A stretch of 63,838 bases of DNA, counting the filler, from Bigelowiella natans CCMP2755 (taxonomy: Eukaryota; Protista; Cercozoa), in the NCBI GenBank assembly GCA_000320545.1. It is 4 parts of 4 records of this genome, joined end to end, with 100 filler letters (N's around TTAATTAATTAA, not from the genome) between each part and the next. Parts side by side here need not be neighbours in the genome. Positions count along the whole stretch, not along the records: positions 1 to 28,846 come from ADNK01001611.1; 3 more parts are not named here. One strand, 5' to 3'. A model generated the notes under the pieces. That model saw only the letters and a list, made by a program, of their open reading frames with translations, made no database searches and was not told the origin of the DNA. The position numbers and the translations under genes are program-made. This document shows positions 1-63,838 of the stretch, one piece after another. The first letter of the stretch is position 1, and every line of letters starts with the position of its first letter.

Positions 1-61
1 GGGGGGGGGGGGGGGGAGCGGAAAGATATTACTCACAGCACACATCGGAACTCAACTGAAC

Positions 62-97
<36 letters not shown>

Positions 98-227
98 TGT
101 GTCTGTGTGTGTGTGTGTGTGTGTGTGTTTTGGATAATTTCGTTCATTGTCCTAATTTTTCCATCCAATGCGGTGGTGGTTGATGGCGTCCCGTCCATGA
201 TGTGGTATTATTTATACGTATGGTAGT

Positions 228-284
228 TTGGAAATGCTCGAAGGAAAGATACTCCCCGGAGTAGCTGCTCTTGACGACAAGTAA
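228..284 (+). CDS. Probable terminal exon of a + strand gene entering from the left edge (..LEMLEGKILPGVAALDDK*)
   Basis: AG acceptor (atggtag) followed by a short open frame to TAA. Preceded by intron-like (TA)n/(TG)n and followed by the 3'-flank-type sequence seen after other genes. Confidence 0.3.
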   Translation: MEMLEGKILPGVAALDDK

Positions 285-1058
285 CACAAGCCAGAAGTCG
301 CATTTTTTGGATAGTTGAAGGAGTCGTGCCTTTAATATCATAGCTCAAACGAAGCGCCTGGCCACCAGTGACGTACGATATAGACAATGAAGGCGGTGCA
401 TATCGAGTGCCTCCATATGTTCGCTTGTGTGTTAGTGTGGCTATCTAGTGCTACGGACGATGTCAGCATTATCAGCTGTGCCTCCGATGCAACTGCGTCT
501 GCTTTGACCTTGCTGCATGCATGCTACACATTACAACATGATGCGTTTATCAATTCTGTGACGCATCAAGGCCGCTGTGTAGGATCCATGTGCCATGCAG
601 CGCGCACATATGCACACATCATTAATTACACATCGACCATCAGCACACGGCACAGCCACGCAGATTTATATAGATAGTCAAGAGAGTATAAGTGCATGCT
701 GCGTGCGCGGAAGGTGCCTCATGCACAAACGCAGTGTGTCGCCTACAATCCAGCTTGCCTGTTGAGCCGTTCATGTGCGGCGCGCATGCTATGTAATGTC
801 ACATGACACAATTAGCGTACGCGTGATTCGCATGTGACATCTGATTGTTTGCTTGAGAATTGCTCATTTTATCACTGATAGTTCTGATCTTGAATCTAGT
901 GATCGAAATCCTTTACAATTCTCACACCACTCATCTTCTTCTCTGTATTGCTGACTATGTTGTAGCTCCTTCAAGGAAACATTGTTTTCGATTAAATGAG
1001 GCAATTAAACCTCATTTCGCATTCTACACGCGACACTAGACGATGCCCCTTCTGCGCT

Positions 1059-2123
1059 TTATTTATCCAGGTCTTTCAGTTTTTGAAACTTTGAACCAAG
1101 CGAAGACAGCCAGTCTTTGCCGCGTAACTCTACAAACCCTCTTCCAGCATCCAGCATGATAGTAGCTTTTGTCGGCCTAGCAGAGAAGACAGCAACAAAG
1201 CACCAAAAAAAACCACTTAGAGAGATGGACCTCTGATCGTAAGTAACATCTATCGTCGTAGTTTCTTCTACATTCGTTTTCTTCTATTCGAGGGCCTTAC
1301 GTGTATCCCCTTGCTCCCGATGTTTGCGACTTTGCCATGACGCGGCCTGCGTTTGCAGCAAACCGTGTGCGTAATGCGCATGTGAGTGATAAAAAACTTA
1401 TTTTGGACTGGGCCCACCTGAGGCAATTTGGCAGGTAACATCAGCGTATCCTATGCAATCCTTGAGCGCCTCGTCAATCAACACCCCTCTTTCGCCGCGC
1501 GCCTCCACTTTCGCCTCTAAGTCTACAAGATTGAGTTGGCGGGGGGGGGGCGGAGGGCGGGTTGCAAAATGGTTATCGAGCAATAGGAGTTTTGGGTCGT
1601 AAGAGAACCATCTAACAACTCATAATAGAGCCGACATCTCGTTCTTCTTCCATCTCGATAATACCTTGCGGCATTCTGCAGTGGATATCTCCTCCCCCAC
1701 TATTGACAAAGATCCGCTCGGATGAGCTCCCTGTCACCCATAGGAAGGAGGGGGAATGGAGAAGGGCACAAATGATACGCTAAATTCGTGTTGATTTTGT
1801 TGTTGTAGTAGTAGTAGTAGTAGTTGTTTGTTGTTGTTTTACTAACAAGATGATCAGTGGTGTCGTCAACCTAGCTGCATATCACACTTTCCGCCATTCG
1901 TCTGCACCTCCAAATGACCATCAAAACCTGGCAGTTTGGTCAAATTATCCTTATTTAGCCACCCGCTACTGCTGCCGCTAATGCTGCTGCTGCTACTACT
2001 GCTTTATAAGCATCATCGTCGCTGCTATATTTAAGACGCCAAACCCCCTTTCTTCTAAATCTCGTGTTTGTTGTCATTGCTCTGAAGTTATCATCATAAT
2101 GGCGATGGCTGCTCTCGTTATCG

Positions 2124-2157
<34 letters not shown>

Positions 2158-3509
2158 TATCATTGTTGTTGTTGTTGTCATTGCTCGTTGTATTCACTGA
2201 CCGCTCTCTATCACCACGTCCCCCCCTGCCGAAGTAAAAGAGGTGCTGCCGTGCACTGATCCGCATTGAATTGATTTGGCTGGTTGGTGGGGGAGGGGGG
2301 GGGGGAGTCATGAGGCGGTGTGTAGGTAGACAAAGCAGCAAGGAAAGAAATCTTCCCAAAGCGACTTCAGAAAAATCAAAGAACATAAAAGTAAATTATG
2401 AATGGCGCTTGATTCCCTGTGAGAAAGTCCAGATGCGAAACACCAAGTTATGGCCATGTGGCGACGCAAAAATGCAAAAATTAGCTGAATCGAAGCTAGC
2501 ATGATGACGGTGATGATTCTATTGAAGTAATGAAACGATGTGATGAAGCTGGGGGTGTTATCATCATCATCCACCACTATTCTCGTAGTACATCTACCCG
2601 CCACACGAATCTGGGTTGCATACAACGCTCGCACATCCGCCACTCCTTCCTCCTAAGATCGATAGAAGCAAAAATATGAATATTTACCGCAATCAGAGAC
2701 AACTCCATTGGACTCCTATTCCACGGATTTCTGACTATTTCACCACCCTACAGCGCTAACGGCACATAATAATCTACATGGGTTGGACACATGCACAGAG
2801 ATAGTCGTCTTCGGACCATCGCAATAAGCATCAACTTATTTTGAAAAAGAAGCTCTACAATTCTTGTGCAGTAAGCAATGAAGCATATAACTGAAAGGGG
2901 CGGGGGAGGACTACACACCGCGTCCACGTCGTATCGCATTCCCGTCATTCGTTTCGAGACAAACTCCCCCCCTTGCGTACGGATGTGTGCATCACCCTAC
3001 AATAAGGGAGAGAGGGTGGGAGGGGGGGGGGGGGGAGTTAAGCGGGACAATCAAGAAACCATCATCGGCTTGTTGTCCGGTGGGAAACACGCTCTTAAAA
3101 GAAAAAAAGGGGAAAACGACGGACTTTGAAATGAGATAGCAAGAGGTGGAACCAGACCCCAAAAACCGAAAATGCGTGGAAATATTTTCCTTTCCTCCTA
3201 CAACGCCACAACCAATCATGGGCGTCACGAATGCGCGCAATGATGATCCCAACGACCCGGCTAGTGTGCTTCGGTTTCACCCGTTTAAGATGCTTCATCT
3301 TCTGTTTGAGTTGTTTTTTGAGCAACGTCGCGTGTCTCGTGCGCTACTTACATTTATCACACGAGCGTTTATCTTTCCGCCTCCCGATTTCAGCTGACAG
3401 GGCCCCTCACTTACCTTGAAACAAACTTACTTTTACACACACAAACATACGCGCGCGTGCAGTATTCCTCACAAGAACAGCGCATTTGAACATGTTCCTT
3501 TATATTATG

Positions 3510-3556
<47 letters not shown>

Positions 3557-5090
3557 TAAAGTAGATCTGCGTTTTTGTGAGTCGAAGAGAGCGATGTTAA
3601 CATATACTACGCGTACCTTATCAAGAGTGATATTTCCACCCTGATTACCACAAGAAATAACAATCAATCAACCAAGCGAGCAACCAAGATACTTACGTCA
3701 GGAGTAACCATCACTGTCGTCCACGATCGATATTTAAATATCATCAATTCGAGGATAAGTAAGATAGAGAATGTGAATACGAGCTATAACGATGATGGTG
3801 ACGATGATGACGGTGAATGATCTACTGCATGATGCGTTTGGTAAGGGATGTGCTCTAATGCGATAATAATAATAACTTTCGAATGATTTGTCGACGTACA
3901 CACCCCAGTGTCCACATTCACCCCTCCCTCGATACGCGCCATGCTGAAACCAGCGCCGCTTGTTCCTACCCACATGGCACGAAGAACCATTCAAGATATA
4001 ATATTATTTCGTGTAACCTCGAACAGTTCCAGATTCCAAATCTATCTTTTAGCTGCTACATCAGATGGAAAGGACATTGAAAGCAGTATAGCGGGGAGGG
4101 GGGGGAGGGGAATTGAACAAGCACGGTTGGCTGTATTACTTGCATCTACTGAGAATTTTTCGGGTATGAGGCCCACCAACTTTTGCCCTGCTGAAAGTCT
4201 CGCGCGCAGGCGAACCCCTCCTATTCCATCGCTCTCCATCTAAAAGTAATGTCGCACAGGTCGCATATCTGGTTTATATGCTCGTTCATACTTTTATCGT
4301 GCGCAGGGGGGGCTCGCGCGTAGCCGTCGGCAAAAATAAGCGCGAAGTCATTCCGTTTCCCATCGTAACAACAGAAAATCCGTTTGTGGTGTATGCAAAA
4401 GAGAGAGATCTCGTGGAGCGAGTACCACCGCTTGCATTCATTATCCGGAAGGATGTCCTTCGTGTGTTTTGTGTGTGTGCTCTCTCTATTGCATATTTCC
4501 CCCCAAAATATCAATTTCTAATTACCTCGAACGGCTCCTCAAGATGCTTCTCACTGTTCTCGCCCCCCTCCTTGTTCTCCATAATGAGAGAAAATTCAAC
4601 CATGTCACAGTTTTCATTTTCTGTGCTAAGAACCACTCCATCACTTCCAGCGGGGTCTCCTGCGAGTAGTGTACGTTCTTGTGTGGGGAGGGAGCATTTG
4701 TGGGGTATGAAAGGAAGATCTCGAGTGTGTGGCTTCGTTGTTTTCAAGTGAAACCTGCGAGATCTAAAACGAGTTTTCCTTGGGGTCGAACCTGGGAGGA
4801 AATGAGAGCGTCATGAAGAGTCAATAGCACCTATTTATCTGTATTTGAGCAAGCGAACGAACAACCTTCATCGAATGCTTTGCTCCGTGATAACTTGGCT
4901 GGTTTGATGAGAATAGACGACATTCGCCAACAGCTAGGATGCGGTGGCACCTTCTCAAGATCCGGCCGGCAGAAGAGGAAAGCTGAAGAAGTACCATGGG
5001 GTCAATTCTGGAGATAGGTGGAAGGGAGTGGGCGTGTGGTCTGGAATATGATTGCCACGGGCGATGGGCGAGTTGCTGTTGGTACGACAT
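1059..5090 (-). CDS. FAM185A-like / DUF4097 (putative adhesin beta-repeat) protein, multi-exon, probable mitochondrial presequence
   Basis: GT-AG exons stitch into DUF4097-type repeats: LIPEKFSVDARTSGAGFSMARIEGGVNVDTG|GGNITLDK|VSEGPCQLKSGGGKINARVIN|GDAHIRTQGGEFVSKRMTG..|EEGVADVRALYA..|SVHGSTSFTSAGG|FDGHLEVQTNGGKCDMQL|FVNSGGGDIHCRMP. Last exon ..VELRGKDWLSSLGSKFQKLKDLDK* (stop 1059-1061). N-terminus MVLLQLSSSAGRILRRCHRILAVGECRLFSS. Start codon uncertain. Confidence 0.7.
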
Positions 5091-5859
5091 TTTTATGTTG
5101 CGACAAAGCCTATTTCCATTTTTGACTAGAAACGAGTCATTTTTTTAGTTTTTATGGTTTTTGAGCAAACACAGGGAATCTCCATGCGAAAGACTTGAAT
5201 TCGTGCTGTGTGCGTGATCAAATGACACAGCACGTGATTAACTTTGGCAGTTCAATGGTGCGACATCGCAATCCATCACTATTAATTTGGAAAATCCGAC
5301 CTTTGTGAATTTCACGGCTCGCAACTCTCCGTTTTTTTCTAGGAGCAAAAGCATGCAGGAGAGCACAGAGCTTGCGCACGTTGATCTGCTCTCCCATGTG
5401 GTTCTGGCGCATGCAGATTTGATCAACGCTTTTTTCATTGTTCATTGTTCATTGTTCTACATTTCCAATTCAATGTTCAATGCAGCAAATGCATGTTTGC
5501 GCACGTCATTTTGTGCCAATGCTCAGTTCAATGTTCAATGCATGCAGCGCACTTCAATGTTGGTCATGCCAGCTAGCCAGCTGGCCAGATTCATTCATCA
5601 CAAGTCTCATGCACGCATGTTCACACCATGCACTGTTCAATTTGTGCACGTCACACATCGTGACTGGAGAACACAGATGTCCACACAGCCAAACAGACAT
5701 TCGATGCTTGAAGGAACCATTTGCTTCATCTCACGCTGCACGGCAGAAGAAATGACCCAACACATTGCAGCAACGATTGACAAGCTAGCAAGGCATTTGC
5801 TGCTGCATTGGGCTGAGGTGTGCCATCATGTGAACGTGATCATCATGCACGTGAATGGT

Positions 5860-8800
5860 CTAATCATTCCAACAGACACTTTGTTGAAAGGTCCTGTAAC
5901 TCTCAAACGTCTTTTCATTTGCTTGCTGTTCCTCCGTCTTGCTGTTTTCTTTCACATGATCTGTTGCAACTGGCTTCCTTAGATGCTCGTTTTTGTGCGC
6001 TTTGAACTTGTTGGTCTCTTTTGTCAATGGGCATCCTTCACTCTTTCTCCTCTGATGCTGAGGTGTGTCACCATATCTTCCTCTTCTCACATTCGTTTTG
6101 GCATCTTCTGATGTGCAACCTCCTTGTTGATAGCTAGTGGCTACGTCATTCGCTACGCCTCCCTTTTTCAAAATCACTCGAGATGTCACGACCACAATTT
6201 CTTTACTTTCGTCCGTCTCTTCCATGAGGCAGGGGGATATGATGTAATCAATGGGGGAATTCTCGGTTATTGATGGCTCATGGAGAGGGATGGGAGTATG
6301 ATATTCCTTATTGAAAAGGCCTACTTCTGGTATCTGCAGCGAAAATTTCGGATATTCAAGAACCATGGCCCAAAATACACGAGACAGCTCCCTCAATTTT
6401 ACACGAAGTTTATGTCTCGTTTTCTGGACTTGTCGCTCTGCCTTTGTGCATTCAGTATGCGCCGTTGTGGAAGCATATGGAAAAATTGAGGGCGCAAGCT
6501 TCCTCACTTGCTTGTGCCATCCGAGAAAGTTTTCACCAATAAACCCAGTCGTGATTTCATTAGCAACAGCGCTGATACTGTCACTACTGACACTTCTGGT
6601 TTCTTTTGCAGAAGTAGCACTCCACGGATGATTCCATTCATTGAGAAATGCGTCCTTGATAGCCACTCGCAACGTTTCAGTTGTTGTTGTCGGCGCAAAG
6701 GAGAACGGCTTAATTACCATTTTCATGTACTGGCGAAGGTGGTTTTTGGCGGCTTGGTGCAACCCCAAGACGTATTTCAGCAATTGTTTCCGCCACATCT
6801 TCAGGCTTATCTTGGTCGAAGAATTAGCCCTCGATACATCCCTATGTAGTTTCTTTGAAAGAGGAATCAGAGTGTCAACTTTAGACTTGAAGTCTTGTAT
6901 GAGCTTTCTTTTGGGAGGGAATCCATCTATCCTTCCGGTAAGCCGACTGAACTCCAACGTCCCATACGCAGCGTGAATTTTCTCCAACTCATTGCTCTGA
7001 TGCTCCATCTGCCTTTCGAGTTTCTGGCTGTGACGTTTCAGTTCTTCGTGAGCTATCGCCAGCTTCTGGTACGAGTCCTTCCAGTTGTTGTCAGAGGCAA
7101 ATCGATTGTGGTGCGACTCTAGATCATCATAATCAGCTTTCTGTGCACCGTAATCAGAAATCAGCGATGTACGAGCGTCCGGCAAAGATAGACTCCCTCT
7201 TTTCCAGTCTCCACCACAATCCCCACGACTTTGAGGGGAGATTCGAGCGCTTCGAAAATAGTATAATATCGCGGCGCTTGGAAGGATCTGTAGGGAAGAA
7301 AAAGCCAGAGATAATATTGGCAAAAATCCCATGAATCTTTGTTTTAGATATGATGATCGTCACCTCCTAATCTAATTAGAGCTCGCTCTACTCCTGAATT
7401 AAACGTGGATTGATTTTGGTCGTACTAACCCCTCTTCTCGTGCCCCCCCCCCCCCCAATTCGAGCTCAATGATACTGATATTCGTTACCTCCCAACATAT
7501 ATGCATTATAAACGAAGGAAGGTCAATTTCGGATCGGGGGCTGTTGGCAATTTTTATGTCAAAGAAGCTAGCATCAGCAAAGACCGAAAGGATATGTTGA
7601 TGTGTAAACGCGATGATTGGCCACAACGGCAGGTAAATGACGACGATGATTTTCATAAGAATTAACAAATCATTCTCCACCTACCCATGGTCTGTTTTCA
7701 TGATACAATAAATGCCTCGACTCAGAAACGCTGCCCACGCCAATGCAGTCACCTTAACAAACATATTAGAGTTGGTGGATGATGATGGGACGAGCGCAAA
7801 CGATTCACATGTTATGGATTACAACAGCCAGCTTGCATGGGGCTGGGATAGCTCTCACCACAATTTTCCTCGAAGAACAAGAACGAGCTACGAGAGCCAT
7901 TCCAAAATAGCTGTTTGGTGGTTATGGAGGTGCAATGAGTCCACTCGAAATGATCTTCATGTGATTCATTCTATTGCCACCTAAAAATAGCTGTGAGGAG
8001 AAGATATTCCACTCCAGTTAATCGAGAGAAAGTGTTGCACTCCGCTTCATCTGGATCACACTTTGAAACAATCGCCAAACGTCACACCAGCAAGAAAGGT
8101 GATGTTCTAATTTCATAATTCGAAAATTCATTGCTAGCTTACCATCATGCCAAAAAAAACAGGAGTTAGTGCTGTTGTAACCTGAATTCCAAAGGTCAGG
8201 CTAAAAGCAACACAGTTTGCCACAAAAAACAATCCCCAAATTGCCTAATGTTTCGCAGTAATAGTTTCAAAGATAGACAAAGATATCTCTATATTCTAGA
8301 ACAAGTCTCTATAACATTTCCAAAGATGTAGAGTACGTCTACTTTAGTATTGTTTATCCTCATTACTTGAATGAAATTGTTGCCATGAATAGCACGGTTG
8401 ATGTGCTGGTCAAGGGATCTTTTTGGAAACCGGTTTTCAACACGATGTTGATTTTATTCTGATTCCTTTATTGATTTTTGGTGTTTCTGTTTCTATTACA
8501 ACCTCTATTTTTGCTGGCCAATCCTGCTGATAGAGAAGCTTAGCGTAGAAGACGGCAATTAGGGAAAATGTGGTAAATTGGAGTGCTGAGGGAATCCTCA
8601 GGATGAGGATTTCGGCTACGTTCTGAGAAAAATAACGGCAGCTTTAGCCAGGTTGCCAGGGAGTCAACCATCATCACTGATTTTAGATTCTCGATAGAAA
8701 CCGAGCTAATACTCTTGCAAAATGTGTCGAGGGTAATTACATTTAGCGAGAACTTCTCAGGTACCGGTAGATTGGCCTCAAAAGCAAAGAAGAACGCCCG

Positions 8801-9127
8801 CAAAGCCATCCAAGGAAGTAGAAGGAGTAGGAAAGAAGCTTGAAAACTGTCGAATAAGCTGTGTCTGCAAAATTTGATTCCATCATTTACGAAACCAATC
8901 TTTTCTGCGGGCGTGCAATGTATATCTGCCGGCTACCAGGTCGATTAATCAATGAATTACCCATTGCACACCATCCTGCTGATTTGAAGAAGGGAGCTTA
9001 ACGAAAGTATTGAGTACCTAATATGTCCAAGCCAAAATCATCATTCAGTTATGACCTCGAGATGATTTGTTAAATTGTCTTACAAGAGGGCCAGGGCAAT
9101 GGCCAAACCGGCTTGAGGACTCTCCAT
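5860..9127 (-). CDS. GPR137/TOM1-THH1-like 7TM protein fused to a coiled coil and a MIEAP/GrpE-like C-terminal domain
   Basis: Stitched exons: MESPQAGLAIALAL|LYSILSLSSLLQISRMVCNG|HSLFDSFQASFLLLLLPWMALRAFFFAFE..; AIWGLFFVANCVAFSLTFGIQ; VTALAWAAFLSRGIYCIM; FIMHICWE|ILPSAAILYYFR (phase-0 intron 7288-7488). These resemble GPR137 TM1-2, TM6 and TM7 (WELLPTTLVVYFFR). The large last exon 7287-5860 encodes a heptad-rich coiled coil followed by VFWAMVLEYPKFSL..FNKEYH..IDYIISPCL..VVVTSRV. Confidence 0.7.
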
Positions 9128-9683
9128 CGGTAGTCAATACCCGGTGCTCGATTTTGTAAGCAAAGCCTTTGCGCTTCGATGTATCTATTAGCAATCCAAT
9201 CCTGCCGGTAATAAAATATCGATAGCTACCTTGTAGCCACCTTGTTGCAGGTTGATTTATCCGATTGAGAGGGTGGCGAACGTTTGGCTTGTGCGTCACC
9301 GGATTATGCTGATTGTTGACGCCGAAGCTGACGCCCGTCTGATGACGCCCTGGATTGAGTGAGAAACTTCTTTGGAATCAGTATTCTTTTCTCTGTCGTT
9401 TTTTGAAATTCCCCTTCGTTTTCTGTTATTTTCCTTTTTCGGAAATTATCGGCCAAGGCGTCAGAGAAGGACCGGACCGGGTTGTGGGGTGTTTAGGAGC
9501 ATGTCGTCTCCAATTCTGGTGATATTTTCGACGAAAGCCAGTAGTTACTTGTCGTTTTTATTGTCGCGTGTGTTAAAATCGGTGCAGTTTTTGTAAGATA
9601 GAGATTCATTTGCAGACTTTTTGAATCTGAATTTCCCGTTTGTTTCGGCCGATCTCGTAGCACTGCCAGAACCCAAGCACACC

Positions 9684-10916
9684 ATGAATGGGACCGTGCC
9701 GCGCCTCATCATCGCAATCGATCCTGGAACTTCGGGCATGGGCTTTGCCTACCGGTAGTCTTGATGTCCCTCGATCTGACCCTACTCCCTTGCTGTAACT
9801 TGTCTTCTCCCTAGAAAAGAAAAAGGGGACTATTACCTCCTATCAGTCAATTTGCAGCATCTTCACGTCTTAGATATACAAGCGACAAGGGGGAGGTATC
9901 TACCGACCAAGGCTGGACGAAGAATAAAAGGCCCAAGGAGAAAGTGAGAACAGCGATTTTGGTCGAGGTGAGTCTTACGGTTCCTTCCCTTCCTAAGTAA
10001 GTCATTTTTAATGTAAATGGCCTTTCTTTGTCTCCGTGCTGTTACCTACATGGTACCCCTGATGAAGCTTTTGCTATCCCCTCGGGCATATCGTTGCAAC
10101 AATAAGCACTCCAACCGCTATTTATTAGGAGTGTGATGATGGGAGCTTCAAGGTTGTAGACTGTGGCGAAAACGCACATTCCAATTATATTCGCATTTTA
10201 CACGGGGTCAATAGAAAGAAGACGAAGGAGAGAAAAAAGGAGTGCAAGGGATCTCCAGACAGGTATTCCATGAATAATGAGAGTAACAGTCAAGCTGCGT
10301 GCTTTTCCCGCCATCAAAAAGATTGTATTCGCCGTGTGGTTTAGAATTTACTACGTAACGTACATTCCGTAATTGATAGCATCAGTATTCTTCTTAGTGC
10401 CACCCCCTCCCCCATAGACATCGTTACGCGGCCCGTTCCAACATTGCGGGACAACGCACATTACTCAGGTACTACTACTTCGACCGATTCAAGATGTCCT
10501 TATACCAGAACGACAGCGACGAGAAATCTTGGAGAGATCCAATGGTCAAAGATGTTTCAGGTTATTGCTACGTCGTTTCTCCTTGATAGTTTTGCCGTAG
10601 ACCAATGCCCAGAAGAACGTATACACCAAAAGTAGAAGCAGTAGCAGCGGCTGCTGCTGTTAAAATCGAGTGGGTTATAACCGAGTGTGCTCGGATATTA
10701 CATTTCCCAACGATCGCCGGCAGAATACTCATAGAGCAGATTAGTGACCGATTAAGAATAGCATTTGACTGCACCTATGCGTCGTCGTTTCTGCCTGTAA
10801 GCCAGCATAATTTTGACTACCCATAGGAAGGAGGGAATTCAAAGCCTCAGTTGTGTTTACCTGGTGCATTCGCTGCCTCAAAGATCAAGCATTAAAAAGA
10901 TTGCCAACAAAGTGCA

Positions 10917-10947
<31 letters not shown>

Positions 10948-10986
10948 AATATTTCCCCAACACTACTTAACATATTTACTCAACCA

Positions 10987-11028
<42 letters not shown>

Positions 11029-11495
11029 ATATTATAATATATGTAACATAGATGTATTTTCCTTACAGCGAAGACAAAGATAAGATTCGTTGGGTCATTC
11101 TTGTTCCAGCGATATGGCAGGAACCGGCCAAGAAACTTATGATAAACGCAGCCATCAAAGCTGGTATTCCGCCAAGTCAACTGCAGCTCTGTTTAGAACC
11201 TGAGGTGAGTAAGTAGTCGCAAACCAACATGCTGTCACATTGCTAGAAAAACGCTCTCAGATGAAGATGTAGTCCCTGCTTTCGCTCTCCCCGACAGGCT
11301 CTCATGGCCTCTAAATGTGCTGCACCCCCAATACTATTTCACAGGCAGCTGCAATCGCTACAATCCACGACAGTAGTGTCACCGCTTTGATTGCCAAAGG
11401 AACGAGGTGCTGGAAGAGAGGAAATAGCTGCGAGAAAAGATTCAGAGGCGGGGGAAAGCCTATGGGAAAGCAGCGAGAAGAAATCGGGGATTGGG

Positions 11496-11535
<40 letters not shown>

Positions 11536-11894
11536 GGATTTAAGGATGTAATACTTATAAATCATCTGCCGTGCTCATACTACTGGACGGCATGCCCCTC
11601 CTTATTCTTCTTCTGTTATATTTTGCATATGTGTATACTTGTTGATGTCTTGCCAGATACATGGTTCTCGATGTGGGTGGGGGCACGTGTGATATAACCT
11701 GCCACGAGGTAGTAGTAGTAGTAGTAGTAGTAGTAATCGCCCAATCTGAAGCCATTGACCGTTGGACACAGTCTATCTCAAATATGGCAGCCAGTAAATA
11801 CATCAAATAAAATGGATTACTGAACTAAATTCACCTACGCTCCTCATTCATCTAAGTAATATTCGTCTTGCCTGCGCGCTCTCCCCCCCCCCCC

Positions 11895-11939
<45 letters not shown>

Positions 11940-13040
11940 TTTTTTTTTTTTTTTTTATATTTATATACCCCCCCATATACCCAAGTACCCACCAGTTGAC
12001 ATGGGCGCATTTCCTCAAACCCCAACAAAGGGGACCTGCCCTGAGAGATTTGAAGTAAAGGAAATACGAAAAGTGAATGGTGGAGATTGTGGATCCTGCC
12101 AAATCAATGCTAGATTCGAGCAGATTTTGGCAGAGCGAATCACTGGGGGGAAGAAAAGGTGTGATTGTAGACTGCTTAGAAACCAGCTTTCGCAGCGTCA
12201 CGTTTCGAATTATTTCATTTCCCCTATCCTCCTCCCATCCCACCTCCCCCTATCCTCTCTTTCTCTTTCTTTCTCTTCTTCTCCTACTCCTGAAACTGTG
12301 CCTACGGCAGCTGGAGAACGTTCAAGATGAAATCCCCTCGCGCATACAACGAATTCTGTGAGAATTTCGAGCAATGTAAACTCGAATTTAGTTCTAAAGA
12401 GGAACTCTACATTCCAATCCCCTCCTCCCTAGCCAAACTCTTGCCCAAAGACTATCGCGACGGGATGGAAATCAATGAGGTGCTGAGGTGGTGGCACGAA
12501 TGAAGAGGGGAGGAGGGGGGCATTCGAGGGATATGGAGAAACTCATGCTACCGGTATGTTCCGATCCTGATTTTTTTCCTGATATTACTTGCCAGGATTA
12601 CTTGATTTTGGACAGGGAGTTTGTTTCCAAGTTATTCGACGATGCCTCCATCTTAAAGATCACAAACCTGCTCGCGTGGGTAGAAAGAATTATACAGATC
12701 CTCGAATATTCTTCGAGAATTGACGAGGTGTCATTGCGACGATGTGTAGGAGCTAAATTCGTGTGATGGCAGAGGGCTCGATTTCGTCTTTTTAGCCGGC
12801 GGCTTCGCCAATTCTATCTATCTACGGAGAAAGGTTCAGGATTGTGTTAGCAAGATCTCTTCAACGATTGAGGTAATACAGTTTACAATGAAGAGCGATT
12901 TCGCAAACGCTACTCGACACTTAATTAAATACACCTAACGCTCAAATTCTTCTTCTGACTAACAACAGGTGAAGTACCCTTTGGACGCCTCCATGGCTAT
13001 TTTAAAGGGGGGAGCGATGATGGGAGAGAGTCCCACGGTG

Positions 13041-13075
<35 letters not shown>

Positions 13076-14009
13076 TATAGTAGTAGTTGTAGTAGTAGTA
13101 GTAGGAGGAGGAGGAGGAGGAGGAAAAGGATGGGGATATATTACAGACACATGATTTGTAGTCTTTTCTCAAGTCACCCCCCTCCCCTTCCCCCCTCCTC
13201 TCTAGTCTCTCTCTCTTTCTACCGCTCGCGTCGCGTTTACACATTCCTTGTACACCAGGCGATTATCTCCCGAAAAGCTCGATTCACATACGCTGTTACC
13301 CGCGTCGAGGACTTTGATGTAAGTCGAGGCCATGATGAAAGACGCAGCTACGTCACGAGCGAGGGGCTGAAAAAGATTCGCGTCCTGCGTATTTTGGTAA
13401 ACGAAGGGGAGGATGTTAGGCTGGGGCAAGAGATTTCATCGAAAATGTACTACTCCCCTGCCCAATATATAACATAACAACTATGGTCGATGCTCGAAAG
13501 AAGAAGGCCGTCTTGCTCCATTCCTGCTAGCACAGAGAGTATAGATCCGTATCAACATTCAAATGTTGTTCGGTGCTGACTTTATTGCATATACTGCGTG
13601 CATGCACAATGCAGAAGCAACCCTGAGCCAACGAGCAGGTTGGTAGATGATATTTACCGCTGCATCGGCACGGATATACGGTACGTCATGAGAGGCGTAA
13701 CACACAAGTGACACATGATAATAACAACGATTATCTGATGACGATAGTGCATGCACTGTGGTAGCCTTTTTTAAAAAAAATGGCATTCCAAGCCCCAAAA
13801 GTTGTTTTGTTTCATGGATGTTACTCAGATATCCGGACGAAAAAGACGCCCAGAAACTCGGACAACTTCGCATTAAGCTTGGTCGTTGCCATGCAACGCA
13901 CTGTGCTAATGTCAAGGTAATCTACAAATTTGGAGGCACACACCTATCGATTGAAGCCCTCGATGAAGAAACCGATAAATTGTTTGCCCTTAATCTTGAG
14001 TTCTACTAG
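9684..14009 (+). CDS. HSPA12-type atypical Hsp70 (actin-like ATPase), about 15 exons
   Basis: MNGTVPRLIIAIDPGTSGMGFAY (phosphate-1); YYFDRFKMSLY; IRWVILVPAIWQEPAKKLMINAAIKAGI..LCLEPE|AAA; YMVLDVGGGTCDITCHE (phosphate-2); GGDCGSCQINARF; FLAGGFANSIYL; MAILKGGAMMG; IISRKARFTYAV; VIYKFGGTHLSIEALD..LEFY*. No EEVD tail. Confidence 0.9.
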
Positions 14010-14955
14010 AGCACGCGGTGCATACGAAACCGCGCATGTGTCTTAAATTCAGCTCAGCGTCAAAATTATGAGCAACATTTTCATCTGTTAGTTGCCCAAC
14101 GTCTTTTCCGCTAGTTGTTGTTGTATGATGGCGTGCTAATCCACAGTCGCCATTTGATTTACTACGCCTTTTTAGCCTTAGAGTGTTCCTCGAGAGTGCT
14201 CAGGAACATTGATGGAATGCTCATGCTATTTGCTGCGCTCGTATAGTTCAAAGCACGCTATGTGTTGCGTATCTGTGCTCGTGAATGTTTGAGTAGTGGC
14301 TTTCATTGCAATGGATACGACATGCGCGTTCTCAGAGCAGGTTGCGAACATTCATCTCAGAATTTTATTGCTCATCATGCAATTCAAGGTTTTGTAGAAT
14401 TGCAACGCAAGCAATGATGCAATTTGGTGCTCTCATCATTGATCGACACAATCACCGAAGCTGAATGATCACAAAATAAGCATCTGCTTTGACCAGTTGA
14501 CGGAAAGGGCCAGCCAAAAAATGTCGAAAATTCTTGCGTGTTGATAAACGTCGCGAAATCATGCATGCAAGTTGCTAGAAGCAACCTAGTAATCTCGTGC
14601 CAACACAAGTACGTCGCCTCTAGCTAGCTAGGCTTGGCAGGCGTGGGCAAATGATACTTTTGGCTGATCACCACGCGCGTCCGCAGCGAGAGATCAGAAA
14701 ACACGTACATTCTTCGGCGCTAGTCAGGACTTTATGAATTTGAAGGAGTTTTTTTTCTTTTAATGGGATACATGTAGTTGAGGCACCAAGGTATGCGTAC
14801 ATGCGTACGGTGTGACGGGACTGCATCGCAACGCTCGCGGCGGCTGGCCGCGAAAGGGGTGGATGTTGTAGAATACAACAACCCAAATCCCGCTGATCGA
14901 AACTAACATGACCACCCTGCTCATCTATCACTGCAAGAAGACTACCGACAAGCTC

Positions 14956-17900
14956 TTAGGTCCTTTTGACTTTGAGGACTTCGACTCGAAAGACGGTCGC
15001 CAGCGTGTGCAACCACGCCTTCTGCTGGAACGACAGCCGATCGTTCGGCCCCTTAACCTCCACCAGCTTACACTCGCTCCGCTCCTCATTCCAAAGGAAC
15101 AAGTCGGGAAGGCCCCCGCACCAGTGCTGGTAGTCCTGCGCAAAGCACATGCACACGTGCGCCAACGCCCTCCCTCCTATACACTGGCACAGCTTCGCAA
15201 CGGAGTCAACGTCCCATCTGTCCCATCGTACCCCCCTCACGCGCACTCCTTCCATCCGAGCGAAGGCCTCTCGCGCGATCGACGCAATGGCCTCCTTGTC
15301 CGCACGGCGGAGGAGTTCCAGCCGGCGCTCGATCTTCGCCCTGCGCTTCCGGTAGAAGTCGCACGTGCCCAAATCGAGCGGGGCGTCCTGGAAGCGCGTT
15401 TGGAAGACGTGCGGTATGTCCTCGAAGAGCTGCTCCGCCATGAGTAGGCCAAAGAGGTAGTGGAAGAGGCCATTCTCGCAGTGCACACCCTGCCACTCGC
15501 CGTTCTCCTTGAGCGAGTAGTGCTCGACGGCCAGCGCCTCAACCGATCCAAGCTCATTGTTCCAGGCGAAGAAGTGCGACTTTTGCCCGGTCTGGCAGTT
15601 GGTTGGATTTCCTTCGATCTCGACGGTCACCCAATGCCTCCCCCCCCCCCCCCCGTCCCTCCTCCTCTCCCCCGCCCTCCCGCCTCCGCCTTGCGCCTCC
15701 GCCCTTGCCCGCCACACCCCCCTCCGCCGCCGTCTCCTGCGCAAGTTTTCCCAGCGTTTCAACAGAGACCGGGCAGACAGAGGCCGTGACGTCCTTACGC
15801 TTCCAAAGCCGGAGCGTGCGAGCCTGGAGCTCGAGCAGGTCTCCCGTCTTGACGTGGCCGTCGCGGAGGCCTCTGACCGCCAGCTGGTAAGCTTCCTGGT
15901 GTCGTTTCAGATGCTGGCTGGTGTCGAGTACTAACCGGTTCCACCACCTCCCACGATATGCAGGACACAAGGCCACTGCTCCTCTAGCCACGTCTCGTCG
16001 CTTATTCCGAGAACCCTCTTGCAGACTGCCCTTGTTCCCTTCCCTTCCTCCCACCAGATCCCCCCCCTCCCCCACACTCTTCTTCTTCTTCTCCTCCTCC
16101 TCCTCCTCGTCGTCGTCGTCGCGTAGTTGGAGAAGCTCTCGGAGAACCTCGACTGCGAGTTCATACTCTTTCAGCCTCTCGAGCAACTTCACAATCTGAT
16201 GGCAGACCTTGGCATACACGTATCGAGATCGGAACCTCTCGAAGAAATCGGGGAGGGGGGGCGGAGAGGATGGCGACAGGCCGGTAGAGGTGGCCACACC
16301 CTTCCTATTCCCCTCCTTCGCCTCCTCCTCCTCTTCCTCCTCGTAAAGCCGCCTCCTCGCGTCCTCCAAGACTTCCCTGAGGCGTGTTTGGTCTATGAGG
16401 CGGGTAGGGATGGACTGCGCCTCAATCATCGCAGCCGCAGCCGATGACGACGCGTCTAGATACTCGGGGGCAATGTCGGTGAGGAGGTTGTTGTACGCGT
16501 TGCAGGCTTCGTGGTAGGCGATGAAGGCGCGGCGCGTTGGGAAGACGCTGAGCACGTCGTGCAGCGCGTAGTCCCTGTACCGCACATGGCCAATGGTCTC
16601 CAAGGTCATGAGCGTTGTGGTCTCTTCCCCCTCGTAGCAGTTGAGGAAGAACAGCCTGAACAGCCGATGAGACAGTGACAGCATCGCCGGCGTTAGCTGT
16701 ACCCACTCGCCACAGAACTTCGCAAACGACGCCCGCACGCGAGGGCTGTGGATGAGCCGCGCGCCGAAGAGCTCCCTTTGTGTCAGGAGGTGATCGAGGA
16801 GACCCATGCGCGAGTCGTAGGCCTTGCCGCCTCCACACTTTCGACCGCTTGTTCGTGAATTCCGCCTGTTGTTATTGTTGTTGTTGCTTTTGCTGCTGCC
16901 GCTGTGCCGCGAGTTGATTTTGTAGCCAATGGCCGCCGAGAATGACCGCACAGAGTCCAGGGGAAGCAGAAGGTGCTGCCGGCGGCGCCCTGTTCGTCGC
17001 ATCGCAAGGGGGTGGGGAAAGGAGCAAGCATGGGAAAAGAATGGTCGGATTAGAGAGCTCCCTATGCTATCGATAGGAGGACGAAGGAGAAAGAGAAGAA
17101 GGAAAAACGAATAAATTGTCAGATGTGGTGGTGGTGGCGGCGGTGGTGTTGCAGGCGCTTGAATTGGAAATCGGAGTACGACATAACGGCAGCGGAGAAC
17201 GCCGCTGTGATTTTTGTCCCGTGGGACAGAAAAACGACCGATGTTAAACGACCGTCTCAATTACGAATTCTTTGTTCGTGCAGTCATTTATCACCACCAG
17301 CAATCCCCACCCCCCCCCCCACCAAAAAAACAAAAAATACACTATCATCGCCATAACTCAGAGATGGCATAGCAAACATTGCTCCCACAAAAACAATACA
17401 GCGCAGGAGATATACGACCCGATTTCGACGCGTCGAGCAGCGTAGTGAAGAGCTCCTCCGCGTCGGTCTGCTCGATAGAGGAGCTCTTCCGGACGAACCC
17501 GCCATTCACCAGTTCCTGCACCGCCGCGCCGACATCTTCGACTTCCTTGTACTTCAGCGAGGAGAGTCGAAACCAACGGTCGGAGTGCGTGCGCCGCACC
17601 AGCCGGCAATACAGCAGCTGGGCGGCGCGGGAGAGCTCTTTAAACTTGCCGATGAGGCTCATCTCCGTGTTGTCGAGCAGATGCTCGCCGCGGCAGCGGA
17701 CGAAGTCGGCGATTTCCCAGAAGTGCCTAAGGTACTGGCCCTCTCTCCAGCGCTCGCTTTTCGGTGCCTCACGTTCGCAGATGCGTTGCAGTCTTGCCAG
17801 CGATGCTTTCGTGGCTTCCGAGAGCGATCCTGCGTGTGAGACACGTTGTACAGACACAGGGGGGGAGAGTATCTTTAATGACTTAAAGTGTGGCGAGAAG

Positions 17901-19496
17901 AGGGGGTTCCCTCCTCCTCTTATCGTACACGAGAAGAAGTGAGGAAAGAACAAAAACAAGCTAGCCTTTCGCAAACAACCACCGACATACCGACCGACCT
18001 TCTTCAGCGTAACGAGGACAAGTTATTCTTAGAGTTATCGCGATCTCACGGGACACGATCTCTTGGCCGCTATCATTCTCGCTGCTGCCGATTGAATCAT
18101 GCCTGTCGGGTGACGAGGTAGAATAAGCGGAAGAGGAAGAAGTACTACACCTGGATGAGGAGGAGGAAGAAGCTCTCGCCGAATTCCTGCCGCCGTGGCA
18201 ATTTGGTCCTTCCCCCAGAGACTTTCGCGTCCTAATCTCGTCTGGGCAAGTAAGCTTTCCTTCCACGTGGACAAGGGGTAAATCCCCATCACTGCCATCA
18301 TTCGAACTCTCACCATGCGCCGAAGGAGGTCCTGCCCCCTCCCCGCCCCCTTTCTTCTGGTGCTCGATATGGCCTCCTTCTCTTCTCGTCTTTATCAATA
18401 GTAGAGGGGACAAAACCCGTGCTATAGGGGCCGGGAGGTGACCTACGGCCTCATACTTGGAATTCAGCACCTGGATGGCGTTCGGGTCGACTGTGTTTGT
18501 TGGCTCCCTGCGCAAAAAAAGCGACTGATCGCGAACAACCTCATTCTTTTCGTCGAGAATCAGGGTGGAGTCCGAGAATTTAAGTCCGACGATCACGGTG
18601 AACAATCGCATCTCGCACGCTTTCATTGATTTTATTGCTGCTGTGGCAGCCGCCGCCACCCCCTGAGTACTCGCACTTTGCAAGCGTGCCTTTTCTATAC
18701 CTGGTCTTCGGTGGCCAGTATCACCTCCACATATTGTAGATGACACCGAACCCTGGCTGTCGAAGGTCGCGAAGCTAGTATTCTTCTGGTCACCGGGAAT
18801 GCTCCGTTTAATCGAATCGTTCGTAGTTTCCTTTCCATTCGCTCTGTTCTGTTTGGAGACATTTGGTGTCACAATGGCAGCGATCGTAGGGGTGGGAGCG
18901 TTGGTTTTTCTCCTTAGTTTCGGAGTTTCTTCTTCATGAGTCCGCTGGCGTTTCTTCCCTAGCCAAGCGCGCAGCCTCTCGATCGGTCGGGCGATTGGCG
19001 ACATGTACGAAGGGGGCTGCCCAGGCAGCTCGCCATCCCGGTCACCACCACCACAGTTTGCGCCATTGGATGGATTTATTCGCATCAACGAAACCACCAA
19101 AAGCAAATCCAGAATCAACACCCGTATCGTCGCGGAGGGGGTGCAACCAAGGCTGTTGTGGGAAGGCGTTCCCCACTCCTCAAGGCACGATGTTTTGATC
19201 AGTTCCAACCAACAGAGATGAGTCCCGTTATACGATCGCGACATGATCTTTTGATGGAATTGTAGAGTCGCACGATATAATTTCAGATGGTTTTTGTCGG
19301 AAATTGGTTTTAGGTTTAGTTTTCCCGCCAGGATGCGATGCAGTGCCGGTTCGTCCGCTGTCGGACGATTGTGGTCGCAGCCTCCTTCGGCTTGGTTGAG
19401 GCTGTTCAGAATGTGGCAATTAGAGCATTGAATGATGTTGCTTTTGTTCAACCCTGCACGAAACAATGCACTTCTTCTCGTGTTCTCAACTAACAC
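14956..19496 (-). CDS. FAN1: Fanconi-associated nuclease 1 (HIRAN, helical/TPR and VRR-NUC domains), with an apparent 1-nt frameshift in a C15 run
   Basis: HIRAN: LRREPTNTVDPNAIQV..VGHLPAPIARVL. LYCRLVRR..WFRLSSLKYKEV. TPR-like: RGRWWNRLVLD..HLK. VRR-NUC: SVEALAVEHY, WQGVHCEN, FQTRFQDAPLDL, GGLPDLFLW..LVEVKGPNDRLSFQQKAWL. The true start may be at 19085. Confidence 0.9.
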
Positions 19497-20402
19497 TTTC
19501 TCCCCTCCACATGCCTCTGCCGCCTGCTTCGATCTTCGTCGTCTTTCGTTCGTTCATGATCATTGCAACATTGGGGCGTTAGGGAATCACTTCCTTCCGT
19601 CCTTCAGGATTGCCAATTCACCCCCATGTAGTTTTGGCGAGAAGAGCGAATGCACACAACAAATCGATCATCAATGGTTGTGAGTGGTGCATTCTCACTT
19701 GCGCGCGTGCATCCTAGCATCCTAGCATCGCGGCACTGGCACAGTTGCTGCAAACATCATGGCATCAATGCCAGAATGCATGTGCTGCACTTTCGTGTTC
19801 ATCTAGTGCTTGCGTGCGCGAAGTTGCGCATTGCAGCAATTTTGATCGAGCCCAGGCTGGAAGATTTGGAGTCATAGATGATGATGGCAGCAGCCAGCAA
19901 GCAAGCAAGATGCCAGCAGCGATGTGATGTTGTTGTGATGCCACAACAAGCAAGCGCGTCAACGTGGAGCAATTGCGCACTGGCACAGCTGTGCGTGCGT
20001 AGCATTAGTGTCGTTGTTGGCCATCAAACTGATGCGCCTGTCCCCTGCATTCGGAACCGTACCCGCCCCAGCACATCTAGACATCCATGGTTCGCAATGA
20101 ATTTTATTTATTGGTGACAGTCAAAATGCTGGCGTTTTATTGAGGTCGGATACAAGGCAGCTTGTATACAATCAAGATAGAGTTTCATTCAACGTGTAAC
20201 GACACAGAGACGATAACTAGGTTGGGAGTCTCGTGGAAGTTCTAGCCAAACGCGCAGTTGTATGATACACGATGACGTACTAATTTTAAATATGGGACAG
20301 GAGGGTTGTGAGACAGACTGAAAATGGCTTCATCCTGTGTCAACTTTCTTTCTTACTAGCTTACCAGCTTGAAAATGATGTTTTCCACTACTGCCATCAT
20401 CG

Positions 20403-21799
20403 TTAGCCTTCCTCCTCCTCAGCTTTAGCCTTTGCCTCAGCCTCAGCTTTTGCCTTGGCCTCCGCCTCCGCCTTCTCTCTGGCTAGCTTCTCCTCAGCGA
20501 GACGCTTCGCTTCTTGTTCGGCAGCAATTCGATCCGCCTCCTCCTGCTGCTTGACCTCCTCATTGATCTTCACAAATGCATCCTTCATGAGCGCCGTGAT
20601 TGTCTGGCGAGCCGCAGCAGAATTCTGAAGCCTTGATCTCGTCTGCTCCATGATCCAGGGTAAGAATCCCTCAACGACCTGCTTTCTGATGGGCTCCTCG
20701 ATCTTGCCTTCTTTCTCCAAGTTAACGAAGACGACGTCCTCAGCACCGGCAAGCAGCTGCTTGGCGAGCAGGCGAGCCTTCGCCTTTTCGGCGGCGGCCT
20801 TTTGCTTTTCTTCAAAGTCTTTGCCTTGTTTGATCCGTCGTTCTTTCTCCTCAACTCTTCGCTTCTCAGCAGCTTCTAATCTCTGCACCTCTGCTAGCCT
20901 CGTGTTTCTCTTCTGTTCGAAGTCAGCTTTATGTTGCTTGAGCTCTTTCAGCTCCTCTTCTTCTAGGACCTGGAAGGAGGGGGGGAAAGAGGATAGATAG
21001 GATACATTTTCAGTATGGGCTACTGATATTGTGTGCATAAGCAAATCTGTAGTGCGCGCTCTCATTCGTATTCTTTCCGCTAGGACCTCACTTACCGCCG
21101 CATATACACACGCATAAGATATTATTGATAGACTCCCAGAGTATATTTTTTTGTTCACTAATCTGCATTTTATTGTGTATGAAAAAGATTTTGTTCCTTC
21201 TTTCCCAAAATGATTCTTGTTGCATTCTGCACGTGGTATGAACATTGTTTCCATTGATTTTCTCGCACGGCTAAACACAAGGCGGCACTCACCTCCATGA
21301 GCGCATGGTCCAGACTTTTCCCAATGAGCACTTCGAGTATAGGCTCCACTTCGAGGTCAAAATCGAACAAGTCGCCAGGCAGAATCTCTGTGGCTTTACT
21401 TACACCAGATGGTTTCGGCTTGAATAGTGGAGCGGTCGGGTAGTCAAGTAAATGATCTGTCTGCGTGGAAATCTCGGCCTCGTATGGCTTGTCGTGTAGC
21501 TCCTCCAGGAAATTGTCCGTTTGAGCTTCGGTGTGTTTGCGCCCTGGTACGGGTTCGGGCGTGGAGGACCGTGGGATTGGTTTGCTCAAGCGTTTTTTTC
21601 GTGTATTCCTCCCAATCTTTTGTGTCATTTGCATCTGACGCACAGGTACAGGCATTGCGTATGTGTTCCCTCGAATGACACGAGGGTCAAACATGATATT
21701 TCCAGCGCCCGATTCCCCCATATCGTCATCCCTGTACTTCTTGCGGTTGGTGTTCCTGACAGCACGTGGTGCCGATTGGAAGGTATATTGACCCTCCAT
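20403..21799 (-). CDS. RSP3: Flagellar radial spoke protein 3 (2 exons, intron 20970-21292)
   Basis: NIMFDPRVIRGNTYA, PVPGRKHTEAQTDNFLEEL, PGDLFDFDLEVEPILEVLIGKSLDHALME|VLEEEEL..RNTRLAEVQRLE, FLPWI. Canonical phase-0 GT-AG intron. Confidence 0.95.
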
Positions 21800-23462
21800 T
21801 GTGTGTTATTTGATATTTATGTCCGTGCGAGCACGTGTATGTCTGTGCAGGAGATTGGAGTTGCGCTAGACTGGGCAATCTCTTGATTCACTGCCGAGTG
21901 TGTAGTTCCCCCCTTTCGATAATTTCCAAACTCGCTAGGAGAGGAACCAGGGACGGAATAAACGCCTCCTGAAGGATGGGTAGATCATTTTAAATCTCGC
22001 TAGGAACTCTATGCATGACTTCGTTTCACCATATCAACCCATCCCACTGTTGGTTCGTCCCGTATCTATTATTTGTTTCTCATTTGATATAAACGTTATC
22101 CAAAGCTGATGAAGTGCTGTGGAGCAGCAAATATCAACCATGGAACATAACCGATGTAGAAAGGAGTGTGCATGATCTCTATATGCTTCATATGGACTAG
22201 ATCCAGATCGGCACAAACGAACCACGAAAAACGAAACCGTTGCTAGGTTCGACACCAGCCACGATCGAACAATGGCTATATTTTCTTTCCATCTATCCCA
22301 AAGGAAAATAAAACAAAAAACGTTTATTCGTATATGAAAACCTTCACAAGAGCTTGCTCTGAGCTCGCTGGTTGTAGGGGGGGAGAGAGTGCTTCGGTTC
22401 GGTTTCAGCCGGGTTCAAGCCCCTGGCACACAGTCCTAAAAGCTAGTCCAAAGATCAAATAAGGCTTGAATTATATTGGCGACAACAAAAGTTACTTGTC
22501 GTTATATTGATATTCTCGGCATACGCCGTGGTATGTTGGCACTGGAGGTTTTGAAACGAGCGTTTTTGGCATTGTATAGGCATTTTTCAGAATATTATTC
22601 GAACCCGAAATGATATAATTCGTTATTATAATCCCTAATTGTTGTCGTATGGATATATATTTGAAAAAATAGCCTATTTTTATACATAATCCAACAATCA
22701 ATAGATGCTCTCTGATACGAATGGACTACTACGCTGAGCCGAGAAAGATTTGGTTTCAGGTTGATTCGCCCTTAGCTCGGCTCATCTTCAAAATCAGCTT
22801 TGAAATGACTTGACGACATGGTAGCATTCCTATTTTCCTCTACTTTACATCAAATTCTCTTTTTCGATGTTTTTAACATCAAAAACATTGTCACATTGCA
22901 TTTTGATCGAGCATTACGCAAAATTTTCGTTTCAATCGTCTAAATCAATTTGCGCCTTCAAATTTGAGATGTCGGAGGGGTAAATAGGGAATACCCAACT
23001 TATCTATGGTTACACATTTTGAATAATAATAAGCCACGTACGGAACCTGTTGGGGGTTGCGGTTGTCGCCTTTGGCGACATGCAATCGAACTCAGCTTTT
23101 GGTTTAAATGGGCTTGATTTTCGATCTGGAGGGTCTCGTTTGGAAAGTGAAATTAACAGAATCTACACACACCGACCGGTTGTGGAACAATTCTTGTGGA
23201 AGCTTTCGTGTACAGACTGTTGCTTGCTGCTGTGGAGAACAGCTTGCGCACCGCTCTCCCTTTCTTTCAGCTCTCATCTTTTTCCAAAAAACACTGCATG
23301 ATCAAATGTTACACAACATCTTCGAATCTTTAGTTGGTTCCACTGAACAAAATGTTGAACTTGAAAGTGAGCTTCCAAAATCATACAACGTTCTAAATGT
23401 CCTGAATCTTCCCTGAAAGCTTTTACCTTCTAATCTCAGGGACCCGAAAACAAACTAAAACC

Positions 23463-24793
23463 ATGGCTCGTCGTCACATGCGCGTTCAACTCCGAGTGCC
23501 AAATTGGGCTCAACCTGGCCAAGTGATCGATGCCAGCGCCGGAGGGAGGAAGTTCAGTGTGGCGATTCCTCAGCACTTGCGCCCAGGACAGTTCTTCACT
23601 GTTCGTGTGCCTACTGGAGGGGAAGGAAAGGGTGAGCTCACAAATTATCAACGCATTCCCTCATAAGTCTTGTGTCACTCGATGGAGATGTTTGTGAATT
23701 TATTTCTATAATCTGTTAGCTTTGTATGGGTAGATGACTCATATGTGGGTGTGCATTCCCCCCTTACCTCCCTCCCCCTCTCGGCATGCGCGTACTTGTA
23801 CAATGAATTTACACAGAAACCAAGATGCAGGCGGCTGCTCCAGAAGTGTCTTTCAACCTTGAGCCTAACATTGTGATCGGAAACGATAAGTACTTCAAGG
23901 AGGTGAAGAAGTGCCAAGATTGGTGCGACTGCTCCCGCTTTTGCTGCCCTTACGTTGTATTCTCTGGAAAGAGTGAAGACGTGCGAATGAAGCACAACTG
24001 TTGCTGCCTTCCATGCTGCTGCAACTTCGAAGCTTACACTGTTAAGAATGTAATTCATGCACATTCGTCATAATGATCTTGATTCACTCCATTTCTCCGT
24101 AGAGCATTAGACGTTCCCACTGAGTACATAAGCCATCCCAAAATCCTGACTAACATCGCCTCACTCTCCTCCCCACAGGGTCACTCCAACGGGAAATCCG
24201 TCGGAGCGCTCGCTCCAGCCGGTTGCTGTGACCAGAACTTCTGTGCAGTGTTTTGCCCATGCTTCTACACTGGCCCGAAAATGCAGGCCAAGTTCCTGGG
24301 TGCTGACGGGAACCTTAAATATATGCTCAAGTCGGAGGTCAAGTGCTGCCAATATCTCTGCCTTTGCCTGGCTATATGCTCCCCTTGTTTCCGTATGTTC
24401 CGCTTCTGCTGCCAGGATTCCCAATACACTCGCTACGAGCAGAACGTCTACGGCCCCGACCTCAACGACCAGACGGTCTTCGCCAAGATCATTTACACCG
24501 ACCGCATGGTTTGCCCTTGCATCCCGGATGAGCGCATCCAAATGCGTATCGAGCCTGCTGAAGGCAGGACTCTCTCCAAGGAGGACCTCGTGCTGCTGTC
24601 AATCTTTCCCACTCTCATCTCCGGTTACACTCTTTGGGAGTTTTGCATTCCTCTCTGGGTTCCTGGCGGCATGGCTTGCGCAATGCCCAGCCCATCCGGT
24701 ATCGTACAGGTCGATGACGCTAACAACATCCAGGGTGAGCACATGAATATCAAGGAAGCTCTTGAGGAGCGCAAGCAGGACAGCATGTACTAA
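23463..24793 (+). CDS. Cys-rich phospholipid scramblase/LOR-like protein (3 exons)
   Basis: Exons about 23463-23631, 23818-24048 and 24179-24793. Repeated CC/CxC clusters (HNCCCLPCCC, GCCDQNFCAVFCPC, KCCQYLCLCLAICSPC), beta-strand-like segments and a C-terminal hydrophobic helix (KEDLVLLSIF). N-terminal VPxxxxPGQ-type repeats. Confidence 0.55.
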
Positions 24794-25520
24794 ACTGAGC
24801 ATCTCGACCAGGCAACGTTAATATCATGTCTTTTTGGTTTAAGAAAGCCTCAACTAGTCAATATGAAGTAAAATTCTACCAACAATCCAAAGAGCGTCGG
24901 TAAGGCAAGACAGCAAAACTATGGACAGCAAAATTACAATTAATACAACTCTCAGTATCCTTGTGCAAGTTTCGTTCACCCGCACATGCGATCAACTTTC
25001 CGCACCGTCCGTTGATGAACATTGCCTAGATTGCCATTGCAACTGCTCTAAAATGATGGAACGGCAGCGTACGCAGCCACATGTGTACATGTACATACAT
25101 TACATGTATGTTCCAAGTGGTGCTGCTTGCTTTGTATAGATTTGCTTATAATGTGAGAACTTACGAATTCTCTCACATGCAGTTTGGGGTACTCGGCTGC
25201 ACGTAACCATGTTAGCATGCATGGGAAGCTCACTAGCTCATGCGCGTTTGTTCTAAATAATATAATGCATGCATAGCAGAAATGCACACATCTAGCAGAC
25301 CTCTGAGGAATGTGAGACTTCGTTCCGAGGTGCTAATAATCCAAATGTGCATGTCGTACCAGGGCGTGCGTGTCGATAGTCGATATCGTGTGCTTCGATC
25401 AGTCTACGCACGCGGCATGCAGGCTTCGCATGCTATAGCATGGCACGCGCTGCTGCTATACAATGCAATGCAAGCGCGTGCATCGTACTTACAGCGCACA
25501 CGTCTCAGTATACATGTAAA

Positions 25521-25607
25521 ACGGATGTAATAAGGTGATTAAATCTTTCAATAGTTAACTAGATAGTCATCCTAATGTAGCTATGCAAATAAGAGGCGGC
25601 TACAGCG
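25521..25607 (+). repeat. Dispersed non-coding element, copy 1
   Basis: ACGGATGTAAT..TGATTAAATCTTTCAATAGT..CTAATGTAGCTAT..CTACAGC, similar to 42397-42467. Confidence 0.7.
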
Positions 25608-26906
25608 TCTAGGTTCTGTCCATTTGTCTCGTCGATCTATTGTGTGTTTCATGCATTTGAAAGCATCTGCATCTTGTCGTCGATGTCGTGCGATGCGCGC
25701 AGCTGTGCATGCATGCCACTTTTTCAGCTTCAGTTAGTCGTTTCGTGTCGTCATTTCGATTCATTATAGGGACATATATGTCCATATACGTGTACGCGTA
25801 AGGAACACATGTACCCATGCACACCACATGTACCTAAAAAGCACACATGCTCTGTTCACATCCACACATGCACCAAACAAGCCACTACACATGTAATGGT
25901 ACACATGGATGCATGTATGTACATGTGAGCGCTATCATTTGGCACAGCATGTAGCTATGGGTACATGTGAAGTACGCGATGTACACATGTCGTAGACGGC
26001 TACACGTATAGGGACATGTATGTCCATATATCATGATGGCATTCAATTGGTTTCGTAATCTGATCGAGCTGTTATGCTGTGGCACGACATGCTATGTGTC
26101 GTGTGCAAACAACAGTGCAACCTTGTTCGTACGCACTACGCTAGGGCGCCACGTGGGCGCTACTACGGCCATGCGAGCTACATGTGAGCTACATGTAGTA
26201 ACGTCGCTCATATTTTGCTTCCATCCATGCCATATCTAAGTATGTGCACGTGCATGCGATCAGAGCTAGCAAGCGGCGCGGTGCAAACAACTCTGCGATG
26301 CTGCTACCTGTTACCTGCGCGTCTGTACCGCTTAGCTATAATAGCGCACTACTTTGTTTGAATATGCAAGACGAGGTATATTAGCCATTTGTACAAACTA
26401 ACCTAATCATGGCTGGGTATATATATGGGCTGTAGCAGTGTAGCATATATCTCAATATACGTAGCAATTGTCTGGGCGACATCTACGTATCTAACAATAA
26501 TAATGAAACACTGTACATGTGTACGTATTTGCTGCTGATGATCTTCGTCATTATACACACACACGATGCAATTGTCGGCAAACGGCCATTATCGCCATGA
26601 TGCAGATATGTCTCGATCTATCTCTCAATGCGCGGTGATACTTTCCACTACAGTTGGCCTTTGCACGATCAGATCTGCTCGCTACGTTGTGTTGTATCGG
26701 CTCAATGGCGGTGGGAAAGGAAGAGAGATCGTTGGTGTATTTGTTCTTGCTGCGGGGTCCACTGATCCGCGCACGCTCCCGGCAGGAGACAACCTATCCG
26801 CTCTCTGCAGTTTAATCGTAAATTATCTCATTTTTGTGTCGTCGTAAAAGATACAATGTTTGCGAAATCTCGAGCAGCTAGAATTGCCTACGAACGCTGT
26901 CCTGCG

Positions 26907-28231
26907 TTACACACCGTCATATTGGGTGTGTCGCAGGACAAAATCAATCGATGCTTTCAGCACCATCATACTTTTTTCTTTTTCGCAAAAAGCATTTTAT
27001 AGCAACATGAATCGTACTGTATAAATGGAAGCAGCATCCCTCTCCATCGGGGTGTCTGCATCTGTAGAGAATGCAAATCGACGATCAGTGACCATAAGGA
27101 TTAACGATGAAACACTTCTGAAAGGGGGGGGGGGAGGGAGAACAGAAAGCTTTGCAAGTGTTGATAGCAATGCCACGGGGTTCCGCACCCTGCGACACGA
27201 CGCATCGCGCGGCATCAGGCCGTATATCAGACTGTTGTTTTTGTTGTTTTTCCTCACATGAAAGCAGTGTGTTGCTAGTCGGGAGGTCAGCCATGCCTTC
27301 TACATTGGTGGTGGCGTGGGAGGGGGGTGGAGGGGGTACAGGAGGAACGTAAATATCAGTTTCTACTACTTGAATCGACGGTGGGTGCTGGATTGTGGGA
27401 AATGGTCGTGTTTTAGGGAAAAAAAAACATGGCATTACTACGACAGCCAACCTTCTAATATTGCTTATATGCTCTTTTACCTTTGATAATGCTAATAGGC
27501 ACCGATTTTTCCTCCCCGTCCTGCGGAATTTATTGATGACCGGAAAGAGGGAAGGGGGGGGAGGGGGGTGGGGGTAGGGGGTGGCAGAAATTGAAAATTA
27601 TGGCAGTTGTAAGAAATACATTTCTCAGCGCGTTCGCACTTCTCAGCGTGCAGTGTATGCGAGAGCGCGCAATTCCACCCTTCCTTCAAACACTCCCTCT
27701 TTCAACGCGTGGGTGAAAGGGAGGGGGGAGACGGTGGGGCGGGGGGCGGGAATACTACCTCTGGAATTGTGCTAGTTCTTGCCGAGCTCCTACCCCCTCC
27801 TTCCCCTCCTCGTCTACTTCTACTCCTCTTGATGATTGTGAATACAGTCTTCATCACGTCGATAAACGTCAAAACTATGGATAAGAAAGATCGGAAAGAG
27901 GAGGGGAAGAAGACGAAGGAAAAGAAGGAAAAGAAGAGGGGGGGGGGGGAAAGGATAAGACGGAAGATCATTCGTTTGTGTGTATGCAGCTTGGAGGAAA
28001 TCACATGATACAATTTCTTACATTGCTAACGTATTCTTCTTTGTCTTTCCTTATTCGATTCTCTAATAGCTTAGCGCACTATATCCTCCCCCCCCCCCTT
28101 CCTCCAACTTTTTTGAATGCCACCGAACCATACCTGTCGCCGACTCTAGAAAGGCAACAGCACAAAGGAACCTACACACACACGCGCGCACACATACGAT
28201 TACGTTGTTGAATGCATGCATCAGTAATATA

Positions 28232-28272
<41 letters not shown>

Positions 28273-28690
28273 CACATAGAATACGTATGAGTGTGGGTGC
28301 TGTGATATAGAGTGAAACTTACGTGGTAACACAGAAGCCTCTATGGTCTAAATCGCTGTCGGGCACTATAACCGACTGCATCCGCCGTATGAACTGTGAC
28401 TCAGAGGACAGGAACATCGACCCGTTCAGCGCCAACGCCAAAGACTGACGCCACACGAGTCCCGATAAAAACACACAGGCGGTTAGAGGAAGGGGGGGGG
28501 GGGGGGAGGGGGGCTAGCCTGCTTCGCGGCACGAGGAAGGCTTTGAAAGAACAGTTAAATGGAAAAAAAAAAAAACGTCTTATAAGATAAATCCTCGGTG
28601 TTTTTTGGACTGGCTGCGCTATGAGGTGAGCTCTCAGGAACGTACGCGGCTGCGGCGCGCACATGCTCAGACTCTCCTTCTTGTCTTTGC
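26907..28690 (-). CDS. 3' part of an unidentified multi-exon gene, truncated by the gap
   Basis: Several short GT-AG-bounded open segments (DGEEKSVPISIIK; LIYGLMPRDASCRR; QTPRWRGMLLPFI|HMMVLKASIDFVLRHTQYDGV*) separated by microsatellite-containing introns. No family recognised. Confidence 0.35.
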
Positions 28691-28846
28691 TTTGGGCGTG
28701 CGAGCGAGCGATTGATTGACTGATTTGATTCATTTGATTGATTATGTGACTACCATTCCACACACAAGATCGTCCGCCGACAGGGCTTGCTCGTCGAACG
28801 CCCTGGAGAGGAGGGAAGGGGAGCAGGGGGGGGGGGAAGGAGGATG

Positions 28847-28946
28847 NNNNNNNNNNNNNNNNNNNNNNNNNNNNNNNNNNNNNNNNNNNNTTAATTAATT
28901 AANNNNNNNNNNNNNNNNNNNNNNNNNNNNNNNNNNNNNNNNNNNN
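28847..28946. other. Assembly gap with artificial six-frame-stop linker
   Basis: 44 N + TTAATTAATTAA + 44 N. Confidence 0.97.
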
Positions 28947-28953
28947 TTATACG

Positions 28954-28989
<36 letters not shown>

Positions 28990-29077
28990 ATAGTAGGGAA
29001 CTGTCCTCCTCCTCCTCCTTCTTCCATCCTCCTCCTCCTCATCGTCGTCCTGATCTAATTATCTACTGAATGCATAG

Positions 29078-30733
29078 CTACGGTGTCGAAGCTGCGAGAG
29101 AGGCGATTGTTTACCAGGTAGTGATGCTTCATACATGCATACCTGCGTTCGCATCATCCGTCATCGTTAAACTTAGTTAGTCGTGTACACTCGCATATTA
29201 CCGCATCATATACGCTATGTGTAGTTGCAGGATGAGTGCTGTAGCATGATCTTTCAATCCCACCCCCCCCCCTTTCTTTAGATTGGATCGGTCTTTGGCC
29301 ATTACGGAATTAACGTCGATAAAAGGCACCTTGGCCTCCTTGCCGACTACATGACGCATGATGGGGTCGGTAACCTAACACACGTGCGGCGTGGAGAATG
29401 TGTGTGTGTGTGTGTGTGTGTGCGTGTGTGTGCGTGCTGGTTGCACTATTAGTTAAGGCAATTCATCGTATGAGACATAATATAATAAAGCGCATGCGTG
29501 TGTGTGTGTGTGTGTGTGTTTCATGTATTCTTAGGGATATCGACCGCTGAACCGCCTCGGTACCTTCCCCCCCCCCCCTCTCTTTCCACCCATTTTACTC
29601 TATTCATCATTTGATTAATGTAAAAGAATGGGTTAGGAGGGGATGTTAAAATGTTTCTCTTCTTCCACTCCTCTCACTAGCTGGCCGCTTTATGGACGCG
29701 CTTTTATGCATACTTATAATAGTACCAACATTGCAATAAAATGACTTCATCTCTCTCTTATCTTGTTCGCGCCGTTGTTGTAATTCTATGTGTGCGCTCT
29801 CTTCACGTTCCCGTAATAGGCATCGAGGGAGGCACCGTGTCGCCATTTCAAAAGATAACATACGAGACTTCGACAAACTTCCTGCTTTCGGTTATTATTA
29901 ATATAACATAAAAAACAGTCGTTCATTCCTGAGAGTCACTTCTAGATTGAGTAAACCGCTTCTCCTTTCTCTTCAATCTTCCTCTTCGTATCCTCCCCCT
30001 CCTCCGTGTAAATAAAAGAACATTTGTATCATAATTTATGCTAATTGCAATAAAGCAATGCTTCTTCATCATCGTCGTCGTCATCATCATCATCATCATC
30101 ACCATCTCATCGATGTTGTGCACATCGGCAAACAGGCATGTGTTGATGGCTCATACGACCACGTAACAAACCCCTCGTCAAGGATTGTAATGGGAATACC
30201 TCCAAAATCAGGTAAAATGATAGTAATAATAATAATAATAATAATTATTACTATTATACACAATTTCTATCCATGAATCAACAGTAGTAGTAATAGTAGT
30301 AGTGGTGGTGGTATTACTTGTCCGGAAGAAGACGGACTACGGTACCTTAAACACACCGGTGACTTCCATGTTGTTGCCGTGTGTTGTGGGCCAAAAATCG
30401 TCGATTTCTTCCCGTTACAGTTTCGGAGTCCGACTTGAAAATGATAAGTTGTTAGTACTTTCCGTCGTCTTCTTCTTTTTTTTCTTCTCCTTCTCCTTCT
30501 TCTTGGTGGAAGATGGTAGGTGGCAGTTGGCTCTTTTTGTAGCCTAGGAACTATCGTTTCTCTGAGATTTTCTTAGTCCATTTGTCTGATCCAACCCCCT
30601 CCCCCCCCCCCCCCTTCGTTCTTATTGTCTCACAGGAACTGGAGCGTTCGATCTACGTTACCATTTTGATGCCCCAGCAAAGCGGATAAAGGAGCGGAAA
30701 GAAATGGCCACGAAAATGGGAGGGGGGCTGTAG
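29078..30733 (+). CDS. RPA1: RNA polymerase I largest subunit, C-terminal exons (5' part lost in the gap)
   Basis: YGVEAAREAIVYQ|IGSVFGHYGINVDKRHLGLLADYMTHDG|GYRPLNRL|GIEGGTVSPFQKITYETSTNFL..|ACVDGSYDHVTNPSSRIVMGIPPKS|GTGAFDL..*. The RHL.LLADYMT and PSSRIV.G variants are Pol I-type. Confidence 0.88.
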
Positions 30734-31521
30734 TTGAAGATTGTGCTGGAAGAGCGCTTTGACTGCTACTGGACGTCTCCCTTAGCTAACGAGCGCATAC
30801 GGCAGGATTGCATGTTTGGGCTCGATTATAGTAGTCATAACCCAGTTTAGCAGCGGAGGAAGCACGTGATAGTGGACTACAGGGAATCATAATGTGCAGG
30901 CGCCGTTTTTCCAATGTACACAGTGAGTTTACGCTCAATGACAAATAGATGCCTCCGCTTATTCAAATCGATGTCTGGATGTGTTTACATATTGCGCCAT
31001 AGCTAGATATGTCATGTAGTGATCGACGTACATGCTAGCATGCATCGTGTACATGTAGATTTAGTGCGTAGTATCTAAAGCATATATACTTGGCTGCAAG
31101 TTACACAATTCCTGCATACGTGCTAGCATGTGGCTGCGCACATTCTAGCATTTGCACGTGTGATAATTGTATAATTGTGTATTACAAGTGCTTTTCAAAC
31201 AGCAAGCAGTAAACTATATGTCAAACTTATGGTACGCTCACGCACATGCTAGCATGCTGCTTGCGCATCGCAGCATGACAATAAACAACAATATTATGAC
31301 ACGGTGTATACCGTGTCTAAAGTCATGCACACATGCCTAAATGCGTGCCAGCGCTGCTGTACGCTTACTAGACGTGCACTGCGGCTACACCTACAGCGCG
31401 CATGTACGTAAACAACTAGCTAACCTAGAAAAAGATATTTGTCGCGTTTTATTTCTTCATATGAATGTATAAATGATGGTGAATTCGATCTGCATGTGCA
31501 GCACTCTTATTTTTCCTCCTC

Positions 31522-34272
31522 CTACAAATCAGACTGGATGGCAGTGATAACAGCGGTATTGACGATGTCCTTGACCTTGGCACCTCTACTGAGATCATTC
31601 ACCGGTTTCCGCAGCCCGAGGAGAATGGGCCCGACCGCTATGCACTTGCTGGTCTGCTGGACGCTCTTGTAGCCGGTGTTGCCCGAAGTGAGGTCGGGGT
31701 AAACGAGCACGTTTGCACGACCGGCGACGTGGCTATTCTCCAGCTTAATAGCTGCCACAGCGGGGTCGACGGCCGCGTCAAATTGCAAGGGCCCCTCTAT
31801 GAGCTCCTTGTCCATGAAGCCCTCAGCCTCCGCTGTTCCCCTTGCGATCTCGGTAGCCCTGATGACTTTATCGATCAACTGGCCTGAGTTTGAGTCTCCT
31901 GTTGCATAGGACAACATGGCGACGCGCGGGTGCATCCCGAACTGAATGGCGATTTTGGCCTGGCTGACGGCAATCTCCGCCAGCTGCTCGGCGGTCGGCT
32001 CTACGTTCAGCGCGCAGTCGCCAAAGCACTTGACGCCGTGCGGCAGCAGCATGAAGAAGGTGGAGCTGACGTTCGAAACCCCGGGCGACGTCTTGATGAC
32101 CTGCAGCGCGGGGCGGATGGTGTTGGCGGTGCTGTGTGCAGCGCCGGAGACCATCCCGTCGGCCAGGTCAAGGTACATCATCATCGTGCCGAAGTAGTTG
32201 ACGTCCTCGAGCAGGAGCTGCCGCGCCTCGAGCTTGGTCATGCCCTTCTCCTTCCTCGCCTCGTAGAGCGCCTCCGCCATCTCCTCCAGCTGCGGGAACC
32301 TCTCCAGGTCGTCCTGATCTATGTGTGTCACCCCGTCGAGCTCTACCCCGAGCTTTGTCTTGTGATCGGCCACCACGGAAGGTGTTCCGAGGAGGAGGAC
32401 CTTGCACAGCTTGCGCGTGGCAAGGATGCTTGCGGCCTCGACGATGCGGATGTCGTTGCCCTCGGGGAGGATGATCGTCTTCTGAAGCGAGCGCGCTTTG
32501 CCGAGCATGAAGTGCTGGAACAGCTTCGGCCCGATGTCCCCGCCTCCCGTCTCCTTCCTCTCCTTCGCCTCCTCCTCCCGGTCCTCCTCGATGTCGTCAA
32601 TGAACATGTCGATGAATCGCTCGTCGAGGTGCTGGTCAACAAGGGAGCACGTCAGGCTGATCTTCTCGATGGAGTCTGCCGTGAGGAAGACGGGGGTGGC
32701 TTTGATGGTAGAGATCGTTTCGAACGTGTCCTGGCGGGAGCCAATCACGGGGACGTTGACCCTCCCCAACCCGTCGAGAATGTTTAGAACGTGCGGTGAG
32801 ATGTCATTCCCCTTGTAGGAAGTGAGCAGGATGCCAGAAATCTTGGGCACATTGCGGCTCTGCATGGCGAGCAGCAGCGACATGAGGACGTCCGTCCTGG
32901 TGGAGTGCGTCACGATGAGGGTGCCCTCAAACTCGTCCATCATCTCCAGAAAGTTGTCGACCGTGACGGTGAATATCTTCATCTTGCTCACAATGCTCCC
33001 AGTAAGGTCCTTGCCATAGAGCACGGTTGCGTCCAGCATTTTTACGACCTCGGCTACGTTTCTCTTGTGCAGCATCCCCTCGTACGGCAGCAGCGCGATC
33101 GGGTCAAGTCCCACCTCGGCCAGTTTGCGCCTTTCCTGTTCCGCAGCAGCTGCGAAGTCGACGACTGCCGATGCTGCAATGCTGGCATCCTTTCCTGTTT
33201 CTTCGTCCTCCTTTACCACCACCACCTCCTCCTCCTCCTCCTTTTCCTCCTCCTCCTCCTCCTTGATGCTAAAGCTGCTGCTCCTTTGTCTGACCCCCGA
33301 CACTATGACCCCTGCGACATCGGCTGCCTGTTGGTCAAACTCCTTCTTGGCCATTGCCAGCTCGTCTTCTGAACCCTGGTCGGCAATCAACACCGCTGGA
33401 ATGCCGAGCGCCTGGGTCATCCGCGCGGAGATGTTCAAGTCCTCACTGCCGAAGCGCGTGTTGGACACGAGAGTAAAGTCCTTGTCTTTGGTGTATGCGA
33501 TGTACTTATCGAGGATTCTCTCGTACATCTGGTCAGTCTCTTCGTGGACGATGTAATCCATTGCCTCCTCAGCGGTGACGCCGTACATGGTCTCCTCCGC
33601 TTCGGAGTCGAGGCCAAAGTGCTCCCTCATCAGGGAGATCTTGAAGTCATCCTCCGCCGCAATGCAGCGGAAATAGCCGCACCTCTCCAGGCGAGAGGAG
33701 AAGACCTGTAGGAGGGACAACTCCTCGTATGCATTGTAAGTGCCTTCTAGGGAATAGACGAAAAGCGACCTGCACGATGCGTTCGTGTAGGTTTTCGGCA
33801 GGGAGAAGGTGCGGGAGGTGACAGCAGGCGTCTTCGCCTCCTCTTCTTTCAGCACCCCCGACGCCTCTACGGACTGGAGCGCAATGGAAAGCTCTTCATT
33901 CGTGGGAACGACGAGGATGCGTGTCTTCGATACGATGGAGCTGATCTCGGTCGGTCCTTTACTGCGAAGGGCATTCTTGGTGGTATCAAGCTGAATCCCA
34001 AGACTCTCCAGGCCCTCGAGCACTCTCGCTCTTATGTCGCCGGCGTTTTCGCCAACCCCACCCGTGAACACAACGGCATCGACCTCACCGCCAAGCTTCA
34101 CTATGTACGACCCCAGGTACTTACGCACCCGTTCCACGAATACGTCGAAGGCGAGCTTGGCGTCAGCATTTCCGTCCGCTGCCGCAGCAGACAAAGCGCG
34201 AAAGTCGTTTGAAGCCCTAGAGAGGCCTAGAATGCCGGATTGCTTATTCAGAATACTGTCCACCTGCAAATA

Positions 34273-34338
<66 letters not shown>

Positions 34339-35596
34339 ATCGATGCAACAGCAGCAGCAGTCGGTAACTATAGCCAGTGATGATTACTATGAATAACGAG
34401 GATTGGGGACGGCTTCGACAGCTCGCCACGGAGTGTGTGCGTTTGTAGCGTGTTGTATGTATGCGTTCTTGGGGAGGAAATGCTGTGGACCATAATGTTC
34501 CTCATAATTGTACAGTGCAGTGCGTAGTTGTTGCGTCGGTGTGATTTAGACGGAGACAAACAAACCCTGTGGGGGTGGTGGTGTTTGTTATCCCGATGCG
34601 TCAATTGTATGTGTGGCTAGTACAGACTATCCCCCCCCCCCACACACACACACTCTATATTTCCTTACACACCTCTGTCGCAGAGTACCCTCCCTGCTCC
34701 ATCAGGTAGACAAGAATACCAGGATCAATATCACCTGACCTCGTACCCATCACCAGGCCCTCCGCAGGGGTCATCCCCATGGTCGTATCAATGGAGATTC
34801 CTCCCTTCACGCAGCACATCGAGGCGCCAGAGCCGAGGTGGAGGATGATGAGATTGGGGGCTGGATTGTCGAGATACTCTGCACACCGCTCCGACACGTA
34901 CTTGTACGATGTTCCGTGGAACCCGTAGCGGCGCACCTTCAGGTCATCATACAGCTTCCTAGGTACTGCGTAATGGTAGGAGGAGGGAGGCATAGTGGCG
35001 TGAAACGCGGTGTCGAACACGGCGACATGGGGGGGGTCAGGTAGGAGGGACATTGCTGAGTGGATTCCAAGGATGCCCGGCGGGTTGTGGAGGGGGGCGA
35101 GGCTTGAGTGCTGTTTCACCACTTCCAGAACATCTGGTGTGATAAGGGTCGGCTGGGAGAATACTGCACCTCCGTGCACAACTCGATGGCCAACCGCCCC
35201 AATCTGGGAAAGATCGACAGGAAGGTTCTCGGTAATTGCTGCCAGGCAAGCGGTATGATCGGCGCCAACGGGCACGGAAACCTCCTCGCCATTCATCTTC
35301 AGGGTTACGTCCGGCTTCGCCACCTTATCGGCAACCCCATTGGATAGGAGCACGCCCTGCAGCTTCTGCGTGGAGGGATCGCGGTTTACGTCGTAAAGTG
35401 AGTACTTGAGAGTAGAGCTTCCCGTGTTGAAAGTTAATGTGTGGATTCCCATTGCCATGTATCGAGGATTTGCCTTTCTCGTGCCCCGTCGCCCAGAAGC
35501 AGTCGGTGACATGAGCCGAGGACGTCCGACCGTGCGGTTTGAACACTGAGGAATGGCTGAATCGACTTTTTTGAGGTAAAATCTCGCTTGCAGCAT
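31522..35596 (-). CDS. ackA-pta: Acetate kinase - phosphate acetyltransferase (class II-like Pta) fusion protein, about 1221 aa, 2 coding exons
   Basis: Exon 35596-34673 joins exon 34263-31522 through a phase-0 GT-AG intron (SATE|VDSILNKQSG). AckA motifs: NTGSSTLKY, GHRVVHGG, LAPLHNP, FDTAFH, RRYGFHGTS, HLGSGAS, MGTRSGDIDP, FTGGVGEN, PTNEELSIA. Then a degenerate BioD-like/DRTGG region, then PTA_PTB motifs: IILPEGND, DGMVSGAAHSTANTIRPALQ, FGDCA, GPLQFDAA, GPILLGLRKPVNDLSRG. Confidence 0.93.
34277..34334. repeat. (TA)n microsatellite in the ackA-pta intron; representative of many intronic (TA)n, (CA)n, (GA)n, (TAG)n and (CAT)n tracts
   Basis: Direct inspection. Similar tracts at about 66-128, 3515-3553, 11498-11531, 13023-13101, 46718-46761, 47435-47530 and 57633-57755. 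Confidence 0.95.
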
Positions 35597-37368
35597 GCCT
35601 GCGGTGGGGGGATGCCTATTGTTGGCAAATACAACTGAGAAAAGCATTTCCAGAATTTTGGAGGGGGGTATCATGTATCAGTTGGAAATAATGGTAGGAT
35701 AATGACATGCACCTAGAATGAAGCCCAGATCGGCCCGGCTACCTCGACTTCCCTCCTCGTTCAAGCTACGCCGAGCTGGGAGGGTACAACCCACACTCTA
35801 GGGTTTAAATGAACACCTGCTGCTGCTGCCGAATGGAGGCCATTTTCATCAAGTTTGGTCAATTTCGGGTTCAAAAAGCGCAAAAGGCAAGCTACTGCTT
35901 TTGTTAGGAGAGTGGTCTCAGATCTAAAAAGTATCAGTCCGGTTGCTCTAATCAGGCACCAAAGACAATGAAACTGGGAATGGAGGAATGGCTAGAATGC
36001 CGTTCTTGATTCCTTTTGGTTTCACTAGTTAGTCCTCACTGAAGTTAGTTCGAGGCACTGCGTTTCGTTTCACTGCAAATGTCTTGCCACATTTTGGAAA
36101 TGCAGTTCATCATCATTGTTCATTGTTCATTGTCAAAGGGACGTGCTGCAATTGACGTGCTGTGAGTTTGCATGCTGCACGTCTGTCGTCTGATGGTCCT
36201 TTCGAAACAACCTTTGAAAACACTTCATTCATTCATTCATTCATTCATTCATTCAAGCACATCTGATGATCCTTGCTCAATTGCCACCATTGTTGAATGC
36301 ACTCCACTCATTCGTGCTCCACGCTGGCATGCTGACGTGTTCACTGTCAGCACGTGCACGTGGCTAGCTAGAGGGTCGCTGTGCACGTCTAGACGTGGTG
36401 TTCCTGTCTAGCTGTCACACATGTGGCCAACAGACGTGCGGACACCCACATCTAGACGCATCCATGTGGACATTGCTAGATTGGATCACTTCGTTCGCAG
36501 TGCAATTGTCAGTGCCACGCACTGTGAAGGGCTCTCTCCACTGCTGGATTGCGCCACGCCGCGTGCGTTTGGAAGTGGTCTAGTGGTGCATGTGCATGCC
36601 GCTGGCTAGCTGCTGGTGGTTCACAACAACGCACAGCACCACATCTGAACGAACACGCTAGCACGGCACGCACTGCACATGCGCATGGCGTGGGCAACTG
36701 CTGTCGCCTGCATCGGCGCACGTGCGCACGGGATGCAGCGTCGTGTGCGTGTTCATCTTGTTCGCACATCGTTCAACGCAACGTTGTGCAGCAAAACGAG
36801 CAGGCTGATAGGCTAGCAGGTTGAGGCACAAACTCCTCTTGCTTGTTGCTGTTGTCACGTCGCAGAGCTTTTCGCAGTCACTGCGTGACAAGCATCAGGA
36901 CAGTGCATGGCGGCGTCATTCGAACGACACACGTGCAGACATGGCAACTTCCACACTGTGACACGCGCATCTGGTGCTGATGCTGCGTGCTGTTCTGCAG
37001 TTCAGGCAAAGTTGGAGGATCGCCAATTGGCAGCAGAGCTCTGGAGCTGACTCAATTTTCAGAACAATGCGAAAATGTACACGGACACGTCATGGCATTG
37101 ATCTCGTACGTGCGCACGCTAGTGCGACATGGTGACGGCATGACGCGAAAGCGTGAATGAATGACAGCATGAAATGTTGTCTTCTCCTTCAGCACACGCA
37201 GTCTATCAGTGCGGTGCGGCCGTTTCAGATGGAATTGTCAAACAAAAAGAAAGCAACGCAACCTCATGGTGTATGCCAAGTGGCCATTTTGAGATGATGA
37301 GTGAATGAATTCTGGTCATCGCAAGTCATGTGGTTTCCAGCTACGTGGTATGACAAGTGTTGCATCGT

Positions 37369-39098
37369 TTACACACCTGGTAACGATTGCGACGACGTCG
37401 ACGACGACGACGAAGACACATCATTAAGGATGTTAAAACCCATACCATCAGCGGTCGGGAGCGACTCCAACTTCGTCCGATAGCCCATTTGTGCAATAAA
37501 CTCGTCGTCTGTCTTCTCAAGATCCACTGGTGCTATTGCTTTCCACTGGGCCCGGGAAGCCCAATGGATAACCTGCCACAACGTGCAGTTGGTGGTAGTG
37601 CCCATACTGCTGTCTTCTGGTGACTCCCAGGTTTGCTTTGACAGAAATCCATCCTGCTGCTGGAGAAATGAGGTCCAGATTTTAGCGTCTACATCTAGAA
37701 AATGCTCGCGATCTGAGCATGGTAACGATTGGCGAAGAACCTCCACGACTTCCGTTGAAATGGGCGCAGAAGGAGTTGTCCTCTTAGAAGAAGATGATGA
37801 TACAGCAATGGTGGTTGTGGTTGTGTCGGTAGGGGACTTAGAGGGGTGTGATGAAGAAGGGGGCTCTAAGAACACGAATGGCTCATAATGTAGGCTAGAG
37901 GGGCACTCTTCCGTATTTCTGTTATTTTTGTCAACACCACTGTGCAATGCACACAGCGGAACCACTTGAACAAGGGTGGAGTTCAGATCGACGAAGCTAA
38001 TCTCGCGCGCCTCCTCATCATCTGTGCTCGTTTGGGTGAGCAGCGCGAATTGGCGCTTATCCCACATATATGCGGACCCACTGCCTTTACGATTGATTAC
38101 TACGCTGCCTGTGGCCCCACCTATTCGCATCTGGTCTACTTCGAAACTGGATTGTGGTTCCCATGGAGAGAAAGAGCCAATGTGCGATGCATTGCTGCTG
38201 GCACTATGATGGATACCAAAGACTTTTGATATGGTCGGATCGAACTCAAGTAGCGTGAATGACTCAGAGCTGGCCTCACGAAAGCGAATAGCGGATTTAA
38301 CCTGTATGGAAGAGAAATGTAACCTATCGTCGAACAACGAAATGTAGAGTACCAACTACAAAGACAATTAAACGTGTGAAGCATCCGTGTAGGCTGGTGA
38401 TATATACATCGCCAGAATACCTTGCCCGTTGTGAGGTTGAATCCTGCCACGCCTTCTTGGAGCTGGACAAACAACGTAGTTCCAATGTCGAAGAAGGCAG
38501 AACTGGGATACGCGGCAGCCCCTCCAAGCCCGAGCGAACGTAATGGGAAATTTACCAAGACTTGAGCACCCGTTGCAGTCGCATAGTTGTATCGAGCCAC
38601 GACCAGACTACCTCCAACTACAGCACTAGCAATCACCACAACGCGGTCTGTATGCAATGTGTGGGAGCATGCTTCGAGGGAAGGGGGAAAGACGTCCAGA
38701 AGAGGTTGATCCATCTTCACTGTCCCATCTTCCATTTGGATGGTCAGCAGCCGCCACGAGGAGGTGTTGCCCTGCTCACCCGACTTTTTCGCCAGAGTGA
38801 AGTATAGTTTTTGAGTTTGATCAACTGCGGAGGGGAGACATCTTGGAGTGCTGTAGCCCTGCAAAAAGAAACGATGTTAATTTAAAGGGGCCATTTTTGT
38901 TTCTAGTTTCAACCCATCTGGCCAAAAGACCTTTTTCTCTAAGGAAGTCCCAACATTCTCCATGGAGTAAGAACCATCGCTTACATCCATCCGACGTAAC
39001 TGGCCAGAGGGGTATGTTGTGAGATAGAGACCCTGCAAGGAGGCATTCGTGTCCTCCAAGGCGAGAGCCATAAGCAAGACCCATGCTATTAAGATCAT
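37369..39098 (-). CDS. Predicted secreted protein (3 exons) with beta-rich N-terminus and C-terminal TIGR03792-like/ABM dimeric alpha-beta barrel domain
   Basis: Signal peptide MILIAWVLLMALALEDTNA. In-frame junctions SLEKK|GYSTP and TTGK|VKSAI. S/T/P-rich linker, then VVEVLRQSLPCSDREHFLDVDAKIWTSFLQQQDGFLSKQTW..VIHWASRAQWKAI..DEFIAQMG. Confidence 0.75.
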
Positions 39099-39988
39099 AT
39101 CTGGATTTTGTGCAAAGAAGATAATAATTACAGCCGAAATAAACCTAATCCAGTAGGAAAGATGGACATTGTTCTCCGACGTGAATAATGAAAAGAAAAA
39201 TTATTCTGAAAATTCTGAACGCTTTATACAGGTCATATTCCGTTCTAAATATGTTCCAAGTAGATCTAGAAGAGACCGCATGTGTCTACGAACGACCTAC
39301 ATGGGTGCTAAAAATAGATGCACAAGTCGTTGTTCTCCAGCGAAAACTCGTGCCGAAAACACATGACAGCTTCTTCGGGTGAAAAGCCTCAGGATAGCGC
39401 TCTGTGCTCGGGAAAAGCTCAAGTCGCATCACGGAAATAGAGGGGATCTCTGTTTGGTTTGGGCACCGAAGTGAACAAGAAGTTCGGATTCAGAGGTAGA
39501 TCAGTTTACACGCAATCCTCGTGAATGGTAGCTAATCCCTTGCATGCACATTTTGAGATGATGATCACAAAGTCCTTCTCTTTTACTCTACGTACAAACT
39601 TGAACTGCAGTTCAATTACCCTCTGCCCTTGGATACAATGGTGATCTTTTTGAATGCTCGGACATCTAGCTATCTGTGTTTTCTATTTTGAGCCGGCGAG
39701 ACTTATGATGTGTTTAACGTCACTACGTGTCTACGACCCGAGGAGGGCAGAAATCCATACCGCCCATGATTATTTCGTTCGAAGTTGTAAACTATACGAA
39801 TATGGATTCTTTTCAAAAGAATCCAAGTAGAATTATACCCCTTGCAACGTAGACATCTCACCTCTCAAATGTTCCCTCAATCAATGTTATTCTCAAACCG
39901 GCCATATAGGTACAGAGGAGGGTCGTAGTAAATTGAAGGCACTTCACCGACGGAGTAGAGAGGCTAGCAAGCTAAAAGCAACACATAA

Positions 39989-41813
39989 ATGTCCGGAAAA
40001 GCACTGTTCGTGTGCGCAGGTAAAGGGGATTTAGCAGGAGTGAAGAAGGAACTTGAAGCTGGTGCCAGCATCGACTGCAAACATGGAGGATACGGCATTA
40101 CGCCACTTATCGTTGCATCGGAGAACAACCACCTAGATGTAGTTAAACACTTGGTGGAGGCAGGTAAAGCTTCAGTTGATGCTATTGCAAAGTCGGGGAC
40201 TACGGCATTAATCGAAGCAGCGTGTAACGATAACAAAGAGGTCAGTGGTCAATTTGGTGCTCGTTAGATTGTAGCACTTTAATCTAATCATTGGCCACTA
40301 TGCCTCCCATCGATGACTGCTCCCTTATTTATTCCCAATATTTTTCTGACGAGCACCGAGTATAAGTCCGCGTGTCTCCTCCCCCTTTCTCATGAATAAC
40401 ACGTCGTTGAGAATTCAACGCCAGTATCTCGTTCTTCTTTCTCCTCCAACCGTCTCGATTTGAGCTACACCGTAAATTGTATTTCATTAACATACGTACA
40501 CAAACACCCACACACTAGGTGGTAAAATTCCTCATCGAGGTAGGAAAAGCAGACCCTTCTTTCAGGGGCGGCGACGAAAAGAAGACTGCTCTTGAGTGGG
40601 CGTTGCGCTGCGATAGCAAGAATACTGTGGAATACCTGAGTGATCTCTCTGCATCGGGCACGGGTGCTGCGTTATTCGCTGCCGCACAGGCAGGAAATGC
40701 TGCTGGTGTCATTAGCGAGCTGAAACTTGGTGCTCCTGTTGACTCCAAGCACGGAGGATACGGGTAGTAGTAGTAGTTGTTGTTGTTGTAGCAGCAGCAA
40801 CAGCGCCAGGCGTATTAGTGGCGACTAGAGTAGCTGTTATTTGGACACGGAAAAGTAAACATCATTTATTATGATCCTTTCTTCGAATTACACAGATATA
40901 CCGCTCTCATCGCAGCCTCAGAGAACAACCATCTGGAGGTCGTTAAGGCGCTGGTGAACACGGGAAAGGCTGATGTCAACGCAACGAACAAAAATGGAAC
41001 TAGCGCGCTCATTGAGGCTGCCTCCCATGACAACATAGACATCGTAAAATTTCTGGTGGAGGAGGGCAACGCTGACGTCGACTATCGTGGGGGAGAAGAA
41101 CAAAAGACAGCCTCCGAGTGGGCGGTCATTTGTGGAAGGAAAAGGACTGTGGTATATCTCTCCAAACTCAAGAATCAGGTGTGTGGTGTGTGTTATGTGG
41201 TATGTATGGGTGTATTTATGCCGTGCTCGTTTCTCCCGCACAGCATCATCAAATATATGGAGCACAACCTCCCACCAAATCGATCTTCTTCTCCTCTTTG
41301 TTCTTCACCAGCTTAACGAAAAGAAGTTCAAGTCAAGCGGAGAAATGTATGCCAAACTTAGCCGCAAAGACTTCGAGAAACTCGATGAGGCTGGCTTGAT
41401 TAAATGGCTCACGTCCGTGGGAAGAGAGTAATGATGCAAACATATGTAGAGAAAACTCAGGGGGGAGGGGGATTACCCACTCACATAGTTTCTAAATTTG
41501 AACGTATATCAACACCCACCGCCGTCTCCAGGTTTGAATCGAAGGATGAGTTAATCAAGGCCATTGAAGAGGAGGAATTGAAAGGCAGGGACCTGCTCTC
41601 CCTCTCGCAGAAGGAGCTTAAAGAGGTAGTAAACTATCACCTTCTCTTCTATCGATCGATGACACACGCATACAAAGGAGCGAATATTATTAGTAATGAT
41701 AACGACAACACAGGCTCATCATGTTTTGTGTTTTAACTGATAACGGAAAGATTCTAAAGAAGACTGGTCGCGTAAGGAGGCTGACAGAGGCTCTGGAACA
41801 GTTCCGCCTGTGA
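39989..41813 (+). CDS. Ankyrin-repeat protein with C-terminal SAM domain (6 exons)
   Basis: Ankyrin repeats (GITPLIVASENNHLDVVKHLVEAG; GTSALIEAASHDNIDIVKFLVEEG). C-terminus LIKWLTSVGRE|FESKDELIKAIEEEELKGRDLLSLSQKELKE|ILKKTGRVRRLTEALEQFRL* is SAM-like. Confidence 0.85.
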
Positions 41814-42396
41814 TTGAATTGAAATGACCAAAACTGATAAATATACATTGTTTTCAGAAGTTGTCTGTAACCAAATTTCACCAGTTTTGAAGCATGACTT
41901 AGTTTCTAACTGCTTGAGGACTCTTTTTACTCTACAGCCTTTTATGATATTCACAGAAAACAATACATGCACGTATCGTTACGTAAAAGTTAAAGCTTTC
42001 ACAAATATATGCTTAGAAATAGAGCAAAAGGATCCCCAAACGCCTATTAGTCATATGTGCTAGTTTTGTGCATCGCAACGATATGTGAAAGTTACATATC
42101 AAGACACTTTGATTGGATCCACCATAAATTCATCATCAATTTATGCTTTCTTCATTTGCGCGTCATTATTAATTGTTTTGTCCGCTACAATCAGCTCTGA
42201 TGCATGCTGAGCATAGAGCAGTTTGAACGATCTAGCATGCGATGCAAAAGGGTTCTGACGCTACAATGTAAGCTTTGCTGCATTACGCGAATGTCACTTG
42301 ATAATTTAATTATAACTTGCCATTAATAGAGCGTAATAGCAATGAGCCTTACTGTTCACTGTATGGCCTAAATAAACATACCGCGTGCTATATGAG

Positions 42397-42467
42397 ACGG
42401 ATGTAATGAATTGATTAAATCTTTTCAATGGTAATTCTAATGCAGCTATATGCGCATGTACTACAGC
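42397..42467 (+). repeat. Dispersed non-coding element, copy 2
   Basis: ACGGATGTAAT..TGATTAAATCTTTTCAATGGT..CTAATGCAGCTAT..CTACAGC, similar to 25521-25607. Confidence 0.7.
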
Positions 42468-42799
42468 ATTTTGCATGTAATAAAGGTTGTCTATAGTTGT
42501 GTTGAAAAATCATGTGCGCATAGTGCCTGCCCCTACTACGCACGCGCTTCTTATTTTGGCGTGTCATCATGACGACTAAAATGAATGCGAAGGCGGGACG
42601 GCACCGACAAGGTCATCATCAAGACTACCTGCATCCATGCTTCACCTAATAATCATGGACGTAACCAGTGGGTTGCAAGCTATGTATATATGCGCATTGC
42701 AGGGGTAATGTTGCCGTCTACACACGAGACGTTGGAGGTGTATGTGTTGAACGCATGCTAATTATTACTACAGTCCATCGTTCATGCACCACCCAAGTG

Positions 42800-44966
42800 T
42801 CACGCAGGCCCGATCTCACGCCAGGCACCGCCCACACAGGCCTCGCGAAAAACGCCATTTTCCTGTTCAGAATATCCACCTCACAATTAATGGAATAAGA
42901 TTGCGAAACAGATAGAATAGGAACGAAGAAGTATGAGTGCAACACCATGCAATAATAGCCGCTGAAAGTAATGACGATTCCGCCGTAATCGACAATAGCG
43001 ACGACAACAATGACTTGAAGCTCACACTTACCGTTCCGAAGACAATTTTTGGCGCAAGAATTTCTTTGTAGAGAATATCTTCAGACTCAGCACCTTCTGC
43101 TTGCAACATTACAGCCCGGAGCGATGGTGCATTGAGATCCACTGTCACCAAATCAGCGTAACATCCCTCACGAATTTCCCCTGTTGGCAGTCCCAGAGAG
43201 TGCGCTCCGTTCTTTGTCGCCATATTGATCAGAGTCGCCGAAAGATTGGCATTCTTCTTCCTCTCACCTCCCCGCTCCACAACAGCATCAGCGAAGACAC
43301 CGCGCCGCTCAAGATGCAGCCTTTGCACGAGTTCAAGCCATCGCATCTCTTCAGTCATAGAAATGCGCACGTTAGAGTCTGTTCCGATACATATCTGTCC
43401 CGGTCTTCTCCCTTCTCCTCCTATGTGTGAGAGCAAGCCTTTTACGTCAACAATTCCATCCCCTAGCGAGGCTTCTGTGATGGGGCACAAGCAGACGTTG
43501 GCACCGGATAACAGGAAACGCTCCATCTGCTCAGGGTTCGTGTGCGTGCAATGAACCGCTGTGAACGATTCGTCGGGAGACAACTCCTCGCAGACCATGT
43601 CCATTGGCGTTCTGTGAGTTTCATGCAGTACATATCAGATCAATCTTCGACGATGAAAACCGGCCGAAATCGCAGAAAAGAAGACGACATAAAAAAAAAG
43701 AGGGCCTCCTACTTTTTATTCTTATTCTTCATCACACACCGTCCATGCCGTTTCACGAACTCGTCCACTTCGATTTTTTGCTCCTCCAGATGTATGTGAA
43801 ATGGAAGCCCCCTTTCCATTGCCCCGCGTCTCAACTCTACCAAATCAGGGATGCTGACAGCACGGACACTATGGCCGACTACACCTAGACTACTTCTCTG
43901 CCTCGCACTGCAACTGCTAATGCTACTACTACTACTACTACTACTACTACAACTACTACCAATACTGTCCTCATTCGTTACTCCTTTGATTTTGCGATTA
44001 AGACTATCTAAGCTCTCCCAAAACCGTTCAATACTGGGGGATTCGAAGTGTGTCTGTGCTGAATGCAAAGGCGCTTCTGGATGCAGAATCCCTGAGTGCT
44101 TGTAGTAGGTCTGGAGAAGCACAACCCGAATTCCTGAGTCATTCGCAGCCTGCAGCACTGCGTCATCGAGCTCGAAACAGGGTACACGCGGCACGGAAGG
44201 CTTGCCTCTTTGGTTGAAGTAGTGATGCAGGTAATGAAATTCGCCTACCGACGTGATCCCTGCACACAGCATTTCCTCAAAGGCCTAATTGGCACGCAAA
44301 CAGATGAGTTGTTCTTTCGACCGAATTGTTCATGGACGACACGATTGATAACGAAATTAAGGTTTATATAGATAGAGAGGCGTCGGTATTTCTGTCCCGA
44401 GAAGACTGATAAATGAGCACATCAATTTTGCACTTCTTACAAGGTAGAGAAGTAACCTGCCGTGATAGCTGATATATCTTGGACGGTGTCATGTCTTCCA
44501 CCAACTTGTACATCGACTCTCTCCACGTCCAGAAGCTACCAACACCTTGAGGATATTCCTCCCCCCGCCCCCTCAATCCGATCTGGAACGCATGGCTGTG
44601 TGCACTAACGAACCCAGGCATCAGAGCGCGATGCTTGAGCCGCCGCCATGAACTAGGGAACGGCACCTCCTTGCCGTCCCTATCCTCCTTACGAAGCACA
44701 CGACCGATTTTGCCATCGCTCCGAATCTCAACAACAACGCCCTCCTCGAATGATTTGCCTGTCCAGGTCAGATCCGCCTCAACCTGCTCGGAAATAATGG
44801 CCCCATCCTGCTGATGGGAGCTTGTTGCGGAGCCCTGACGCAAAGACAATGACCTCCTTAGAAGAGGCCACGGCTGATGTAGGCTCTTTCGTCCACAGCG
44901 AGCGCGTAAAGCAGCAATGATGTGCGGACACGAGGTTCCGGAGCGGCATCGAGGATGAGGCATCAT
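42800..44966 (-). CDS. hutF: Formimidoylglutamate deiminase (HutF, amidohydrolase family), 4 exons, Arg-rich presequence
   Basis: PGFVSAHSHAFQ..LRGRGE, SFWTWRESMY, EMLCAGITSVGEFHYLHH, HSVRAV, HIHLEEQ..EV, AVHCTH, CPITEASLGDG, IGTDSN..EEMRWLE..QRL. Last exon ENGVFREACVGGAWREIGPA*. Confidence 0.88.
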
Positions 44967-45242
44967 CGCCGGAACAAAGGATGTAGAGAATGTCTTAAAA
45001 CAGATGCCTCTTTGTACATGGAAATCATACCAAAATCCAAAAATCCCCGACGATGTTTCTAATGCGACTTGCGATCATTCATTATCGACGCATGTTTTTA
45101 TACCATAAATGCCCAATGGTTTTCCCACTGCGACTGAAAATGAAGTGTTGTCGCAGAATAAATTCGGAACCATTTGATATTATCTTTCTCCCTCTCGCGA
45201 TTCGAGAGATTGCTACTCGTAGAATTCGTCGGTACTCTCAAC

Positions 45243-46285
45243 ATGGACGGGGCCGGCTCTTGGAACTGCCAGCGCTGCACGTTCTTGAACTCGTATGTGT
45301 CACTCCACCGCCGCTTAATATCCCTTTCACATGCATCGCGCGCATCCGAACGTTCTCCCGCACACGAAACTTGCTGCACGGTGATGTCGTATAAGACGCG
45401 CTTGTCATGGTTTTGACGTGTGTTCTCAGTAATGCAAGGAGGGTGTGCGAGATGTGCGCCTTTCCTCGCCCGAAGCAGCAGGTATTCACCTTTACACAAT
45501 GCTTACTCCTCTGCGCGTTTTGTTTCACGACTGCCGATTGCAAGGGGGGGGGGCATATCAGTCCATTGAGTAGTCGGTGAAATGGCTCGGTTTTTGAGTA
45601 GATACGTCCGATCCGACATAATGACGCTTTGTCCCTCTATTTGTCTTCCCTTAGATTCGGCGCGTATTTGTATTCGACTGTGGGATGGGTGAGCACCACC
45701 GTTTTGCTGTTCGGCGACACACTTCAGATCGTCTGATTGACGATGATTTCGATCCTTTCTTCCAGATGCACTTAACGGCGAATACGTAGCTGATGGGAAA
45801 TCTCTCGGGCCAACAGCGATTGTAAGTGAAAGCATTCATGATGGGGGAGAACGAGAAGACAACGACGACGAGTTGTGAGGAGAACGAAGAGGCATTTGTT
45901 CTTTGGAGATCAATCATTGGTGCTGATTAATGAATGAAAATGCACAATCACTCAGTATCGAAAGAAAGCTGCGAGCGGCTACGAATCAACCATTTCCAAA
46001 GCTCCAAGGGGGTAGAGAGCTTGCACCGACTAAAAATATGTGTGAGTATGTCTACTTGGGCGTACATAATTATATGTCTTTACGCGTTAGATGGGTGCTG
46101 GGAGATGTAAAGAAGAATTATTTCGTGGCTTTTTCAAACGACTCATCACCGCCAATGAAGGCCTGGCAGCTGGTAAACAATGTGTCCTCTTCACAAATTT
46201 AAATAATTGTTCAACATAGCAAGGAAGCGATCTCAGTGATATGCGCCTTTGGTTCTATTTTAGACATCAGACACATGTTGCATAT

Positions 46286-46320
<35 letters not shown>

Positions 46321-46718
46321 CACATTTCATCATAAATCACATAGCTGACAGCATTCGCAAGTTCCCCCAATTTATGATATGACAACTGTCGCAGATCATT
46401 AAATCCAACGACTTACTAAGACTACCAGAATGATTCGAAAGCATAAATTCTGCACACATACGCTGTGATACATCCCACACCCACACACCTCCATCCACGC
46501 TTGTCTTCATTGCCACTTCATCGTTGTGCAGTGTGGCGAGAAGATTGATCCAGTAGCTGTGGTGACGAAGGTGGACTCGTTCTTTGTGAGGAATCCAGTT
46601 TTGAAGAAGGCGGTCGGATAGAAAAAAAAATAGACCCCAATCTTCTTAGTTCTTACTGTTGCTCCTGCTCCCGATGATGATCAGTTTTCATTATCCGCGC
46701 ACTTCAGAATAAAATACA

Positions 46719-46763
<45 letters not shown>

Positions 46764-47474
46764 ACACACCTCTATACACACAACATTACAATCACAAGTA
46801 GCAATACCCAGGAAGGACGATATGGGAGGTCAGGGACGTATGGGGGCAAGGGTGTCTACACGTACACTGTAATCTCTTAGTTGTAGTAATTATTATCTTA
46901 TTGGAAGTGGCAGCAGCAGCACGTAATAGTCGGCACGATGACGATTATAAACGCAACAGTTTTCCACCGGAAGACATCAAACGTTGGACGTGTTCTCTTA
47001 TTGTACGATGTCGCTGATTCATCACCCTTGCAGAAAAGCGGTGGAAGCGGCCAGAGATTTGTCATCGCGTACAGCTCAGAGCGACAACGGTGAGAAGTGA
47101 TGGATTGATACCCTGAGCGAGCAGCTCCTCTAAACCACCTAAATGATGGTCTATCTGCGGTTCATGACCTCATATAGATGTTGATGATAATGATTGTCCA
47201 ATCCATGCAGCTGGCTGTTCGGTAGCGTCGATGCTCCCAGTGGGGGAGGGGGAGGAGCGTTCCAGCTGACATCGGAGAAACAGCTCAATAAAGTCCTCTT
47301 CCTCAGCAAAGAGAAAGATTCTTCCGCAATGCCGCCATTGACCACCTGGTATGGTTGGGAATCGTAGATTTTGAATGATGGGTGGTGATGGTAATGATGA
47401 CGATTTATTCACCCTCTGCTCTAGTGTGTAACGGTGTATCCCCCCCTGTCATCATCATCTTCATCACCCTCACC

Positions 47475-47509
<35 letters not shown>

Positions 47510-48003
47510 TGTAATTGCCGTCGTCATCGTCGTTGTCGTTATCGTCCTCTACTGCTATATCTATCCTGCTCACTTCTCCCATCTACCAATTAAAAAGGCT
47601 TCCAGCAGATGAGCTGCCCCCCCCGGTAAATACAGGCATATAATACCCAGAAACTAATGACTACTGAAATGCAGATGGTGTCGTCTAATTTGCTGTTGCT
47701 GTGAATGCCATAATGATGAGCTAATAAGATCTGCCTATGCGTTAAAATGCCACTCGATCAGATGTTAATTACTGTGGAAGACGAATGCCGGTGAGAGCGC
47801 TGCTAAAAATCATCATCATCACGATATTCTTTCGAGAATTTCCAACTTCCAGAGAAATAGAGGCGAAAGAATAAGTCAATCATGTGGTTCTTTACAGTTA
47901 TCTTTGAGCTGAGCGCTCCTGTGAGACGTATCATAATGAAGTTTCTCTCCTCCTCCTCCTCCTCCTCCTCCTCCTCCTCCTCCTAATTTCGTCTATATTG
48001 AAA

Positions 48004-48042
<39 letters not shown>

Positions 48043-48538
48043 ACAAGCCTCCTTCACGCACTCATATTATGGATATACATAGTACTCGTACGCTGAATCT
48101 TATCGCCCCTGCGCTATCTAAAGCGGACTCTTGCCACGGTAATGATGATGATGAGGATGATGATGAGGATCGAACAGATGATAGCGATCATAGTAGTGAG
48201 GATGATGGTAGTGCTATCAGTTTGTGACTAAGATGGTGATAACAATCACCCCTCCCCTCCTTTCAGGCCAGACGGTGCTTGTGATCGGATCTGGCTCTCT
48301 TGAAGTGCAAGGTAGTAGTAGTAGTAGTAGTAGTAGTACTAGTAATAGAAGTAGTTTCGTGACATACTGGACGACGATGACGACGATGTATTGAAAATAC
48401 ACAATGGAAAAAAGCAATCAACCTCCCCATACGTGTACTGCTTCGGATGATGTTCTCTCAGGACGCTATTTCCCTGCTGAAAGAGTCCAAGGTGGTGTGT
48501 AAGCAGATGTTGAATGCTCAAAGATCAGGGGGGGGGGG
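45243..48538 (+). CDS. Multi-exon protein with N-terminal RanBP2/NZF-type zinc finger, 3' end lost in the gap
   Basis: MDGAGSWNCQRCTFLN|SNARRVCEMCAFPRP (W-x-C-x2-C-x3-N-x6-C-x2-C split by an intron). Further short exons include DALNGEYVADG and WVLGDVKKNYFVAFSNDSSPPMKAWQL. Confidence 0.6.
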
Positions 48539-48638
48539 NNNNNNNNNNNNNNNNNNNNNNNNNNNNNNNNNNNNNNNNNNNNTTAATTAATTAANNNNNN
48601 NNNNNNNNNNNNNNNNNNNNNNNNNNNNNNNNNNNNNN
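48539..48638. other. Assembly gap with artificial linker
   Basis: 44 N + TTAATTAATTAA + 44 N. Confidence 0.97.
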
Positions 48639-48645
48639 GGAGGAG

Positions 48646-48703
<58 letters not shown>

Positions 48704-48786
48704 GGCGCGCCGAAGACTTCCCCTGATTCTTTGTTCTTCTTAATGTTTCCTTGTTCTTCCTAACGTTTCTTTTCTCTTCACCGCAG

Positions 48787-49028
48787 GCGGCGGGTGCAGG
48801 GTCGGGCTCCTCCAACATCTCCACCTCCTCCTCCTTTTCCTCTCGGCTCAGAGACGCCTCGCCGGCAAAGAGCTTGCCGCCTCTGCCGAACGGTAAGGAC
48901 GCGGCCGCGGGCGCCCTCCCCGACCCCGCCCACCAGGCGCAAAACGCCTCGGCGATGAGAGGTAGCTTCTTTGCCCCTGCTCACGGTTCCGAGTCATATC
49001 ATGTAGATGGAACATGGATTAGCATATC

Positions 49029-49074
<46 letters not shown>

Positions 49075-49366
49075 CCTGCCACATCATTGAGCAGTGCAAT
49101 GTCTTGACCAGGGCGGTGGGGAATGCCTCCAAATAGCCGCGCGAAGCACAAGTCGAGAAGAATGGAGAGCTTGGAGAGGTAGTAGGAGTAGCCGGAATTG
49201 TAGGGGCGTTGGCGTTGAGCCGCACCCCCCCCCCCTTGCTCCCTTGATAGCTCTGATTGAACATCGTGGTTGTATGCGTGCTTTATTGGCCGTTGTCAGG
49301 AAGAGCAGGAGCCACAGAAGCCCGAGCCTCGATGTCGCCCTTAACAAAAGAGAGAAGAGTGCGTAA
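48787..49366 (+). CDS. 3' exons of an unidentified gene following the gap
   Basis: Polypyrimidine/CAG acceptor at about 48786, a GC-rich low-complexity exon, a (TA)n intron and a terminal ORF ending at 49366 before a 3'-flank-type region. Confidence 0.35.
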
Positions 49367-49822
49367 GTCGCACGTGGGCGCGTATGATGTGTAGAGTATA
49401 ACGATGATTGTGGGGGGGGGCAGCGCGTGTGCGTGGCTTGATGCAGGCCGGCAGCAACAGTGTTTTGATGCATGGACATGCATTTAGGAAGATGATTACA
49501 TGATCATTCATCAATTTCAGTGCACACGATGTAACGACACATGCGATTATTCACTACTAGACTACTTCGATCACTCTGTGTACTACAGCGCGCGTTCGAG
49601 ACATCATGTGCACATGCATTGCATGCTGTTACTGTGTCTATGATGTTACATCAGATGTACATCATGCATGCTGTCACTGTGTCCATGATGTGTCACGTAA
49701 TTGTTTCATGCCACATTGACACAGTTGGGGGCTTGCATTGTTGTCCATTACACTGTGACAGTTTTGCTCGCATTCGCATGTGTTACATCTGCTAGATCAA
49801 TGCATGCGCCAACTCGCCTGGC

Positions 49823-52059
49823 TCAATCCTCGGCGTCAACTTCAATCCTCAGCTTCACTGTTAGACGCGCCCCCTTTCCGTGCAAAAGTGCCGCATGCGC
49901 GGCAGCCATTCGAGCTACAGGCACACGGAAGGGCGAACAAGAGACATTATCAAGGCCGATGCGATGGCAAAACTTTACCGACGCTGGATCGCCTCCGTGC
50001 TCCCCGCACACGCCGATGTTGAGCTTGCGGTTCTTGCTCTCCCTGACCTGCCCGACGCACAGCATCATCATCCGACCCACACCGGCCTGATCCAGCGACT
50101 GGAAAGGATCCTTCTCATAAATCTGCAGCTTCCGCACGTAATGGCCCAAGAAAGACCCGGCGTCGTCGCGAGAGAAGCCACAGGTGAGCTGCGTCAGATC
50201 GTTGGTACCGAACGACATGAACTCAGCGTGCTCGGCGAGTGCATCGGCCGTGAGCGCGGCACGCGGCGTCTCAATCATTACCCCGACTTTGTAGTGGACG
50301 AGTCCCTCGGCCCCAGTGTCCCTGGCGACTTTCTTCACCAGCTCCTTGAGAATGCTGAACTCCTTCAGCTCTGTCACCAGCGGAATCTCGATGCGGGGCT
50401 GCGGCGATTTCCCCGCCTTGGCGAGCTCCACCGCCGCCTCGAATATAGCACGCACCTGCATCACGCTGATCTCGGGATGGACGACTCCTAGCCTACACCC
50501 TCGAAACCCGAGCATCGGGTTGTACTCCTTCATCGCCTCCACGCGCGCCTGGACCTGTTTTTCGTCATGCTTCAGATCGCGCGCAAGCTCCGCGATCTCG
50601 CGCGCGGAGTGAGGGAGGAACTCGTGGAGCGGCGGATCGAGCAGGCGGATGATGACCGGGTTCCCGTCCATGCTCTCCAATATGTCCTTGAAGTCCCCAC
50701 ATTGCAGCGGCAGGAGCTGCGCCAGGGCCGCCTCTCTCTCCCGCCGATTGAACGCTAGGATCATCTCCCGAACGATGTGGATGCGCTCCGGTGCGAAGAA
50801 CATGTGCTCTGTGCGCGTCAGCCCGACACCCTCCGCGCCAAGCTTTCGCGCGAGTGCTGCGTCCTTCGGGGTGTCGGCGTTGGCGAGGACGCGCAGGGAG
50901 CGGAATTCGTCAGCATATTCGAGCAGCGTGCCGACGCTGCCGCCGATTTCTGGCCTCATCACTGGGAGTTTCCCTGTCGTAAAAAGGAGAGATCAGTAGG
51001 ATTTGGAGTCGGAAAAACGTTTATAAGTTTTCCTCCCGTCCACCAGTAAAGCTGCTCTCCATTCAGTCACATCGGCTGTCCCACCCTCATCCCTCTCTCC
51101 CTCAATATATATCAGCTTTCATATCTCTAGCTACTGTGTTCAGAAGTGCATGATGAGTGCGAAAATACTGCTATGAAGACCTAGGTAAACTTTGCCAGTG
51201 GAGCCGTCGAGAGAAAGCCAATCGCCCCTCTTGAGCTGCTGTTTCCCCTTCCCCCTCTTGCTCGTCTTCTTCTGTTTTTCCTCACCGCAGTTTCCTCCTT
51301 TTTGCTTGGTATCGAAGCCACCATCATCGTTGGAATTGTTGTCACTTCCTTTCTCCTCCTCCCCCTCCTCCTCCTCCCCCCCCCCCCCATCTTTCCCCAG
51401 CCACGCTACGTTCCCATCGAACTTGATCTCAAGCTCCGAGCAGCCCGCCACGCAGCACTTGTTCATCCCGCGTGCCACCACGGCCGCGTGCGAGGTCATG
51501 CCCCCCCTCGCCGTGAGGATGCCTTCCGCCGCCTCGATCCCGCCGATGTCCTCGGGAGAGGTCTCGAGCCGCAGCAGGATGCACCGCTTTCCTTCCTCGC
51601 GCCAGCGCGCGGCCTCCTCAGAGGAGAACACAACTTGGCCGACGGCTGCCCCAGGCGACGCAGGAAGCCCTTTGGCGACGTGTGCGGTTTCCTTCAGGGC
51701 CTGCGGGTCGAGCTGATCGTGCATCAGGTTCTCTATCTGCTCAGGGGAGACGCGCAGTACCGCGGTGCGCTTGTCGATGAGCCCCTCCTCCACCATCTCG
51801 GTCGCCATTCGCACAGCGGCGCGCGCGGTTCGCTTGCCGTTGCGGGTCTGCAGGATCCATAGCTTGCCGTTCTGGATCGTGAATTCAATGTCCTGCATGT
51901 TGCGGTAGTGCTTTTCGAGGAGATCGAAGATATCCATCAGCTGCTTGTAGATGCGCGGCATCGTCTGCCTCATATCGGAGATGTGAAGCGGCGTGCGAAT
52001 GCCCGCTACGACGTCCTCGCCCTGCTCGCAAAAGTAGGACACATTCATTCAATGCACAC

Positions 52060-52102
<43 letters not shown>

Positions 52103-53450
52103 ATTGAACGCGTTCACAGAAAGCAAATGGTGATGATGAAAGGTGGCATTCCTTGATTGCAATGTTCTCTTATCTTTAAACGTCACACAAAAATGTCGTT
52201 CCCGTAACCTGCGCATTGACGAGGTATTCGCCGAATTTAACGTTTTCGCCTGAGGAGGATGATGCACAGTAAAAGGCTTATTCGCTGGGCATTAATAACG
52301 TGCTGGGCATGTCTAAAAATATCATCATATTCTTCTATTCTTATTTCTCATCTCGTGTCCTCCAATTCGCACAGATGTGCCATGTCATGCATTGATTCAT
52401 ACTTCATTCCCCCCCCCCCACCCCCCCCACCCCTCTCTCTCCCCCTCCAAACGAGGGTACGTCGCATGTGTACCTGTAGATGGGTTCCTCGTGAAGCCTA
52501 CTCCGGTGGCACAGTCATCGCCCATGTTGCCAAACACCATAGCCTGCACGTTCACCGCAGTTCCAAGATCGTCAGGAATCTCATTCAACGCTCGGTACTT
52601 CCTCGCCCTCGGGTTACCCCACGACCTAAACACAGCGTCCACGGCAATCCGCAGCTGTGCGCGCACGTCCGAGGGGAAGGCCCCCCCTGTGAGCGACTTG
52701 AAGAGAGAGAGATATCGGGCGCACAACGTCTGCATCGCCTCAGCAGTGAGGTCAGTGTCCTGACGAGCCCCTGTCTCCTCCTTGATCGCCTCCAAGAGCT
52801 CCTCGAACAAGCTGTGATCAAGGCCTAGACACACTTCACCAAACATCTGGATGAAGCGCCGGAACGAGTCGTATGCCCACCTGGTGACGTGGCGAAGTAG
52901 AAGTAGCATTAGTTGTATTAGTAGTATTAGTAGCAGTATTATTAGTCGTAGAAGTTATATAGTGGAGACCCTGTCTCGCAGTCCACACAGAGTTTACTAC
53001 CTCATGTTGCCAGAGGCTCTTTCAATCGCCTCCACGTTCTCCGCGTTGAGTCCTAGGTTCAGAACCGTGTCCTGTGGGTTAGGGATTACCCTGAGCGTTG
53101 ACGCGTGGGCGCGAGCGACGACGACGTTTACTTACCATCATGCCCGGCATCGAGATGACAGCACCGCTCCTGACCGAAAGGAGGAGAGGGTCGAGACGGT
53201 CACCGATCTTCTTCCCCAGCTGCTTCTCGAGACGGGAGATGTTAGCCTCGATTTGCTCCTTCAGCCCGCCCGGCCAGGCTTTTGTCTCTGTGAAGCGGAT
53301 GCACGCTTTCGTAGTGATCGTGAAACCGGGAGGCACTGGCAGACCGATGTTCGTCATCTCGGCAAGATTTGCTCCTTTTCCGCCCAAGAGGCTCTTCAGA
53401 TTCTTGTTTCCTTCCTGGAAGTAGTAAACCCACTTCTCGATGTCTCCCAT
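49823..53450 (-). CDS. PPDK: Pyruvate, phosphate dikinase (6 exons), no obvious targeting peptide
   Basis: LLGGKGANLAEM..GLPVPPGFTITT, PLLLSVRSGA..SMPGMM|DTVLNLGLN, AYDSFRRFIQMFG, GTAVNVQAMVFGN, GEYLVNAQ|GEDVVAGIRTP, LQTRNGKRT, GGMTSHAAVVARG (catalytic His), RLLDPPLHEFLP, FGTNDLTQ, GVCGEHGGDP. In-frame stop just upstream of the ATG. Confidence 0.97.
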
Positions 53451-54336
53451 GGTTCGTGGCTTCGTTCAACCCGCAACAAGCTGTGATGCCGCCTTTCTGT
53501 GATAGAGCTCTTCCGTGTGTTGCGCGAGGTAGAACGAGAGGGGTTTGGTCCGTATTCACTGTTTACTGAGAAGGCAAACAGGGAGCGCGGGTTGGGTTTT
53601 GGAAGTGGTGTGGTCGACGCATCGCACGAATCTTCCGGATTCGAACACCCGAAAGCGCAGCGTTTTTCAGCTTAAGTCGCTGCTCTGTCCTTAGCAACAC
53701 GCAGGACCTTTCTCTCCATTCCAGCTCCGAAAACAGGGAAGCGGGCCAAAACCCCCGCGGTTCCCCCGTCGGCCGGATGGGCTTTCTCTCCTTTCAGCAG
53801 AGGCGGAAAAGCCGCGCAGGCTTTGAGTGGGTATCATAAGAGCATCGAGTGGCCGTGGGACTGTACGGAATGCAGAAACTGGAGAAATCATGCGGTGGGA
53901 AGCTATTCCTGGGTTAAAAGTCCCGCTTTTCCGGTCCCCTCGGTCCCTTCCCCCCTGCTCTAGAGCACGAAGCCTCCTACCCTCCCGCGTCGACGTACCC
54001 CTCCTCGGTTCGAGCAGGAGAAAATCCTTTCCGTTTTTGCACCGCGACAATGTGAACAGCGCTTCGGTCAGGAAAAAACTGCCTGTCATTTGCCCTCAAA
54101 AATTGGGGTATCGCATTCCTGGACTGTCTCCACGTTCTCCCGACATTGTTATGTACGGAAGTTTATGCGCGACAAACTTAGATTTTTAAGATTTTTCCTC
54201 AATGATCGTTGTCGCACTTTAAAAAAGGAGTCATGCCGCTGTTCAAGATTCCTGGAGATTCTCCAGGTGGGAAAATGGCGTCGCCCCTGACGGCGAGCCG
54301 CAACGAGTAGCTGCCCCGAGCTGCGAGAGGCAAAGG

Positions 54337-54802
54337 ATGGTGAGTGTACATGTCCTTGATGAGAATTGGCATCGAATAGAATCGTTTTCACCTTACACGA
54401 AGCCTTTGCAGAGCACGCCGATACCGTCGACATCGGTGAAGCTGAAAGTTGCTCCTTCGCTCATCCCTGGCGCAGGTTTTTGCATCTCGCATGAGGCGGG
54501 CAGGGAGGGTTTGTATAATCTTGCTTCCTCTTCGTCGTTAGTCACAATATTGTATCGTGATCAGGGAAGGGGCTGTTCGCGATTGCTCCATTTCGGAAAG
54601 GAAGTGAAATATGCAGATATACAGGTCCTTCAACGAGCGCTGTATTACCATCCAACATTTCTGCTTTGTTTTTGGGCTTTCTCTCCTCCACTCCTCCTTG
54701 ATTCTTTCTTCCCTTCTTCGCCGCTCAGGAACTGTCCTCAGCCTCGCCGATCTCCTTCTGAAGCGCGTGACGAATACCGACTACGTCATGGGTGAGATAG
54801 AG

Positions 54803-54841
<39 letters not shown>

Positions 54842-54863
54842 ATATTTATATATTACATAGATA

Positions 54864-54906
<43 letters not shown>

Positions 54907-55504
54907 CGGTTTTATTTTTAGTTGTTTTTTCCAACAGGTCTTAGCCTGCGGGTACATATCGATGCACAGGGTCATCCAGAAGTTCTCGCAAGGTTAGAAG
55001 CCTATATCATTGAACTCTGTGGGTGCATCTGCGACATTCCGTTGTCAAGTATTGATAAATAATTGTATTGTTTCTGGGTATTTCTTGCTGGCTGAGTTGC
55101 ATGCCCTCTGCTCCCCTCCCCCCCCCCCTCTCGTAAAAGATACATCAACGACATCGCCGATACAAAGAAGCGAAACGCGACGTTCGTCAAGATCCCGAAG
55201 GAGAAAATGGTTAGTTCATCCTCCTGTAGCCTTTCCTTTGCGATTGCTCGGGCGAATATCGCTCTGTTGTAGTAACAGCTTTCCCTGCCTAATAAATATA
55301 GCATGATAAGCGATGCATGCAGTGTTATATGACCGATCAATGTCAAACATATACATTTGTAGGCGAAAGTAGTAGCGCTGCGTGATATTAGGCCTGGAGA
55401 AGAAATATACGCGTCTTATGGGGAAGGGTACTGGAGGAAGCGAGGGGGGTTCCCCAGCGAAATTAGCAGGGCAGCAGAGCAGAAGAATTTCAGGGCTCGA
55501 GTAA
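54337..55504 (+). CDS. Small stand-alone SET-domain lysine methyltransferase (multi-exon)
   Basis: VAPSLIPGA|GKGLFAIAPFRKGSEICRYT|GTVL..DYVM..|IDAQGHPEVLAR|YINDI..RNATF..|VVALRDIRPGEEIYASYGEGYW. Confidence 0.85.
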
Positions 55505-57042
55505 GATGTGGCGCGTTTGTAGTGATCTCCTTTTCTGCGGTGCTTTGCTTCATCAGTCACATTAGGAGGCTGTCGCTTGCTGCTTAGACTTGCGCAGATA
55601 CGTAGGTCCCCGCCATAACAACGTACAGTAATGATAATAGGTCGATCTAGGCGCGTACCATACGTGCCACATTTCTACTAACATTTCCATTGCACCGTGA
55701 TGATGTCATGAGATGGTTTACACTAGTAGTACATGCAACACGTGGCTAGGTGGGGTTGCGATATAGTATTCTGGCAGATGTTCTCGCTATGAACGCCGTG
55801 CGTACGCACATAATCTAGCTAGCTAGGCGGAGGTATATGTATAAATGTAGTAATAATAACAGCTAGACAAGGCTACTACGCTACGCACGCACGCTCGTTT
55901 CGCATTTATGCGATTCAGTGGACGATTAGCGTGTGCACAGATCGATCAGTAGCAGCAGAGGAGCGCATCCGCACAAGCTCACAGCTGGAGCGCTGAGCCG
56001 CGCTGATCAGACATGTGTACATGTGCATGTGCACATGTGATGTCACATGTCCATTGTGCACGCTACATGCTAGCATGGTCGCGATGAACGTCAGATGGGC
56101 AGCTGTGTGTGATGTGCACAAGAAGGACAGCATGCATGACTGAACATTGTCATGAAAGTGCGATGTGTCGACAACAACGACATTGATTCGTTTTTTGTCA
56201 AGCTAGTTAGGCTCTAGGTTGGGAGGAGACCGGACACAAAGCGCGTCGTGATTGTCATGAGAGGACAATGACGTCAGACATTGCGACAAGGGAGTCGAAT
56301 CTGTGCACGCTAGCACGCAAACATGTGCACTACTTGTGGACACACCACTTTGACATTCGCGAATGCATTCACGTGCAGCATGCTAGCATGTGGCAGGCAA
56401 CATGCGGGCATGCTAGCATGTCATGACAGACAAACACAAACATGCAATGCCACACGTTGGACACTTGTGATGGACGTGTGACTGCATGACGCCACATGTC
56501 ACACATGCATGACATCACAACACAATGCAATGCAATGACTTTTCAATGTCACCAACAATCAATGTGCATGAATGACTAGCATGTCACTGTTTCCATTGTT
56601 GTTGCAATGGATTTGATCAACTGTGAGCACAAGGATCAACAAAAATGTCAAAGGACCTCCGGGCCTACCTTATAACCTGCGGGGAAAGAGATGGCACCCT
56701 ACATTGCGGCGCTGCAAAAAAAACAATTGTACCATTACCCGCAAAATCGCGCGCACCAATTATACGCTATAATAATTTGTTGTCACGCACGTGTCAGAAT
56801 AGCACATCGCGTAAAATCATGATAGGGCATTGCATAGATAGCGCAAGGGTGTGCAGGCCAAGCACAGGGCATTTGTGCTTAAAAAGGAAGCATTTGTGAG
56901 CATTGCTGTGACATGATGATGCAATATTTTGCACAAGTTTGCATAATGCAGTGCACGTTACTAGTCATTTAGCGCCGCACAACGCAGTGACAACATAATT
57001 GAAATTGCAACTCTTTAACTGAAAAATAACATCCATCCTTGT

Positions 57043-57288
57043 TCAAAGCAGAATCTTATACTTTTCGGACTGCGGGACGGTGTTTACGATTACAGTGCCA
57101 TCGTAGGACAGAGAAGCGAACACCCACGCGTCGGAGCTCCATGCGATGGAGTATACGGAATCGCGATGGCTTTCATACCTGGCGAGAAAAGATGGGATGA
57201 TTCAAGAATAAGTGCTAAAGGAGATCCCAAAAAACGAAGATCGGTGTAATATTTAAAACCTACATAAGATATAAATTTAGAGATAGTA

Positions 57289-57336
<48 letters not shown>

Positions 57337-57926
57337 CAGCCAGAGGCCCAAGCAAACCTCTTGATGAGCTTATCGCCCTCCTTCTCGCTCATGCTCTCTG
57401 TCGTCTTTCCCTTCCCTCCCCTTTTCGCCTCTTCGTCCCCTCCCTCTCCCTCCTCCTCCTCTTCGTCGTCATAGCCGTCGAGCAGATGCTCTCCGACGGG
57501 GGCGGAAGAGACGGAGACCATAGACCACAGATTGACGTTCGTATCCGTGCCGGACGTTAGGAGCAATTGATCGTGGAAGCGGTTGAATCGCGCGGCACAC
57601 ACCCTTTCATACACAGCAATCGCAACAATAATTACATCATCATCATCATCATCATTATCATCAGAAATATCATCAGAAATATCATCATCATCACCACTAT
57701 CTTTATTAGTATCATCATCATCATCATCATCATCATCATCGGCAGCAGCAGCAGCAATATCATCGTCTCTTTAACAGCAAAGAGGCCGCTGCGCACCAGT
57801 GTGTGTGGCCTCCGAGGCACTTGAGTGGTTGGCTAGCTTTCCTCACATCCCAAAACTGTGCCACCATATCTGTGCCGGCACTCACAATGTGGTAGCTGTG
57901 AGCCATAGAATGAGGGAGGGGGTGGG

Positions 57927-57963
<37 letters not shown>

Positions 57964-59737
57964 CAGTTATTAGACCTAAAATGACAAAAAGAAACTATGG
58001 AGTATTTATAACATATATATAATTTCATCTTTTTTGTGATGTCTGTCTTCTTTAAACCCCTACATCTCCCCCCCCTCTCCTCATAAGCAGTGTGGAATTT
58101 ACGGTCGATTCGGATTGAAGTCGATGTCGAGCACGCGTCCCTGATGAGCGTTTTTAACCGTGATTCCCGCCTTCTTCGTGTTTCGAAAGTCCCAGCAAGT
58201 GATGTCTCTGTTGTTGGCCAGAGGGCAAGATATCGAGAAGGGAGGTGATGGGGGAAGGAGGCATATGAAGGGTGAAAGGCTTGAGGAGGAGACACCCAGA
58301 GATGGAGGACCGAATAGGGATGGAGAGAGGGGGAGAGGGTCGGAGAGAGAGGGGAGGGGGAGACCACTGACTTGTGACTGGCCGCTACAAAAGTCATGTC
58401 CTTGTGCGGGTCGAAACACCCCGTTGTTAGCCCTGATATCTCGGGGGTTTTCAGGCAAGATTTCTGCACGTAGAGGCAAGGCACGCAAGTGAGGGGTGGG
58501 GTAGGAGAAGGGGGGTCAGGGAGACATGCGGGGCGGGGGGGGGGGCGGGGCGTTGCGTTTGCTTTGTTCACTGCAATTTGCTGAGGAAACGAATGCGCTG
58601 TGCCGCGTTCAACGACGAAAATACACGCATCATTATGATGTTGCGAAAAGCGTAGCGTGCCACCTACCTCATCTAGTAGCACGTCAGAGGAGCCTTTGGA
58701 CATCGGCCACCATCTAATACGCTTACTATCAAGTGTCACGATGGCCTCCGGAGCGCTCTCCTCGCCCTCCTCCAACCTGATTGAAGAGGTAATGGTGCGT
58801 GCTTATTTATGCGCGCGAGAGAGAAGCGGTGCAAACGATGACGCGCACGTGCATGTCGTATTCGCGAGCCCTGTCTTTGGTGCCCCTCATCAGCCATCAC
58901 AATCATCAACACTTACACGCTCCATCGCAGCGTCGAAATGGGCCCCTCGTGGCCTTTAAGGTCCACCACATGATTCAATTTTGCCAGTTGGTCAATCATT
59001 TGCGACGACTCCTCCGGAGCCCCTCCGCCCTCCTCAGCCGGGGGCTGCTGATTTTCGTCCAGCTTCCATATGCTGCAGTTCCAACCTTGCTCTGGATGGA
59101 GTAATGGGGGGGGGGGGGGGGGGGGGGTTAGGTATTAGTGTGATGCCTCCCATTCGATAAGAAAGGGAAGAGGGAGCTGATACGAAGTTGTTTTATGTCA
59201 TTCTTTCTCGTTTTCTCTTACGATTTGTGTATGCGGTGGCGAAGAGGTCCTTGTCACAGCTCGAGGCTTCAAGCTGCCATATCTCCCCGGGATGACTGGT
59301 GTACATGCACAAGCAAGCATATTCATCATCTTCTCAGTCTCGTAAGGCAGGAAAAAGTGAAGATGTGCAGAAGAAGCAGATTCCTGGTCGGCCACCTGTA
59401 AACCCCGGTTGCGTCGACTTGCTCGCTATCCTCGCTGTACTCTATAACATGGATCTGCACGCAAGTTTATCACAGTTCAACGCCAGTTGGAAACATCCTG
59501 CTATGATTTGGATCTAGACATGCATCGTACCTCATTCTTTTCCCTGAGAGTGTGCGTTCCTACAATGAACTGATGACACTCACGTTCCCCCAGCCGTGAC
59601 GCCATGCATCGAGCCTAGATTAATGGCCAAAGAGACTGAAAAATCCGCGCGGTGCTACGGGAGGAGGAGGGAAATGAGACCTCATAATTGAGCCCATACG
59701 CCGCGGAGTTGTCCTTAAAATCAGAGCCGGCATGCAT
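57043..59737 (-). CDS. EIPR1: WD40 protein EIPR1/TSSC1 (EARP/GARP-interacting protein)
   Basis: AYGLNYE|[17 protein letters not shown]|IHVIEYSED..|HPGEIWQL; [15 protein letters not shown]; [29 protein letters not shown]; [30 protein letters not shown]. Confidence 0.88.
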
Positions 59738-59859
59738 GCCTCTTCGTGACTGTTCCGATCTTGGGCTCTGCTCTGTCATCAGATGCAATCTAGAAATATT
59801 TTATTAGATATATCTCGCATTTTTCCAATAATAATATTTTTCGAATGCGGAGTGTGCAG

Positions 59860-61810
59860 ATGAGCTCGGGCATGAAGAAAGAGCCGAGCATGCATGGGTA
59901 GATCCAGTATGTAATACTGTCTAATGAATGATGTCGCATCGACGTGCAATTCATGGTCCCATCATCCCCTCGACATAAAGGAAATAATGTCGCACCTTGG
60001 GAACGTCAATGTTGTTGCTGCTGGACACCAGATTAGATTTCGTTGGCAGAACTACTGATTGTCTGCAAAGGAATCTTTGTTCGAACTATTTGCTTCCGTT
60101 GCAAAGAAAATTCAATATGGGACTATAATGATACTGATAATACCGATATTAATTTGCCCAGTGTGCACTTGTTGAGTGTGTTCAGTTGCAGATTGGCTCA
60201 GTGTATCTTCACCTCAAGATAGAACCTTCCCCCTCACCCCTCCCCCCCCCCTTGGCGACAAAGTCAGAAGAGTGGAAGGGAAGAGGCACGTCCATTTGGA
60301 AGAGAGCTGAGACAAAAAGGTGGGAAGAAGTTAGAACAAGTTACTAACCTACCTTAGCAATGATGTTGTATCTAAGCTCCGAAGCGACATCCTGACAAAG
60401 AGAATATTTTCTCGTAAATGTCTGCGTATGTGGTTTGTGGCGGTGATGGGTGTGTGTGTTGTGTTTGTGTGTGTGTGCGCGCGCGGGGGGGGTGGGGGGG
60501 TTAGCCGGCCTTCTTGATAAAGCGAATAATTCCAAACGGGGAAGACTGCTAAAGCAGAGGATGAGCACGGGAGATAAGGTCAATAAACCCCTGACGGAAA
60601 AATAGAATTCACCCCCCCGTGCTCACCTTTTGCACCAAGATCCCAAGATCCCCACGGGGCACTAGGAGGTTTCCCCATGTTCCACTGCGCCGTGAAGGTG
60701 GCCTCATGCTGCTGCTCCTCCCCATCGATTATATCAGAAAGGACTGCGAGGCTTCTTGGACAACTCCACTTTCGGCCGGTTTATGACCTATGTCTCCGGC
60801 CAGGGTCCAGATGAAATGGAGAACAACGGTGCGCCCCGAAAAAATAAGAGCGACTAAGTCCATCCCCCCCCCCATCACCACACACGCACACACGCATACA
60901 CGCACACACGCACACACGCACACACACACAATCACGATCACGACGACCACAACTCTAATCTTGAATGATCCAAATGAGCATCATCCGTCACAGGGGACTC
61001 GCTTGGCTATGGACAAGGAGCTGACACAAGGACCTCGGTACTGCCGAATCGAAACTGTTTTTCTCACATCTCTTGATAAGCTCACTCGAGGATGAGCATT
61101 TGTGGTTTCACGATTCATGGTTTCGCCGGCTGAACATCATTCTCATTTGTCACATTGCAGTCGGCCGAGCTCTCGGGCCGTAGGACGAGAGGTGCTTGGA
61201 ATAAAATACGTGTTTGGAGCTGAGGGGGGTGCAAGAGATAGCATATTGTGGCCATGTCTTCAATGTTGATTTCCCCCCCCCCTTTCCTGCAGGAACAGGA
61301 AAACACGGCGCCGGTTTATCACGCTTTACAACTAGTGCAGGCCAGCGGCGAGACGCAGCGTCCATGCGGTAGGCCTATCATAATGACGGTGTTTGGTTGC
61401 TGCGGGGAAGAAGACTTAAGACAAATGGGTTACGGTCGTGATCATACCTCTCCTCTTTCGCAGGCTGAAACAGGACGCGGCGCTCAGGGCGACGCTTGCA
61501 GCAGAGGTGCTACTGCACACGAGATCCCAGAATCTGCTCACGTCAACATGGATTTAGTTGAAACAAAAATTGCCATCTTATCCACCTACATGCGGACAAC
61601 GCGCGCAAACGCAAAAGCATGCTGTTCAAACGTTTTCTTCTGTTTCAAATAGCTCTGACATGCACACCCCCCGAAACACCCCCCGAAACACCCCCCCCCC
61701 CCTTACTACATCTGATAGCTAGGAGAGGCGAGGACCTTCATGTCTTCTCACCTAAGGACGCACGAGCATTTCTATGGTCACCATCTTCCTCGTTCTCCTC
61801 ACCCTCTCCC
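59860..61810 (+). CDS. 5' part of an unidentified multi-exon gene divergent from EIPR1
   Basis: ATG at about 59860 followed by a GT donor, then a series of short AG..GT-bounded open segments (KGLRGFLDNSTFGRFMTYVSGQ; EQENTAPVYHALQLVQASG). No family recognised. Confidence 0.35.
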
Positions 61811-61910
61811 NNNNNNNNNNNNNNNNNNNNNNNNNNNNNNNNNNNNNNNNNNNNTTAATTAATTAANNNNNNNNNNNNNNNNNNNNNNNNNNNNNNNNNN
61901 NNNNNNNNNN
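61811..61910. other. Assembly gap with artificial linker
   Basis: 44 N + TTAATTAATTAA + 44 N. Confidence 0.97.
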
Positions 61911-62103
61911 GGAAAAAACAGGTGGTGGTAATATCACAAACTTTAAAAAATTAAATAGATAGCATTCAGAGCTCCGTTAGAACACATTACCATGTCCGAC
62001 TCGAGCAAGGTCATCATCATCATGTGTAATTAATGATGATGCGGTCACTGACTGGTGTCGCTGTTGCTATTTCGAATCCTATTGTATTCATGCGTTCACA
62101 CAG

Positions 62104-62265
62104 AAAATGGACGGCAGTAAAAAGAAAAGAAAGAGTGGATCCATCAGTAGTGCAACGAAGAAGAACACACAGCTACTCAGCTCCAAAACCAGAAGACCCT
62201 CGGTCTCAACATCGAAGCAGAAGCGAAAAGAGACGACGGCATCATCTAGGCCAAAGATGGAATGA
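62104..62265 (+). CDS. Probable terminal exon (basic, Ser-rich tail) of an unidentified gene
   Basis: CAG acceptor, then KMDGSKKKRKSGSISS..RPKME*, followed by 3'-flank-type sequence. The reading frame is not certain. Confidence 0.3.
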   Translation, partial: KMDGSKKKRKSGSISSATKKNTQLLSSKTRRPSVSTSKQKRKETTASSRPKME

Positions 62266-63838
62266 ATTAGGATACACGAAAAAGAAGATCATGTTTGTCG
62301 ACGCATGCAACTTCGTCATGAATTCAGATTTTCCAAAATTGTGATCGCAGACTCATCATGAATGAAACACCATTCCAATGAGATTATCAAACGTGTTCAC
62401 TGCACATATGCATATGTTGAAGCCCACATTTTCACGGGACTGCATGTGCAGTCAGAACATTGATTTACACGGCACGTGCAACCAATGTGCATGCCTGCTA
62501 GCCTGGCTTCCTAAGCTTCAGTGTTAGACACCATGGACGAGGGACAACAATGACCAGTTGTGAATGCAGTCAAAAAACCGCACATGTTTTTGTGCAGCAG
62601 CACTATGCACCACACCCCATACTAGCATATTTCATTTCCCAACTACAATCAGTAGCAAAATTTCCAAAAAATCGCAACATGAGAATTTGCCTACTGACGA
62701 CCGTTGTGCATACTAGCATGTCTGACCAGGTGTGTGATGTGCGGACATGCAGTGGTTGTGACACGTTGAACAAGCTAGCAAGTGCTGCAACGCTGTCATG
62801 CATTCCTTGGCATCGCAATCTGGAACTCGTGAATGAGGTCATGCACGGCGCATGATGAGGATACTGCCAAAACTTGCAATGTCACATGCATGCAACGGGG
62901 CGCCCATGCTAGCATGGCCACCATGTACAGCTCGTCAAATTGGTCCGTGCAGCGTTGTGAAGCAGTCGCTGCGCGTGTCGTTTGCTGGCTTCCTGACCAC
63001 AGCAGCTTGCGAACGTCAGTATAATTAGTCTAGTGGTGAATGCGGATGCATGCATTTCAACGCATATCCAGACATTGATCATGGACACAGTAACATGATA
63101 AAATTATATAAATTAAATAAATAAATGTATATATATCAATATATATATAAATATATATATAATATTTATCATAGATACAGCAACATAATATATATGATAT
63201 TACGTTGCCTGTAATATTGCTGTGATTGCGAGCTCGATGTAGCATCAATCAATGCAAATTGCAAATTCAATGACTCAGTCTCTCTTTGCAAGCATCGTGT
63301 AGCCAACGTGACACGAAAACAGCATGTGTTGCACGTCCACTGAAAACCCACCTGTCACTCGCTTTCAGAATTTCTGACAACCAAGACACGTCATCATGCA
63401 AGTGTGCGTATGGATGAGTGTACTAGTGTGTGTAAAGAATGTTTGGTGAGAAAGGAGACATTGAAGAGCCTCCATGAGTCCGTGATTGCGATCACATCAC
63501 ATTGTTGTTCGCTGTTTCATTTTCCTGTTGGTTTCTCAACACAATCCATCGTGTTGTGCCCCTTGCTACGAGACCATTGAGTTCATGCTTCGATCCTAGC
63601 TTTCGGATTCTCACCACTTTTTTCATCTGTGAGTTGTAGTTTAGCATCACAGAGAGGAGGAAGAGGAGGATGAGGATAAAAAGAGGAGGAGGAGGAGGAG
63701 GAGGAGAAGGAACAAATTGTCAAAATCACCACAATTTTCATCATCGTCGTCATTGTTGCAATTAACATCATCACATCCTTCCAGGGAAGAGAGGGGCCAC
63801 ACCTTCCTCACACTGTGGTATCCAATTTCCGTATCATC

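What the first reader, a model, noticed from the sequence alone, without database searches (positions are those of the whole stretch)
5860..14009. Candidate two-gene system: 7TM-MIEAP/GrpE-like protein head-to-head with an HSPA12-type Hsp70
Seen in sequence: two divergent genes whose start codons (9127 on minus, 9684 on plus) are about 556 bp apart. One is an atypical HSPA12-type Hsp70; the other is a membrane protein whose cytosolic tail is a long coiled coil followed by a beta-rich W-x-M..P..F..Y(H)..P.L..V..V motif. Established: GrpE, the DnaK nucleotide-exchange factor, is a coiled coil plus a small beta domain, and HSPA12 proteins lack the canonical lid/EEVD and have poorly defined co-factors. 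Inference: the tail resembles the MIEAP(SPATA18)/IRKI C-terminal domain and may be GrpE-like. The pair could be a co-regulated DnaK-GrpE-like switch in which a 7TM sensor activates a dedicated Hsp70 at an endomembrane, for signalling, organelle quality control or innate immunity. Caveat: divergent pairs are common in this window, so orientation alone is weak evidence.
Basis: partly seen in the sequence, partly recalled or inferred. Interest (0 to 1): 0.85.

Follow-up and report, generated by a model that had tools for sequence, protein, structure and literature searches.

The report
Membrane protein and Hsp70 neighbour genes
Two real, expressed neighbouring genes of the alga Bigelowiella natans, a TOM1-type seven-helix membrane protein with a probably MIEAP-like tail and an HSPA12-type Hsp70, share a short promoter gap, but nothing shows that they form a GrpE-like chaperone switch.

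Summary
The window is a whole contig of Bigelowiella natans. On the minus strand lies JGI model 137136 (695 aa, 10 exons, ATG 9127, stop 5860). It has a THH1/TOM1/TOM3 seven-helix domain and a 460-aa tail encoded in one exon. On the plus strand lies a 16-exon HSPA12-type Hsp70 (ATG 9684, stop 14009). The start codons are 556 bp apart. RNA contigs from three studies show both genes spliced, and their transcript ends lie no more than about 190 bp apart.

Protein-language-model neighbours of the tail are overwhelmingly MIEAP-domain clusters (score 0.93), followed by GIL1/IRKI-C. However, no Pfam model (MIEAP, GIL1_IRKI_C, GrpE) matches the tail. An exhaustive phmmer search found no homologue, and AlphaFold models were unusable. 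Nothing supports GrpE likeness.

The linkage is not recurrent. The other HSPA12-like genes sit next to unrelated genes, and the other TOM1-like gene has a short tail and no Hsp70 neighbour.

A rare TGACGCC cluster fills the promoter gap and recurs upstream of the HSPA12 paralogue, so it probably belongs to HSPA12 regulation.

Verdict: ordinary divergent neighbours, one with an unusual domain fusion. Functional coupling is unproven.

The parts
5860..9127 (-). Coding region (10 exons) of the TOM1/THH1-type 7TM protein with a long tail (JGI Bigna1 137136, P0001, 695 aa). The transcript 5' end reaches at least 9295.
   Evidence: 100% match to P0001. Exon map. CT..AC joints and RNA contigs reaching 9278-9295 in runs X1, X4 and X6.
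7489..9127 (-). Exons 1-9, which encode most of the THH1/TOM1/TOM3 seven-helix domain. The domain covers residues 6-233, and TM7 finishes in exon 10.
   Evidence: PF06454 at E=5.5e-11 and 42.8 bits against a cut-off of 25. Hydropathy peaks.
6928..7095 (-). Coiled-coil-like long helix of the tail (about residues 285-340).
   Evidence: This is the best-supported part of the AF2 model: helix 287-337, pLDDT 65-74. Weak leucine-zipper-type Pfam hits. The only distant database hit is a coiled-coil protein, P0002.
6073..6687 (-). Candidate divergent MIEAP-like domain (residues 421-625). It includes the W-x-M...P motif that starts at nt 6375.
   Evidence: In the ESM Atlas feature search of residues 420-630, 23 of 30 nearest named clusters are PF16026 MIEAP, with scores of 0.92-0.93 and 185-189 shared features. 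GIL1_IRKI_C follows at 0.80. No Pfam hit.
5863..6072 (-). Very hydrophilic, probably disordered C-terminal end (residues 626-695).
   Evidence: Kyte-Doolittle mean -1.71, with 13 K+R and 11 D+E. pLDDT about 30.
9296..9483 (.). Gap between the two transcripts, a putative bidirectional promoter. It holds TGACGCC at 9317, 9329 and 9343 (+) and at 9457 (-).
   Evidence: RNA contig ends. Four of the six TGACGCC sites in the window lie here. A same-strand triple occurs at only two loci in the 91-Mb genome.
9684..14009 (+). Coding region (about 16 exons) of an HSPA12-type atypical Hsp70. The transcript starts at or before 9484.
   Evidence: Motifs. P0004 exon map. GT..AG joints. Match to HSPA12A at E=7e-36. 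40-55% identity, exon by exon, to the paralogue on C804.
9501..9596 (+). 31-codon upstream ORF inside the 5' leader of the Hsp70 gene.
   Evidence: Read from the sequence. The leader is covered by RNA contigs at 9484-9657 and 9489-9753. Function not tested.

Best explanation
These are two separate nuclear genes of Bigelowiella natans, transcribed divergently from a gap of at most about 190 bp.

Gene A encodes a TOM1/THH1-family seven-helix membrane protein. The family is known from plant endomembranes. This copy alone has acquired a 460-aa tail, probably cytosolic, made of a coiled-coil helix, a helical-then-strand region that is probably a very divergent MIEAP / GIL1-IRKI-C type domain, and a hydrophilic disordered end. 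I infer that the tail self-associates through the coiled coil. I also infer that its MIEAP-like part docks lipid or a partner protein at the membrane, as proposed for the structured C-terminal half of human Mieap.

Gene B encodes a cytosolic HSPA12-type Hsp70 with intact ATP-binding motifs and no EEVD end. Its promoter carries a rare cluster of TGACGCC sites, which is also found upstream of its intronless paralogue. The cluster is therefore most likely an HSPA12 regulatory element.

Gene A probably shares some regulation simply because it shares the promoter gap. The adjacency itself is most likely incidental in a compact genome. There is no evidence of a GrpE-like nucleotide-exchange function.

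Shown: the gene models, expression and splicing, the family assignments of the 7TM domain and the Hsp70, the absence of recurrent linkage, and the motif cluster.
Inferred: MIEAP likeness, cytosolic topology of the tail, the roles of the tail, and shared regulation.
For: - Gene models and expression.
- 7TM family.
- HSPA12 type.
- ATP-binding motifs (IDPGTSG, EPE-AAA, DVGGGT, LAGGFA) read.
- The tail is an orphan by sequence. The only hit in 5.8 billion proteins is the protein itself. The exhaustive phmmer search gave one coiled-coil hit. There is no paralogue in the genome.
- MIEAP-like by language-model features.
- Human Mieap has coiled coils, then a structured hydrophobic C-terminal half proposed to bind phospholipid, then a basic disordered end (PMC10845071).
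- The 7TM paralogue on C221 has only about 60 aa after TM7 and no Hsp70 neighbour.
- The HSPA12 paralogue on C804 sits head to head with a CobW GTPase.
- All three loci inspected closely are head-to-head pairs less than 1 kb apart (window; C804; C1356).
- TGACGCC cluster.
Against: - The MIEAP assignment rests on an embedding search that has no alignment or E-value and was not calibrated for parts of proteins. Pfam PF16026 does not match, even at E up to 10.
- Contig depths of the two genes are similar in each of three runs. That would also fit real co-regulation and leaves room for a functional link.
- The tail and the Hsp70 are probably both cytosolic, so a physical contact is not excluded.
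- Linkage could not be tested in any other chlorarachniophyte genome.
Confidence: 0.7

Rival explanations
1. The tail acts like GrpE: a coiled-coil dimer plus a small beta domain that opens the nucleotide cleft of the neighbouring HSPA12-type Hsp70. The pair would then form a dedicated sensor-chaperone switch at an endomembrane.
For: The genes are divergent, with transcript ends no more than about 190 bp apart and similar contig depths. Low-confidence secondary structure shows long helices followed by four short strands. Both products are probably cytosolic (inference from the hydropathy and the N-terminus read).
Against: No GrpE (PF01025) signal at E up to 10. No GrpE cluster among the 30 nearest Atlas neighbours. 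No usable model to compare folds. The tail has no detectable orthologue or paralogue, so it is not a conserved co-chaperone. The pairing is absent at the other HSPA12-like and TOM1-like loci.
Confidence: 0.05
2. The two genes belong to one stress or defence regulon driven by the TGACGCC cluster. The MIEAP-like tail recruits or is serviced by the HSPA12-type ATPase at a membrane, without any nucleotide-exchange role.
For: The TGACGCC cluster sits in the shared gap and upstream of the HSPA12 paralogue. The only other same-strand triple in the genome sits between two divergent AIG1-family GTPase genes. Depths are similar in three runs. Atlas MIEAP clusters are commonest in Mollusca. The closest named HSPA12 hits are also mostly molluscan.
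Against: No expression series was available, and depth from contigs is a poor measure. The other loci with tandem motifs carry unrelated orphan ORFs. The partner of the paralogue is a CobW GTPase rather than a membrane protein, so the motif tracks HSPA12 and not the pair. Six HSPA12 loci examined in a brown alga, a green alga and bivalves showed no MIEAP or TOM1 neighbour. Four of them had no other called gene within 10 kb, so they were uninformative.
Confidence: 0.15
3. The tail is not MIEAP-related at all. It is a fast-evolving, lineage-specific coiled-coil and low-complexity extension, and the language-model neighbours reflect composition only.
For: No HMM or phmmer signal. PF16026 is absent from the six-frame genome search. 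AF2 pLDDT is below 50 over the region. The Atlas tool states that 4-10% of shuffled proteins reach 0.9 and that parts of proteins were not calibrated.
Against: Two queries (residues 270-630 and 420-630) both gave MIEAP in 22-23 of 30 neighbours with 185-193 shared features. That is above the 170 that the tool associates with true family members. The related plant family GIL1_IRKI_C came next.
Confidence: 0.3

Closest known systems
Plant TOM1/TOM3/THH1 seven-helix endomembrane proteins (Pfam PF06454)
   Same: The N-terminal 233 residues match the family model above its cut-off and show the expected run of hydrophobic helices.
   Different: Plant members, and the B. natans paralogue on C221, end shortly after TM7. 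This protein carries a further 460 residues.
MIEAP / SPATA18 and its C-terminal MIEAP domain (PF16026); plant GIL1/IRKI C-terminal domain (PF24994)
   Same: The order of parts is the same as described for human Mieap: coiled coil, then a structured region, then a hydrophilic charged disordered end. The nearest language-model neighbours are MIEAP clusters, followed by GIL1_IRKI_C.
   Different: No HMM match. The domain is fused to a membrane domain rather than being soluble. Mieap orthologues were reported in metazoans and not in fungi, and no other PF16026 match was found in this genome.
HSPA12A/HSPA12B atypical Hsp70s
   Same: End-to-end alignment that includes the family-specific C-terminal part. 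The ATP-binding motifs are kept and there is no EEVD end.
   Different: Only 27% identical to the vertebrate protein. The product P0004, which lacks its 5' part, gets no PF00012 hit of its own. The gene has about 16 exons, whereas its paralogue has none.
GrpE nucleotide-exchange factor
   Same: Only a generic resemblance: long helices followed by a short strand-rich stretch (low-confidence model).
   Different: No sequence, profile or embedding similarity. No evidence of a dimeric four-helix bundle. Not conserved.

Membership tests
THH1/TOM1/TOM3 7TM family (PF06454) | Match to the family HMM above the curated cut-off | tested here: met
   42.8 bits against a cut-off of 25, E=5.5e-11, residues 6-233 on profile positions 17-259 of 273.
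THH1/TOM1/TOM3 7TM family (PF06454) | Seven hydrophobic helices | tested here: met
   Six peaks at or above 1.5 on a 19-residue Kyte-Doolittle window, plus a weaker seventh at residues 212-232 that lies inside the HMM match.
MIEAP domain (PF16026) | Match to the family HMM (cut-off 27 bits) | tested here: not met
   No hit at E up to 10 for the whole protein or for six sub-ranges. No hit in the six-frame genome search.
MIEAP domain (PF16026) | Similarity seen by methods beyond HMMs (embedding or fold) | tested here: inconclusive
   Atlas features gave 22 of 30 and 23 of 30 MIEAP clusters at 0.92-0.93. The fold could not be tested because the AF2 models had pLDDT 41 and 38.
GIL1/IRKI C-terminal domain (PF24994) | Match to the family HMM | tested here: not met
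   No hit. The Atlas neighbour score is only 0.80, which is a lead at most.
GrpE (PF01025) | Match to the family HMM | tested here: not met
   No hit at E up to 10. No GrpE among the Atlas neighbours.
GrpE (PF01025) | Nucleotide-exchange activity on, and binding to, an Hsp70 nucleotide-binding domain | not testable with these tools
   This needs a multimer prediction or a biochemical assay.
HSPA12 subfamily of Hsp70 | Full-length similarity to named HSPA12 proteins, including the non-canonical C-terminal part | tested here: met
   P0004 against HSPA12A P0013: E=7e-36, residues 1-394 on 160-562. The paralogue hits HSPA12A/B-like proteins at 1e-48 to 1e-39 with 86-99% coverage.
HSPA12 subfamily of Hsp70 | Actin-like ATPase motifs of Hsp70 (phosphate 1, phosphate 2, adenosine) | tested here: met
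   IAIDPGTSG, VLDVGGGTCD and FLAGGFANS were read. PF00012 is at the cut-off for the paralogue (20.6 bits) and above it for the relatives. The 5'-partial P0004 itself has no PF00012 hit.
Conserved two-gene system | The same two families adjacent at other loci or in other genomes | tested here: not met
   Within the genome, HSPA12-like loci C804 and C137 and the TOM1-like locus C221 lack the partner. Other chlorarachniophyte genomes were not available.

The most novel reading that the evidence does not exclude
The TOM1-type membrane protein with its MIEAP-like tail and the HSPA12-type ATPase are co-regulated through the rare TGACGCC promoter cluster. They would form part of a protist stress or defence programme that also includes AIG1-family GTPases, with the tail anchoring or regulating the atypical Hsp70 at an endomembrane. 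That would give HSPA12 proteins their first dedicated partner.
Probability: 0.12. Interest if true: 0.6.

Novelty: new variant of a known kind. Interest (0 to 1): 0.3.

Why it matters
HSPA12 proteins have no defined co-factors, and the cellular role of TOM1-type membrane proteins is unknown. A real partnership would therefore be informative, but the evidence here does not show one.

What stands:
- A previously undescribed fusion of a TOM1-type seven-helix domain with a probable MIEAP-like tail in a rhizarian alga.
- A rare promoter motif shared by two HSPA12 paralogues, which gives a handle on how these atypical Hsp70 genes are controlled.

Tried and rejected
- Pfam scans of the tail, whole and in six pieces, gave nothing relevant.
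- Six-frame genome searches with PF16026 found nothing. PF00012 and PF06454 did not hit this locus, because the exons are short and divergent.
- PF27607, which is listed for P0001 in the precomputed table, is not in the local Pfam, so its name stays unknown.
- Word-indexed searches with the last exon and with the tail found only the protein itself. The exhaustive phmmer search found one spurious coiled-coil protein and did not return the protein's own cluster.
- Two single-sequence AlphaFold runs gave pLDDT 41 and 38, so no fold search was run.
- I obtained no MIEAP sequences by reference, so I could not run a profile-profile comparison.
- Neighbourhoods of HSPA12 genes in Ectocarpus, Gonium and four bivalves were empty or unrelated within 10 kb, and a fifth bivalve look-up found no record.
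- There is no canonical heat-shock element in the promoter gap.
- Literature searches linking MIEAP with HSPA12, or MIEAP with GIL1/IRKI, returned nothing.
I used the exons by reference, the database transcript product P0004 and the intronless paralogue instead. In one script I concatenated exon 1 with candidate second exons only to check the reading frame. The exon 1-2 acceptor stays unresolved, with 9874 fitting the paralogue best.
Full report
**Origin and setting.** The window is the whole of contig C2126 (28,846 bp) of a 91.4-Mb assembly in 3,736 contigs. The 490-aa ORF at 5860-7332 is 100% identical to eukprot jgi/Bigna1/137136, so the organism is the chlorarachniophyte alga Bigelowiella natans. 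The other genes on the contig are unrelated housekeeping genes. A FAN1 nuclease with HIRAN, HTH, TPR and VRR-NUC domains lies at 14956-19496 on the minus strand. Radial spoke protein 3 lies at 20403-21799 on the minus strand.

**The minus-strand gene.** P0001 (695 aa) maps exactly onto 10 exons from ATG 9127 to the stop at 5860, all with GT..AG-type borders.
- Logan contigs of three runs from three studies carry the spliced forms. CT..AC joints at 7287|7489, 7748|7855, 7910|7981, 8060|8182, 8243|8502, 8864|8961 and 9014|9081 confirm the junctions. One 2,299-nt contig runs from the tail exon to 9295. The runs are only guessed to be RNA, but intron-less contigs can hardly be genomic DNA.
- Residues 6-233 match the THH1/TOM1/TOM3 domain (PF06454, 42.8 bits against a cut-off of 25).
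- Hydropathy shows six strong helices and one weaker helix.
- The stretch just after TM7 contains several arginines, and the protein starts directly with TM1. I therefore infer that the tail is cytosolic.

**The tail (residues 236-695, one exon).**
- It has no Pfam match, whole or in pieces, at E up to 10. That includes MIEAP, GIL1_IRKI_C and GrpE.
- It has no paralogue in the genome.
- The only hit among 5.8 billion proteins is the protein itself. In an exhaustive phmmer scan of 1.84 billion cluster representatives there was one hit (E=3e-4). That hit is a generic coiled-coil protein aligned to the coiled-coil stretch. The scan did not return the query's own cluster, so own-genome records seem to be withheld.
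- Single-sequence AlphaFold models were poor (pLDDT 41 and 38). I did not use them for fold searches. Their secondary structure, for what it is worth, gives a long helix at 287-337 (the only part with pLDDT 65-74), further helices up to residue 531, and four short strands at 566-594.
- The last 70 residues are very hydrophilic.

**MIEAP likeness.** The ESM Atlas feature search gave a clear but alignment-free signal.
- For residues 270-630, 22 of the 30 nearest clusters carry PF16026 (score 0.93, 187 shared features).
- For residues 420-630, restricted to named clusters, 23 of 30 are MIEAP (0.92-0.93, 185-189 shared features). A GIL1_IRKI_C cluster follows at 0.80.
- The tool's own calibration says shared counts above 170 are typical of true family members. 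It also says 4-10% of shuffled proteins reach 0.9, and that parts of proteins were not calibrated.
- Human Mieap is described as two coiled coils with disordered regions, a structured hydrophobic C-terminal half proposed to bind phospholipid, and a basic disordered end (PMC10845071). The order of parts in the tail is the same.

I rate 'divergent MIEAP-type domain' at about 0.7. Strict membership of PF16026 was tested and not met. No method gave any sign of GrpE.

**The plus-strand gene.**
- The ATG at 9684 opens straight into IAIDPGTSG.
- An MMETSP transcript product, P0004 (395 aa, lacking its 5' part), maps onto eleven exons from 11139 to 14006, at 98-100% identity in most of them.
- GT..AG joints in the RNA contigs cover 9965|10127, 10259|10466, 10558|10825, 11202|11343, 11404|11655, 12156|12309, 12477|12594 and 12678|12749.
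- That gives about 16 exons. Only the acceptor of exon 2 is unresolved, and 9874 fits the paralogue best.
- P0004 aligns end to end with a fish HSPA12A (E=7e-36, 27% identity), including the non-canonical C-terminal part.
- An intronless paralogue on contig C804 is 40-55% identical exon by exon. Its named database hits are HSPA12A/B-like proteins of bivalves and fish (1e-48 to 1e-39, 86-99% coverage).
- The ATP-binding motifs are intact, and the protein ends in LEFY rather than EEVD.

The HSPA12 call is therefore confirmed.

**The pairing.**
- The start codons are 556 bp apart. RNA contigs of gene A reach 9278-9295, and those of gene B begin at 9484-9489. The untranscribed gap is thus at most about 190 bp, which makes a bidirectional promoter.
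- Contig depths of the two genes are similar in each run: X1 about 59-76 against 51-79, X4 about 16-38 against 13-19, X6 79 against 44-73. This is a poor measure and rests on three points only.
- The linkage is not repeated. The genome holds two further HSPA12-like loci. C804 sits head to head with a CobW GTPase, and C137 is a fragment on a 9-kb contig. It holds one further TOM1-like gene, on C221.
- The C221 copy is 45-80% identical exon by exon in the 7TM part but ends about 60 residues after TM7. It has no Hsp70-like neighbour within the 18 kb fetched.
- HSPA12 loci in Ectocarpus, Gonium and four bivalves showed no TOM1 or MIEAP neighbour. Most of them were simply empty within 10 kb.

**A promoter element.**
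- Four of the six TGACGCC sites in the window lie in the transcript gap, at 9317, 9329 and 9343 on the plus strand and 9457 on the minus strand.
- In 10 kb around the C804 paralogue, the only three TGACGCC sites, plus one TGACGC, lie 60-120 bp upstream of its ATG.
- Genome-wide, tandem pairs occur at only nine loci, close to the reversed-pattern control count of 8 matches against 14. Two of the nine loci are the two HSPA12 promoters.
- A same-strand triple occurs only here and on C1356, where it lies between two divergent AIG1-family GTPase genes, one of them fused to a DEAD-type helicase.
- The motif follows HSPA12 whatever the neighbour is. I therefore read it as an HSPA12 regulatory element, with a TGACG core that suggests bZIP-type binding (from general knowledge, untested). 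It may incidentally drive gene A as well.
- There is no canonical heat-shock element in the gap.

**Verdict.** The family guesses for the Hsp70 and the 7TM domain are right, and the MIEAP-like reading of the tail is plausible but unproven. The GrpE analogy and the 'two-gene system' have no support. The most likely account is two independent genes sharing a compact bidirectional promoter, one of them carrying an unusual domain fusion. A co-regulated membrane-anchoring role for the tail towards the Hsp70 is not excluded (about 0.12-0.15). A GrpE-like exchange function is unlikely (about 0.05).

Noticed in passing
window 9317-9463; L001 7547-7603 (G000:C804); L008 4901-4961 (G000:C1356:11900-11960): Clusters of the heptamer TGACGCC lie in the promoter gap of this locus and 60-120 bp upstream of the intronless HSPA12 paralogue. 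A five-fold cluster lies between two divergent AIG1-family GTPase genes. Tandem pairs occur at only about nine loci in the 91-Mb genome. This is a possible stress or defence cis-element.
   Followed up: partly
window 9501-9596 (+): A 31-codon upstream ORF lies in the 5' leader of the HSPA12-like gene, inside RNA contigs that start at about 9484.
   Followed up: no
L001 7664-9490 (G000:C804:11663-13489): An intronless HSPA12-like paralogue contrasts with about 16 exons in the window's copy. It sits head to head with a CobW/HypB/UreG-type GTPase gene (L001 5431-6867, minus strand).
   Followed up: partly
L002 6605-8772 (G000:C221), minus strand: A second TOM1/THH1-like gene has the same exon pattern but only about 60 residues after TM7, including a run of six cysteines. 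So the long tail is specific to the window's copy.
   Followed up: partly
window 14956-19496 (-) and 20403-21799 (-): A FAN1-type nuclease gene with an N-terminal HIRAN domain in addition to the HTH, TPR and VRR-NUC domains, and a radial spoke protein 3 gene. The FAN1 region is GC-rich (0.53-0.63, against about 0.45 elsewhere).
   Followed up: partly
window 10909-11042, 11490-11540, 11699-11743, 11897-11960, 13040-13120: Introns of the HSPA12-like gene are full of microsatellites ((TA)n, (CA)n, (GA)n and GTT/GTA repeats). The reads tool skipped three of these stretches as repeats.
   Followed up: no
P0001 and P0004 (precomputed Pfam columns): The database lists PF27607.1 for the 7TM-tail protein and PF27033.1 (DUF8340) for the HSPA12-like product. 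Both are newer than the local Pfam copy. PF27607 may cover the tail, and its identity should be looked up.
   Followed up: partly
window 12474-12479: The MMETSP transcript product reads I-D-E where the genome encodes I-N-E. This is probably a strain polymorphism.
   Followed up: no
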